Source: Takakia lepidozioides
Taxonomy: Eukaryota > Plantae > Bryophyta
Length of the DNA: 64,000 nt
Assembly: GCA_030704615.1 (NCBI GenBank)
Contig: CM060734.1
Span: 24,738,001-24,802,000, forward strand
Direction: 5' to 3'
Shown: positions 1-64,000 of the stretch, piece by piece
Layout: every line of letters starts with the position of its first letter
Position numbering within the stretch: the stretch's first letter is position 1
Translations under genes and position numbers: made by a program
Notes under the pieces: generated by a model
Seen by the model: the letters and a program-made list of their open reading frames with translations, nothing else
Told to the model about the DNA's origin: nothing
Database searches by the model: none

Positions 1-507
1 CCATTCCAATGCCTTGTTTTGCCGTTGCCAGTATCGAGGGAAAATGCTGCCTTTTGAAGATCAGAGGAGTGATGCAAATGGCCTTGGGGTCCGACACAGG
101 TCGCAGCTGTGAGCATCCCCGTAGGACCAAGTTGGGAAAGGTGTGGAGGTTAGAGCAGATTTTTGCAATGATTGGATTGAGGGCAATTGTAGAACTATCC
201 TTAGCGGGGACAGGAGCTGACTGCTTTGGTGGAGGTGGAAGGGGGCGTTGCTCCGAGGGGCCGGCAGGCCTGACACTGTGCTGGTGAATCTGGGTTTCTT
301 TTGCATTGTTGCTGCCTGATGGAGGAGCTACCTCCATGATCATGCGGTCGAGCTTATCCTTACACCTTTTCCTGATAGGGAGGAAGACCTTTGCTGCAGA
401 CCTGAATCCCAATTGGCAGGCTTGGGTAGCCTAGAGGAGGATTGCATGCCTTCAATGACTTGGGGTCTTTCATAGAGAGAAACATCCGGTAGGTTGTCCA
501 GAGCCTG

Positions 508-1858
508 CTAAGGGGTAGCCGCCAAGTGAGTGGTAGATGTATCATGAGTAGTTGAGTTCCTTTTGCGTTTAGCCTTAGGACAATCAACTCTGAGGTGGCC
601 CCTCTGCCCGCAGATATAGCAGGCTGTGGCTGAGGTATCATCTGTAATCTTAACGGAAAAGTAATTGCCATCCTCATCAATTGGCAACTGCACAAACTCT
701 GGCAAGACTGTGTCCGCAAGCATTGTTACCACAATTTGACAACCAACATGTAGCCCAGTGGTAATGGGCACATACCATGTTGGATGTGGTTGTGGGTTCA
801 AACCACGGTCTGGTGTGTCATGAAGGTGTCCACCTTTCAGCTGGAAGGCAGTAGCCCTTGTGGTGAAGTGACACCATAAGTTACGCTCCCTTCGGGAGGC
901 GTCATACTTTTTTTTTTACCACAATTTTGGGAAAACCAGTGTCATTCACTTTGGAGGCTATCGTAGCGCCTTTCCATGCGGGGATTTTCCTTAGTGCCTT
1001 AGTGCACATCTCCGGGTCAAAAACTGATAGACATCCTAGATACACCCCAAAGTGGTTTCCAATATCTGGGAGACAGAAAAGGTACTGATCTGGAATGTAG
1101 GGGAGAGCAATTATTCTAGGGGCCCAAACCTTCCCGTTCCTGTTACCCAACGCTGCAGACCGTGGGAAAATATTAACATTGAATCCATGGAGGTGGGGAT
1201 TGAATGAGAGCACCTTTGTTGCAGCCACTTCCGACTCCAAAAGGATGGAGTAAAAACCTTCCCCCCTAGAATGGCAAAATTGTGGTTTAAGATCGCCAGA
1301 GCCTCCCAAATGCTTTATGGCCCAGTCCCTGGCAAATGCCCGATCCAATTTTTTCCCCGGGAAGTGCAGAAGGACTCCTCGGCCTGGAATGTCCGATACT
1401 AGCCCGTGGAGATAAGCGAGGTCTACCTTGATGCGCAGATGATCTTTGCTCATGGCGAGCTGAAGGTCGACTCCTTCATCAATATTCTCCCCTTGAGATT
1501 GGGAAGGACCCCTCACATTCAGATTTTGTGGAGGGCTGCCATGGGCATTGAAAGGACCCCTCACGTTCAAATTGTGCGGAGGGCTGCCATGAGCACTTCC
1601 TGAACCGCCATTTTCCGATAGCGGAGCAGTGCCTGCAGGCATGACAGAAGAGGGGAGCAACCTGCCGTTAATCCCCGGGTGAATTTGCGTGGATCCCTCT
1701 TCCATGTGACCAGGGAATCTTGTAAGTGCCTGGTGAGCCTGGAAGAATCCTGTCCCCAACGAAGGCTGAGATCTTTGAGTTGCCGGGATTCTGTTTTGAT
1801 CGCTATAGAGCCTGTTCCTAGACGCGCCTCTGAACTGCTTACCACTGAATGGACCCAT
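508..1858 (-). mobile_element. LINE ORF1-like remnant (RRM/DUF4283-like region plus zinc knuckle) split by a SINE insertion
   Basis: ORF 902-1858 ends ...GFPKIVV; ORF 508-801 continues IVVTMLADTVLPEF...CYICGQRGHLRVDCPK (CX2CX4HX4C). Removing the SINE and one TSD copy joins them in frame. Confidence 0.65.
738..915 (+). mobile_element. tRNA-type SINE, copy 1, poly(T) tail
   Basis: A-box-like TAGCCCAGTGG and B-box-like GGTTCAAACC; 12-bp TSD TTACCACAATTT at 726-737 and 916-927; homologous copy at 33767-33942. Confidence 0.85.
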
Positions 1859-2439
1859 AATTGAAGAGAGGAGTTGGCGGTTGAGAAGGTGAGGAGGGCT
1901 GGAAGGGCGGGGGAAGGAGAGAGAACTAAAGGGTGCAGTCTAAGAAGAAGTCCAAGACGAAGTCGGGGAGAGAGAATCAAACTTGAGAAAACAGAATCAA
2001 AGAGGGAGACGATAAGCACAACGAAGAAGCAGTCGGCAGTGAGCTTAGGGGGAGATGAGTGGGGGAAGTCGATAGAGTGTGCGAGGTGGTGGGAAACCTG
2101 CGAGTACAACTGCATGGCGGCTGAGAGTAAATGGGGGTGATAATTGATCAGCCCTTGAATAGAATCCTCAGAGGTGGTCGGGGAGGGAGGAAGGCTAAAT
2201 ATTCATCATGCCATCGTTATCAGGAAATCTCGTTTAAGCCAAATAGGAAGCGAGGAGGTGGGGGTGAAGTTGACCTCAGCTCATGCGGGGTGAAGTTGTG
2301 ATGATGGTACATGAACCAAACGCACCAAAGGTAAGGGATGAAGCCACCTTGGGCTTTAGGATTTCAGCCGAGAGACCATAGAACCACCGGGGATGGTTTA
2401 CTCGGAATGGGCAATCGAGGAGGGTATCAATGTACTAGA

Positions 2440-2550
2440 GAACGCGCCCCCTAGGGCGCATTATGGCTCCTAGTGAGTCACTAGGGCGAGGCCGGTAGGC
2501 CGAGACCTAGGACGAACTAGGTGCCATAATGCGCCCTAGGGGGTGCGTTC
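2440..2550. repeat. Foldback/cruciform element
   Basis: 35-bp inverted arms 2440-2474 and 2516-2550 (33/35 complementary) around an inner GGCC-GGTA-GGCC hairpin. Confidence 0.85.
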
Positions 2551-2555
2551 CCTGG

Positions 2556-2754
2556 CGTAAAGGAATTTTGGGGGCAGATTCTTCGAGGCCCTGATTGGCT
2601 GCAGGCCATAATGAGCCATTAAAAGTCAAACTGCCGATTATGGCAGTCAAACTGCCGATTAGGAATGCAGAATGCGCCAGCGCCGTGGAGCATCGATCTT
2701 CTGCATTTTAATTTGCCTCAAAAAAGGCAGAATCTGCCCCCAAAATCCTTTACG
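2556..2754. mobile_element. MITE-like element
   Basis: Terminal inverted repeats CGTAAAGGA(A)TTTTGGGGGCAGATTCT / AGAATCTGCCCCCAAAATCCTTTACG; internal tandem AGTCAAACTGCCGATTA x2. Confidence 0.7.
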
Positions 2755-3395
2755 GAAAGGAAAAGAGCAGCCGAGCTCGCATAGGGAAAGAATAGATGCA
2801 TAGTGGAATCGCAGAGAACACCAGACCTCAGAAGTGAGAAGGGCAAGGGGCCGTTGAACGTCTCTCTCACTCTCTCTCTCTCACCGCAAACCACGGAGCT
2901 ACATCGTGCTCCTCGTCCTGAGGTTTTAATTAACAATACAATGAGGTTTAATTAAAATAACACACTCAGATGTTCATTACTTATAGAATAGCCTCTTTTC
3001 AGGTATGCAAGATCCAATTGCTCACGAAATAGCAGCCCCCCCAGGATAACTTATTGGACCTGTGTTGTTAGGAGGTGAACACTTGGACACCTCCCAACCG
3101 AAACCGTTCATGTGGCTGTGGCGCACTTCTTCACCTGGAGGTTTTGAAAGCCTCTAGTACCAATTGGGTGCTGAACTCTCTCATGAATGCAGTCAATTCA
3201 GGTGAGGCAAAGGTCAAGTCCAAGGAACAATGGGAACTGGGAACTAGGTGTAGGCATAGTACCTTTAGCTATCTGTGGGAAGCTCTTGTAACACAAATTT
3301 ATTAGATAAACTAGGAGGAGCTGACGATCATGTCCACAGCACCACAAGCCCTTTTCATGAGTTACTTGGGCTGCAGCCCAACATTTGATGTTTGC

Positions 3396-5115
3396 TTAAT
3401 AATAGTAGTATCGAGTGTAATCTGGGCCAAGGACAAATGTAATAGGATATGGATCCTCCTTGGGCTCTTCCTTTTTGGGCTCTTCCTTTTTTTCTTCCGC
3501 TTTGGTTTCTTCCTTCTTAGGCTCTTCTGCCTTTTTCTCTTCCACCTTAGGCTCCTCTTTCTTCTCATCTGCCTTGGGCTCCTCCTTCCTAGCCTCTTCG
3601 GCCTTGGGCTCCTACCACAATTGCATTTTTCCCAGACTTAATACCAGGATGGTGTGAAATCTCCATCAGTAGGGAATTGCACGCAAATCTTAAAACTATC
3701 TATTTGGGTTTGAAGAAGACCTCATGGTAGACTGTCAGTGCCAGGGTCCATGGGCACTCCCAATCGCCTCCCCATCAACCACCCCCATGTTTAAAGCAAC
3801 CCCACTGGTCTAAAGGGGATATTCTCTAAGGGGTGCCCCCACTGAATCGCCCTTTACGGGACCGCAGAAAACACGTCCCTTCACCAAGGGGCAAGGAGGG
3901 CTGATTAGAAGGGTGGCACATTTTCAGGAGGGGCGATTATAAGGGTCTCCATGGAACCACCCCCTCGTGTTTTGGAGGGCAATTCCTTCTTGGGGGCAGT
4001 TGCTTGGGGGGCCAATTGGGAGTGCCCCATGAAACCTGGCCTTAGATCAACTACCTAGTGAAATAGGACATACAACACATCTAATTTATCGTTGACATTT
4101 ATCTCACCTCCTTTTTGGGCTCATCCTTTTTTTCTTCCGCCTTTGGTTCTTCCTTTTTCTCCTCCTTTGGTGCTTCTTTCTTTTCCTCTGCCTTGGGGGC
4201 TTCTTCCTTCTTCTCTTCCCCCTTCTTGGGCTCTTCCTTCTTTTCCTCCTTCTTGAGTTCTTCCTTCTTGGGCTCTTCTGGCCAGAGGGTTGTTAGCTTC
4301 CCTGTCTTGGATACCCTGCTGAGCACGTCGTCGGGCTTGACATCCCCACTTACTGTGACTTTCTGTGCTGGAAAGTCGATTTTGTAGGACACCACCCCTG
4401 CAAGACCCATACAGAAAATAATGAGGGTGAGGAGTTGAGGCACCTTGTAGTGGCCAGAATGCACTTATGAAGCTCATACGAAGCCAATTTGACAAAGCAA
4501 TGTGGCCATCTGTGTGACCTCACGCCTATCCAGAGTGGACATCATCCCCAGATACATTATGCTCAGTGCAACGCGTTTAATTCAAAGCTGTTTAGCTTCA
4601 AATGTGCAGGTTGTATGCTCCTCTGCCAGAAATAATAAAAACTCTGTAGGAAGACATTATCACTCATGCAACTTCAAGCCTTGAACTCATCGAATGCTCT
4701 TCCTGAATGTTGCTGATCCTGGCACGTGAGCATGAGTTCACTTAGTCTAGTTACTGATGTCACGAAGGTCAGCTCGCCAATCGCCATAACTTTCTGAAAT
4801 CTTCACCAATCAGCCTCGGGCAGGTGCCACTTGCAAGCTCTTGTCGGGAGCTACCCTTTGCTGCAGGTCAACCAGATAAAAGTCCAGCAAAATACATGAG
4901 GTTGAAAAAAAACGTATCGACCCGATTCGGGTCGGTCAGGCCTTTAGGGGTTAAGAGAGCGATGATGCTTCACCTACTTCATACAAATTGGTTGCTTTAT
5001 TTGAAAATAATATACAAGCTGTGGCAATAAGAAGACTACCGGGTATTCTCTTCACTACTCTCTTCACAGAGCCCGCACAACCTTCACAGTGCATGACCAC
5101 CTTCAAAACCACCGT
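3396..5115 (-). CDS. Heavy-metal-associated (HMA) domain protein, HPP/ATX1-like, with EPKKEE-rich tail; short first exon not located
   Basis: Exons 5040-5115 (TVVLKVVMHCEGCAGSVKRVVKRIPG), 4108-4397 (VVSYKIDFPAQKVTVSGDVKPDDVLSRVSKTGK...EPKKE) and 3396-3611 (EPKAEE...EDPYPITFVLGPDYTRYYYY*); GT-AG introns in phase. Confidence 0.88.
3740..4040. mobile_element. MITE in the last intron of the HMA gene
   Basis: Imperfect ~30-bp TIRs GCCAGGGTCCATGGGCACTCCCAATCGCC / GGCCAATTGGGAGTGCCCCATGAAACCTGGC. Confidence 0.65.
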
Positions 5116-7974
5116 CTGCAAGAGAAGAAACAAAGAAGAAACGTTATAACGTCCACTGAACTGTCATCATGTTGCGAGAAGGCAGATTGTTCACAACATT
5201 GAGCTACTTTCACACTATTGGCTGAAAAATAGGATAAACTGAAATGGCTAACGTAAAGTGCTCTCAACTCTACTCAAGCCACAGGAGTTGCTGCAAATCT
5301 GGTTACATCTATTGTAATATCCTAGATGATCTAGTGTAGGCTCTCGAGAGTGGTAAAATCTCCAAGATCGTCTATTACATGTCATTCCTTACTTTTGAGT
5401 CTTCGAATACTGTTTTTGCGGTTCCATGAATTACAACGTTCAGGGTTGTGTGAAGATGTCCATGCTGCACGCAATATTGAATATGATGAAGGCCACTAAT
5501 ATCCAATCTCACAGTCTGATGCTAATTCTGAGATTGGACACAATTCTGTTCTCTCCTTGTTCCACAGTTGCGCCTCCTCCCGGTATACTCATGTATATGT
5601 AACCGCTCGCTGTTGATCCCAACAACTTCTCACGGATTTTGTGACACTCAACTTGATCCACAAGTTTCAGCATTTCAAGCACTACATGCAGTAGGGTAGG
5701 ACTGGGAGGCCAAATTGTCGCCACTGACGATAAGCGCAATAGAAAGTGAAGTGCCGTTGATAAACTTGTTATGTTACCGAGTCTGAAGTGAACGATGCAT
5801 GCGGATCTTAATCCGCAGCTGTAGCCACATATTGATTCCCGAGGAGAGGACCATCCGACAATTCGCTTGACATCTTGTTGCAAATTCACAAGCCAAAATG
5901 TTTTGATAGAGCTGCATTCACTACTCACGATATTGAGAAAACTGAATGATAGCACTTTAGAATTTCTGGAAGTTTTAGACAAAGGAGTGCTGAGTAAAGT
6001 TAGGCTGGACTTGCAGCAGATAATCATATCTTTCAGCCATAGAATTGGCTTTAGCCCTGCAGAACGATCCGCCCCTCACTAGCTCTTCCATAACTTCTTT
6101 GGACGGGCGTGCATTGGCAGGACTCAACCCCAAAAGCTTTTCAGTTTACTATTTGTAATTGTTCATTTGTCTTTCCTTCCGCGGAAGGGAGGTGTGTTGT
6201 GCTAATCACAACATACCTTTTGAAACTGATAAATCTCAGCCTGTGTCATATCTACAACTCAAGAATTGATTAAAGAATAATGCCTCGAAGTACTATAGCC
6301 ACAGTGACAGCACAGATCACATCCGTTTTGATACTACAAGAGGGAGGATCACAGCTCGTTAGTGCGAAAACATTGTACATGAGGAACAACAACTGATCCA
6401 TGGACCAACGATCGACGTTGAATACTACCCCTCGGCCTTGAAGTATCACAATGCCTGTGGTACTTCTATACATATATTATGAAATTAGTTACAATTGGTA
6501 CAATACAAATTTTGAAAGAGAAGAGGGTGAAGTGAAGGGAGGGGGTGACCTCAGGCATTGTGATGATAGGCCTGCTGCAATCAGGTGTTGTTGCACTGGA
6601 AAGGCGCCGCCCTTGATCTGTGTGTCGACGACTCCACCTCAATCCCACTATGCCACTGATGAGATGAGCACGGGAGAGAACTGCCACAGAAAGACATGAA
6701 CAATTTGAAACAAGGCCTTAAAAAACCAGCCCCTACAGCTCTACTTCTGGACCCGGTTCGCTATTGACCGATTCTGCCTGATAAGCTCTGCGCTGCTTAC
6801 TCCTTGCACAGCGAGATTTTCGACTACATGATCAGCTACCTTGCACAGCCACCGATGCTGCGTGTCGTCCTGGCATCTCCCCGGTCCCACGTCTGCCTGT
6901 CATGTCCGAGAGCAGCCTGGAGCTACATACTCATGCTCTCTCACACCCCCCCCCAGCCCCCAAATGGACGGCGGGTATTCCATAGGCGGGCCCACGCATC
7001 TGGCCCGGCCCGTCCCCTCTCCCTGTGCCTCGTCAGGAGGGACGCTCCGCAGAAGACCAGGTCGGGCCTGCGGGTCCCACCCGCGATGGATCTCTCCACC
7101 ACTCTGCTTCTTCTCTTCCCTTCGCCATTATTGCATCACGCAACCAACAAAGTGCGATAAGCAGAGATCGAACCCTGCTGCTCCCTTGGCCTTGTGATAT
7201 TTATACAATATCTTGTGGTTGAAGCAAACCTTCTTTTTCGGACGATAGTTTGCGGCCGCAACACAGACTCCGTTGATATAAAGTCCTCCCACAAATAATT
7301 TGTGACCGAAGGTGCGCTGGGCCCCTCAAGTTAGTTGCGGCCTAAATCTGCATAAGTATTTGTTGGCGGATGCTGATCGGAGCATCTTTGCAAGATTGGC
7401 CTTTTGATTTAACTCGCACGCCGAGAAATATTGTGGACGACTGGCACAACCATACGACTCCAATGTTACCGTAATCGGACATGGGGTCATACTATAGCTT
7501 CCACCCAACGTTTTACAGGGTTTGGCCATTCACTTGTCAAGAGAGTTTGCCATATTGCACCACGTGGCAAGTCTTCTTTGGCTATCGTAGCTTTGAGAAC
7601 GACATCTGGGGCTACAAACCCGAGGTATACTCCCCCATTCCGATTAGGTTCGATAATGGCCACCGTTACGAACATGGTTGTTATAAAGATTGTGCGACGA
7701 CGGACTCCAAAGTATAGGTGAGAAAGTGGGATAGGGGTGCAAAAAAAAATAAAAAAATGCTTCATTATCAATGCGCCTGGTGTGTAATCAGTCATTCAGA
7801 ACTCAGAACACAAATGGGGGCACCGAGAAATATTATTTCCTTATTGGGTTGTGGCACCATCCACTACAACAGCGACCAACCCAATCAGTAGAGGTTTTAC
7901 TAAGCTTAATATAAGTATTTTGTCAATTCCTAGATACCTTGAGGCCATCAAAGCTTGCTGGTCAATGATGCAGG

Positions 7975-9850
7975 GGGTAATCATCCTACTCTTTAAGAAG
8001 GGCGATATCACACGAACATAGCAAACTATAGACCAATCACACTGCTAAATGTGGCATACAAAATCATAGCCAAAGCGCTTGCAAGCCGTCTCCAACCTTT
8101 CCTACCTACCATCATCAGGCCTGGGTTCATAAAGGGGAGGTACATCTTGGATAATTTGCTTTTGGCTTAGGAAATACCTCACTATGCTAGAAGAACCAAT
8201 CAGGCCATCTCCCTCCTGCTATTAGACTTCGAAAAAGCATTCGATAGGGTGGAGTGGTCTTTCCTGTTGGGAGCCCTGCAGAAAATGGGGTTGCCCACAG
8301 GTGTCAATGGGTTAAAATTCTGCTGTTTATTGCTTCAAGCAGGGTGCTCATCAATGGTCATTTATCCAAACCTTTCTCTCTCCTTGGATATGTTCGCCAA
8401 GGATGTCCACTGTCACCCTTTCTGTTCCTTATCGCAGCGGACACTCTAGGTCACATGATGCAAGCAAACCAAGCCATCACATGCCTAAAAACCATTAACC
8501 ACATTACTCGGCAACCTACCCAGATAAGAGAATCCATGTTCGTCGACGACACATTTATGGCGCTCCAATCGAACCCTGCAAACCTTGACAGTGCTGTTCA
8601 CACTCTAGAGACCTTTTGCCAGGCCTCTGGCTTCAAGGTGTACTGGGGTAAGACCTGCGCCTTGCTAGTGGGAGACACTTCAAGATCCCAAATAGGTACC
8701 CAGCCCACATGGGGAGCTGACAAGGGATTAAGATGGCTTCAACCAGGCCAAACAACAACATTGTGGGGATACACGTTTGGCATTGACTTGGCAGACCAGC
8801 AGCGCTTTGGGCCTACGAGGTCAAAACTCAAATCAAAGCTTGCCCATTGGTGCTCCCATCACCTGTCCATCACAGGAAAGGCAATTATCACCAATCAGAT
8901 CTTAGAAGGGGGCCTTTGGTTCTTCTCTGCTTCGTGGAAACCTGCCTCGTCCCATATCAAGGAGGCCAGAAAACTGTTGAGAAACTTCATATGGGGGGCA
9001 AGCAACCACAATGAAAAGAAACGACCGCAAGTTTCATGGAAGCAAATTTGCCTCCCCAAGAAGAAAGGCGGGCTGGGAATCATAGACCATGACAGACAGA
9101 TAACTGCCTTGTTGGCAAAATGGATCCCCAGGTTCCTGGGTCCAGAGGGGGGTTGGTGGAATTTCTTAGTAGCAGACAACATTGCAATGGCTACCCCCCT
9201 TAAATCAGCAATCTGGAAACCTTTATTCCGCTGGATAATGAATGGCTTCAAGCACAAAAACACAGGCTCCACCCTCTGGAATGCCATCTGGCAGGCCTGG
9301 GCTCTCTTGCGCCCGTTCCTCGCCAAATCAGAACCTACATCCTTCTATGAAACTCTCAGACAGTCGCTTTTTCTTAACAATAATGTTGCCTCCCCATCCC
9401 AGAGACAGCAAGCAAAGAAATGGTCGGCCTGGGACGCTAAGGGCATCACAAAAATCGCTGATATTTGGAAACAGGGATGCTTCATATCCAAGCAAACCAT
9501 CTCAGACTTGGTGGGAAATGTTAGAGCCAATCATGGGTATGATGCTTTGATTCAAGCCATCCCTGCCCGATGGGCAGACATCCTCAGAGCTGGTCCCACA
9601 CAGCCGACCTCTAATTACTGGACATTAGTGATATTGTTCAACAAGCTAACCATCCTTCGTAGCTCACTCCACTGGCCAGGTCATGGAAGGGTTCTCCTTT
9701 CACATTGATCCTATCACATTAACCCTATCTATCCAGGACCAGTCCATTCAAACCTATCCCCAGTTCACACACACACCAGTCTCAATATGCTGCTGGTCAT
9801 CTCCTACAAAGGATAGGCCTCGACATAGGATATGCACATGGGAGACGCCA
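7975..9850 (+). mobile_element. L1-like LINE ORF2 (reverse transcriptase) fragment, decayed
   Basis: NYRPITLLNVAYKIIAKALASRL, LLLLDFEKAFDRVEW, VRQGCPLSPFLF, MFVDDT, VSWKQICLPKKKGGLGI; contains frameshifts and stops. Confidence 0.9.
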
Positions 9851-10515
9851 AAGTTGGATGCATAGGAGATTGCACTTGGACTTAGATGACATTGGACACT
9901 TGGGCCAACCGCACAGGAGCACCCTAGTTAGCTATTGAAATATCATAAATATCATAAGTTATGAGTTGGCGGTCCATTTCACTCAGATTCACCCAACATG
10001 TCATACCATCAATTTCATAGTTGTTTTTCCTACTGTTATTTACCAACCTACCTACGACCATTTCACAGGTTTCGTGCCATTCTAGTCAAACTTCAGTCAA
10101 CATTTTCACTGGTATTTTCTAAAATCATTCTACAATTTTAAGTTGTTGGACTTGGGCTTTTTTGATAGAAGAACTGAGAAGAATGGAGACTGCCCACAGA
10201 GCATACGACTGCCCATTGCTCACTCCGACTCATATCTGTGCTGGGCAAGAGACATGGGAGAGGTGGGGCAAGAGACATGCCTAGTCCAGCATCTTTCGGA
10301 CAATATTGTAGAGAGGTCGTGGGCTTCGTGCCTCCAGTGTGGGAGTATGGAGTGTCGAGCATCCATAAGTTGAATCTACAAGTAAATGAACCTGAGGAGC
10401 GAGGTCATTAATCCCAACTCCAGCATGCATTTATGGTTTCTAGCGAGGTTTGCATCCCTTAAAATCTCGTAAGCAGTGCATTGCGGTAGTGCATGTCTTG
10501 TTGCAGATTGCCTCC

Positions 10516-10920
10516 ACCGAGGCTTTTGAGATGTATTAGGATATGATATGGTAAGGGGTGATGCCTGTCAAGGTCACATTCATATGCGTTCTCAATGCAT
10601 GTGGCCTAAGAGCTCTGGAAAAGGGTAAACAGGTCCACACTGATATCATGAAAGCTGGAATTGAGCCAGACATTATTTTCGAGAATACCATTGTTGATAT
10701 GTATGCCAAGTGTGGGAGCTTAAAGGATGCACGTCAAGTGTTTGACAATATGGCTCAATGAACTGTGCCCTCATGGAATGCAATGATTGTAGGATATGCT
10801 CAGCCTGGGTGTGGTAGGGAGGCATTTGAAATCTACCAGCAAATGATACATGAAGCGGTGATACCAGACAAGGTGACATTCATTTGCCTTCTTAATGCAC
10901 GTGCAAGCTTGGCATCCATG
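10516..10920 (+). pseudogene. PLS-class PPR gene fragment
   Basis: VTFICVLNACG..ALEKGKQVH...NTIVDMYAKCGSLKDARQVFDNM, SWNAMIVGYAQ..GREAFEIYQQM; contains stops. Confidence 0.85.
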
Positions 10921-11494
10921 ATCTGGTTGCAACAAGTGTTCACATCCAGTCGATGACTATGTACACATTTCTGCCTGGCGCCATCTTAGAGGTAAATTGC
11001 AGGCCTAGAGCTATGCTTTGACAGCTCTTGATGAGATCTACCTTGGTGCACTTATGGCCAGTGGATTGGATATGGGGGGAGATTAAGAAGCAGCTAAGGG
11101 TGGCAGGGCCAATGACCTTTGTAAGTTTGCAGCTTCAAGGTTGATTCAATTCTGCAAGTATGTTTGTGGGGTACTTGGGTGAGCTTGAACTTGCCAGCTC
11201 CTCCCTTGGTGAAGTTCTTGCAAACGCAGAGTGTAGTGTTGCCCATGACCTTGAGGTATTCAGTTTCACATTGGCCCCCCTGCTGATATTCAAGTTGGGG
11301 GTGGGATTTTTGTTGGGCAGCCATTGCCAGTGGCCTTTCCAATTGGTTATATGTGTTACTGCTGGATAAATCTATGGGAAATTATCACCCAACGACACCA
11401 CATTTCGTTCAGCCATACTGCACAACTTGAAGATCAGCAGCCAACAGAGGGGGATATGAAGGGCCAATGTGGCCATCAACATCAAGGTCATGGG

Positions 11495-11575
11495 GGATGA
11501 CAGAGGGGATGGCCAGCTTGAAGAAAGCCCCAAGGCCATTAAATGCCTCCATTGAGAAAGATGTCCAAATCTGCA
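11495..11575 (-). pseudogene. MATE/DTX transporter gene fragment
   Basis: WTSFSMEAFNGLGAFFKLAIPS resembles the MATE WxGFSxEAF..F.KLAIPS motif; isolated fragment. Confidence 0.6.
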
Positions 11576-11579
11576 TATG

Positions 11580-12035
11580 ATACATCCTCAGCTTTGACGA
11601 TGCCACTGTGGACCTCTTCCCCATTTTCCAGGGCTGTCAAGCTTGCACATGTGCTCAGAGGTCTCCAAAGCCTCAGATGTAATTTTGAAAGCTGCCATGT
11701 GGATATGTATGTCAAATGTGGGTGTATGAAGGATGCAAAGGGAGGGGGCTGTATGCAATGTGGTGTCATGGAGCATAGTGATACAGGACCTGCAAAGCAA
11801 AGGCGTGGGATGAGGCTTTGGAGACTTGTCAGCAAATGATGCGGGAAAGGGTGGAGCCCAGGCCAGTCACATTTGTGTGTGTTTGCAATGCGTGTGCAAT
11901 CTTGGCAGCCCTGGAAAATGGGGAAGAGGTCCATGGTGGCATCATCAAAACTGGGAGTGTATCAGATGTCAATCTGACCAGTGCCATGGTGGACATGTAT
12001 GCCAAATGCGGGTGCGTGGAGGATGCATTAAAGGG
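11580..12035. pseudogene. PPR fragments in both orientations
   Basis: Minus strand: CASLTALENGEEVHSGIVK (11589-11650). Plus strand: VDMYVKCG and VTFVCVCNACAILAALENGEEVHGGIIKTG...AMVDMYAKCGCVEDA. Confidence 0.8.
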
Positions 12036-12429
12036 GGTGTTGGGCAGTATGGCTGAACAAATGCTATGGACAAATTGCTCTCTCTCTCTTTGAAGACAAA
12101 CCTCACCAGAAGCACCTGGAGGCAGCTCCCCTAATCTCTAGAAGGTGGGTGGTTTGTAGATCTCTCTTTGGAGGCACAAAAAAAATGACATATTTCATAG
12201 TGTCCAAGCAGAGGAGCTGGGTTGTAATGAGCGTGTTATGATGATACTGTTCGTGGTTTGTTGCAGGGGGAAGAGCTAGACAGGGACTCCATATCTGAAA
12301 ACAACAACGGAAGGCTGTGGCTCTGATCATTGTTGTCATCGGTTGATTTTGCATTGCATCCATTGCATTCATGTGCTCGAGCATTTTGCATCCATTGCAT
12401 CCATACCTGCATGCAAAGGGGGGGCAAGT

Positions 12430-12760
12430 GTTCTGGAAACCACTCTCATGATATAGTCTCTTTCCATATCATTTTTGAAGTTAGTTTGAACAAAATCCAA
12501 TGCATTGTAGAGAGCCTGAGTTGCTGCCACGTGCACATCATTGATGGTTTCAGAGGCATCCAACGAGTTTTTAAGAATCAAGCCGGCAAGTTTCCGACTC
12601 TCCGGAAGTTTTTCATTGTTGGATAACTCATGGGAAAAATGATGAGAAAAGCAGCCAAGTTCTGCTGTTGAAATTGCTTAGATTATCCTCTGCCACCTTC
12701 CGTAACTTGCCATTGGCGGACTGCGCATTCAACAGAATCTGAGTCACCTCCAGCGCCAGC
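12430..12760 (-). pseudogene. Importin-beta (KPNB1-like) N-terminal fragments
   Basis: LALEVTQILLNAQSANGKLRKVAEDNL and NDVHVAATQALYNALDFVQTNFKNDMERDYIMRVV match plant importin-beta HEAT segments, with an internal deletion. Confidence 0.8.
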
Positions 12761-12821
12761 CTGGAAAGAGAGTCATCTCCAATAAGAGAGTCAATGGCCA
12801 TAAGGGGTACTTTTCCAGCCC

Positions 12822-13150
12822 GATGGCAGGCTGGCACACCACCTCCAAAGCCTCCCCCGTGCATCCATGCTGCGCATATCCAGTGATCATTGCATTCCAT
12901 GTCACCACAATTCATTCAACCATATTGTCAAGCACTCCCTTCCATATGCCCACTAGGGCAGTGTTCAGAAAGTCAAGGCTCGTACCTTCTTGCTTTGATG
13001 AAGTCACCATGAACCTCTTTGCCTTTCCCTAGGGTTGGCAGGCTGGCACCCCATCTCCAAAGCCTCCCACACGCAAGCATGCAACCCATATCCAGCGATC
13101 ATCGCATTCTATGACACACAATTCGTTCAGCTGTATTGTCAAACAAGCCC
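12822..13150. repeat. Diverged ~110-bp direct repeat pair
   Basis: GGCAGGCTGGCAC.CCA.CTCCAAAGCCTCCC...ACAATTC.TTCA...TATTGTCAA at ~12825-12930 and ~13037-13142. Confidence 0.75.
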
Positions 13151-13169
13151 ATACCCAAGCGGGGTCGAA

Positions 13170-13329
13170 CCCACTACTAATGCCCTTTGTGCAGGAAAAT
13201 GTGTCAAAGTCTGATTGGCGGTGCCGGGAGGCAGCCACATATGCTTTTGGTTCAATACTTGAGGGGCCTACTTCGTTGGGAAAGCTTTTGGCCCTCAACT
13301 TCATGCTGAGCGCCATGAAAGACGAATAG
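13170..13329 (+). pseudogene. Importin-beta central fragment (opposite orientation)
   Basis: PLLMPFVQENVSKSDWRCREAATYAFGSILEGP...LNFMLSAMKD. Confidence 0.85.
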
Positions 13330-13336
13330 AATCATG

Positions 13337-16300
13337 TTTCCAATCATCTCTCCAAAACTCAATCAGAGTGGAGTGCTACAATGAGCATAATCAGAACTTT
13401 ATAGACAACACCAGCTCAAAGGGTATTCCAAAAGGCTAGTTTGATAAGTTAAGCCAGCCCCTATGTATTTTGAAAAAGCCCAACAAGACCACTGCTTGGT
13501 ATTCTTCCAAATCAAGTACAGCTTGGTACTTTCCAAGTTAACATAGTAAAACTGAACCTGTTTCAAATTCAAAGGATGGTTCCAATGGCATCGTTGGCAA
13601 CCTTAAAACAGGTGTTATGTAATCTGAAAAGCCCATCACGTCAGCTGCTTGGTAATCTCTAAGTTAAAACAGTGTAACCAGGGCTGTTTTAAATTTAGAA
13701 TTCTGACCTCAATGTTCAAAAAGTACCGCTTGGTACTTACCGAGTTAAATCAGCATAAGAAGGCCTATCTTAAGCATCATTGGATAGCCTTATAAGGTCT
13801 GGAGATGGTACCTCCAGCACCATATCAAAATGCAGCCGAAGCTCAGACTGGTATCATGCCAGAAAACTGATTTACAATCAGGTTGAAAACCCCACCAATA
13901 TGGTACCAAAGTTCAGACTGGTATCATACCAGAAAACTGACTTATAATTAGGTTACAACCCATAAAAACCAAAAAGGATTAAGGTTGAGAGGCTGAATCG
14001 TATCAGATGCCCCACTGAAGCAGTATGTAGCGTCAATCGTCACCATCGCCAAGTCCTTTGATCATCTGCAAACTGAAAAAATACACATCAAGTGAAGACC
14101 CTCACCTGTGCCCGTCCCAAAAACCACCCGTCCCAAAAACCACCACAACAAGATGTGTGTTAGTGAGGATGCACGAGGTGAGTAGCACGTCTTCACAGTT
14201 GCTATCCATGTTGCATTTTACAGTGAGCAAATTGATCAAAAGTAAAACATAGATGCGACACCACAAATAACTTTAATCGTTTGTGGAGTGGGACGCTGCG
14301 GCATTCAACCCCTGAATCTCAAGAGATCACAGCAGAATGCAACAAATTGGGATATTTGAGGACAAATTGCATCTTTACAAAGTGCATGATACTTCCCCCA
14401 TTACCTTATGAGCGCTACTGCTTCATGAATAAGAAAAATTGCAGGCAAACACAACATTAGATCATTTGCCAGTACGGGAAATGGAAGAGCCTACCGCCAT
14501 CGCGCAAGAAAAAACAAAATGCACGCGGATCGTGATGCTTGAGCACTCAGCTCAGCCGCCATCGCCATCCTCCAGAAAAAACAAACACGAGTATCGTGCC
14601 GTGCTTGGGGCAGAGAGGCAGTTAGCAAACCATCCCGTGATTTCATCCACTAAGATGAAATTTTGCATTTCATTAGAATTACATCATCTTAGGTTTACAT
14701 CCATTAGGGTAACATCCAAGATGGATGTAATCCGTCATGGATGAAAAATTGCAAGCTACATCCTTAATGATAAAGCTCAAGACAATAATTCATCCAGTTA
14801 GGGATTATACCTGGCATATTTTTCATATGGATGAAATTCAAAACATATTCCATTAGGGATTAGAAAGAAGGTATATCCAAACCAGGTAGGCTTAGGAAAA
14901 AAATTGTTAATTCCAAACAGATAATTGGAGAGAGGGAGAGAGAAGGAGAGAGGGGGCGCCCACCATCCAACCCCTGGTATGGCAGTCCCTTATGGAGTGA
15001 GTGTGGTATGTACTCACCCCGTAAGGGAGTGCATACCGGACCCATTCTCATAAGGTTCTCCCTCTACAATATAGTTCTATCCTTGGACTTGAATACCAAA
15101 AAAATAAAAGGTCTACATTCTCTCTGCCCTCAGATCACGAGTGAACATTGGCATAGCATAAATCAAACTTGGCAAGAATATAGAATCATGTGTTTTCCAT
15201 GTTACCTCTTATCTTGTCAACAAGCTCTTGTAAAAAAGTAGAGACCAAGGAAGGATCTCCGTGCGATGCAGTTTTATCTTTGGTTAAAAAACTACAGTCT
15301 CTGCTTCCCAAGTCAAGAGAAAATATGGACAAAACATTCATATAGCTGGGCACGCAAGAGTTCAAAAATTACAAGTGTTCTTCAACCGATGGCAGTAAAT
15401 TATTGCACATTTTTCCACCATATCAGCCAACTTTATGGTTACAACCATTTTTCCAAAGGTATGAATAAGAACTTGTGTTCTTCCCAGTGGCAGTAATCTA
15501 CTTCCCGTGATTCACAACATGAACATGTAAATAAGAACATTGGCAGCAATCTGTTGCCCATCTTTTCACCATATCAACCAGCTTTATGGTTTTAAAACCA
15601 CATTTCCTTAAGGTATAAAAAAAGACATATCATGTTACACCTGGGCATTTTTTTAGTGGTGCTATAAAGAGCAAACCCACATCCAGGAGAAGTATTAAAG
15701 CCCACGAGTAGGGAAGGCTTTTCATCATAAGGGATCTGATGCTGACATAAGACATCAACTACAGGTTACCAGTTAACAGGAGTAATATGCATTGACCGGA
15801 TCATGTAGAAGGTGTACACACATACTCTAACATGCTGTTTTACCCGGGCCTAGCTCATAATATCAGTATGCAAGAAACCCTTAGATGTTCTTCAAGTAAT
15901 ATCAGCAATGCCTTTCTCTCGTTGTCCAATCCGCCAACAATTTTTTATTGGAGAGGATCATCATACCTTATGAGGGATTTGTTGCTCCACACTATTGTTA
16001 TGGAGGTATAGGGGGCTGATACCCCATGGCTTTCCTAGACATCTGCAAAAGCCGTTAAAGGTGTTAGTACATCATAGTAAGAAAACTGGAAAATGGCAAT
16101 GAGAGAGAGTGTGTGTACAGAAACCACTAAGTACACTGGTCAAGAATAGAGAGGGAAGATATATTGTCTTGTCGAGACATGGACACGACCAAACAAGGTT
16201 TTTGTCAAATTAACGACAAATCAGCCTCATAACAAGGCACTATCTAACTTCACCTTCCATAGGCAGTATCTTACCTGATAAAAACTCATGTCATCTTCTT

Positions 16301-16711
16301 GAAAATACATGAAAAATTAGGGTGGGAGGGTGGGATTTCCAAGACAACCATCACCCTAGATTCAGATGTCATTCATCATTGAAGGAGTCTTGTTTTTCTT
16401 ATAAAACAATTGGGACAAACACCACCACCTTTGGTACATACCAGATCCGCATAAACACTTGAGCCTTTAAGAATGAGTTGTGGTGTTGCAATTCCAAGAG
16501 CCCAGCCAGATAATTTAGACCAGCCAACATGCTATGTCTATGTTCCATGAATGCATAAAGGTCTGGATCTGGTTTTCCAATCCTCTCCAAAACTCAATCT
16601 GAGTGGAGTGCTCCAATGAGAGCGGAGTGCTACAATGAGCATAATCAGAACTTTATAGACAACACCAGCTCAAAGGGTATTCCAAAAGGCTAGTTTGATA
16701 CGTTAAACCAG
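13337..16711 (-). repeat. Unclassified ~3.2-kb repeat family, copy A
   Basis: Near-identical ~120-bp direct repeats at 13337-13457 and 16574-16711; blocks 14091-15050 and 15780-16350 are homologous to 26783-27862 and 25000-25620. Confidence 0.65.
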
Positions 16712-16714
16712 GGC

Positions 16715-17750
16715 GACCGAGCATTTGTACTCACCAGGGCCTCCCCGGCATGCCCAAGCAAGGAAAGGTCGAAAAGGCATTTGACCTCTCCGCGTCCACG
16801 GACCACCTATCACTGTACCTGGCAAGCGAAGTCCTCATCGGAACAATCGGCAGCAAGCTCACCATGCACCTGATCACAGAAACATACCTACACAATGACG
16901 AATTCGAAATTATGCATGTCGCCAAGACAGGACCTGACACAAAATTTTGTTTCATCTACCTAGCTACCGAGGACACCAAAACAAGAATGCTCGCCCACGG
17001 AGTACGGATCAAGCATATGCTAATCAACCCTCAACTCCGCACAAGACGCACAAGTGTGACCGGCATTGCCGCAACACCACAGGAAATCTCTGCGGAGAGA
17101 GATGTCCTCACCCTAGTGGTGAAAAATCTCAATCCATTGCACCCACAAGCAGAGACAGAAGCAGCAATTCGCAACTTGATGGGCAAAGACAACATCGAAA
17201 GCCTGCACTTCAACAAGATTGCCAGAACGGAGAAAGTCCGCCACAATGGTATGATCCTTATCACCTGGAAAAACCCGAGCATATATACTCAGTAGAGCAA
17301 TAGACCCCCCACCCTTGTAATTGACAGGCTAGTTCGTTTTGAGCCGCACATTTGTAGCTTGAATGGCTCGGAGCCACCTGCGGCCGAAATTCTAGAAAGG
17401 TTACGAGTGGCCAACATTAATCAGGCTCTGGCAGACACCATCAACTCGATCATCATCAAACTAGAAACAAAGTCCAAAGGAGGCCATGACTCTATGCTGA
17501 CGGATATTGACAGGAGGCTCGCCGCCCATGCTATGTCAATCAAATCTGACATGTGAGGACCAGGGTTTGCCATCACCATGACTGCTCGACAGGATTCGCC
17601 ACCTACAATACTACTACTCTATTACCAAATACATGGGCATTCACTTGGCCAGCTTCTACGAACCGCCAACAAATATCTTGCAACTGCCACTACCCTCAGA
17701 GCCTCCCCTCTCGGCGCAGGGCTTCAAGCCCTTGGTAATGCGCAACTACT
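16715..17750 (+). mobile_element. Probable LINE ORF1-like remnant followed by C-rich low-complexity DNA
   Basis: RRM-like segments (KFCFIYLATEDTK; LTLVVKNLN...RHNGMILITWKNP) with premature stops; lies in a retroelement nest. Confidence 0.45.
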
Positions 17751-17799
17751 CCCGCCAACGTCACAAGTCCATGAGATTGTCCAATTGCCCACCGTTCAC

Positions 17800-17818
17800 A
17801 ACCCCACCCACCCCCCCC

Positions 17819-17851
<33 letters not shown>
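17800..17851. repeat. Poly(C) tract
   Basis: Run of ~31 C preceded by ACCCC units. Confidence 0.95.
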
Positions 17852-19276
17852 ACTTTTTGATGTTGCGTTGCGCACCAAGGACGACCCCGCCCTGCTGATG
17901 GCTGCCCCATCGCCAGCACACCATACCAAGTCGCCCACACCATCACCTCCTACCAGCACTGATGCATATCCAGCTGCGAAGACGGCACAGCTGCCAGGGC
18001 CCCCGGGTCCCCTCCTCTCCAAGGCCTTTGCTTTATTGTTCACTATCAACTCTCAACTCTCAATACCTGCTATACTGGGCCCCGTAGCCAGCTATTTTTT
18101 TTTCTCCTCATCTCTAATCAGAAATCTGTCTTCACTCTCCTCCCTAACCACCTCTCTCTGTGTCTACCCACTGCCCCCAATATACTGACCACCTGCGACC
18201 CTTCTCTCACTATTACGAGCTCACTCTGCGCTCCATCGATCTGCACTGCACGCACACACTGCACTACTATTCACTATCTACAAGCCCCTTCTACTCCAGC
18301 GCCCCCTTAAACGCACAATCCCATCTCCCTGCTCGTACCCAGATGGCCCCCTCCACCCCCCCCGCCCTACACGTGGCGGATCCCTACTACAGACACGTCC
18401 CGCCTCCAATTCAATCATAACCCCTACCAGCCCACCCCTCTTCATTAACTATTGAACTCACCCATCATCCTCTTAAGACATCCATCTCTCCGACACAACA
18501 TTATTCATCTCGTCATCTCCCATGCCCCAGAGACATCATTTACGGGCTGTCGGCCAGCCCTCCCGTACTTACCCACTCATGTCCCATACGTTTCAATCCC
18601 CGCCACATCCAACAAACACCCCTATACCCCGCGCCTAACCCCCACCCATTCATTCACTCCACAATCACTACATCCATCCCCCTCACCCATACCCCCACCC
18701 CTGCCCCTGGCCATCTCCTCCACCCCACACCCCACAACTCCGCTTTCATGGATATCACTTGATTACCAATACTACACATCCCCATATCCATGACGGATAC
18801 GAAACCCAATCCCCCCCCCAATCCCCCTCCTTTATCCCCCCCCCCTTTATCCCCATATCCCACCCCACCCCATCACCTGCCAACCAGGCTCCACCTCACG
18901 CACACCGAGCTCTTCCAGGCCCCAATGACCTCACGACCACTCTTATTCCCTCTCCCCATCACCAGCTATATGTTAATCCCACCCCCCCCTCATAACTCGT
19001 TGCCCAACGCCCTGGCCGATATACTACAATCCTCACTTCTAACTCTTAACACTCCTACATCATGTATCATCCCCCGTCACACCAAGCTAAAGCTAATGTG
19101 CCTGCGAAACCCTTCTCCTCCTGAGATTGGGGACATACAATCCCAACCCTGGCCCTGATGATACACCAACCTTAATTGATACACTTCATATAGACTCTCA
19201 AGAGCGTTACAAACAAACCGCATACTTTAGACAAACAACGGTCTCGCTTACGCCTGCATATCAACACAGACGCTTC

Positions 19277-19717
19277 GGATGTGGTGTCGATTACAAGGCT
19301 CTGAATAAAGTACTATCAAAAATCGGTACCCTTTGCCAGGATCGCGACCCTCTTTGATCGAGTTGGCAGGAGCGACAGTATTTCAGCCGGATCGACTTGC
19401 GCCTCCGGCTATCATCAAATCGAGTGGCGGAAGGAGAGAGGAGAAGAACCGCGTGCAGGACAAGTTATGTTCTAGAGTTCTTGGTAATGCCTTTTGGGCC
19501 ACCAATGCACCAGCGACATTTAGCACGTTGATGAACAGCCTTTTCCAGGAGTGTTGGATGACTTTGTGATCGTGTACTCGACGACATCTTGGTGTATTCG
19601 AAACAAAGGAGAGCACCTGGAGCACACCTCAAAGGGTGTTCCAGAAATTGCGGAAGGGAAGCTGTATGCCAAGCTTCAAAGTGCGAATTCGGGGTCACAA
19701 GGGAGTTCTGGGGCATG
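19277..19717 (+). mobile_element. Ty3/Gypsy RT fragment with dense indels; inverted copy of 24090-24545
   Basis: VDYKALNK, FSRIDLR, TNAPATFSTLMNSLFQE, LYAK motifs; collinear at nucleotide level with the minus-strand copy. Confidence 0.85.
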
Positions 19718-19974
19718 TCCGCACATCGTCCACACGGCACATAAACTTCATCAATCCCACGCAACACCTATTATTTCTCCTAATCCTTAACATCTCCCCA
19801 CTCCCAACCATATGCAACGACTACCTCGCGACCTAACCCGAATACGCATTTCGGTGCCCCCTTTGCACAGGCTACAACCTGCTACCCCTACAACTACACC
19901 TGCTACCCACCTACCCACCCCCACAATTAACCTAGCACCCCCCCCCATCACCCTAACTCTCCACAAATGCCTGA

Positions 19975-22900
19975 GAGTTTCGAATACTGGGCAGGGAAGG
20001 TTCTTGCCCTGTGGTTGACTATTGTAGTTTAGGAGGAGGTCCAGAGGGGAATGACGTTCAAGGCTCCACTGCCTGTAAAAGACTTTGATTAAGGGCCCAA
20101 TTTTAGCCGTGCAGTGCAGGTGAGTGGCAATGCTCATGGTCTCGATGATTTCTGAGGAACAGCACGAGCACAAGTGCGTCATGAATTGTAGCCCCTCCCT
20201 ACCTTGAGTTCTCTATTTGCGATTTGCCAAGAACCGAGATTTTGGCTGGCCTAATCTTCAGCCCAAATCGAAGACCATATCGGTGTCCATTTTTCATTTG
20301 CGAAACCCCATGAGCCCACTTGCCATTCCATATGGGGAAAGGGGAAGCTGATTGTTGAGGGCCCTGTAGGCTTTTCTTGGGGGTGTAGAGAGAAGCGGGG
20401 TTGGGGAACAACCAAAATCTCCAATCCCATTCTTTTGGGTCTAGATTGAGGTCAGCCAGGGGCCTACCAGAGATCCACACAAACGTGTTTGAAGCTAGCC
20501 AGGAAAGGATAGGTGTAGTGAGGCGGGGGAGAGGATCAAAATCTTTGAATTTTGAAGACCAGGTTTGCAGATATCGACCAGGGGTATGAGGAAGCAAGGG
20601 AAGAGAGATTGTGAATGGGAGATTAGGATGAGGGTCAGAGTATGAGGGTGAATGTGGAAATCGAACCCATGATAGTGTGAATCAGTGACTTGAAGGACCA
20701 GGATGATGGTGAGCTAACCATTTATGATACCCAAAGTCCCGAAGTTCATGAGGGGGTTTGAGGCCCTGCCTGCAGAGCTGCAATCCAGTGTAGTGGAATA
20801 GAATTGATAATAAGTTGAAGCCTGATCTGACCCTGGTCATACCCACTATAGGGGCGGTGGAAACTTCCTGCTGAAAACCGCAGGTGACCCAGGTCCGTAA
20901 GTTGGGTTATGCCTCTGTTGTCCTAACCAGCGACCATCTCTTGGCCAGACCCCTTTCTTCTTCGGCGAGGGACTATTGGTGTTCAGAAAAGATGCCTGCC
21001 GTAGAGTTTTCCTCATCAGATTCGGGGCTTTTTTTTTTGGAGAAATGGTTTTGATTGAAGCCCAAGCCTTCCAGATTATGACCAGAGAGGTGAGCCAACT
21101 GATTTGTGCCTAAACACTTTGGGTGTATCCGCGAGCGAAGGCTGCCATTTGGAGTTTTCAGGGGACTTGCCACATGAGGTTCCCCACCACTAGAAACTTT
21201 CCACGAACCTCCTGCCGGGCCCCAGAATCTGGGGATCCACTTCCCAAGAGGGCATGATCTGGGTTTCTTCTTGTCGAGAACTCCCAGCCCCCATTTTCTT
21301 TGTTGACAGATCTGTTTCGCACAAGACCTGTGACGAACCTTTTGACCTGGCCCCGCAAGCTCCCCAGATGAAGTTGCGAAGCAAGCTTTATATTCACGGA
21401 CTTGGTTGCGGGAGGGGCGCCAGAGATGCCGCATAGAACCAAATGCCAGCGGATCCACCTGATTTGCTATCAATGCCCGTCCTGTGATTGATAGGAATGT
21501 TTGGCCCCAGAAGAGAGAATTTATTTTGATCTTTGAAGGGATAGGGGCAAAGCGTTGCTCATCTGAGAGGTCAACCCCGAAGGTATAGCCTAGCAGGGTG
21601 GTCGTCTGACCCGGTTGCAGCCAAGAAAGACCTATATTAGTTCCCCAGAGGGTGAAGGCCCTAGGGCGGATTGGACGTATCACCACACTCAAGAAGGGCG
21701 TAGGTTTTGTTCCAATTAAACTTCGAAGCCCGAGGCCACAAGAAGGAAGATAAAGTGGCAAAGGCACTGTCTAGATGATTTGGGTTTGCTTTAAGCATAA
21801 GGAAAGTGTTATCTACACTACATAGCTCCATGATCTGTATAGGCTGATTAGTGATGTAGCTAGTGAGTTTGAGTCCTGTGATTCGCTGATTTGCTTGCAG
21901 CATGTAACCCAAGGTGTCCGCTGCAATGATAAAGAGAAAGGGAGCCAGAGGGCAGCCCTGTCTGACAGAACACTGAGCAAGAAGGCTTGGAGACCGAACA
22001 TTAACAATAACTCTACTAGTTGATCCTGACAGGAGAATGCGTACCCATTGGCAGAAGCTGGGGGGTAGACCAATCTTGGCAAGGGTATCTAAGAGAAAGG
22101 GCCACTCCACCCGATCGAAGGCCTTTTCAAAGTCAAGGAGAAGGAGGGCTATAGCATGTTGGGTTTTGAGAGCATAGTGGGGTAACTCTTGGGCTAGCAG
22201 CAGGTTATCCAAAATGTACCTTCCTTTAATGAAGCCTGACTGGCTTGGTCTGATGATGGAAGGCAAAAGCGGTTGAAGACGGAGTGCGAGCCCCTTTGCT
22301 ATGAGTTTGTATGCTACATTCAGAAGGGTAATAGGTTTGTAGTTGGTTAGGCTAGTTCTATCTATCTCCTTTTTTCAAAAGAAGAGTAATGACTCCCTGT
22401 GACATTGCAGCAGCATGTGTTTGAGAGGAAGATGTGGTTGGACATTGCTAGAAAGTCCTCCGAGATGGGGTCCATAGTTTCCTGTAGAACTCCACTGGGA
22501 TACCATCCAAGCCAGGGCACTTCCCCTCTTTAAGTTTAGACAAAGCCTCTGACAGTTCGTCCTCAGAGAGGGGTCCTTCCAGGGAAGCGGCAACAGCAGG
22601 GGAGACCAGGGTGGGTGTATTGGCCAGGCAGGCTTTGTGCTCTGTTGAGTCAACAGGGACATCACTGCGGAAGAGGGCTTGAAAGTGGTTTGCGGCGAAG
22701 CGGGCCATGGGTTTAGGGTCTAAGAAGGATGCACCAAAGGAGAGATCGGTGAGTTCAGATATGGATTGGGATGCTTTTCTGAGTTTGGTTTTAGCGAAGA
22801 AACACCTGGTCATTTTTTCTCCCTTGGAAGACCAGTTGATCCCTACTGAAAGTTTGAGTTTTTGCGCTTGCAGGTTGTGGAAGGAAAGTATTGAAAACAG
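19975..22900 (-). mobile_element. L1-like LINE ORF2 (RT and C-terminal zinc-binding region), decayed
   Basis: GKCPGLDGIPVEFY, QSGFIKGRYILDNLLL, LDFEKAFDRVEW, VRQGCPLAP, WLQPGQTTTLLGYTFG (shared with the 8-9.7 kb copy), CSCC..ET..H..LHC. Confidence 0.88.
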
Positions 22901-23164
22901 ATAACAGAAACGAGGAGAAGCTTTGGAATGAAGGAGCAGGGATAGAGTGTGGGTCGAGATTCATCGAAGCGGGCCAGATTTCAAGCTCCAGATTACCTAT
23001 TATTCCCTATGGAAGGATAGCTACAAGAAACCTGCATGGGTAGATGGTCAATTGGAAGCCGCGGCAGCAGCGACACAAATGATAAAATTAGGCACCTCAA
23101 CCATGACCACAGCTTCTGGAAGAGGATCAAGAGAGCGAGTCCACAATGCATGTTCTGGCACTTC

Positions 23165-23275
23165 TGGGCATGTCAAGATGCTTTGTGAGGCAGGCAGACT
23201 GAATGAGGCTCTACAGACTTTAAACCAATGAGGAATTTCAGCAGATTCAAATAAGTATGTCTGTCTCTTGCTTAA
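23165..23275 (+). pseudogene. PPR N-terminal fragment
   Basis: VKMLCEAGRLNEALQTLNQ*GISADSNKYVCLL. Confidence 0.6.
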
Positions 23276-23593
23276 GTGGTTTTGAAGATTATGCTTGGCT
23301 TCCAAATAGGTATTGTTAGAGCCCTTACCAAGTGCCTTTCAGTCTGTAAAAAGAAAATGGAGTCACCTCGGTTCAATTTTGTTCGGCCGCTTCCAGCATC
23401 CCACCGCTACTCCCCCGCCGGAATTCGGACCAATCAAAAATGCCCCCAAAAAAGGGTGTTCTCTTCGTTCACTATTGCAGAACTCTCTATAAAGAGTGCA
23501 CGAAGTAGAACACAAATCAAGTTTGGAGTGCAAAACAGGGAAGAAACTGTGGTTTTGGGTCCAATGAATTTTTTGATCCCAAATTTGGCACGC

Positions 23594-24994
23594 ACTTCAC
23601 CGTGACATTGTCCGTGAACACCTTCACTGGGTTGGAACCAACATAGTGGCGCCAAAGCTCAAGACAGTGCACCACCGCGTTCATCTCTTTCTCGTGCGTC
23701 GGCCACTGTCGCTCCACTTCATTCAGTTTCTTACTTTCGTAAGCCACTGGGCGTCCATCTTGCATCAGTAACCCGCAATCGCGAAGTCCGACGCATCTGT
23801 GTGTATCTCGAACGGACGATCGAACTCCGGGATTTTCAAGACTGGAGCTTCCGCCATCCGCTGCTTCAATTCAGCAAAAGCTTGGCCACAAAAGGTGTTC
23901 CATGCCCAAACTTTAGATTTACACAGAAGGTCTGACAGCGGCCCCCCGCAATCTTGGCGAAATTTCTCACATACTTCCGGTAATAGGAGGCGAGTCCTAG
24001 GAAGGATCGCACTCCCGGGACCGAAGTCGGAGGCTCCCAGTCCAAGATCGCCCTCACCTTCCTGTCATCCATTTTGACCCCATCCTGTGTAATTACATGC
24101 CCCAGGAACTCCACTTTTGTGACCCCGAATTCGCACTTTGAAGCTTTGGCATACAGCTTCCCTTCCCGCAATTTTTGGAACACCCTTTTGAGGTGCTCCA
24201 GGTGCTCCTCCTTTGTTTTCGAGTACACCAAGATGTCGTCGATGTACACGATCACAAAGTCATCCAACCACTCCTGGAAAAGGCTGTTCATCAGCGTGCT
24301 AAATGTCGCTGGTGCATTGGTGAGCCCAAAGGCATCACAAGAACTCATATGAACCATACCTTGTCCTGCACGCGGTCTTCTCCTCATCTCCTTCCGCCAC
24401 CCGAATTTGGTGATTGCCGGAGCGCAAGTCGATCCGGCTGAAATACTTCGCTCCTGCCAACCGATCGAAGAGGTCGTCGATCCTTGGCAAAGGGTACCGG
24501 TTTTTGATAGTCACCTTATTCAAAGCCCTGTAATCGACACACATCCGTAGCGTCCCATCCTTCTTGTTTGCAAATAGCACCGGGGCTCCGTAAGGTGACT
24601 TACTCGGCCGGATGTACCCCTTTGACATTAGATCCTTGAGCTGAGTCTTCAGCTCGACCAACTCTCTGTGGCTCAACCGGTAGGGCGCCTTGGCAGGCGG
24701 TTCCGATCCCGGTATCACCTCAATCTTGTGGTCAACTCCTCTTCGCGGTGGCAAGCCACTTGGTAAATCCTCCGGCATCACATCCTAGTATTTCTCCAAA
24801 ATCCCCTTGATCCAATCTGGGCTCGGCTCCCCATCGCCTTCTCCTTTCACTTCTCTAATATAAAGCAAAAATTGGGGCTCGTGTGCCTCCTCCACGGCCC
24901 ACTCCTTTGCTGACAGAAGGTTTATTCGCCCTCCCACGGATTTGGGCGTTTCCGACACTCGTAACATAAGGCATCGGCTACAGGGGACCGGCAA
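23594..24994 (-). mobile_element. Ty3/Gypsy pol fragment (RT-RNase H)
   Basis: [64 protein letters not shown]...EKEMNAVVHCLELWRHY; frameshifted. Confidence 0.92.
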
Positions 24995-24999
24995 ACAAG

Positions 25000-27862
25000 A
25001 GTAATGTGCGCTGACCGGATCATGTATAAGGTGTACACGTCTACTCCAGCAGGCTGTCTTACCAAGGCCTAGCTCAAAATTTCAGCATTCATAAGCCCTA
25101 TAGATGTTCTATGCTTATCTCAGGTACCTTCAAGGATGCCTTACTCTCCATGCCCAATTAGCCAACATATTTTTGCTGGAGAAGATCTTACCTTATGAAG
25201 GACTTGCTTGCTCCACACCATGGTCATGGCGGGAGAGGAGGCTGATATCTCATGGCTTTGGCCTTCCCATTGCCTTGGGTTCATCACTTCAATCAGGAAC
25301 ATATTTGATAACCTTTTGTCATGCTCAGACCAAGGTGTTAGTAAATCAAACATAAAACTGAAAACAGAAGGGAGATTGGTTGATAATGTGTACAAGAACC
25401 ACCAAGTACACTGGTCTAAATCAGAGAGGGAAGATACTTATGTCTTGTCGAGACATGGACAAAGACCTGACGAGGTCATTGTAAAATTTACGACAAATCA
25501 GCCTCATAACAAGGCATTATCAACCATTCTTCATTCACGAGTCAGCTTTATGACAAATCCCAGACTTCAAAGTCAATGAAGTCTCTGGGTGGGGGGGTGG
25601 GAAAAATTAGAGACTCGATTACCACTGTTCATAGTAGGAAACCATTGTTCAACATGCTAAAAAGTGCCATTCATGACATGCCATGTCATTCAGTCTGTGT
25701 TTTTTGGTCAGCTTACATACCAAGGCATAACCAACCATCCTCATTTATTGTTGGCCCAAAAACTAGTATAGTTTTGGGTTCTTTGTATCATTGGACATAC
25801 CAAAGTGACTGAGCAGTAAGTATCCATGTCCAAATAAAGATCCATTGATCACTGTTCATGGCTGGAAATGTCTGTTTGTCTTAAAGAAGCCATTTATGAT
25901 CATAGAAGGCTTAAGAACAAAATAAGAGCATTTCTTTACATAAAGAACATCACCAAAGCAGGGTTACGGACTGATATTTGGCAGCTTATACAACAGGTCA
26001 TAATTAGCTGCCCTACTTTGCACATCAAGTCACTTATTGACACCATGTTTTTTGCCCCATGATCTGTTTTGGATCTGGGGCTGGCGTGTAATTTCAATGA
26101 CAGGGTAGAGTAATATTCCCACCTCTTATTCCATGCCCCAAGACCAAGTTCTATGTCCGGGGTAGGGAAATCATTACCATAACAGGCTGTAATCAGATTT
26201 ACATGCCATGCAATCATCCATAGGAAACACAAAGAATCTGAATTGCTCATCCCATCAGGCTTGCAGGTTACTTTGGTATTATTTATCCTAAAGCAACTTG
26301 AATACAATGCCCGAATCATTCTGTTCACATCTACCAATGTCTTACCATTTTGGAAAATAGGTAAACATTCAAGGGCATATAACCAAGGACCAGATTTGGC
26401 CACAAAAGATCCATCCATATCAGTTTGGCATGGTATCAAGTGTCCTAAAGTAACCAGCTTCTAAAAGAGGCTAAGTTTCCAATGCTTGTACATTCAAGAA
26501 CACTGTCTGGTCATGAAAACAGGTCTGCCCTACATTGTAGCATGTTACCAGATCTCTTTAAAGCCATCAGCTTGTCATATCATTGCTCCATTGTCACATC
26601 AGTATGCCATAGGGAACAAGAGATAGTCGCCGTAATGATTGATTGTCCACCATACTAGGTTAAACATAGGAGCCATCAAGATCAAAGGAAAGAGGAAGAA
26701 AGGTTTGTTCTCCCCCAAAGATACAGATGGCGTCGCTTCTTCAACTCGATTCCAATCTACTTCGAGTTTTCAAATCCACGTTAAGTGAGGACCCTCACCT
26801 GGTCCCATCACATGCAATCATAAACAGTTAAGTTAGAGACGATGTGGAACCCCAGGTGAATCGCAGGTCTCACGTTTGTTATCGCTGTACAACATGCAAT
26901 ACAAAGCAGGGGCAGAAAGGAAACACAGCATATGCAAGCCAATACCTTGATGGCTTGTGGAAGAGAGGCCTGCGCCATAGCTCTCAAGACCAGCAAACAA
27001 GAATGCACAACAAAGCATGCACAAAGAAAGTGAATCGCCCAAACTTAAAGGAGTTCAGACACTTCCCCGAGGCCTTAAGATCGCCGCTTGTACCTTAACG
27101 ATCAATGAAGGTCACAGCAAGCAACCACAACACAGGTAGATCGCCCGCCAAGCATTAGAGACAACCGCCACAGGGAAATTGCAGGTACTGCCGCCATTGC
27201 GCACCCCGAGAGGGGAAAAAGGTACTGAATCTTGCCAGAACACCTAAATGCCTTAATGGCGCAGCTCCATGGCATTCAAGGGCGCCTGAATCGAGGTCCA
27301 TGCGCCCCCCGCCACCATCTCTCAGCTCCAGCCATCCCTTAAGCACGATCGTCGTGCAGAGGGTTAGGGCAGGGAAGAGATGAAGCGCGATTTCCCGCGA
27401 TTTCATCCACGTGATTTCCCACGATTTCATCCATTCGGGATGAAATCCATCACACGGGATGAACTCTACCGTGCAGGATGAAATCTATCGTGATTTCATC
27501 CGTGTTGGATGAAATTGTCTATCGATTTTTCATCCGTGTCATCCTCTGAGGATGACATCCATTTATGGATGAAAAAATTAAATAATAGGATGGCTCCATT
27601 AGGATCCTGACCTTATACCAAAAATCCGGGTAATGTAAATAACCGAAATTAACCAATTCCAAGAAGGTTAATTAGGGGTTAGGTAACATACCACTGGTCT
27701 TAAACTATCAAGTTTTAAGAGAACCAGCCAGATCCATGGAGGGAGGGAGAGAGAGGGAGAGAGATGGAACCCACCAACCATCCCCTGGTATGGCAGCTCC
27801 TTATGGAGTGAGTGTGGTATGCACTCACCCCGTAAGGGAGTGCATACCAGACCCCATCACAT
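25000..27862 (-). repeat. Unclassified ~3.2-kb repeat family, copy B
   Basis: Homology blocks with copy A, GGATGAAA motif cluster, hairpin at 27816-27848, and direct CCCATCACA at 26804-26812 and 27853-27861. Confidence 0.65.
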
Positions 27863-28391
27863 AAATGACCTCCCTCTTCTTTGTAGCTTTTACTTCTGGT
27901 TACAAAGGAACCATAGAAATAAACATGCCTTTAATCTCAACTCTCCAAGGTCAACAAACAAAACAAGCCGTGACAAACAAATGTACATCAACACTTACAT
28001 CAGAATGTAGAGTTTTACCTTTTAGCTACACATAAGCTCTGATAATGGAAAGATGAGGCCAATGAAGGGACCTTAACTCCGAAATTCATGAAGCAACAAA
28101 CAGGAAAGAAACTTTTATCAACCCTTTAGTGTTTACCTAGCCCATATTTTTGGGTACCACATGTGTACAAAACCAATGGGGGTAGGTTTAGGCAATGAAT
28201 TTTTTTGCCATTGGCATGTACCTGCCCTTCAATTACGTCCTCATTTCCCCCAGCCATACAAGGGGGACATCCCCAGATTTGTCTCTCATGTAGACCACTA
28301 CAGGTTCTAGAAACAAAATTGTGGATCTTTCATAGCACACTCACACTCAAAAAATTCCATAGATTTTTAGCAGAGTCCAAAAAACTAAAAC

Positions 28392-28420
28392 TAGATAGGT
28401 AGATAGGTAGATAGGTAGAT
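28392..28420. repeat. (TAGATAGG)n short tandem repeat
   Basis: tagataggtagataggtagataggtagat. Confidence 0.9.
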
Positions 28421-29282
28421 TTCCCCTTTCTGCAGCCATCCCCCTAAAAACTAAGTCAAACGGAGTCCATTTGACAAAGATATAACCAATTAGGCTCTAA
28501 ATCATTTAAATTAGATCAAAAGGGGTTTTTTTTTTTTAACACCAAAACGTTCTCGCCATTAAAAACTGCTCCCAAGTCATCTACGAGTTCCCAACACGTC
28601 CATGTAGTTCTCACAGATTCCCTGGATTTCACCTACAGGTGTTTCAAACATACACCTGTGAACTGCTCTGCTCCAGCCAAGATCTGTAGCTATGCCGACT
28701 CTGGGGCTTTGATCCTTCACATCCACTCCATCTAGCACACCCTTCCATGCCACACTTGACGTGCACATGCCTCAGGGAAGCAATCTGAACAACTCTAACT
28801 TTGACCACCCACAATGAACTCCTTCGCTCTTCATCACGGTTGCCAAGCTTCTATTGCAAGCACATGTAAATGAATTATGTGGAGCCTGAGTCACACATCT
28901 GCCCCTTCAGTTGATCACTTGTCTATCAAGGCATTTTCCCACACCTAAGTGGGTTATACCCTGTCTTAATCACACTCCCTCAGACCAGATTTCAGCCATG
29001 TCATCAGTCGCTCCAACCTAGCAAACCATCGCAGTTCATCTCTAACAGACCTCAATTACCTCTCCTCATACAATGCAAGGAACTAATCTTCATAGGAACA
29101 GAATCTAACTCCTACCAACTCGTCTAGCTCTACCAAGTTCTGCGCTTTTGCCTCGCCCAATCTGCATCAGCCCCCAGGGTGCAAAACCTAAGATTTTGGT
29201 AACACAGGGCGCACGCTTCTCGCAGACTTATTCCAAATGTTGTGCCTCATAACAATGCACTGCAAAATACCCTCAGATCATG

Positions 29283-30150
29283 TCATATGACCGAAACACC
29301 TCCCAAAGATTGTTGTGTTGCATTCCCTGAAACACCAGGCACACTAGTGCCCAGCGCAGGAGAGCTTTGGGAAAGTCGGCCATTCCCTGCAATTGACTGC
29401 CCGTTTTCCAAAGAGATTCCTCCGGTCCCAAATTTGCTGTCTAAATGCTGGAGACCTGGAGCACCACCCTGGCCAGTTGTTATCCCTGGCCGAGCATGGT
29501 CTAGAGGTTGCAGAGGTCCTGGTTCTGACTTCACGTGTGTTAGCTGCGAGGCTTGAACAGGCAAGAGCTTCTTGTCTCTTTGCTTTCGAAGCTTCTTCTG
29601 ATTGGAACCTAAGGGCTGAACCTTGGTCTGCAGGTCCGAAGATTGGTCTGAAGAGAGAGCAAGTGCAGATGGCAGCTGCCCACCAGGTTCTGACAGAGTA
29701 TCATCGGGGCTTGTCCCTGCATTAGGGATGGCTCGAGTGCTTGCATCACGGAAAAGAGAGCCTAAAACTGCACGCATACGTTGATGGTGTCTCAAACAGT
29801 ACACCTTGGTGGCCATTGGTAAAGGATTAACCTCAGCCGTTTCATGCAGCTTCCCGCCATACTGGGGGCGATTATTGTTGGTTTTGAATTGCTGCAGCAA
29901 CACTTCGAATGGTTTCCGCCTTCCTGTTACTGCCCATTTGTTTGCTTCAGTGTGCAATTTACAGGTCAAGGATCGGCGACAACAGGCACCAGATTGCCCC
30001 GTCACCACCCCACAAAGCACATCTAGCTCCTCCGTTGTCAACAACTTTGGTCTTTTCCGAGGTGGTGATTTGGTGTCCGCCAGACTTGTGCTTCCTGGCC
30101 CCAGCCCTGCTCCATCCTCTCTTGGTCATCCTCTCGGCGTCCTTGCCAAG
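29283..30150 (-). CDS. SCA7 zinc-finger protein (SAGA subunit SGF73/ataxin-7-like), terminal exon; upstream exons not located
   Basis: LDVLCGVVTGQSGACCRRSLTCKLHTEANKWAVTGRRKPFEVLL is an SCA7 motif; PLPMATKVY...RMRAVL; AG acceptor at 30151-30152. Confidence 0.8.
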
Positions 30151-31089
30151 CTAACCCATAAGCACGACAACCGCTTCTCATTCGGCCTTCACTACTCGCA
30201 CACATACATATGATCAGAATGAGTCTGAGTTCCTACTGTCACCACCAACCAAAACCAAGAGGCAGGAGCCCTCCTCTAATTGCTATGCTTCCCATGACCA
30301 TCTATATACCCAGAAACCAGAGATGATCGAAACCTGCATGTTTTTTTTTCTTTATTTTTATTTTTTTTAAGCTTCTCAAACTAAGCACTACTTACACACA
30401 GGTAATCATACAAGTGCTAACCCTCAACTCCTACCTTGCACTCACAGGTAAGAGATCATCTCTCTCGAGTGATAAAAACTTAGACTCACACTGTTGACAC
30501 AAAAACATGAAATACAACACCATCACTCGTTAAACTAAGAGTCGAGCCAGGGGCACCCCAAGCTATGGGGACTCCACCCCACAACATCATATTCTCCCTT
30601 CATAAGCACACTCAGATTCTAAGCAGTGAAGGAGCTCGGTCGTGCAGGCTCAACTCGAGAGAGATGAGCCGCACGACTGACGAGCTCGTGAAGATAAGAT
30701 GGTTCAGGTGTCAAGCTAAACTTGACACCTGACTTAACACTTGAACTAATTCCAAGTGTTAAATACAAATAACTAGATTATTTCTAGTTAGTTTCACACT
30801 GTGTTTATTTAACTTGACACGACGTATTTAAAAAAAACATATACACAAAATATAATACATACAAAATATAGGGCCCACCCTCGAAAGGGGCAGGAGCCGC
30901 AAGGCGAAGTGGCTCTTAGTTACGCCGGCGGCCGGAGTTTTTATTTTTATTTTTAAGAAAAACACAAAATATCATAGTCAAAGCGACCCCTCTGTAATAT
31001 TTATGATCTTCTGTTGAGTGGAATTATGAAGACATCCTGAGTCCAGGTGGAACCCTAGTTTGAGTGACAGAAAAAGGAGGGAAAAAAAA

Positions 31090-31605
31090 CAAAAAACACA
31101 CCGTGCTTGCTAAGCGACCCCCTATGTGTCGCTTAAGCAACGCCCCCCCCCAAAGCACATAGTACGACCCCCGGGCCTCTTGCAGTAGAAAAAAAACCCC
31201 CCCAACACCCCCCCCCCAAAAAAGTAAACCCCCAAAATGCGACGCCATGTGCGTCGCAGTAAATCTGCGACGCTTTTGGCAGCGTAATGCGCCCCCCTGC
31301 CCCCACCCCACACACAAAAATCCCCAAAATGTGACGCTCTGGGAGTCGCAACAAAACTGCGACGTTTTTGGTGGCGTAAACCCCCCCACCCCCAAGAAAA
31401 CCCCAAAGGTGTCGCCCTGGGCGTCGTCGTAAAAATGTGACGCCTTTTGTAGCGCTTAGCGTCCCCTTAGGCGTTGCAGTAGAACTGCGACGTTTTTTTT
31501 TTTTTAAAACAAAGTAAAAACAAGCGACACATTTTCCGTCGCTTGAATTAAAACAATATAAAACCCAACCCCAAATTTGAAAATTGTGTCGCACAAACGA
31601 CGTAA
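31090..31605. repeat. Cluster of GCGAC/GTCGC motifs, resembling DNA-transposon subterminal repeats
   Basis: About 15 GCGAC(G)/GTCGC motifs in both orientations among poly-C and poly-A runs. Confidence 0.55.
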
Positions 31606-32109
31606 TTTTTTAAATTCATATCTCGTGATGGATGATAATCATCCATCGCGTGCTAAAATCAATGAATATATGCCCATGTCCGTCGGACATGGGCAACGGT
31701 TTAATTTTCATTAGCCACGAACTCATTCAAAGCCGCAGCATCACTTGGATCTAAAGAGTACAAGTTTTGAGATAGTTCAAATGTCATAGTCACTGTTGAG
31801 AGTATGGTATCAACATCAATCCACTACGTATCACTGGAATCATATTTGAACTTTAGGTGACCTCTATCTGATTTCATCCTGATGGATTAGATCTGGATGA
31901 AATATGAGAAACTTCACAAGGATGGATACATTGTACTGTAGATAAAACCCTTTATTACATTAACTTTTAAGTAAAACTCTGGATTTTTTGTGACCCTTTT
32001 TAAAAAAAAACTGGGTGAAAGGATATTGCCCTACCATATTTTCTAAATTTTACCTCAAAAAAAAAATTACACCCTATATTTGTTCTCACGTGGTTTTGAA
32101 AATACGCAG

Positions 32110-32530
32110 AGTGACCCCCCTAAGCATGGACTACATCAAATCAATAATTATAACATCAGATGTATACTTAGCATCTCTGGAACGAAAAGCAAGACTCAAA
32201 GATGAGGCCATTAGAGCACGTGAGCAGAAGAAAGAGGAGGCCTTTGCGGCCAAAACCAAACGTGCGGTGGAAAAATGAACCCAAGCTGAGGCTAAGTGGG
32301 TCCGGGCCGAGGAGCATCAGGCCAAGAAGGCCTTCGACGCGCGCTGGTCAGCGGAGGTTATGCGGAGGCAGGGGATAAACTACATGCAGCCATTAAAAAA
32401 CAACACTCCATTTCCACCAGGTGCTTAGGTCCACCTATTCTGCGAGTGGGCTCCAGCCATGTGCAAACACAATCAAAAAATGGCCATCGCCAAACGCCGG
32501 GCCAAGCAGCGTGGTGAAGACAACAGCCCT
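32110..32530 (+). mobile_element. Possible C-terminal remnant of a pogo/Tc1-like DDE transposase
   Basis: DYIKSIIITSDVYLASLERKARLKDEAIRAREQKKEE coiled coil resembles such tails; no DDE core seen. Confidence 0.35.
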
Positions 32531-33766
32531 TTCACCGTTATTTCTCCCCCATGGGCGCATCAATCAAGAGTGGGGGGACCACCTGCAATGGGCGAAAATT
32601 CTGTAGCAGCGGGCCATGGTGGGAAGAGGAGCAACATGGAGGGAGACGACCACGAAGATGGCGGGAGGACAAACTAGGGGAGTTGGTGCCGGCCAGTGGA
32701 GGAGACACCTTGGTGCACAAAAATGACAATTTAGGGAAGGACATGGTGGGATCGGCACCATGGGGGGCTTTATACTACCTATCTTCCTGCTCACATTTTC
32801 ATCAAGTCGAGTTTTTGTTCGACACGTTTTAGACTTCTGTTTGGGCTGGCCAGGCCTCATTAATCTCAGTAATTTTAATTGGCTTCAACACCATATGATA
32901 CCCTTTTGCTTCAGTGGGCCAGGCTGTGAGGTGCCTTAATGGGCTCTGATGGTTGGTCAATGGAGTTAAGTTTAGGTGCACAACTCGTGCAAGACATGCC
33001 ACATACACAATTTTTTTTAGTATCAATTTTAGTGAGTGGCTCTCATTTTAAGATTATAGCATCTTCAATGCGCCTGTGGGACCCGCCAGTATGGCCCATG
33101 GCTTCATAAGCCCAGCGCCCATCCATCGGGTCCGCCGGAGGGTCCAGTGGACAATCCAGTCCATTTTGGAGAGTCTAATGGAGGGTCCACCCACTCTGCA
33201 GAGTCCGGTGGACCCAGAGTCCCCTGGAGGGTCCACTCTACAGTCCAGTTCTGAGTCAGCTGGAAGGTCCGCCGTCGTAGAAGAACAAGACTTAGGAAAA
33301 TTTCAGAAAGAACTAGTATACAAAATGTTTAATTAATAACACACATTACCACCTGACAAAATTTGAAGACCGAGCACTTTACCACCTGTCAAATTGAACA
33401 CCAAACCTCATACATCTTATTCATTGCTCTTAACTATCACACTACCCACTACTTTCTAAAAGCATTAGAACTATTTAATGTTTTATCTATATTACCAGCT
33501 CGTGCAGACAGGTCATGGGCCCCTCTTGGCTGGACCTACCGCGCTTGCCCGGACCCAGCAGTGGCAGACCCAACAGCGGACCCAGCATCAACAGACCCTC
33601 AGATGGGTAGAGGCGCTCCCACCCTCCACGATCCTCTCCGCTACACGTGGGCACCGCCATAGGCGCCGCGGAGACTCTATTATCTATAATGAGAAGCTTA
33701 GTGAGCAATAGCCCCCTCTAGTGCTCAGATATGGGATAATGTGTACATGCACTTTGATAATTCATA

Positions 33767-33942
33767 ATAATTAATAATTAATATTTGACGCCGCCCGAAG
33801 GAAGCGTAAATTATGGTGTCTATTCACCCCCAAGGGTTACTGCCTTCCGCTAGGAAGGTGGACACCTTTGTGACACCACGGGTGGATTGAACCCACAACC
33901 ACTTCCGAGGTGGTATGACCACTGGGCTACAACTTGGTTGTC
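33767..33942 (-). mobile_element. tRNA-type SINE, copy 2, A/T-rich tail
   Basis: Reverse-complement homologue of 738-915; 11-bp TSD GATAATTCATA at 33756-33766 and 33943-33953. Confidence 0.85.
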
Positions 33943-34657
33943 GATAATTCATATTAATTAGCCACCTCATTCTTCAAATAAACTGATGCTAATCTGCTCG
34001 TGTAATTTTTTTTGTTCCTGCACCCTTTGTGTGGGCCGCATTGCTTAAATGCTCAGTAACTACCTTAGAGAATTCATGATATGTTGTTTGCAGGGCTTTG
34101 CAGGCATACAGGTGCACCCAGTTTGGGTAGAACATCAGAGAAAGTACTCATAAGACGTTGTTTGCCGTAGCCTTGTGGCCATTGACCCCGCGCTCAGTTT
34201 GAGCGGAACACAAAGGGACAGAAACCACCTTTGTCAGAACCAGAGAGAGAGACACACACACTCTCTCCGGCCAAAACTGCCATGACAACTACATATGAGC
34301 CCACCCCACCAACACCTGTCAGTCCTTCCCACACCACTAAGGACGGATTTGGCATAAGCCGAGCCTTGGACTTTCCCAATGGACAACAATTCTGTACATT
34401 GCATTTTTGTGGTTATCTGTAAGATCCGAGTTCATAAAAAATCTGCATTCTCCTGCAAGCTGTCGTAAAGAACTGAGAATCCTCTCAAACCAAGAAAACA
34501 AGTCATTCTTACAAACTTATCTACAAAGGGTAGAATTTGTTCAGACTCAGGGCACAACTCTACAGTAAAACTATCAGTCTTACTCCTGAATGCCAAATTT
34601 CTTTTTAGAATAGTCTGGTTTGTGGGTTTCTAAGTCATAGAAGTGGCCATGTGAGCT

Positions 34658-37600
34658 CTATCCTAATGTAAGTTCGGCAGCAGCACCCATTGCCAAAGGT
34701 CCCCCTCTCTCTAACAGAGCAATTGCAAGGTCCTGTTCATGCCAGAATCTGAGCCCTTTGGCAAGCCTTCGCAGTGTCTCAATTTCAAGGTCCAAAATCC
34801 AATTAGGTGTGCAGGTTATCATCAACGCCAAAAAACCTACCACATATGCTCTCCATATAGTTTGCTCACACCCAACTGAAATTTCCCCCTCCAATCCACC
34901 AGCCAAGAAGTCCATGTGGGAACCTAACACATGCTGCCTCCGCATTTTAATAGGAACACCAGTACTTCCAGGCGATGACTGGGTGCCCTTAGATCCAGAA
35001 ACGCCCCAGGCAAGCGCCCCAGAGAGCAGGGCAAAGTGAGCTATGGCATAACCTTCCAATATAATACCACCCCCACTTTGCGTGGATTTTGAACCACTAC
35101 CAGACAGGAACCAGGTCGGTAAACTTTCGGTGAAGAGTTTTGCCACTAATGTTGTGCCTCCTGACACATACAAGAAAGATGCTCCTAAGGAAGATGCCTG
35201 TACTGCTCTGGACATAGACGTGGCCAAGGATGCCTGCACACATCGTAGTCGCGCTCCCTGTCCAGCTGTTACACTAGAATCCACATTGCCTTGCGCCCCT
35301 AAATCCCTGGCTGCTTCATGCACTAGTGCCAGTGTTTCATCACTTAAAAACATGATGTCGTGGAGGGTTGGGTAGGAGCGTAGGTACAGAATCCCTGGGG
35401 CAATAGGATCAGTTCTACTGAGAGAGGAGTGTGACCAAATGCCATGGCCCAGGAGGGCTCCCACACCCCCATTTACCTGCAACTTGTTACGCAGTGCAGA
35501 AGAAGTGGAAAGAGTGACAGAAAAGCAGCTGCGCAACAACTGCAAGACAGCCTGTTTGTTCTGCTTGAAGACTGAGCATGATGCTGCGAACACGATGTAC
35601 TCCTGCCACCTCCGCACCTTTTGGGACCACAAAGCTGCAACCACTTGCATACTGGGCCAGGGGCCACCCCCTGCACAATTCTCCAGGGCTGGACCTGCCA
35701 CACTCAGAATCATCTCTGCAGTCTTATCCAGCTTGAAGGTGATGGTAAGTCCTATCAGAGCTGCCAGGGGCAGTGGCAGTGAGACTGGTGCATTCCCACC
35801 TCCCAACCCTGTCATTACAAGAACACCACACTCCACCAGCTCAGTGATAGTTCAGTACCACCCAAGCCCTACCTAGCGACCAAGCAGACATTCCTTACTT
35901 CAAAGACAAAGTTACATTGTCATTTCAGCATTCAGGTTCTTACAGACATGCTGAATAATAATAAGCAATCCAATATGCATTTTGTAATCTTCGACAGTGC
36001 AACAGCGGATTACTACTCACAAAATGTGGATAAAATCTACGTGGCAACAATACCTTGTAGATGATATAGGGAGAGAGGCTGAGGAAGGGGTGTAGAAGAA
36101 ATTACAGACGAAATTCAGAGTGAAAGAGACTTCAACAAGTCCTGTCCTGGTGACTCAGATAGATTTTGCAATACTTAGAAAGAGGAAAGGCAATACCAAG
36201 AAGTGCTATTACAAATGAAGCCATGCTGAGGAAGACAGGAAGTAAAGCACCTGTTGGATTGGGAATATGAACGCCAGTAGCTGCCAGGATGTCTTGCACC
36301 TCAGCTTGTATCGAAAGAAGATTGGCCGCTGGACTGGGCCAGTCCTGTCCATTCATCGATGCATATTTCCAGAGTCCACGACTTACTTCAGCTGAAAAAT
36401 AGCTCACAATGGATGCAATAGTTGCTGGCAGATAATCCACCAAATCTCGAAGCGCTGCGTAAAACATATTAACCACCTCAGTTTGATCCACTAAGATCAA
36501 GAAATAATATCTCACAAGAACCTGAACCAAATGCTAGCCTCCTGAAAGTAGGACATAATATCCTTGTGGATACCTCATCCCCAGCAGAGCACACAAGCTT
36601 TGGAAGCTTGCTAATCAGATGCACCAATGGGAATCAATGGAGACTCTGCAGCAAGGCCTGAATACCTCACACCACATGGGGGTGACTCTTCCATCGAATG
36701 GAGGGAAGACGTCAACATTATTACCTGTAGTTAAATCACGAGGAGACAACCGGCCATGGGCACATGCAGTGAGAGCAGCTTCTGCCACAAAGGGAACAGC
36801 TGAAATTATTTCCCAGGCAGTCAAAACTGGCCGCCCTGACACTTCATCATGTGCAGTCGTATTATTCCCAGAGGGCCCGGTCGTGGCTGTAGTGCCAGAT
36901 TTGTTCAACTTTTTGAACATCATGGAGAGCAAGCGGTCTGCCACCTGGTGCACTGGATTGTTCCGCACCAGACCTGACAGTGTGGAGGCAATGCATGCCT
37001 GATGCTGAGTATACCAGGCCTTGAGCCGGGGAAAAGAGTCCAGTGATATGATTGGTGCTGCCATCCCACTCTTTGACTGTCCCACCGAGTGCATGTAACT
37101 GGTGCCAAGAGCTTGCATGCGTTTGCTTTGCATATGGTCCGAAAGACCATCTTTTAAAGTCTTATCTGAGGGCAGCGTTGACATGCTACCTGAATAGGAT
37201 GACAGCTGCAAATTGCGCAACTGAAGTAGGTATTCAAGGCTCAGATCAGCACCAAGACCAGCGCCGCTACCCAGTAAGCAGTGCTCCAAAGGGGGTCGAT
37301 GAAATTTCCACAGCTTGACCAGCTGAAGGAAGGCTAGGGAGAATAAAGTATGAGCTGAAACCTCCTCTCCAGAATTTGTTGAGAGTGCCTTAGCATTGGA
37401 GATCGAGCCAAACACCTCACATATGGGCAACAGTGACGCTGCCATCTCTGGGAACTGCAAACATCAGGCACCCATTCAAGATTTTGCATCAAGTAGTTTG
37501 GACTCTTCAGGGAATCTATGAAACATTTCTGAGACAGGCCAAGCAAATGGTGCTGACATGCGGTATGGAGCAACCCAAGAGATGGACAATCCAGGAGACT

Positions 37601-40600
37601 GCAGGGCAACTACACATCCAGAATACGAAACTACCAAATTGACATTTATAGAATGCATAACAGTCACAAAGCAGCCCCTCACAGCCTCGGTTTCCTGCTG
37701 AGATAGAGAAAAAACGTTTAGGATCAACATATTACCATGCCAAAGAGGGAGAGTACATTGATGGCATCAACTGATGTCATGCCTCCAAGGGCAGCCTGGA
37801 GCATGGGTGCATGCGCTAGCAGCGAGTGGCTGCTCCCACCGCGGTTGTCTCCTACACCTGGAGGGGACAGCAGCCGAACTGCAAACCGCACTGCATGTTC
37901 CTGCAGCACACTTATCTTGTTATCAACAACTGGCAAGCTACTAACAACTGTGAGTACTCTTTCAAATGCATACCTTAATGCTTTTTCCTATATAAGCATG
38001 CAGGCAAGCAAAGACATCCTACAGTCACCCAGAACCAAGTAACACAACCAAGTGAACTGCACCAAAGCTTAACCTATCCTTGGTAGGTCTGTACCTGCAC
38101 ATTCCAGCTACGAGTGAGGGAGGCGCCACACAAGATACATGCTGCAGCTGCCCTTTCCTCTTCTGGCCCACTGATCGCAGTCTGGTAGACTTTCTCCAAC
38201 TCCGCTAAACTTCCGTAAAACAAAAATGCAAGACATCAGTTTTCCGTCTTCTTTGAAGTCCAAGCCCTTTCCCAATACCCAATTCCGGGTAGCACCAACA
38301 CAAGTACATCATTTCACAAAACAAAAGATATTACCTGACAATACTGCCAATCTCCAGAAGGGTAAGCTTACCTTCCAGCAGGGCTCAACATTAGAGCCGA
38401 GCGCAACGAGCCTGAGAGAGGGGCGCCATCCATAAATGCAGACCATGGAGATGGTTGAGAGGAAGATGGAGGGACGGAAAGATTGGCCACTGCTCCGCCA
38501 GTACCTAGCCAGAAATACGCCGTTGTGCCTAGTAACCCTCGTGTAATGCAGGCATCCACAATTAAATGTCGCATATTCCCCACTGCATACCCACACACCT
38601 GCACACTGGTGTGAGCATTGCAACTAAGTCCATCAACACACTGCATGTTGTGGTCTCCGTGCCCAGCATTGTCGAAGGGTAGCAAGCTTGTCTCCTATAG
38701 GTTCTGTCACTGCATAGATCTTGAAGTCATAATCCCTTCTAATCTGGAAGATACACAGCATCAACCTTCCGAAGTACCTTTGGAAAATCTATCGTTCAGA
38801 GGGAGAGTGCCAATCCTGTTTTCAGAGGAAGATGTAGTAAATACCCTTTACTTTCTTACCTCCTCACATTAACTGTGCTTCCATGGACACCTCTCAAGCA
38901 GTCAGTTGACCATCAGGTATCACAGCAGCATGTTCTGTAAGCTTCAGTAATGCCAAGTTGGCTACTATGATGATTGAGTCTGGACATACTCAGCCTTCAA
39001 AAACTCCACTTTGCCAGCAGAGGCAATAACAAGAAGCTTCAAGTGCTAAATCACCCCTCTTTATTAGAAAATGTACCACTGACTGGCTACAGATGACAGA
39101 CCTGCAGATTTTCCAGGTGTGGTGGGATCCCCACTCATACTTCCACCTCCGGAATTCACACTGGCAACAAACGCTGCCGCCTTCCCAGCCGCCTGATTCG
39201 CTGCAGTGACAGCCACGGAAGGAGGAGCTAGCAGAGATTCAAACTGACCCAAAATCTGCACACAGGACTCCAGAGCTGCACGGCGAGCGCCTACAATTTT
39301 TCGTTCTTTCTCATCTCCAGAGGTGTTCTCTGACCAGCCAGTGGCTCCTGCCTGAACCTTTTCTTCTTCATCAACAACAATGGCGATTGCCACTGGTACA
39401 ACAGCTAGCAGCATGCACATGCGTGATTCAACATGCGGATTTGGGCCCTCTACAGGCTCACGGTCCTGCACAAAACTCTCATGAACTAAGACAATTGAAC
39501 ACAAAAAGTTAAGAACAAAGCAGATCCATTTGCCTCAGAACCTGACATACCATGGTCTTTTGCTCTTCAAACGCTTTCACATGGTGCTTCTGTCCAAGCT
39601 GTCAGACATTCATTGAGATAAGCACTTGCAAACTTCATTCTTAGAAAGAAAGAGTCTGATCCTGTAACATCAGCTTCTCTATCTAGAATTGTCTGTGCAC
39701 ACATACCCGACTCACAAGACGTAGGGCTGCAGTCCAGAGGCCCATGAACAAGTCAAGCCAGTTGGCCCCTTGCACTGACTGTACAGCCTTCATCACATCT
39801 GGACCCACACCACAGTCCGCATGTCATATTTCTTTGCTACATGGGTGCAAGAACTCATAAAACTACTTCATCAGTTAGTGCACCATGCAAGGACTCAATC
39901 AAGCCTGAGGGTCTGGTACAATCTTGTAGACTGACTTTTCAGACCAACACCAGCATTGGTGAACACCAAACTCAATCCTCACCTAACTGTGCAGTAAAAT
40001 GCACACAATGGAACAAAATAAACTTAGTGTATACCCACCAGCAAGAATCTCCGCATTGGAAGTTGTTGAGAGACGGCGTCCTTCCATCGCTGCTTCCATG
40101 TAGATGTCGAAAGGGAGCCAAGCTGCAGTGCGCCCCAGGCCACTGGCATTTCCAAATGCCCAGGTACGTGAACTTGTGTTCAGCAGAGCACGTATAACTG
40201 GCAGTTGGGCCGGCCTCCACTCTTGGCGTAGGCCTTGCTGGATTGCGGCTGCCAAGCGGGCCAATGCTTCAGGGGCCTCCTTTGGTGCCATTGATGTTGG
40301 CTCACGTGTAAGTGCTTCCAGTAGCTGTAGTCTTTGCGCAAACATGCCCCACTGATCTGGCCTAATTCTCCAACATGTACAAAGTCAAATACATAGCCTT
40401 GTAGCAAGTCACCTACTTATCCACTTCACCATAGTTGCCTCTCTTTAATAAGCTGGGATCGCATGGTGGAGAAAAAAATGGTTGACTCTTACCGAAGCAA
40501 GCATAAATTATGGTGTCACTTCACCCCGAAGGCCTACTGCCAGGTGGACACCTTCTAACAGCCGCAACCGGGGCAACGCGGCTGCCCAAATCTTCCCCCA

Positions 40601-42743
40601 AGGACTCTGAAGTCTCCAGGTACACACACATTAGGTGGCCAGTTGACCCATCCACCCACTTTTTATATCTGGGTTGGCCATAATGGGTGACATCCAACAT
40701 AAACCTATGTGGCTTTGGACCCACGACCGCTTGTAAGGCGACTTTGTGCCCTTAGCACCTGGGCCATAAAAGGGACATAAAAGGGAGCTCATTAGGCTTT
40801 TTTACTCTCAGAGCAAAAACAAAGGTGAAGACTACATCCTCCACTATTGGCAATTGTGCATAGCCCCAGTAGCCCTGACTTTTCCAGCCACAGGGAAATT
40901 TTGACAACAAAGGGCCCCTAGCCAATGTTAAGTGTTTGAAAAAGTTTCACCATGATGGTGTTTGAGGAGGTACTTCAGTGAAATGCGGCAATTGAAAAAT
41001 TCATTCCAATCCGTAACTCACCAGCACAAGCATAAGCTGCACACCGGAATCCTAACTGAAAGATTACAGAGACCTCTCTTTGTTCCCTCAATACAATGGC
41101 AGAGACAAACACTCACAAGTTCCGGCGAGCAAGGCGGAGAAGTGCAGCAGAACGTTTATTGTGCATGATCTTCGCCATAAGATGAAGTGCAGCCAGGCTG
41201 TTACTCTTCGTCAGCTGCTCTAGTCTCTTTTCATCACTGTCATCATGCCCCTCGGATACCAAACTGTGCATCATCTGGCTGTGTAGGGAGCCTTTGTTCA
41301 ATTTATCAGCCCGCAATCCCCAATCCTCAGAAACTGCCTCTGCCAGCCTTGCTACCAAGGCAAACAGAAAATGCACAATGATCACTCCCACCTCTGTGAT
41401 GGGAGCTTCACTTGACTGTGACAGCTGCATTGCATGATCCACATCTTTGACAACCCTGTGTCCACAACCACATCCCTTAGCAGCCGCACCCCGGATTACA
41501 TTGAGTTGACAGATTATCTACTGTGCTGTAATATCGCATGGGTGATTTAAGAGTCTTTGGGAGAGATAAACAGGAAGAGAGGGGAGCAATATGCGAGCCC
41601 GAAAGGAGTTGCACAATGCTACTCCAACCATGCAATGAAGAAAAGCAGAAAAGCAAGGATGAGGGCAGGAACAACCTGCATGAGGTGGTGGAAGCTAGCT
41701 AACCTCAGCATATGTACAAAAACAGATTTATACTCTGAATGGCTATCACAAGAGGGCAAAAGGACATTACCTGTCCCGACAAGGCATGACCTTGGTCGAT
41801 GCAAGGGAGAAAGCAAAGGTGCCAGCTACCTCAACATACACACTATACATTTCAGGCTGCTGTTGCCGATTTGGAATAATTCTGCACACAGATTGAAATT
41901 TACAGACAGATTCAAACCCAAATTTGGGTCTCACAATTCAGCTCGCGTAACAAAGCAACTCTTCAAATTGAATCTACACAATGCACTGTTTGCTTCTACT
42001 TTGAGCAAAAGCTCTCTCTCTTTCTCTCTCCTAAATATATTTGATCAATGTTAACCAAAGCCTCTCATATACCTACAATTCCTACACCTTGAATCGTCTG
42101 TAACCCTCTGATATACCGAAGTATGCCACAGCAATGCTTCGGAGAGTGGTAACAGCTAACCCTGTCGGGGGGTGTTTAAGGCACTGTATGCTGGGGATCA
42201 ACCGGAAACTAAAAAGGTTAGCTTCTCTTCTCCTTTTGTCCAATCCGGTTTCCGTAATGTCTTTGCTGGAAGATGGATATATACACGAAAGGTTCTTCTT
42301 CTATGCTTTCCAGACAAAAAATGTAAATCTAACTCCGATTCCCGGGACATTGCCTCCGGCCAAACACCTTACTGTTCCGCAACGGAAACCGAAGAAAATG
42401 ACATGTTATTACGCAAAATCTAAAAGATTAGGTCCATGTCACATTGCTCAACCCCATAAACAAGAAGAAAACTTGAGAAAAATTACTTGGCCGTAAGAAG
42501 AGCAAGCATGTGGAGGGGAGACACAAAATGGGAAGACATGGCGTGGTGTATATACGACCACATTGTGGCGTTCCCAGCTGAAGCAACCAGGTGGTGCAGC
42601 AGCACATGGGAGAGGTCCACACTGGGCAATCCGATGCCCGCCTCGTGCACACAGGTGGCCACATCCACTGCCCACACCAAGGCAGCATCCTGCTGACTCA
42701 CCGCTGCCTTGGTCACGTCTACGATGCTCCGCCATGTCTGCAT
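34658..42743 (-). CDS. MED33: Mediator of RNA polymerase II transcription subunit 33 (MED5/REF4/RFR1 family), ~12 exons
   Basis: Approximate exons 42487-42743, 41771-41881, 41117-41455, 40039-40361, 39707-39799, 39101-39466, 38371-38586, 38095-38210, 37735-37900, 36724-37454, 36251-36456, 34658-35807. Motifs: REPVEGPNPHVESRMCMLL, GNMRHLIVDACI, LRDLVDYLPA, GPWPSMQVVAALWSQKVRRW, LAIALLERGG. Confidence 0.95.
40473..40775 (-). mobile_element. Longer SINE-related element in a MED33 intron, sharing the 3' domain of the SINE family
   Basis: Minus-strand 3' part AAGGTGTCCACCTGGCAGTAGGCCTTCGGGGTGAAGTGACACCATAATTTATGCT matches copies 1 and 2; degenerate A/B boxes; T tail. Confidence 0.6.
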
Positions 42744-43093
42744 CCTAAAAAGCTGGCTCTGTTGCTACAACCAGCCCTTCCATACCCACCATTGCCACCC
42801 GAGCAAGCTCATCGCAACCTGGACGACCACGCTAGTAGCTCCACACAACCCGCCTCTTGTCTGCAATCGATCGATAGCTGATGTGATCGTCTAATAAGAA
42901 GGCGGTGTTGTCGTGAGGGATTTGACCTAAAAGTCGTAATTCAGCTAGCCAATCCGAATCACAGAATATTGTAAACAGAAGAATCTGTAAATGATATATT
43001 CTATCCAAATATCTACAGGACCACTGGCAGGATGATACTTGGGGCGCCCACTCGAACGTGTGGCTCGTGCTTGCCTTTCTCTCTTCCCATAAG

Positions 43094-43466
43094 AGAGTTA
43101 TCCGTAAAGTGAGCCTGAGTTTGGTACCCTGTTTGGACCCGAGTTACGGGTTTCATCCTGAGTTTGAGTTAATCCGTAAAGTGCAGAAAACTGAGCACGA
43201 AGTCAGAAAAGAGGGCACCAAATCATAAACTGGGGATGAGGGCAACCGCTGCTATGGCGCGAGCTCACGAGCTCTGACCACCTCCGCCTCGACGACTAAC
43301 AAAGCACGGCACCAAACTCCTGCCACCCCCATTTTCCTAGTCCTGGCAGTTTGGTCCCGTGTTTTTTTCTAGTCGTACCGCTTGATCCTGAGTTTCGAGT
43401 TTGATACCGAGTTTTACCAAACTCAGGGTTCTCATGCCGAGTTTGGGACCCTTTACGGATAACTCT
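43094..43466. mobile_element. MITE in the divergent MED33/aldolase promoter region
   Basis: Perfect 16-bp TIR AGAGTTATCCGTAAAG / CTTTACGGATAACTCT; repeated internal CC(T)GAGTTT motifs. Confidence 0.8.
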
Positions 43467-43552
43467 AATCTTTACTCCTCCAGCTCCTGCAAATTACACA
43501 CCCAAGCTCTCCATTTCTGCACTTCAGAGTGTTTGTAAGAGACCACCTGACC

Positions 43553-46500
43553 ATGGCTCTAGCCGTGAGCAGCAACAAGTGCTATCATGCAGCTGCCGTT
43601 GTTGTGCCCCCAGCTGCAGTTACAGGTACTGTTCTGTCTTTCAGTTCTCTCCTGCTGGTTTGCTATCCTGCTTTCTGCATTGGAGTCTGTCTGGTGGAAA
43701 AATATGAGAATTGGGAGTGGTGGAATTGGGTTGGTGGCACATCAGGCCGGAGGGAAGGAACAGCTGGTGTGACGCGGAGCTGGTTTCTTGGCCATGGCGC
43801 TTTGGACAGCCGTGTAGCAGCGGGGCAACTGATCAGCCTGACTGGAAAGCGCTGTAAAACACAAATCGTGATGACCTCGGATTTCGAAAAGTGGAATCTT
43901 TACACGGAGGAGCTGAAGCGAACCGCAGCTTTCATTTCTCAGGCTGGGAAGGGAATTCTGGCATCGGATGAAAGCAATGCCACCACGGGAAAGCGGTGCG
44001 CACTCTTCTACCTAAGATTCTGGAACTGGTTTGAATTTTGCTGCTGTGTTGACGAGGAAGTCCAAAATTCTTCTGAATACGGGATTGAGTTTGCATGTCA
44101 ATAAAACAGTGATTTGACAGGGCGGGCCACAATTGGATGTGTGCTAAACTGTGGAGTTGTAGTCACTTGTGTGCTACCGCCCTCAAACATATTTACCGGA
44201 GTTGATATTGGAGATGTACTTTGAATGCGTTAGAACAATTTGGCCTGTTCTCTGTATGGAGAGGGAGAAAGGCAGAAAGGCAGAAAGGCAGAAAGGCATG
44301 ATTTTAAACGATAGTGCAGATTGTTGATTCTGAGGTTGGCATGGTGTTGAAACCCATTACGCAGCAGGCAAACCTTTCAGAGGAGAGCTTTTGTGAGAAT
44401 GGACTCTTTTGTTTTATCGGAAATTGGGTGGGCAGGCTGGCGACAGTAGGCCTGGAAAACATGGTGGATAACAGGCAAGCCTGGCGTGAGCTGCTCTACT
44501 CTGCTCCAGGGCAATGTATTGTACTCTTTTACGCTAACTTGCACGAAGTCGATCTCGCAGCTCTTTCGGGGATTTTGGTAGATATTTGGTGTCTTGAAAC
44601 TCTGAGCGACTCTAGTAGTTGCAGCATGAATGTGAACTCTGTGCAATAGCTTTATATCGACCATGGCTCACAGGGAAGAGGAGCTAGCATCCATGGTTAT
44701 ATCATTGAATAAGATGTGTGGGTTATAGCAGTATATAAGTGGCACCATCATGTTCGAGGAGACACTGTTCCAGTCATCACGGGCAGGGGTTCCATTTGTG
44801 GAGGTGTTGAAGCAGCAAGGCATTCTGCCAGGTATAAAGGTGGACACAGGCCTGCAGACCATTGATGGCACTGATGGGGAAACTGCAACACAGGGCCTGG
44901 ATGGTCTTGCTGATCGCTGCAAAAGGTACATTTCTTGTGCTGCCACCCCTGCCTAAAAATTGTTATGGGCAGATGGATTTCTAACTGTTGAACATATTTG
45001 CGGCTTTGACTTCAATAGGTGCTATCAACAGGGTGCCTGACTTGCGAAGTGGCGCGCAGTGATAAAGGTGGACTCAGACAAATTCCCTTCATCTACGGCC
45101 ATACTTGAAAATGCACACGGTCTAGCCCGGTATGCTCAAATCTGCCAGGTACGTCTGTTGCTCCTACAATGTTACTGGACCTCAGTATCTAATGGCCAAA
45201 TTTCAGCTAATTGTAGTCATTTTGTACTCTTGTGGGAGGACAACTGTTGTGTCTTAGCAGATTGATACAGGAAGAGAGAAAGGGAGTAGGAGCCGTGGCC
45301 AGGACAGCCTAGAAGAGCAGCGTCAATGCTTGATGCAAAGTCACAGATTCGAAGGTTTGAGTGTAAACAGCGGGTTTATGGAATACAGTTGACCTGCAGG
45401 CAAATGGTCTTGTCCCAATTGTTGAGCCAGAGGTGACACTTGGTCCTGGTGACTACAGGTACAATGTAGTGCTAATACCCCCAACATTCCTCCCAGTTCA
45501 TTTCACAGTGCTTTTCCAGCTTCTCATTCTGAACCTGGCCATTTCATCTTCAATCGCATGGACATTTGCCCTTTCATATGTTAGTCCTATTGTGGCAGCA
45601 TTGAACGAACTGCATACATTTCGGAGGAGGTCAATTCGCACTTCTTCCGATTTTTAAATGAGTACAAGTAAGCAGCAACTCACTGACTTCAATTACCACC
45701 TTCAGAATGTTGTTAGTTGCAACTATTTTCACAAGTTTGCAGTTGTTAAAATTCTGAACAGGCTATGTATGTTGCATTCCAAGAATGCATTGCTTACCAG
45801 CTACCCAACGAAACGAATCTCACTCTGATTGTCATGATTCTCTGTGAAATTTTTGTCCAATGCACCAGTGTTATTTTGGAGGGCATCCTGCTAAAGCCCA
45901 ACATGATACTCCCAGGTATGGCAATTGCCCTGCAATTGGTGATTATACCTGTAACAGTAAGGAAGTGCAGGGAAAGAGAGGGTCCAAATGCAGACTCTAT
46001 TCATCAAATAGCAAGGTCACACAGCTGTTCAATCTTTTCCTTGGTCTAATACAATGAGGATCCACCATGACAAGGCCATAACCATATCAAGGGGCTCTTG
46101 CACTACAAAAGTATGGTAGCAACATAATGCAAATGTCAAGAACAGCAAAGGGCATTGTCGCAAGATTACTCTGGTCATGTGTGAGGTGGAACTATCCAGC
46201 TGGGCAAGTATGGAGTGCTGACTGTGGGAGACGTGGGATGGAACAGGTTTGGATGTGCCCACACTACCACCTGAAGAGGTGGCGCGCTACACCGTGCGCA
46301 CCATGTTGCGCTCCATCCCGGCTGCTGTTCCTGGTATACACTGCAAAACAGCACTTAGGGTTGCCATGTGGGTTTGTAGTTGCCTGCAGAGGGAGCCAAG
46401 AATCTCTGATTGATAGGCCTCGCAAGAGTGTGTCTTCCCAGTATGGCTGTTATCACAAACTGAAGGACGGTTAACCGGAGTTATATGAACTCAGGACAAA

Positions 46501-47317
46501 TGACTATTTCAGTACCTTGAGAATTAATTGCTTCCATCAGACTATATATGTGGATATGGTGTTTTGCAGGTATTCACTTTCTTTCGGGAGGAATGAGCAA
46601 GGAGGAAGCAACCTTAAACTTCCAGGCTCTTCAGGTGGACCTTTCTACCAAAATCTGTTCTAAGGTGGTTGGATGCCAGATGATGCTGGTGATAGCTGCA
46701 TTGCTGCATCATGTAGAGGGTCAAGTTATCGATTGTGTCAGGCATAACGGGATCTACGCAATTTCCACCTGACAAAAGCCTCCCTAACACCTCAGTGGCG
46801 GCATGATGTGTATAAACAGGCGTTTGGACCCACTCCCTGGTCTTTGACTTCCTCTTATGGTCGTGCTCTGCAATCCAGCACTCTCAAGATGTGGTCGGGG
46901 AAGGTAAGTGCCGTTGATTCATCCTGTAGTTGAAGATGAGGCTCCAGTCGAAAAATATCATTTGAAGAGGAGCTGTTTGCCAGCTTGTGTTTCTCAAATG
47001 TAAATGCCTGCTACGCCTATGCTGAATCTCCTGTAGTGCTTGTTCAGGAGGAGGATTGGAAAGCAGCACAGGAGAGGTTTGTGGCACTTGCCAAAGCTAT
47101 AACTCAGAAGCCCAGGCAAGTGCTGATTCTTCTCTTCTTTTTATCATAGAGGTACAAAGTTTTGAGGCATCATTAGCCTGTAAGCTGATATTATCACTCT
47201 CTAAATTTCTGCATGGCTTTGACAATTTTGCAGCTGGGGAGGTACACAGGATCTCATCCTTCACCTGGTGGGACAGGGATCCTTCAAGCTCTAAGACTTG
47301 GAGGAATTGGGAAATAA
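43553..47317 (+). pseudogene. FBA: Class I fructose-bisphosphate aldolase, plastid-type, disrupted
   Basis: Spliced motifs [73 protein letters not shown]. In-frame TGA at 45038-45040 (GA*LAKWR versus GARFAKWR) and a 2-nt insertion near 47098. Confidence 0.88.
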
Positions 47318-47808
47318 TATCTCTCATCATCTCCATGCAGTTTTAACTAGCTTCAGCTACATCTTCAACATACAGCAGGTTACACAATGGTAAATTTTGA
47401 TCAGTTTAAAGTTATGCTATCAATTTGGAAAAGCTCTCAACTACTTTCTTTAATGGTTGGGGGTTTCTTGCAACTGGATGATTGAGATTGGTGTGTTTAG
47501 GCAATGAAGAAAATCACATGTCATGATTAACATTTTGCATTGACCTACATAACTTCAACATAGTAATTGCCTTGATGTTGTTGTATTGTCTGTATTTATC
47601 ATGCCACTTGAATAATTATTTTCAGAGTTCAACTGAAAAGTATGAGTTTTTCTACCAGTTAGTCAGTTGAGCACATGACACAAAATGCACAAATGCTCGT
47701 ACATCCCAATTTTAAGCACCATTTACTCAAATCTCGCAATGTACACTTTCCAGGGAGTTTATGAGGTAAATATCTGCAAACCTGCCAATCCTAGCTTAAT
47801 CCATTGCA

Positions 47809-49441
47809 CTAACATCTACTCTCCCACTTCATCATTCTCCCTTTTCCTTGCTGCAAAAACTCTGCACTTTTTTCAAAAATGTCAGGTTTATGACTGTAGT
47901 CTGCAGCAGATTTTCCACCATCTTCCTGTAACATTCTGTCCAAGTCCAGCTGCTCTGGATTGATGCAAATTCCTGTGGAAGTGGGTGAATTACCGGCCAC
48001 TGCTTCCTGCAGCTTCAGATTGAGGCCTATACCTTCTCCCTGCTCTCCCACCTCACCACCGGCATATACTCTCCAATCCCTCCCGCTCTTTGTAAAGAAA
48101 CTCCTCCCCACACTTTCACTTGTAGCACTTGTCATTGATGCTGCAGTTTGTTGTCCATCAGCATCAACTAAATTATTAGATGTTTCCAAGTATTGTTCTT
48201 CAATGGCCTCTATTTCTCCCACAATATCACCTGCCACAGCATCAGGCCCTTGCTCATTTCTGTCATGCGGCCTTCTTTGACTTGGAAGAGGAGTCTCTGA
48301 AGTGCAATCTGCAACGGTACTCCCTGAGACCTCCTTCACTGAATTATCCCCTGCATGTCTAACCCCTGACCTGAGCATCTCCTGTCTGTCGTTGAGAACA
48401 TTATTTTCTGGAGTAACTTGCTCATGATCAACCATGTACTCAAAACCTTCATTGAGACTAGACTTATTCGACACTGAACCTACGAAACTGGATGCAGGAA
48501 ATGGGCTTGTTGCATCACCTCTCATACTGTTCCCGTGGCCCTGAGCTTCTGAATGCAGAACGTCTTCAAAGAAATCATTGACATCAATAGTCTGACAACA
48601 AAAAGAAAAAGAGAAGGACAGGAAAAATGTCAGATGATCACCCAGCAGCAGTACAAGCTTCTCATCGATTAGAGCATAGTATTTCTACTCACAAAAGATT
48701 AGACGAGCTGAGAGATTAAACTGAGAAGACAAGTATTCAATATTGACGAGCGCTCCTCCAGCAGTCACCCTTATGTACTCGATACTCACGGACACCCTTC
48801 TCTCCGGCGAACCGGTCTAACCCTGTGCAACTACGCCCCCGCTACTTAAAGCTGCAAGCGCCATTCCAGCTGAAATACTCGCACAGTTCTTCCAAGTATT
48901 TCCCGCTTAAGCATATCAAATGTCTGTTCTCGTGATCGAATATAACTCCGGTCGAGCGTGGAAATGCTTGTTGCCAGCACGAAAGCAGGCAATGGAGAAT
49001 CACCAGCTGAAGCACATAACGGACACAATATATAAACTCATTACATCTACTTGATAGAACGAGAGACACAACAACGATATCCCTGCTTTTCATTCCGAAG
49101 TATTTCACCTTTGAGTTGTTGTCGTTGGAACCAGAGGCAGTACCCACAACTTTCAGGCAATGAGACGAACGTGCGCGGAGGGGAGAACCCGACACTGGTG
49201 AGGATTTGGAATTTTTCCTGCACATTCTTTGTGCCGGTAATGCAGCTGGACTCCTCTTCTCAGTTTGAAACTTGAGCAGGTGTTGTGGTGCCAAACGAGA
49301 GCTTATTGCTCCTATACTGCTTCTACTAGGGCGGTGGAGCTTCAAACAGGAAGAGGTATGAAATGAAGCAGTCTCCGTGAGACGAACTTCCTTTGCCGGA
49401 ATGCCAACCTTCACTACTCCTTCCAGTCTGCAAGTTGCCAT
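47809..49441 (-). CDS. Unknown protein with putative plastid transit peptide, 3 exons
   Basis: Exons 49109-49441 (Ser/Arg-rich N-terminus), 48790-48816 (TGSPERRVS) and 47809-48591 (TIDVNDFFEDVL...); all phase-0 GT-AG joins stay open. Confidence 0.6.
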
Positions 49442-49781
49442 TGCGCCACGACAGAACCTTCTGCCTACACTACTCTCTTATTTGTTTCCAAAGCTTACAA
49501 ACCAAAGCCTTTCAGACAGCTTGTCGGCCTGCCACCTCTCTGTCTGTGCGAGGATGGCGAAGCTGGTGAGGAAGGCACGCGGCCACGCCGCCCCAAGTGC
49601 ATGGGAAGATCGCAGATAGGCGCCACGAGGCGCAAAATCTGCTCGTGCAGCTGGCTGCCCCTGCACAAGTGCCACCTCCCTACAAAATCATCGTCCTTCT
49701 CCCGCCCAGAAAACTTCGAAGAAACAGACTTTTGGGTTGACCTCTGTGACTCAGAGATCTGTGCGACCTAATTAAGTATTA

Positions 49782-49903
49782 GGTAACGTCCATTGGGAGC
49801 CACGTTACCTGGGATAATCTGCCGAAGAGCCAGCGAGCGGCGGGAGCCGCGAGTGCTCTACGGCAGATTATCCCAGGTGACGTGGCGACCAATGGACGTT
49901 GCC
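49782..49903. repeat. Long cruciform/hairpin upstream of the recombinase gene
   Basis: Arms 49782-49830 and 49855-49903 (44/49 complementary), with inner GCGGC-GGGA-GCCGC hairpin. Confidence 0.9.
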
Positions 49904-51344
49904 GTACGTAATTTGTGTTGGCCAGGAATTCTCACCCTACGAAAAATGCTTCAGGGTTTGAGGTCAGGGCCAAATCGTTGTAGTTTAGCTTTCACACAGA
50001 AGGGTGTCCCATGCAACAAGAAGGCTTTGGCTATGGTGAAAACAAAATCAGGTGCCTCTCGTTCTCGTTCTCGACCTCCAGATGCAATTGACAGAGCGCC
50101 GTTGGTCGAGCATTCCAATCAGATTAATGCATATTACAACGTCGTCAAAGGGCTTCATCGTTCCGATCAACCTGTCTGTATTGGTGCATTACCAGCTCCA
50201 GGGTCCGTTGTAGCATTTCAAGAATGCTGTTCACCTGCAACTATCGACGATATGCAAATCGATGATACTTGCTCTCAGGAATTGCAATCTTTTAAGGGAA
50301 TTGATTATACTAGTTGTTAAACATTCATTTCCTGTAATTTTGCATGGAGTTGCATGCATTTAACATGTTAGAGTTGCTCTTACTTGCAGTATCCAAATTT
50401 CCACATTGGTTTCGAGGATTTGGTTGAACCCGACAAGGATTCTGAAGCTTTTGTGGAGGCGAATAAGGTCTTCAGTGACACTGTGCTAATTCCAGATGAG
50501 GATTCGATGCATCTTGATGGTCTCAAGAGCGATGAGGGCAATGCTAACGACATATTTCTTCCGTTGACGAGGAAGAACTTAATGAAATGAATGCAGGTGG
50601 TCGCAATCGAAGCGCAGCTGCCGACAGATGGTTCAAGTTACGGTTTAAGAAGTGGCAAAAATTGCACAAATACCATGAGGACAGTGAACCAGAATATATG
50701 GCGCTCAATATTCTTGCCGATGCCATGGTGTCGTTCATACTTTCAGTTCGAAAACTGAATGGGGAGTTCTATCCTAGTGCCAGGTAATTGTAACATGTTG
50801 TGCTTATGGCTGACACTGAAATCCTCAAGAATCTGTAGTAGGTTTTTGGCCAAGTTTTTTAATTATCTTTTGTTCTTATTCAATTGTTTTTGGCTTGCAG
50901 CCTTGCTCAGATATTTCGAGCGTGTGGGAGGCTTATTCGCAAAAAACAGATACGGATGATCTGCGCAACGTGTGTTGATGAAGTACCAATTCTTATCCAG
51001 ACCCATGGATTTTTTGAGCGAGCTCGGGTAGTGCTTGTCAAATCGATGGATCGCTCAATACAAGCTAGAGCAAACAAGAAGCGTGTTAAGTCTAACCCTG
51101 TTTTATGGAAATATGAGGCTGATTGTCTCAGGGATGAAGGTCACTCTATCAATCACCCTAGCGGTGTCCAGAAGCGATTTTGCTACTACTTTCTTTCTCG
51201 ATTCATGGTTCGCGGATACACAGAACTGTACAAACTCCTTGACAGTGATTTCTCATCTAGAGATGATGAGTTATCTATGTTTGGTGAGTTTTTAATGCAC
51301 TTTCGTAGAATTTCAGAAAATTTACGTTATGTTTGTACCAAGTA

Positions 51345-52985
51345 TTATTTTTGTCTTGGTGCAATATCAAGCAGTGATTTCTGGCAAGCTGGAGACCATC
51401 GATATTCGGCATCTTGCTTCAGCAGTCTATAGACTGGTGCCGCTCTGTGAGCATATTTGTCCATGTACCTTCTGTAATAGCTCGTCTGTCCCAGAAATCT
51501 CTTGAGTTTCTTGGGATTTTCTGGTGGTGGTATTTTCTGGATAACCTCCACTTTCTTTGGATCTACCAGAATTCCTTGTCGGCACACAATGTGTCCCAAT
51601 AATAATCCTGAATTCACACAGAATGTACATTTTTCCGGGTTGAGACTTATTCCATTGTTTCTGCAGGCTTGTAGGCAAAGTTTTAACTGTGCCAAATGTT
51701 TGGATTTCTGTCCAAAGACACTGAAATCATCCAAAAATACCTGCATAAAATCATTGAGATAGTTCTTGAATATCTCAGATACTGCTCGTTGAAATGTGGT
51801 TGGTGCATTGCAAAGTCCAAATGGCATGACTTTGTAAGCATATGCTCCCCATTCAGTGATGAATACGGTCTTTTCTTGGTCTTCTTATGCCATCTGTACC
51901 TGGTTGTACCCACTAAACCCATCCATGAATGAGTACATTTCATGTCCAGCCACTGTGTCCAACACTATTTCAGTGAAAGGTAGTGGAAAAGGGTCTTTCT
52001 TGGTTCCTGCGTTTAACTTGCGGTAGTCCACACACACTCGTAGTTTTCCATTTTTCTTGGGTACTATCACAATGGGCGATAACCATTTTGGTGTCTCTAC
52101 TGGGTATATGAATCCTGCATCCAGTAACTTCTTGATTTCTTCCCAAACTTTAGCTGCATAGTTGGGGTTCATTCTGTAACGGTTCTGACGAATTGGTTTT
52201 ATGTCAACTTCCAATTCAATTCGGTGCTGACAGATGTTAGAAGGTATACCCTTCAAATCCTTGTAGTTCCAGGCAAATACATCCTTGTATTCAGTGAATA
52301 ATGCGGTGGCTTCTTGTAGAAATGATTCTTCAAGACCTGCACTTACTCGTATTATCTCTGGTTCTTCCACTGTTCCCAGATTCACTTGAATCAATTGAGT
52401 TTCTTCCGTTACTGTCCATCCTGCAATCTCTTGTCCGATGGTTGCAATTGTGGCAGGTACTTCACTGATTTGAATGTCTTCTTCCCTTTCTTGATAGAAC
52501 CGGGCCGGGTGTTGAGGTGTGTCCATCGCTTCTTCCTCTGGATCTTCAATTCTCGAAGTATTTGGTTCTCCTTGGGTGTTCACCATGTGACATCCTACTG
52601 TTGTAGTATGCTTAATCACCAGTTGTCCAATAGGTTCCAACTGTGGATGTGCTGTGTATACTGTGGCTTTTTCTTCATCCGACAGTCCACTGGACCAATC
52701 ATATTCTTCCACTATGCAAGGTCGTTTCTCTCGTGGAATGGTACCTCGTTGGTTCGTCGTAATGGTGACTTGTTCTGCTCCCTTTTTTATTGTGAGAGTC
52801 TGACTTCCCCAATCGTGGTGTGATTGGGCTTGTGTTAACCATGGTCGGCCAAATAGTAGTGAATATCCCTCTGCCACATCCTCCATTCTGAGAATGGTTA
52901 CTGATATTTCGTATACCAGTCCTGCTACTTCCATTGCAAGTCGTATGATGATCCCTAATGGCTGCACTTTTCGTTGATCAGCCAT
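51345..52985 (-). pseudogene. Gypsy pol (protease end and RT), truncated before RNase H/integrase
   Basis: LLFGRPWL, WLSPIVIVPKKNGKLRVCVDYRKLN, FMDGFSGYNQ, MPFGLCNAPTTFQR, VFLDDF; in-frame stop at 51885. Confidence 0.9.
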
Positions 52986-55250
52986 TCATACCGTGAATGG
53001 AGCAGGTTCCATGTGCCCCAATCCTAATGACTTCTTCATCTTTTCTGTCATGATATTCACTCCTGATCCTCCATCGATGAGTACATTTGTTACCATCTTC
53101 CGTCTAATACGTACTTGTATTACGGGTACTGCTTCGTCGTAATCTGGAGTTTGTCGTATAGTTGTGGGTTTAATCGTGTAAACCTCTGGTGTTGGTTTTT
53201 GTTTTGGTGTGGGGGTCAATGCCTCGATCGCCTGAAATAAAGTTTTCTTGCACTGTGGAGCAATTTTTAATAATTGTCCAATGGTAATTTGGGTGTTGGT
53301 TTGGCAGATTACTTCGGCCAATTCTATTTTCGTGGTTGTATTCATGGTCTTCACCGTTGGTCTGATTTGCTTATCTGGAGTTGGCTCTCCAGAAGGTATA
53401 TGGGTTCCCTCTTGCATTTGAGCTATGGTTTTACTTACTTCCTGGTGTAAGCTTTTTTCCTCCTGCCATGCTGCACTTTCTGGATATTGTTTCCGTTCTT
53501 CTTCAATCTCCTTATCTGGAGGTTTCTGATTCTTGGCCTGAGTTCGGATTACTATAAGAGTATCCACTACAGGGGTTACCACACTTACAACTACACTTGG
53601 TCCGACTTCCATATTTCCCACTTTTGCCTCATGCTTGATTCGCAACTGGCATTCATGTTTCCAGTGTCCCTCTTTCTTGCAATAGTGGCATCTCGTGCTT
53701 TCTTTGTTTCTGGGTTGATGTTCCCTATCCCTTGGTGGATATTCATTTCGTGGCCTCTGATAACGATTACCCATGTTGTATCGTCTTGGTTCGTCCGATC
53801 CTCCCCGTCGGATTTGGACTTGGTGTACTCCCACCTCTCGTGTGTACCCAATCTTCTTGGCCCGTTGGTTATAAATGCAATGGCTGGTATTATGATTGTT
53901 CATATGACAAATATCACAGTATTTGTCCTTCACATGGCATTCCGTTGCCAGGTGTCCTGCAGTCCCGCATTTGTGACACCATGTTGCCTTTCGTGGCCCT
54001 TCATCTTTAGAATTCTTGATAGCCTCTGCTATCTTCTGATCCAAGGTGGTTTTGTCAATCACTTCTTTCTTCTTTTGCTTGGGCTTTTCTTCATCATCAG
54101 AGTCTTCTTCTTCCAAGAGATCCTTGGAATCTTTGCTTCTACTCTGATGGAATCCCAATTCCAACTTCTTTGCAGTCCCTACTGCTTCAGCCAAAGTGTT
54201 GTTAGGCATGACTGTAACCATGGTTACGTATTCAGGACGAAGTCCATTGGTGAACCATGATTTTTGCAAATCATCCCCTGGTGCTTGAGGTAGTTTCCTG
54301 ATCAGAGTCTTCATTCTCTCCAGATAGTCGACTACCAATTCTTTCTTTTTCTGTCTTAGGTTCTGTAATCTTGTGAAGATTGCAGACGTGGATTTGTTGG
54401 ATCTATATCTTTCTTGAAACACGGCTCTCATATCCGCCCAATTCGCAAAGTGATTGGCTGGGAAAGTTGCCAACCATTCAATGTCTTTTCGGGCCATTGA
54501 ACAAGGAAATAGTCGGATCTTCTCTTGGTCTGTTGCTTCATTGTAAATGGTGCACATGTTTTCAAATTGATTAAGATGGATATCTGGATCAGATTTCCCA
54601 TCATATAAAGGAAATGGTGGTCTGGTTTTGCTTGCTGCTAAAGCCATCGGTGCAGCTGGTGCTGCTGGTGCAACTGGTTGTCCAAACTGGGATGGTCCCG
54701 CTGCTGCTGGCTGTGGTGGTGTTGGTGTTTGTCTTCCAAACAGTGATTCAAAGCTAGGAGGTCTTTGTCCCAATGATAGTCGTCTCCCAGCTGTTGTCCC
54801 TATTAAGCTTAATGAATCTTTAAAAGCTTTGAGTGCAGTTCTAGTTATCATTTCTGGAGAAATGCTTTCACTTCTTTCACCTTCTTCACTCAAAATGTTC
54901 TCAAATCTTTCTTCTAATATTTCAGCAAAACCTCTATTTGGGCTTGTTACTGTAGAAGGTCCTTCAGATCTTTCTTGTGGTAACCATTCACCAAGTACAT
55001 TACTGGCAACTTCTTCTGGTGTAGTGTTCCCACTTCCCACCAATCCGATTTCCTGATCTTCTGGTTTATCACTGTTTGATGTCTCACCTTGAATAATTTT
55101 CAAGTTCTGTAATTCTGGGAACTCTTCTCTTAACCGAGCCTCCCTTTCTGCAGCATATTTCTCTATTCGTTCAACTCTGTCTTGTTTAGTTTTTTCTTTA
55201 ATTTCCTCATTCATTCCCACATCATATGTAGAATTCCTTTTCAGTACCAT
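52986..55250 (-). CDS. Gypsy Gag-protease ORF (754 aa)
   Basis: YDGKSDPDIHL capsid-like region, knuckles CHKCGTAGHLATEC, CDICHMNNHNTSHC, CHYCKKEGHWKHEC, and protease VLIDGGSGVNI; TGA is in frame with pol. Confidence 0.9.
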   Translation of the reverse strand: MVLKRNSTYDVGMNEEIKEKTKQDRVERIEKYAAEREARLREEFPELQNLKIIQGETSNSDKPEDQEIGLVGSGNTTPEEVASNVLGEWLPQERSEGPSTVTSPNRGFAEILEERFENILSEEGERSESISPEMITRTALKAFKDSLSLIGTTAGRRLSLGQRPPSFESLFGRQTPTPPQPAAAGPSQFGQPVAPAAPAAPMALAASKTRPPFPLYDGKSDPDIHLNQFENMCTIYNEATDQEKIRLFPCSMARKDIEWLATFPANHFANWADMRAVFQERYRSNKSTSAIFTRLQNLRQKKKELVVDYLERMKTLIRKLPQAPGDDLQKSWFTNGLRPEYVTMVTVMPNNTLAEAVGTAKKLELGFHQSRSKDSKDLLEEEDSDDEEKPKQKKKEVIDKTTLDQKIAEAIKNSKDEGPRKATWCHKCGTAGHLATECHVKDKYCDICHMNNHNTSHCIYNQRAKKIGYTREVGVHQVQIRRGGSDEPRRYNMGNRYQRPRNEYPPRDREHQPRNKESTRCHYCKKEGHWKHECQLRIKHEAKVGNMEVGPSVVVSVVTPVVDTLIVIRTQAKNQKPPDKEIEEERKQYPESAAWQEEKSLHQEVSKTIAQMQEGTHIPSGEPTPDKQIRPTVKTMNTTTKIELAEVICQTNTQITIGQLLKIAPQCKKTLFQAIEALTPTPKQKPTPEVYTIKPTTIRQTPDYDEAVPVIQVRIRRKMVTNVLIDGGSGVNIMTEKMKKSLGLGHMEPAPFTV

Positions 55251-55830
55251 TTAAAACAGTCTTGGTATGTCTGTAAAGAAAATTTATAGTGTCTCTACCC
55301 TTTCTTCAAGACTCATCCTATCTTGCAAGAATCTGTATTACAACTTAATTTTCCTTTTTATTGATTGATCATCAAACTTTTTAATGGGCACAATAATACC
55401 ATCTGTCTTTTTCAGTGTATTTGACTTGCAATAAGTCTTTGGGTATCCAGTACTCCACTGCTTCTATGATCGTGTGACAATATTCATAATTTGAACATCA
55501 TTCTCTGAAAATATAACTAGTGTAACAAACTTTTCTGATTGGGATTAGAGTAATCAATAGAGCTAGACGAGACAACCACTCTTCACTTCTAATCCTACAT
55601 TCACAAGGTGCTCGTGTAATACTGATCACTCATCCCTTCAATCCCCATTTGTCATCTTGTTTCACGACTGATAGAAAGATTTTTTGCTGTATTGCTCTTG
55701 GTAAACCATGAAAATTTTCCAGGAATGTTTTCCATTCCTTTGCTTCTGTTGACTCGTTCTGTCGTGATTTCAAGAAATCACTGAGTAACCATCCTTCTTT
55801 GAGTACTTTTGAACTCAACATACCGTTAGT

Positions 55831-55847
55831 CCCCAGTATGGTCGCCA
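55831..55847 (-). promoter_or_regulatory. Primer-binding site
   Basis: TGGCGACCATACTGGGG begins 2 nt after the LTR end (...TTAACA). Confidence 0.75.
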
Positions 55848-55849
55848 AA

Positions 55850-56699
55850 TGTTAACCACTGGTTTATGACTTAGACAAAACAGGCTATTAACACTATTGC
55901 CCATTTCCTAAGACATGCAACAGAGGTTGTCCGACGGTATGCTTTCAGAAACGATTACGAAGTAATCATTTTAAGGATAGCTAAACCATGAACGTCGGAT
56001 GAAGCCATATCCTTGCAGACTACTTAATCCTATTGATTAAGACCAATCTACAGTCTCTTAAGCATAAAAGATCTTAGTTGAAAGGACTGAAACCTCTTGG
56101 TTCATACAAGCAGATGGTAGTCAAGAGAAAACAAAAACTATTCTGAGATGATACACATTCTCACCATCTCACGTTCACTCTACACAGAGATACTTCGAAT
56201 AGCATGGCTTTACTTCATAGCTCGTCACATCATCACAGAAGTACACAGAATCACTCTGAGTCCCTCTAAATACACATTGATCACTGATACTCATACTGCA
56301 CACCCTCTAAGTTGCGTGCAGTTTTTTTATACTATGCTCGAAAGAGTCGTTACAGCCTGCGGTCGTTAATGACCGTTTGCCTAACTACCTACGCAACCTA
56401 AAAGGTTTGCTAAAAAGTGGCTCGTTGTAGTGGTCGTGAGCCATAGTGGTAAACGGTCCACTACTTCCTCTATTGGTTAAAGCCGATGCTATCGTGACCG
56501 TGTGATATCGTGGTTCACGGCTCACGGTTACTACACTACCCCTTACTGCTCTCGTGGTAATGTACCCTTATCCCGCCATTGGCTAAGTACCGCGTACTTA
56601 GCCGTCTCTGCCTGTGGCTCAGGTAGTGTACGTCCATCACTACCCAGTATGTCCCGTTGCGACCCTCGTTGTCTGTCCCTCGTAGCATAGCCGTTATCA
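55850..56699 (-). repeat. Single LTR (~850 bp)
   Basis: TGATAAC...GTTAACA termini (TG...CA with short inverted ends), with a PPT on one side and a PBS on the other. Confidence 0.8.
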
Positions 56700-56702
56700 T
56701 TT

Positions 56703-56719
56703 ACTCTCCCCCCTCTTTT
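56703..56719 (-). promoter_or_regulatory. Polypurine tract
   Basis: AAAAGAGGGGGGAGAGT immediately precedes the LTR 5' TG. Confidence 0.8.
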
Positions 56720-56889
56720 GAAATTGTGTCCGCACAATTTCGACAGTTCCTGTACTTGCTATATCTCTTGGGGATGTAAGGTGGTGGCATGCCTGTCTGC
56801 GAGGTAGGAAGTGCGTCCCAGGATTGTTGTGGTGGCAGCTTCTTGTTCCTGTTATCGTCACTGTCTGGTTGTTCCTGTGGTTCGTGAGC

Positions 56890-58782
56890 CTAGCTTTCTT
56901 CATCAGGGTGTTCTGCTATCCCGTCCCCACGTACCATATCGACTTTGTTGGTCAAGTTTTCGCGGTAGGTTTGCAGCTCCTCCTTGGTCCAGGGTATAAT
57001 GTGTTTTGTTGCCCTGCTGCCCATTAACCAGTTAATAGCTTGGACCCCTGTTTCTTTGAAAGGGTGGTCTCTGTCCAATACCAATGGTGAAAAGTGGTCC
57101 TTTGCCTGGCGCCATGCTTCAGCATAAAGTGACCTTTTCATATATGCTGAAGTGCCTGTGACTCTCTCTGGTGGCTGGAATTTGGGTAATTCCCAGTGAG
57201 TATCTTTTTCAATGCTCTCATAGCGCTGCCAGTTTCCCCTCATTGTCACGAACATGCGGTACACGTAACAACCAATATAAAAACTTGGGCATCCCATCAC
57301 AATGGTTACTGCCGAGGTAGGATTAATCTTCAATTGCCCCACTGCCCACATGTCAGCTACCAGCTCCTTGTATTCCAGAGGAGCTTGGCGCCAGAATTCA
57401 ACCAATTATGCCCCTGACCATGTCTTATCCTTAGCCAGTGGTCTCATCCTATATCTCAGAGGAATAAGAGTTTGATTGAGAAGATGCAATTGACCCAATG
57501 ATTTGCAGGGAGTTAAGGTTTTGAAAACCTTCTCCAGTATTTCTGGGATTTGGTGGGCTGGTACTACCATCATTTTAAAGTATTCCTCTGAACACTTTAA
57601 CCACTCCTCATCCTGCTTGCATGGCATGATTTGGAAATCATCCACTGCTACTGAAGTTGATGCTACCAGGACACTTGGTAGTGTTACAGGGTTTACCTCT
57701 TGAGTAGATGGCCCTGCTGTGGCCTGTACCAGTGTCTGTTGGTTTGGTGGTGGTTGTGTTGCTGGTGGTGTTTGTGTTGGTGTTGTTGTCTCTCGTTCGT
57801 GATCTTGCTCCTCTTGATCCTCTTCATCCATGAGTTCCTCTTGTTCTGGAATTGATGGCAAGAACTCCTTATGAATGTCTGTCACCAATTTCGCCAACTG
57901 GCACTTCATTTGCCTCACCATTGCCCTGTTGAGTTTCTTCATCTCCAATTCACTCCCTTCATTCAACCAGGCTCTGGCTAAGGCTACGTCTGCTACATCC
58001 AACCCTGCTTGCAATGTCAGCTTCTCCAGCTGCTGCTTCAATTCTTGTTCATTGCCCATGGCAATGTCTCTTTCTGTGGTGGCGGTAAACAGCTTGCTCT
58101 CAGCATTCTCCCTTTGCTTCAGCAGTGCAGTGTTGCTGTTGAGCCACTTGGTTCCCTGATCTCTGGCAGTCCTCAGCTGCCCCTTGAGTGTCTCCACCTG
58201 CTGCTTTAATGTTTGCACCTACCCTGTGAGTGTTTCCACCCCTGTCTCTGTTTTCCGAGATCTCTCTCGCTCTGCATCGAGGTCGGCTTGGACATGGCGT
58301 GTTTCGTCTCTCTGTCTTTCCCACTTTTGCTCCCACTCATCTCTACGTTGTGCCAATGTGTTGTATTGGCGGAGTAAGGTTGACTTTTGATCTTCTAATG
58401 CTGCAATTGTAACCTCATGGTTACATACTGTTCTTGCAGTGGCCAATTCCCTCTGGTGCTTCTCTTTGATGTGGTCTAAGATCATGTTCAGGTTTTCCGG
58501 GCTGATGTAATCATTGGCCATGTCCATACGTTTCAGTTGCCCCAATGCTTGTATTGCTTGCAGAATGACATTTTGTGGTGCTTCCTCCAACCCTGTGTCC
58601 CATGCTGTTGTATCTAAAATTTGTTGTGCTAGTAGTAATTCCAAATTGGAATTTTTGTCTTGCTGCTGCTGACTCGGTGCCTCTTGCACCATCTGCTGTT
58701 GCTGCTGCTCGGGTGTCTGTTGTACTATCTGCTGTTGCTGCTGGTCGGGTGCTTGTTGCACCATCTGCTGTTGCTGCGCCAC
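56890..58782 (-). pseudogene. Additional retrotransposon 3' ORF (Gln-rich repeats plus coiled coil), broken by two in-frame stops
   Basis: ORFs 58219-58782, 57406-58218 and 56890-57405 abut in one frame (~630 codons); 36-bp repeats encode QQQQQMVQQAP. Confidence 0.7.
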
Positions 58783-60797
58783 TATGTCTCCTTCATGGTT
58801 TCTGATTCTTGATTAATATGTCATCTTCATTGATCATGCAGATACTCAGAGCGTGATTCAAAAAGATATAAAGCATCCATGTCAAAGTATCAGGAAGAAC
58901 ACTTCCGAGCTCCTGTTACTTGTTATGAGGCTGATGTGGTGGCCACTTACAAACAATTAATACGACATATGCCCCCGAAAGAAGATCCTACAATCGGATG
59001 ACACCTATTCTTGCAGCCGATTCGAGGCAATCCCCAAACCAATGTAAGTATTATAGAGCTTCCCATCATAGTTAAAATTAAGGTATGATAAACATTGCAT
59101 TAACGTAGCGTGTTGCCCTCACCCTCATAGTGGAGTTAGTTAATATCCGATCGTTGTGTTTTGGATTTGCAGGCCTGGTTCAACAGAAATAACATTGGAG
59201 TGAAGGTTCTTACGGCTTGGACCAAGAATATGTTGGCTCTTGTTGGATCGAACGGTGTCTACACTAATAAAAGTCCAAGGTATGCAACAATTCAACGAAT
59301 GATTCAAGCGGGAGTGCCAACTCAGGTGGGCATGTCTATCTCTGGACACAAGAATGAAAATTCTTATCGATGGTACGACCAGTCTTTGGAGGTACAGAAA
59401 ATGGCAGCAATGCAAATCATTGCGGAACCCTTCAAGGATGACAAACGCCGTAAGTTCGAAGAAGTGTTTCAGGAACTAGATGCTAGGGGTATCCATAATG
59501 AGCTAAGAGATCATGATAAGCTTCCTATCAGCTTACAGAAGTCTGAAGATCAGCCAAGTGGATCGGCCAATGTTAGCCACACAGAAGTAAATCAGGCGGT
59601 CACCAACGAAGTCAATCAGACTGAAGGTAGTCAAACCATTGCCACCATGAACGACGATCTTGCTGATATTGTGGATTTTGACTGTATGATGATGAAAAAA
59701 TGGCCAGAAGGTGGGGCACATCTTGGTTGTCGGATTGAGAACTCCAGATTTGAAAGTACCAAAATCGGTACATCATTCAATAATTGTCATAATTGCACCT
59801 TCAATATCTCGTTGGATGTGAACAGTCTGCAGGAATTTTATCCAAGCAGAAGTGATTCAGATTTTACACGGGCCAAGAGCTATGTAGATATGGCAAATAG
59901 ACTTGCTGATAGAAGACAAGTTGTGCTGATAGAAGTACTTGCAACAGATCACAAATGTGAGGACTACTTGTAATGATCGAAGGTTGCTCTAAACATTATA
60001 TTGTGCTAACTTTCTCTAAGAGCAGTGAACTGGAGTGCACATGTGCTATTTTGAGCATTCAATGAAGTATCATTTCCATGCTATAAGATGTGTACAACCA
60101 TAATCACATTAGTTAGAGGTGTCGAAATCAGTCCTAGTAAGTGGTGGCATGACATAAACTACCAGAACTGAAAAAGTCGTCAAAAGGTGGCCACCAGATT
60201 ATGACGGTAGATTATGGCATATAATCTGACGCCGAAAAGGCCAGAATTTCGAGCCAAAGCAAATCACGTGATGGGTGATATATCAAGAATCTCAGCCATT
60301 GCACTTGCAAGTGTCTGTATCGGTTTACACTAGACATAGGATAGGAGTTTAATGCGCGCGTCTGAGGCTTGCCGTTACGATCCCCGGAGCTAACCGGAGG
60401 ACCCCGTGGGCCGGCGGTCAAATCCCCACCCCTGCTTCCCTCGTGTATGCTTCACGCCCATTTGGGGTCCCACGCTCCATGTTCCCGCCCCGCCGCTCCC
60501 CTGTTCCCGCTCCTCCGCTCCTTTGTTATTGGAGCGGCGAAGCTGTAAAACAGGGGAGCAATATCACAAGGGAGCCGAGAGTAGTAATAGGGGAGCGGTA
60601 ACAGGGGAGCGGCGGAGCAATAACACAGGGGAGCAAGGAGAACAGGGAAAGTAGACCAGTCATGGTTAACTGAAAGAATCAGCTGCTGATTACAGACCAA
60701 AAACAATCCGCTAAGGCATAAACCTAAGAACCAAGTTCTACCATCTATGCCAACAACCCGAAGAGCTGTTTGGAATGCGCCAGCGCACACTTCCACT

Positions 60798-62560
60798 GGG
60801 ATCCTGGAGCTCTTCTTTGCAAGCAAGTAAGACAGCTTATTAGGAACTTCATATGGGGAGCCCCCTCGGTGGGTCATAATCGTAGGGCCCTTATCTCCTG
60901 GGAGAAGATCTGTATGAGTAAGAAGCATGGTGGTTTGGGCATTCTCGACTTTGAATCTCATCCTTGCCAAATGGATTCCTCGTTCTCTGATGAACCCGAA
61001 GACTCCCTGGTCATGGCTCCTCCGAGACTACATGTCTTCTGCCATTCCTTCCACCTCCCCCCTTTGGCTCCCCTTCTTCGTTGGGTGATGCAAGGTGGAA
61101 AATCTAATTCCAAACTACTGTGTGGCTCGGCAGCGTGGGCTGCAATCTGGAAAGCCTGGCATGATATGAGACAGTTCCTCACACAGATCTCTCATTCAAA
61201 ATAAAGATGAAGATCTGAGACAACCTCTCTTTGGAAATTTTAATGACGACAGCGAGTCCTTGGTTATCTACTTTGCCCGTTGGGCACACTGGGAAAGCGC
61301 TGGGATTTCCACATACGCTAATATCTAGTCTCATAGTGCACAGGATCTCCTTCCCTTCAGCAATTCACCACAATGGTGGGAAGCAGGAGAGCTCGACTAT
61401 TTGGCCCAACTATCCTGGCTGACATGTCTCCCAACTGGTTTGCCCTGATGAGAGAGCAGGTTGTCACCACAGCCTCCTGGCATAGATGTCTACCTCCCAC
61501 AATATGTCATGCCATGTTTGTTTTCTCGGAATCACAGATCTCTTGCAAAGGTATTGGTTTTGTCAGCATTTAGGATAGGCTTAGCCCCCTGTCATCCTGT
61601 GTTGAAATTCCTGCAAGAAACAGTTTGGTTCAAATCAGAGTGGCGGACTCTATCTCGGGCAAGGTAGATCCAATCCCCCCTCTGGCTGGTTGGTGGGATT
61701 GGCTCTCTAAGGTAGACCTTTTCTGGTTCGGTGGCAAACCGTTGGTAGACCCACCTTTTGACCCCGGGGAATGGAGATGGATCAAAGAAGAAAGATCCAT
61801 TTTTTGATTACTTGGCCAAGCTGGGATACTCCATGCTACATCTTTCTTTGATCAATAAACGGAAAAAGAAGTGGAGGGGTATCTTAGATCCTGGCACGGA
61901 CTGGGCAGCAGTCTGGAAGGATATATGGCTGAAACACCTCTTTGCAAAAGCTTCGAGCTTTCTTTGGAGACTGGCCCACAGAATCCTCCCTTTTGGAGCT
62001 TACATGTCAGATGACCCTCCTCTTCTCTGCAAAATGTGTTATGTTTCACCCTGGAGCACGGCCTCTTTCATTGTTGTTTTGCTACGACTGTTTGGTCTAG
62101 AATTCGTGCTTTCTACGCTCCTTGGAAAATTGTACATTCCAATTTGGTCTCTATTCACTTGCTGAATTTGCAAGGAAGGAACATCTGGCACAGGTGCCAT
62201 GTCTGGTCTTCCATTCGCTCTCTCACTCTCTAGCATATTTGGAAATCCAGGTGTGCTAAGTGGTATGAGGGAGATTACCCTTGTCTGAGAGCGGTTCTTA
62301 AGATGATCTTTTTTTATTCATGGGTTGAGGGGAAAAAGGCTTGTGGGGGGGGGGGGTGCGGTGAGGTTGCAGCTCATTGCAGATGTTCTAAAGAGAAACG
62401 GGCCACGTTACTTCAAGAACTCGATTCTTCGTGGGGTTGGCGAGACATCATCTGTACCAGAAGTGGGGACAAATGCTCTTTCCACCCTGCGGTCCCCGAC
62501 CAATGGTGGCCCCTCTAATCCCTGGCTCTTGACTTCGAAAAAGACATTAACTGGAAACAT
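60798..62560 (+). mobile_element. L1-like LINE 3' fragment (post-RT and zinc-binding region)
   Basis: LIRNFIWG...ISWEKICMSKKHGGLGILD, WKDIWLK..KASSFLWRLAHRILP, CKMC...HGLFHC. Confidence 0.85.
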
Positions 62561-62659
62561 AGGAAGAACAGGAACTCCAAAATTAAAGCTCACTTGAATT
62601 TTGAGGCCCTCATTAGGTTCCGGTTTTTGCTGCTATGGTCTCCTCTGCTTTTCTTAGCT

Positions 62660-63700
62660 CTGCAGGTTATGTCAATTTTTCCCTTTGTTGAACTTTCTGG
62701 TTCTTGAGTTCTCTTCTGCAGGTCTATGGTGGAAGTGTGCGCTGGCGCACACTTCCAAACAGCTCTTCTAGTTATGTCAATTTTCCCTTTGTTGAACTTT
62801 GTGGTTCTTGAGTTCTCTTCTGCAGGTCTGTGGTGGAAATGTGCGCTGGCGCACACTTCCAAACAGCTCTTTCCATTTTTCCCTTTGATGACCTTTCTGG
62901 TTTGTTCTCAATTTCGCTGTCGTGCGTCAAAGCACTGTGCTCTGAGACTGCCCAGAGGTCGCTGATTTTAGTCATATGTGGAAGTAGCAGCAGCCCATAG
63001 AGGCAGCTGACAGACCAGGGTAATGGCTTCCAAAGCATGGATATGTTTTGGCTATGTAGAAGATGCACCAGCCCGCAAGGTTTTTCATCTGACTTTCTTT
63101 TATGCTTTATTCTACTTCCAATGAAAGCTGACTGCGTCAACGCGCGTGTCAAAGCTTGGTTCATATAGCTTTGTGGGAGTCACAAGTGCATATACAGTGA
63201 CAACATTGATTTTTTATGGTATCTAGAACGGGCGAGCAGCCTCCCGTGATTTTCTTTTGTTCCCGTCTTTGCTATGATATCCAGCCTTTGTCACCGGGCG
63301 TCAACGCAATGTGCTGTAAGGTAGCCTAGATCGTGGATATTCTTCATACGAAGAAGTGTCAGCAGACCCCAAGAAAATCTCTGTCACGCAGCCCAGCCCC
63401 TGGCATGGAATGGCACAGAGAATGGTTTCATTTCAGTTTTGGAGTCTCTTTAAAGTCTCGTCCATTCTGCTGTGAATTCCAGTTTTGAAATGGCGCAGAG
63501 ATGGTTTCATTTCAGTCTTCAGTTCTCTTTTAAGTCTCATTTCTTTTCATTTCATTTCAGGTGGTGGAAGTGTGCGGTGGCGCACACTTCCAAACAGCCC
63601 TACGAGTTTTCTTCATTTTTTCCTGTTTCAAACTTTCTGGTTTTGAGTTCTCTATTGCAGGTCTGTGGTGGAAGTGTGCGGTGGCGCACACTTTCAAACA
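62660..63700. repeat. 104-bp tandem units carrying a 26-bp palindrome
   Basis: GGAAGTGTGCGC-TG-GCGCACACTTCC (variants) at 62731, 62835, 63566 and 63670; inverted copy at 60762-60796. Confidence 0.85.
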
Positions 63701-64000
63701 CGGCATCTCCTTTCATTCACGAGGTGCTATGTGAGGCCTGGTCTGTCTTCTTTACGATTTTAAAGCATCTCTTTCCAAGCATGATCAGATCAGATCTGTT
63801 CCGTTCTGATCTAATATGACATATCTCTCCTGTCCAGTCATGATTTATGTTTGTTTTCCTGATTGCTAGTGTGACTGGAAATTTTAAAAAAAAAAAAAAC
63901 AAGTCGGAGGGGGCGGAGCAATGAACATCGCTCCGCAATACGCGGTGAGGGGAGTGAGGTCTTAGCCGTAGTTGCAAGTCCCCCCGAGCTGTTGACGAAC

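Follow-up and report, generated by a model that had tools for sequence, protein, structure and literature searches.

A broken Crypton/DUF3504-type tyrosine recombinase gene with apparently ancestral introns in Takakia lepidozioides

Results

Overview of the locus

A 64,000-nucleotide stretch of the Takakia lepidozioides genome (assembly GCA_030704615.1, contig CM060734.1, positions 24,738,001 to 24,802,000; hereafter the window, whose first nucleotide is position 1) was found to contain what is very probably a pseudogene-grade tyrosine recombinase gene of the Crypton/DUF3504 type, broken and with ancestral introns. In itself, this is a pseudogene of an ordinary kind, weakly transcribed and spliced at its second intron, and its value lies in the recombinase family rather than in the single copy. 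Through it, a plant-wide lineage comes into view that has conserved introns, a conserved lysine at the His II position and a C-terminal motif of its own. Most likely, a Crypton-like lineage has survived in land plants and was domesticated there several times.

Gene architecture and splicing

The recombinase is encoded on the plus strand by four coding segments (50390-50783, 50901-51287, 58842-59043 and 59173-59973) that are joined in frame through GT..AG introns and that together match full-length plant proteins; on this sequence evidence, the split gene is real. The initial annotation had assembled five exons into one protein, of which these four were borne out by the joins and by homology, whereas its first exon (50033-50320, plus strand) was not. 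The latter is an open reading frame that terminates with the TAA at 50318-50320 and lacks an in-frame GT donor; nothing in it resembles the N-terminus of P0050, the nearest relative, or any other relative. Two stops separate this unconfirmed N-terminal segment from 50390-50562, whose frame it shares; it could therefore represent the degenerate 5' part of a single long first exon.

The region 50390-50562 (plus strand) encodes an acidic N-terminal portion that lies one frame off the conserved core, as revealed by colinear tblastn matches of P0050: its residues 192-245 matched in the frame of 50390-50562 (E 5e-4, search space 901 nt), and the match continued with its residues 243-314 from 50563 onward in the following frame. 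The coding segment downstream of this shift (50563-50783, plus strand) is 53% identical to P0050 and is covered by RNA over 50601-50780. Exon 3 (50901-51287, plus strand; 58% identity to P0001, aligned in A1) encodes the remainder of the N-domain and the start of the catalytic domain, including Arg I at 51211-51213. Exon 4 (58842-59043, plus strand; 77% identity to P0001) carries the β-hairpin Lys at 58861-63 and is interrupted in frame by a TGA at 58999-59001, and exon 5 (59173-59973, plus strand) carries the K-x-x-R at 59269-59280, the His at 59347-49, the Tyr at 59374-76 and a conserved C-terminal motif at 59656-59847. The motifs listed in the initial annotation were all found where it had placed them, namely VRKLNG at 50746, the Arg of VRG at 51211, ERDSK at 58849, and the K-x-x-R, His and Tyr just given. 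Thus, between 51211 and 59374 this copy has retained R, K, K-x-x-R, H and Y despite its broken frame.

Intron 2 (50784-50900, plus strand) is 117 nt long and of phase 2, with an AG/GT donor at 50783/50784; it falls inside a Ser codon, and the joined product reads ...YPSA/SL... Its removal is documented by a 577-nt RNA contig (contig 24 of run X7, one mismatch), which spans 50601-50780 and 50898-51294 with the intron precisely spliced out. The same contig extends 7 nt beyond the next donor into intron 3, and sequence words from exons 4-5 were found in none of the RNA runs. Intron 3 (51288-58841, plus strand; phase 2) measures 7,554 nt and is best described as a short ancestral intron packed with retroelement DNA; an alternative in-frame pair of sites for it is 51283/51284 with 58849/58850. 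Intron 4 (59044-59172, plus strand) is a GT..AG intron of 129 nt in phase 0. The exons had been described earlier as lying up to 8 kb apart; the gap is indeed present, and corresponds to a single ancestral intron that is now occupied by a Ty3/gypsy fragment.

Identity of the recombinase

Among 1.84 billion proteins, exon 3 alone retrieved the full-length relative P0001 with an E-value of 1.5e-38, much better than chance could produce. When P0001 was compared with the window by tblastn, both halves of the gene were covered colinearly (E 4e-72 and 3e-64), and the exon 5 tail matched the C-terminus of P0001 (E 1e-10); the two halves do not, therefore, come from different genes, a possibility that the initial annotation had raised. 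Four other proteins matched in the exon 3 search (P0002, P0004, P0027 and P0048) were rejected as relatives because they are tandem-repeat proteins in which many weak matches sum up. In a word-indexed protein search, the family profile recovered at least six close relatives, all of bryophyte type, P0050 as query returned P0050 alone, and exon 5 returned nothing at 148-472 amino acids. Two metagenome locus scans gave no match, and sequence searches of the PDB with two profiles matched no recombinase.

The fold was examined on residues 215-600 of P0001, the closest full-length relative (52-77% identical to the window exons), in an AlphaFold2 model with a pLDDT of 71 and low confidence in the catalytic C-terminus. 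By AlphaFold2, Foldseek and VIA-align, this model shows the two-domain fold of tyrosine recombinases, i.e., a core-binding and a catalytic domain. The best Foldseek match was QRICH1 (9hjt_H, E 1.2e-5), followed by Cre (E 1e-4), and VIA-align gave Z-scores of 13.6 for QRICH1, 12.7 for Cre (over 274-280 residues) and 10.6 for XerH; the best 50 structural matches were all recombinases, topoisomerase IB or Ndc10. The tyrosine-recombinase fold, on which the earlier interpretation depended, is thus found in the model. In a language-model atlas, the nearest neighbors were DUF3504/Phage_integrase/QRICH1 clusters (score 0.98) carrying PF12012, PF00589 and PF25561.

The catalytic series adds to this picture. 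From the Lys of K-x-x-R, the Arg follows after 3 residues, the His 23 after the Arg and the Tyr 9 after the His, the same spacing as in Cre, whose corresponding residues are H289, R292, W315 and Y324. The His II position is occupied by Lys, so that H-x-x-R becomes K-x-x-R, and this replacement, already pointed out in the initial annotation, is seen throughout the plant relatives with a preserved catalytic set; a few, including Marchantia, have Arg. Homology, fold, atlas neighbors and catalytic series together uphold the assignment of the protein to the Crypton/DUF3504-type tyrosine recombinases. The profile check proposed with that assignment fared less well: the window exons had no match to Pfam DUF3504 (PF12012), every plant member tested fell below its gathering threshold of 29.7 bits, and the best plant relative reached 24 bits (E 4.4e-5), with sub-threshold matches (E ≤ 1) in 7 of 16 members. 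For Phage_integrase, there was a weak match only, between exon 5 and the C-terminal end of the model (E 0.088). The Marchantia protein carries the UniRef name 'DUF3504 domain-containing'.

Lesions and the retroelement in intron 3

Two lesions support the earlier view that the copy is decayed. One is a 1-nt frameshift at about 50561-50563, in the N-terminal region; the other is the TGA at 58999-59001, which stands where P0001, Marchantia and Selaginella all have Arg, and lies inside the catalytic domain between the β-hairpin Lys and the K-x-x-R. Both were called from an assembly for which the source reads themselves may be the sole complete DNA evidence; DNA contigs match it over 49852-50461 and 50474-51399, frameshift site included. 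The TGA precedes the K-x-x-R, His and Tyr, and this copy should be incapable of producing a full recombinase.

Intron 3 contains a minus-strand Ty3/gypsy fragment (51345-55250) with the order gag, zinc knuckle, protease/RT, recognized by Pfam as Retrotrans_gag (1.5e-11), zf-CCHC (1e-4) and RVT_1 (1.5e-14). Upstream of gag, also on the minus strand, the list of open reading frames shows three consecutive Gln-rich, coiled-coil frames (56890-58782), which matched no Pfam family and in the atlas search produced weak leads only. No LTR pair was found across 48-62 kb, and no second copy of the fragment within the window. The RT of this fragment is the sole one nearby, and none belongs to the recombinase.

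Plant relatives and shared introns

The family was found in liverworts, mosses, lycophytes and ferns. All three core introns occur at identical codon and phase in Marchantia and Selaginella: intron 2 splits the same codon in the same phase in both, intron 4 is matched in position and phase in both, and the position and phase of intron 3 are common to Marchantia (286 nt), Selaginella (67 nt) and the moss Ceratodon (about 140 nt), which shares only this middle one of the three. Since these positions and phases are common to Marchantia, Selaginella and, for one intron, Ceratodon, the recombinase lineage appears ancient in land plants, and the gene structure is, as judged from these comparisons, ancestral to them.

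The relatives differ in the state of their active sites. The Marchantia gene is single-copy, lacks the active-site His and is conserved at more than 90% in M. paleacea; Arg I is lost in Selaginella, Ceratodon and the Calypogeia protein P0012. By their sequences, these four appear to fit the description of a domesticated gene better than does the window copy, which keeps its catalytic residues and yet bears a frameshift and a nonsense codon. P0050 is intronless and represents one locus, present in 12 samples; a poly-A tract, looked for after its stop codon as a sign of a retrocopy, was absent. In the fern Adiantum capillus-veneris, three gene models that are 98.6% identical (KAI5075093, KAI5080618 and KAI5071405) reside on three chromosomes, the two of them with full-model gene spans on record having introns of about 335 nt each, and a second pair of copies is 97% identical. 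Such near-identical, dispersed fern copies may point to mobility of the family.

Mobility and origin of the window copy

The initial annotation regarded the window copy as a decayed member of a DNA transposon lineage; for the copy itself, being or having arrived as a DNA transposon was not borne out. The search for terminal inverted or direct repeats flanking the gene gave only chance matches of 10-12 nt, so that the short direct repeats it had anticipated are not seen beyond chance; exons 2-3 (50474-51399) had no second copy at ≥80% DNA identity in the DNA run; expressed host genes lie directly upstream of the locus; and the same introns occur in Marchantia and Selaginella, in single-copy genes whose catalytic sites have degenerated. 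We nevertheless lean toward the locus being a transposon relic, i.e., an old, immobile remnant of a Crypton-like element lineage. In favor of a mobile origin, the window copy keeps all catalytic residues, some of which the conserved single-copy or fused genes have lost, and the near-identical Adiantum copies that bear introns are on different chromosomes; against it, P0050 is a single locus throughout its samples, and genes that look domesticated have the same introns. DNA transposons move with their introns in place, and the shared introns are thus compatible with mobility.

The same introns also speak for a rather unlikely alternative, in which the locus is the decayed duplicate of a domesticated host gene that arose by ordinary duplication and never transposed in this genome, the family having been cellular since early land plants. 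Three intron positions in common with the single-copy Marchantia gene and the Selaginella genes, the single copy at ≥80% identity, the failure to find termini and the adjoining host genes would all be natural under such a history; however, the catalytic set, lost in clearly domesticated members, is complete in the window copy and its nearest relatives, the fern copies are dispersed and near-identical, and shared introns leave mobility possible. It is far less probable that the locus is a working gene with a giant intron, its stop and frameshift being assembly errors or being bypassed, for instance by a start at ATG 50587. This ATG is indeed downstream of the frameshift, the gene is transcribed with correct splicing of intron 2, and all catalytic residues are kept. 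However, the TGA at 58999 falls within the catalytic domain, at a position where Arg is conserved, the RNA contig reads past the donor into intron 3, RNA words from exons 4-5 are absent, and the DNA contigs agree with the assembly at the frameshift.

An RT domain situated between the two recombinase halves could also bring to mind a retrotransposon of the DIRS, Ngaro or PAT type, in which RT and tyrosine recombinase belong to one element. This reading was rejected, and we consider its probability close to negligible, as RT/RNase H and recombinase do not form one same-strand element here: the RT is on the opposite strand in a Ty3/gypsy layout with Retrotrans_gag and a CCHC knuckle, it sits inside an ancestral intron that is 67-286 nt long and RT-free in the relatives, and the best fold and feature matches are to DUF3504/QRICH1.

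For the favored transposon relic, the following history is proposed. In an intact member, an N-terminal core-binding domain would be followed by a catalytic domain with Arg, β-hairpin Lys, Lys-x-x-Arg, His and a nucleophilic Tyr, and, by analogy with its family, such an enzyme would be expected to cleave DNA and reseal it via a 3'-phosphotyrosine linkage. In the window copy, one of the ancestral introns gained about 7.4 kb of Ty3/gypsy DNA, the N-terminal region was disrupted by the 1-nt frameshift, and the conserved Arg codon changed to TGA. What is left is low-level transcription with splicing of intron 2, and no full recombinase is expected. More tentatively, land plants may harbor ancient, intron-bearing Crypton-type DNA transposons, with a K-x-x-R like that of topoisomerase IB, that are still mobile in some lineages (ferns, perhaps Takakia) and were repeatedly domesticated to yield the Marchantia Mp5g04240-type gene and the fused lycophyte genes.

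Discussion

Cryptons have been described in fungi, animals and stramenopiles. Land plants were absent from the survey that defined the Crypton groups (PMC3212892), and a text search of the published literature surfaced no paper describing a land-plant Crypton. The plant lineage includes members that look catalytically competent and others that look domesticated; since the two coexist, it offers a plant case for the persistence and co-option of recombinase transposons. The Glomhoppers of Glomeromycota are likewise reported to combine active-looking and domesticated members, with many intron-bearing copies (PMC13465315). Terminal repeats are also missing from the Cryptons of animals (PMC3212892).

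Comparison with known systems places the plant protein nearest to the CryptonA/DUF3504 (PF12012) derivatives, which include QRICH1, ZMYM2-4, KCTD1 and the Glomhoppers. It resembles them in the two-domain fold, with QRICH1 as best structural match, in having DUF3504 among its nearest language-model clusters along with weak, recurrent Pfam matches, and in the lack of an RT in the unit, a feature in which it differs from DIRS, Ngaro and PAT elements, which also encode a tyrosine recombinase. It departs from the CryptonA/DUF3504 proteins in that all plant members score below the Pfam gathering cut-off, that Lys, or in some cases Arg, stands in for the first His of H-x-x-R, that the lineage has its own conserved C-terminal motif, and that three intron positions have been kept from liverworts to vascular plants. 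With Cre, XerH/XerD and lambda Int, the plant protein shares equal spacing of the last four catalytic residues, and Cre aligns over both domains; in contrast, sequence identity is about 8-12%, the plant gene is eukaryotic and nuclear with spliceosomal introns, and its product has Lys for His II, a long acidic N-terminal region and a C-terminal tail. Type IB topoisomerases have a related catalytic fold (Z about 8.4) and also possess a Lys three residues before the second Arg, but only 123-133 residues within model positions 137-344 could be aligned, a much weaker match than those of Cre and QRICH1. The plant K-for-H replacement is a natural variant that is useful for the study of recombinase chemistry.

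Gene structure, decay and homology

The split gene on the plus strand (~50390-59973) is genuine and belongs to a land-plant lineage of Crypton/DUF3504-type recombinases, although this copy is broken. All motifs quoted in the initial annotation were located on the plus strand at their reported positions by an ORF list and a motif scan. The exon-intron model was built from the DNA read at the junctions, and the exons were searched one by one. In this model, the conserved part of exon 2 (50563-50783) is followed by intron 2 (50784-50900; AG/GT...AG/C, phase 2), exon 3 (50901-51287; 128 amino acids), intron 3 (51288-58841; GA/GT...AG/A, phase 2), exon 4 (58842-59043), intron 4 (59044-59172; phase 0) and exon 5 (59173-59973, with the stop at 59973), all on the plus strand. 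Alternative in-frame sites for intron 3 (51283/51284 with 58849/58850) would yield four residues fewer; the former pair was preferred because the introns of relatives fall at that position. Exons 2-5 of the five originally proposed were supported. For exon 1 (50033-50320), neither a relative nor a usable splice donor was found; this segment is in frame with 50390-50562, two stops intervening, and the two may therefore be one long first exon with a decayed front. No second copy of the gene was found within the window.

Exon 3 alone, compared with 1.84 billion representative proteins, gave 49 matches, the best being P0001, the closest full-length relative that was folded (E 1.5e-38, 58% identity). 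Four of the 49 were tandem-repeat artefacts and were discarded. The named relatives were, without exception, from non-seed land plants: Marchantia polymorpha, M. paleacea, Calypogeia fissa, Ceratodon purpureus, Selaginella moellendorffii, Diphasiastrum complanatum, Adiantum capillus-veneris and A. nelumboides. P0001/P0050 in full length, P0050 being the closest relative, matched both halves of the gene colinearly (E 4e-72 and 3e-64), and also its C-terminal tail (E 1e-10); the two halves are therefore one gene, as had been claimed. In a tree of the exon 3 columns, the window copy paired with P0001 (support 99), among at least six deep plant lineages of unresolved branching order.

P0050 (843 amino acids) keeps all catalytic residues, and its gene is a single uninterrupted ORF of 843 codons in genomic context (JGI metagenome contigs L001-L009), representing one locus present in 12 metagenome samples. 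No poly-A followed its stop codon in these contigs. The locus adjoins a plant lipid-transfer-protein gene and retroelement ORFs.

The asserted decay of the window copy was borne out by two lesions. Alignment with P0050 covered 50393-50581 in one frame and the next frame from 50563, indicating a 1-nt loss near 50561-50563. An in-frame TGA lies at 58999-59001, where P0001, Marchantia and Selaginella all have Arg, which fits a CGA-to-TGA change. The locus is a pseudogene.

Active site and predicted fold

By family alignment, the window copy retains Arg I, the hairpin Lys, Lys-x-x-Arg, His and Tyr of the catalytic series, the last residues being spaced by +3, +23 and +9, the same spacings as those of Cre H289/R292/W315/Y324. 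The Lys of Lys-x-x-Arg therefore sits at the position of His II, the first His of H-x-x-R, where Cre has H289, in agreement with the replacement noted earlier. Nearly all relatives with a retained catalytic set have Lys there, while Marchantia and P0036 have Arg. Losses were also seen: Arg I in the Selaginella proteins, Ceratodon and Calypogeia P0012, the active-site His in Marchantia, and the entire C-terminal catalytic segment in the Selaginella proteins. A C-terminal motif (window 59656-59847) is common to P0001, P0018, P0019 and P0036.

Pfam signals were consistent, although sub-threshold throughout: DUF3504 was matched by 7 of 16 relatives (best E 2e-5) and Phage_integrase by 5 of 16, and exon 5 matched the end of the latter model (E 0.088). 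Profile searches of PDB sequences with the family gave no match. An AlphaFold2 model of P0001:215-600 was built from a 16-row alignment (mean pLDDT 71); residues 20-300 were predicted well, and the K-x-x-R/His/Tyr segment poorly. Foldseek with this model returned first QRICH1, a domesticated Crypton protein (9hjt_H, E 1.2e-5), and then ~30 Cre chains. VIA-align gave Z 13.6 for QRICH1, 12.7 for Cre (274-280 residues, spanning both domains), 10.6 for XerH and ~8.4 for topoisomerase IB. In a language-model search, the neighbors of the relative P0018 were mollusc and cnidarian clusters of DUF3504/Phage_integrase/QRICH1 proteins (score 0.98).

Land plants are absent from the listing of a Crypton survey (PMC3212892), and a 2026 Glomhopper paper describes intron-bearing DUF3504 Cryptons in fungi (PMC13465315). 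Full-text literature searches surfaced no published land-plant Crypton; we did not find a description of this lineage in the literature searched. It is the lineage that is noteworthy, rather than the broken locus itself.

Intron history

Exact spliced matching was used to place annotated proteins on their loci. In Marchantia Mp5g04240 and Selaginella LOC9657615, three introns fall at codons and phases identical to those of the window; Ceratodon keeps the middle one alone, and Calypogeia P0068 lacks all three and has one intron of its own. Dated by the introns held in common, the gene structure goes back to early land plants. In length, the middle intron is 286 nt in Marchantia, 67 nt in Selaginella and ~140 nt in Ceratodon, against 7,554 nt in the window, where its minus strand bears Ty3/gypsy sequence (51345-55250; Pfam), consisting of a gag that includes a zinc knuckle and of a protease/RT segment. 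Upstream of this gag lie three consecutive coiled-coil, Gln-rich minus-strand ORFs of 171, 270 and 187 amino acids (56890-58782), with no recognized domain, which may represent an additional 5' ORF in the retroelement. Only ~57 nt and 59 nt of the intron fall outside the minus-strand ORFs. Neither an LTR pair for the insert nor a second copy of it was found in the window.

Mobility, expression and genomic neighborhood

Whether these genes are mobile or domesticated was weighed for the family and for the window copy separately. Mobility of the family was favored by three Adiantum capillus-veneris gene models that share 98.6% identity and lie on three chromosomes (P0019, P0054, P0055), by a second pair 97% identical on different chromosomes (P0007, P0016), and by the fact that the ancestor of the window copy was catalytically complete. 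For the window copy itself, the evidence spoke against mobility: its ends were not found, its neighbors are host genes, and 50474-51399 was single-copy at at least 80% identity in the DNA run used for copy number. No terminal repeats were found flanking the gene; animal Cryptons are described without them (PMC3212892).

Among the 98.6% Adiantum models, the two full-length ones with recorded spans carry ~335 nt of intron sequence each. The annotated proteins of all three lack the 29-residue His/Tyr segment, and the P0007 gene model fuses PPR repeats to the recombinase. In the Takakia DNA, one extra contig matched 50200-50461 (~88% identity), with a net indel length of -21 nt, divisible by three, which hints at a paralogue in which this stretch still codes.

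Expression was read from the contigs of two same-species RNA runs, with the spliced aldolase gene and the minus-strand gene upstream as positive controls. A 577-nt RNA contig, which has one mismatch, joined 50601-50780 to 50898-51294 and so shows precise removal of intron 2. The contig extends 7 nt beyond the intron 3 donor, and no words of exons 4-5 occurred in any RNA run. The class-I fructose-bisphosphate aldolase gene (43529-47112, plus strand; Pfam), in which RNA contigs splice six GT..AG introns, is a well-expressed host gene ~3 kb upstream. Between the two lies a strongly expressed minus-strand gene (47231-49380; CT..AC joints 48225/48514 and 48591/49109 in RNA contigs), whose ORFs matched no Pfam family; it is divergent from the recombinase gene across ~650 nt.

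A palindromic repeat of ~160 nt (49772-49933; 49-nt arms, 90% complementary) lies 100 nt upstream of the start codon of the initial annotation. It is multi-copy in the DNA run, being present in many same-genome contigs and also inside other transcripts, and looks like a MITE. [quoted passage not shown]
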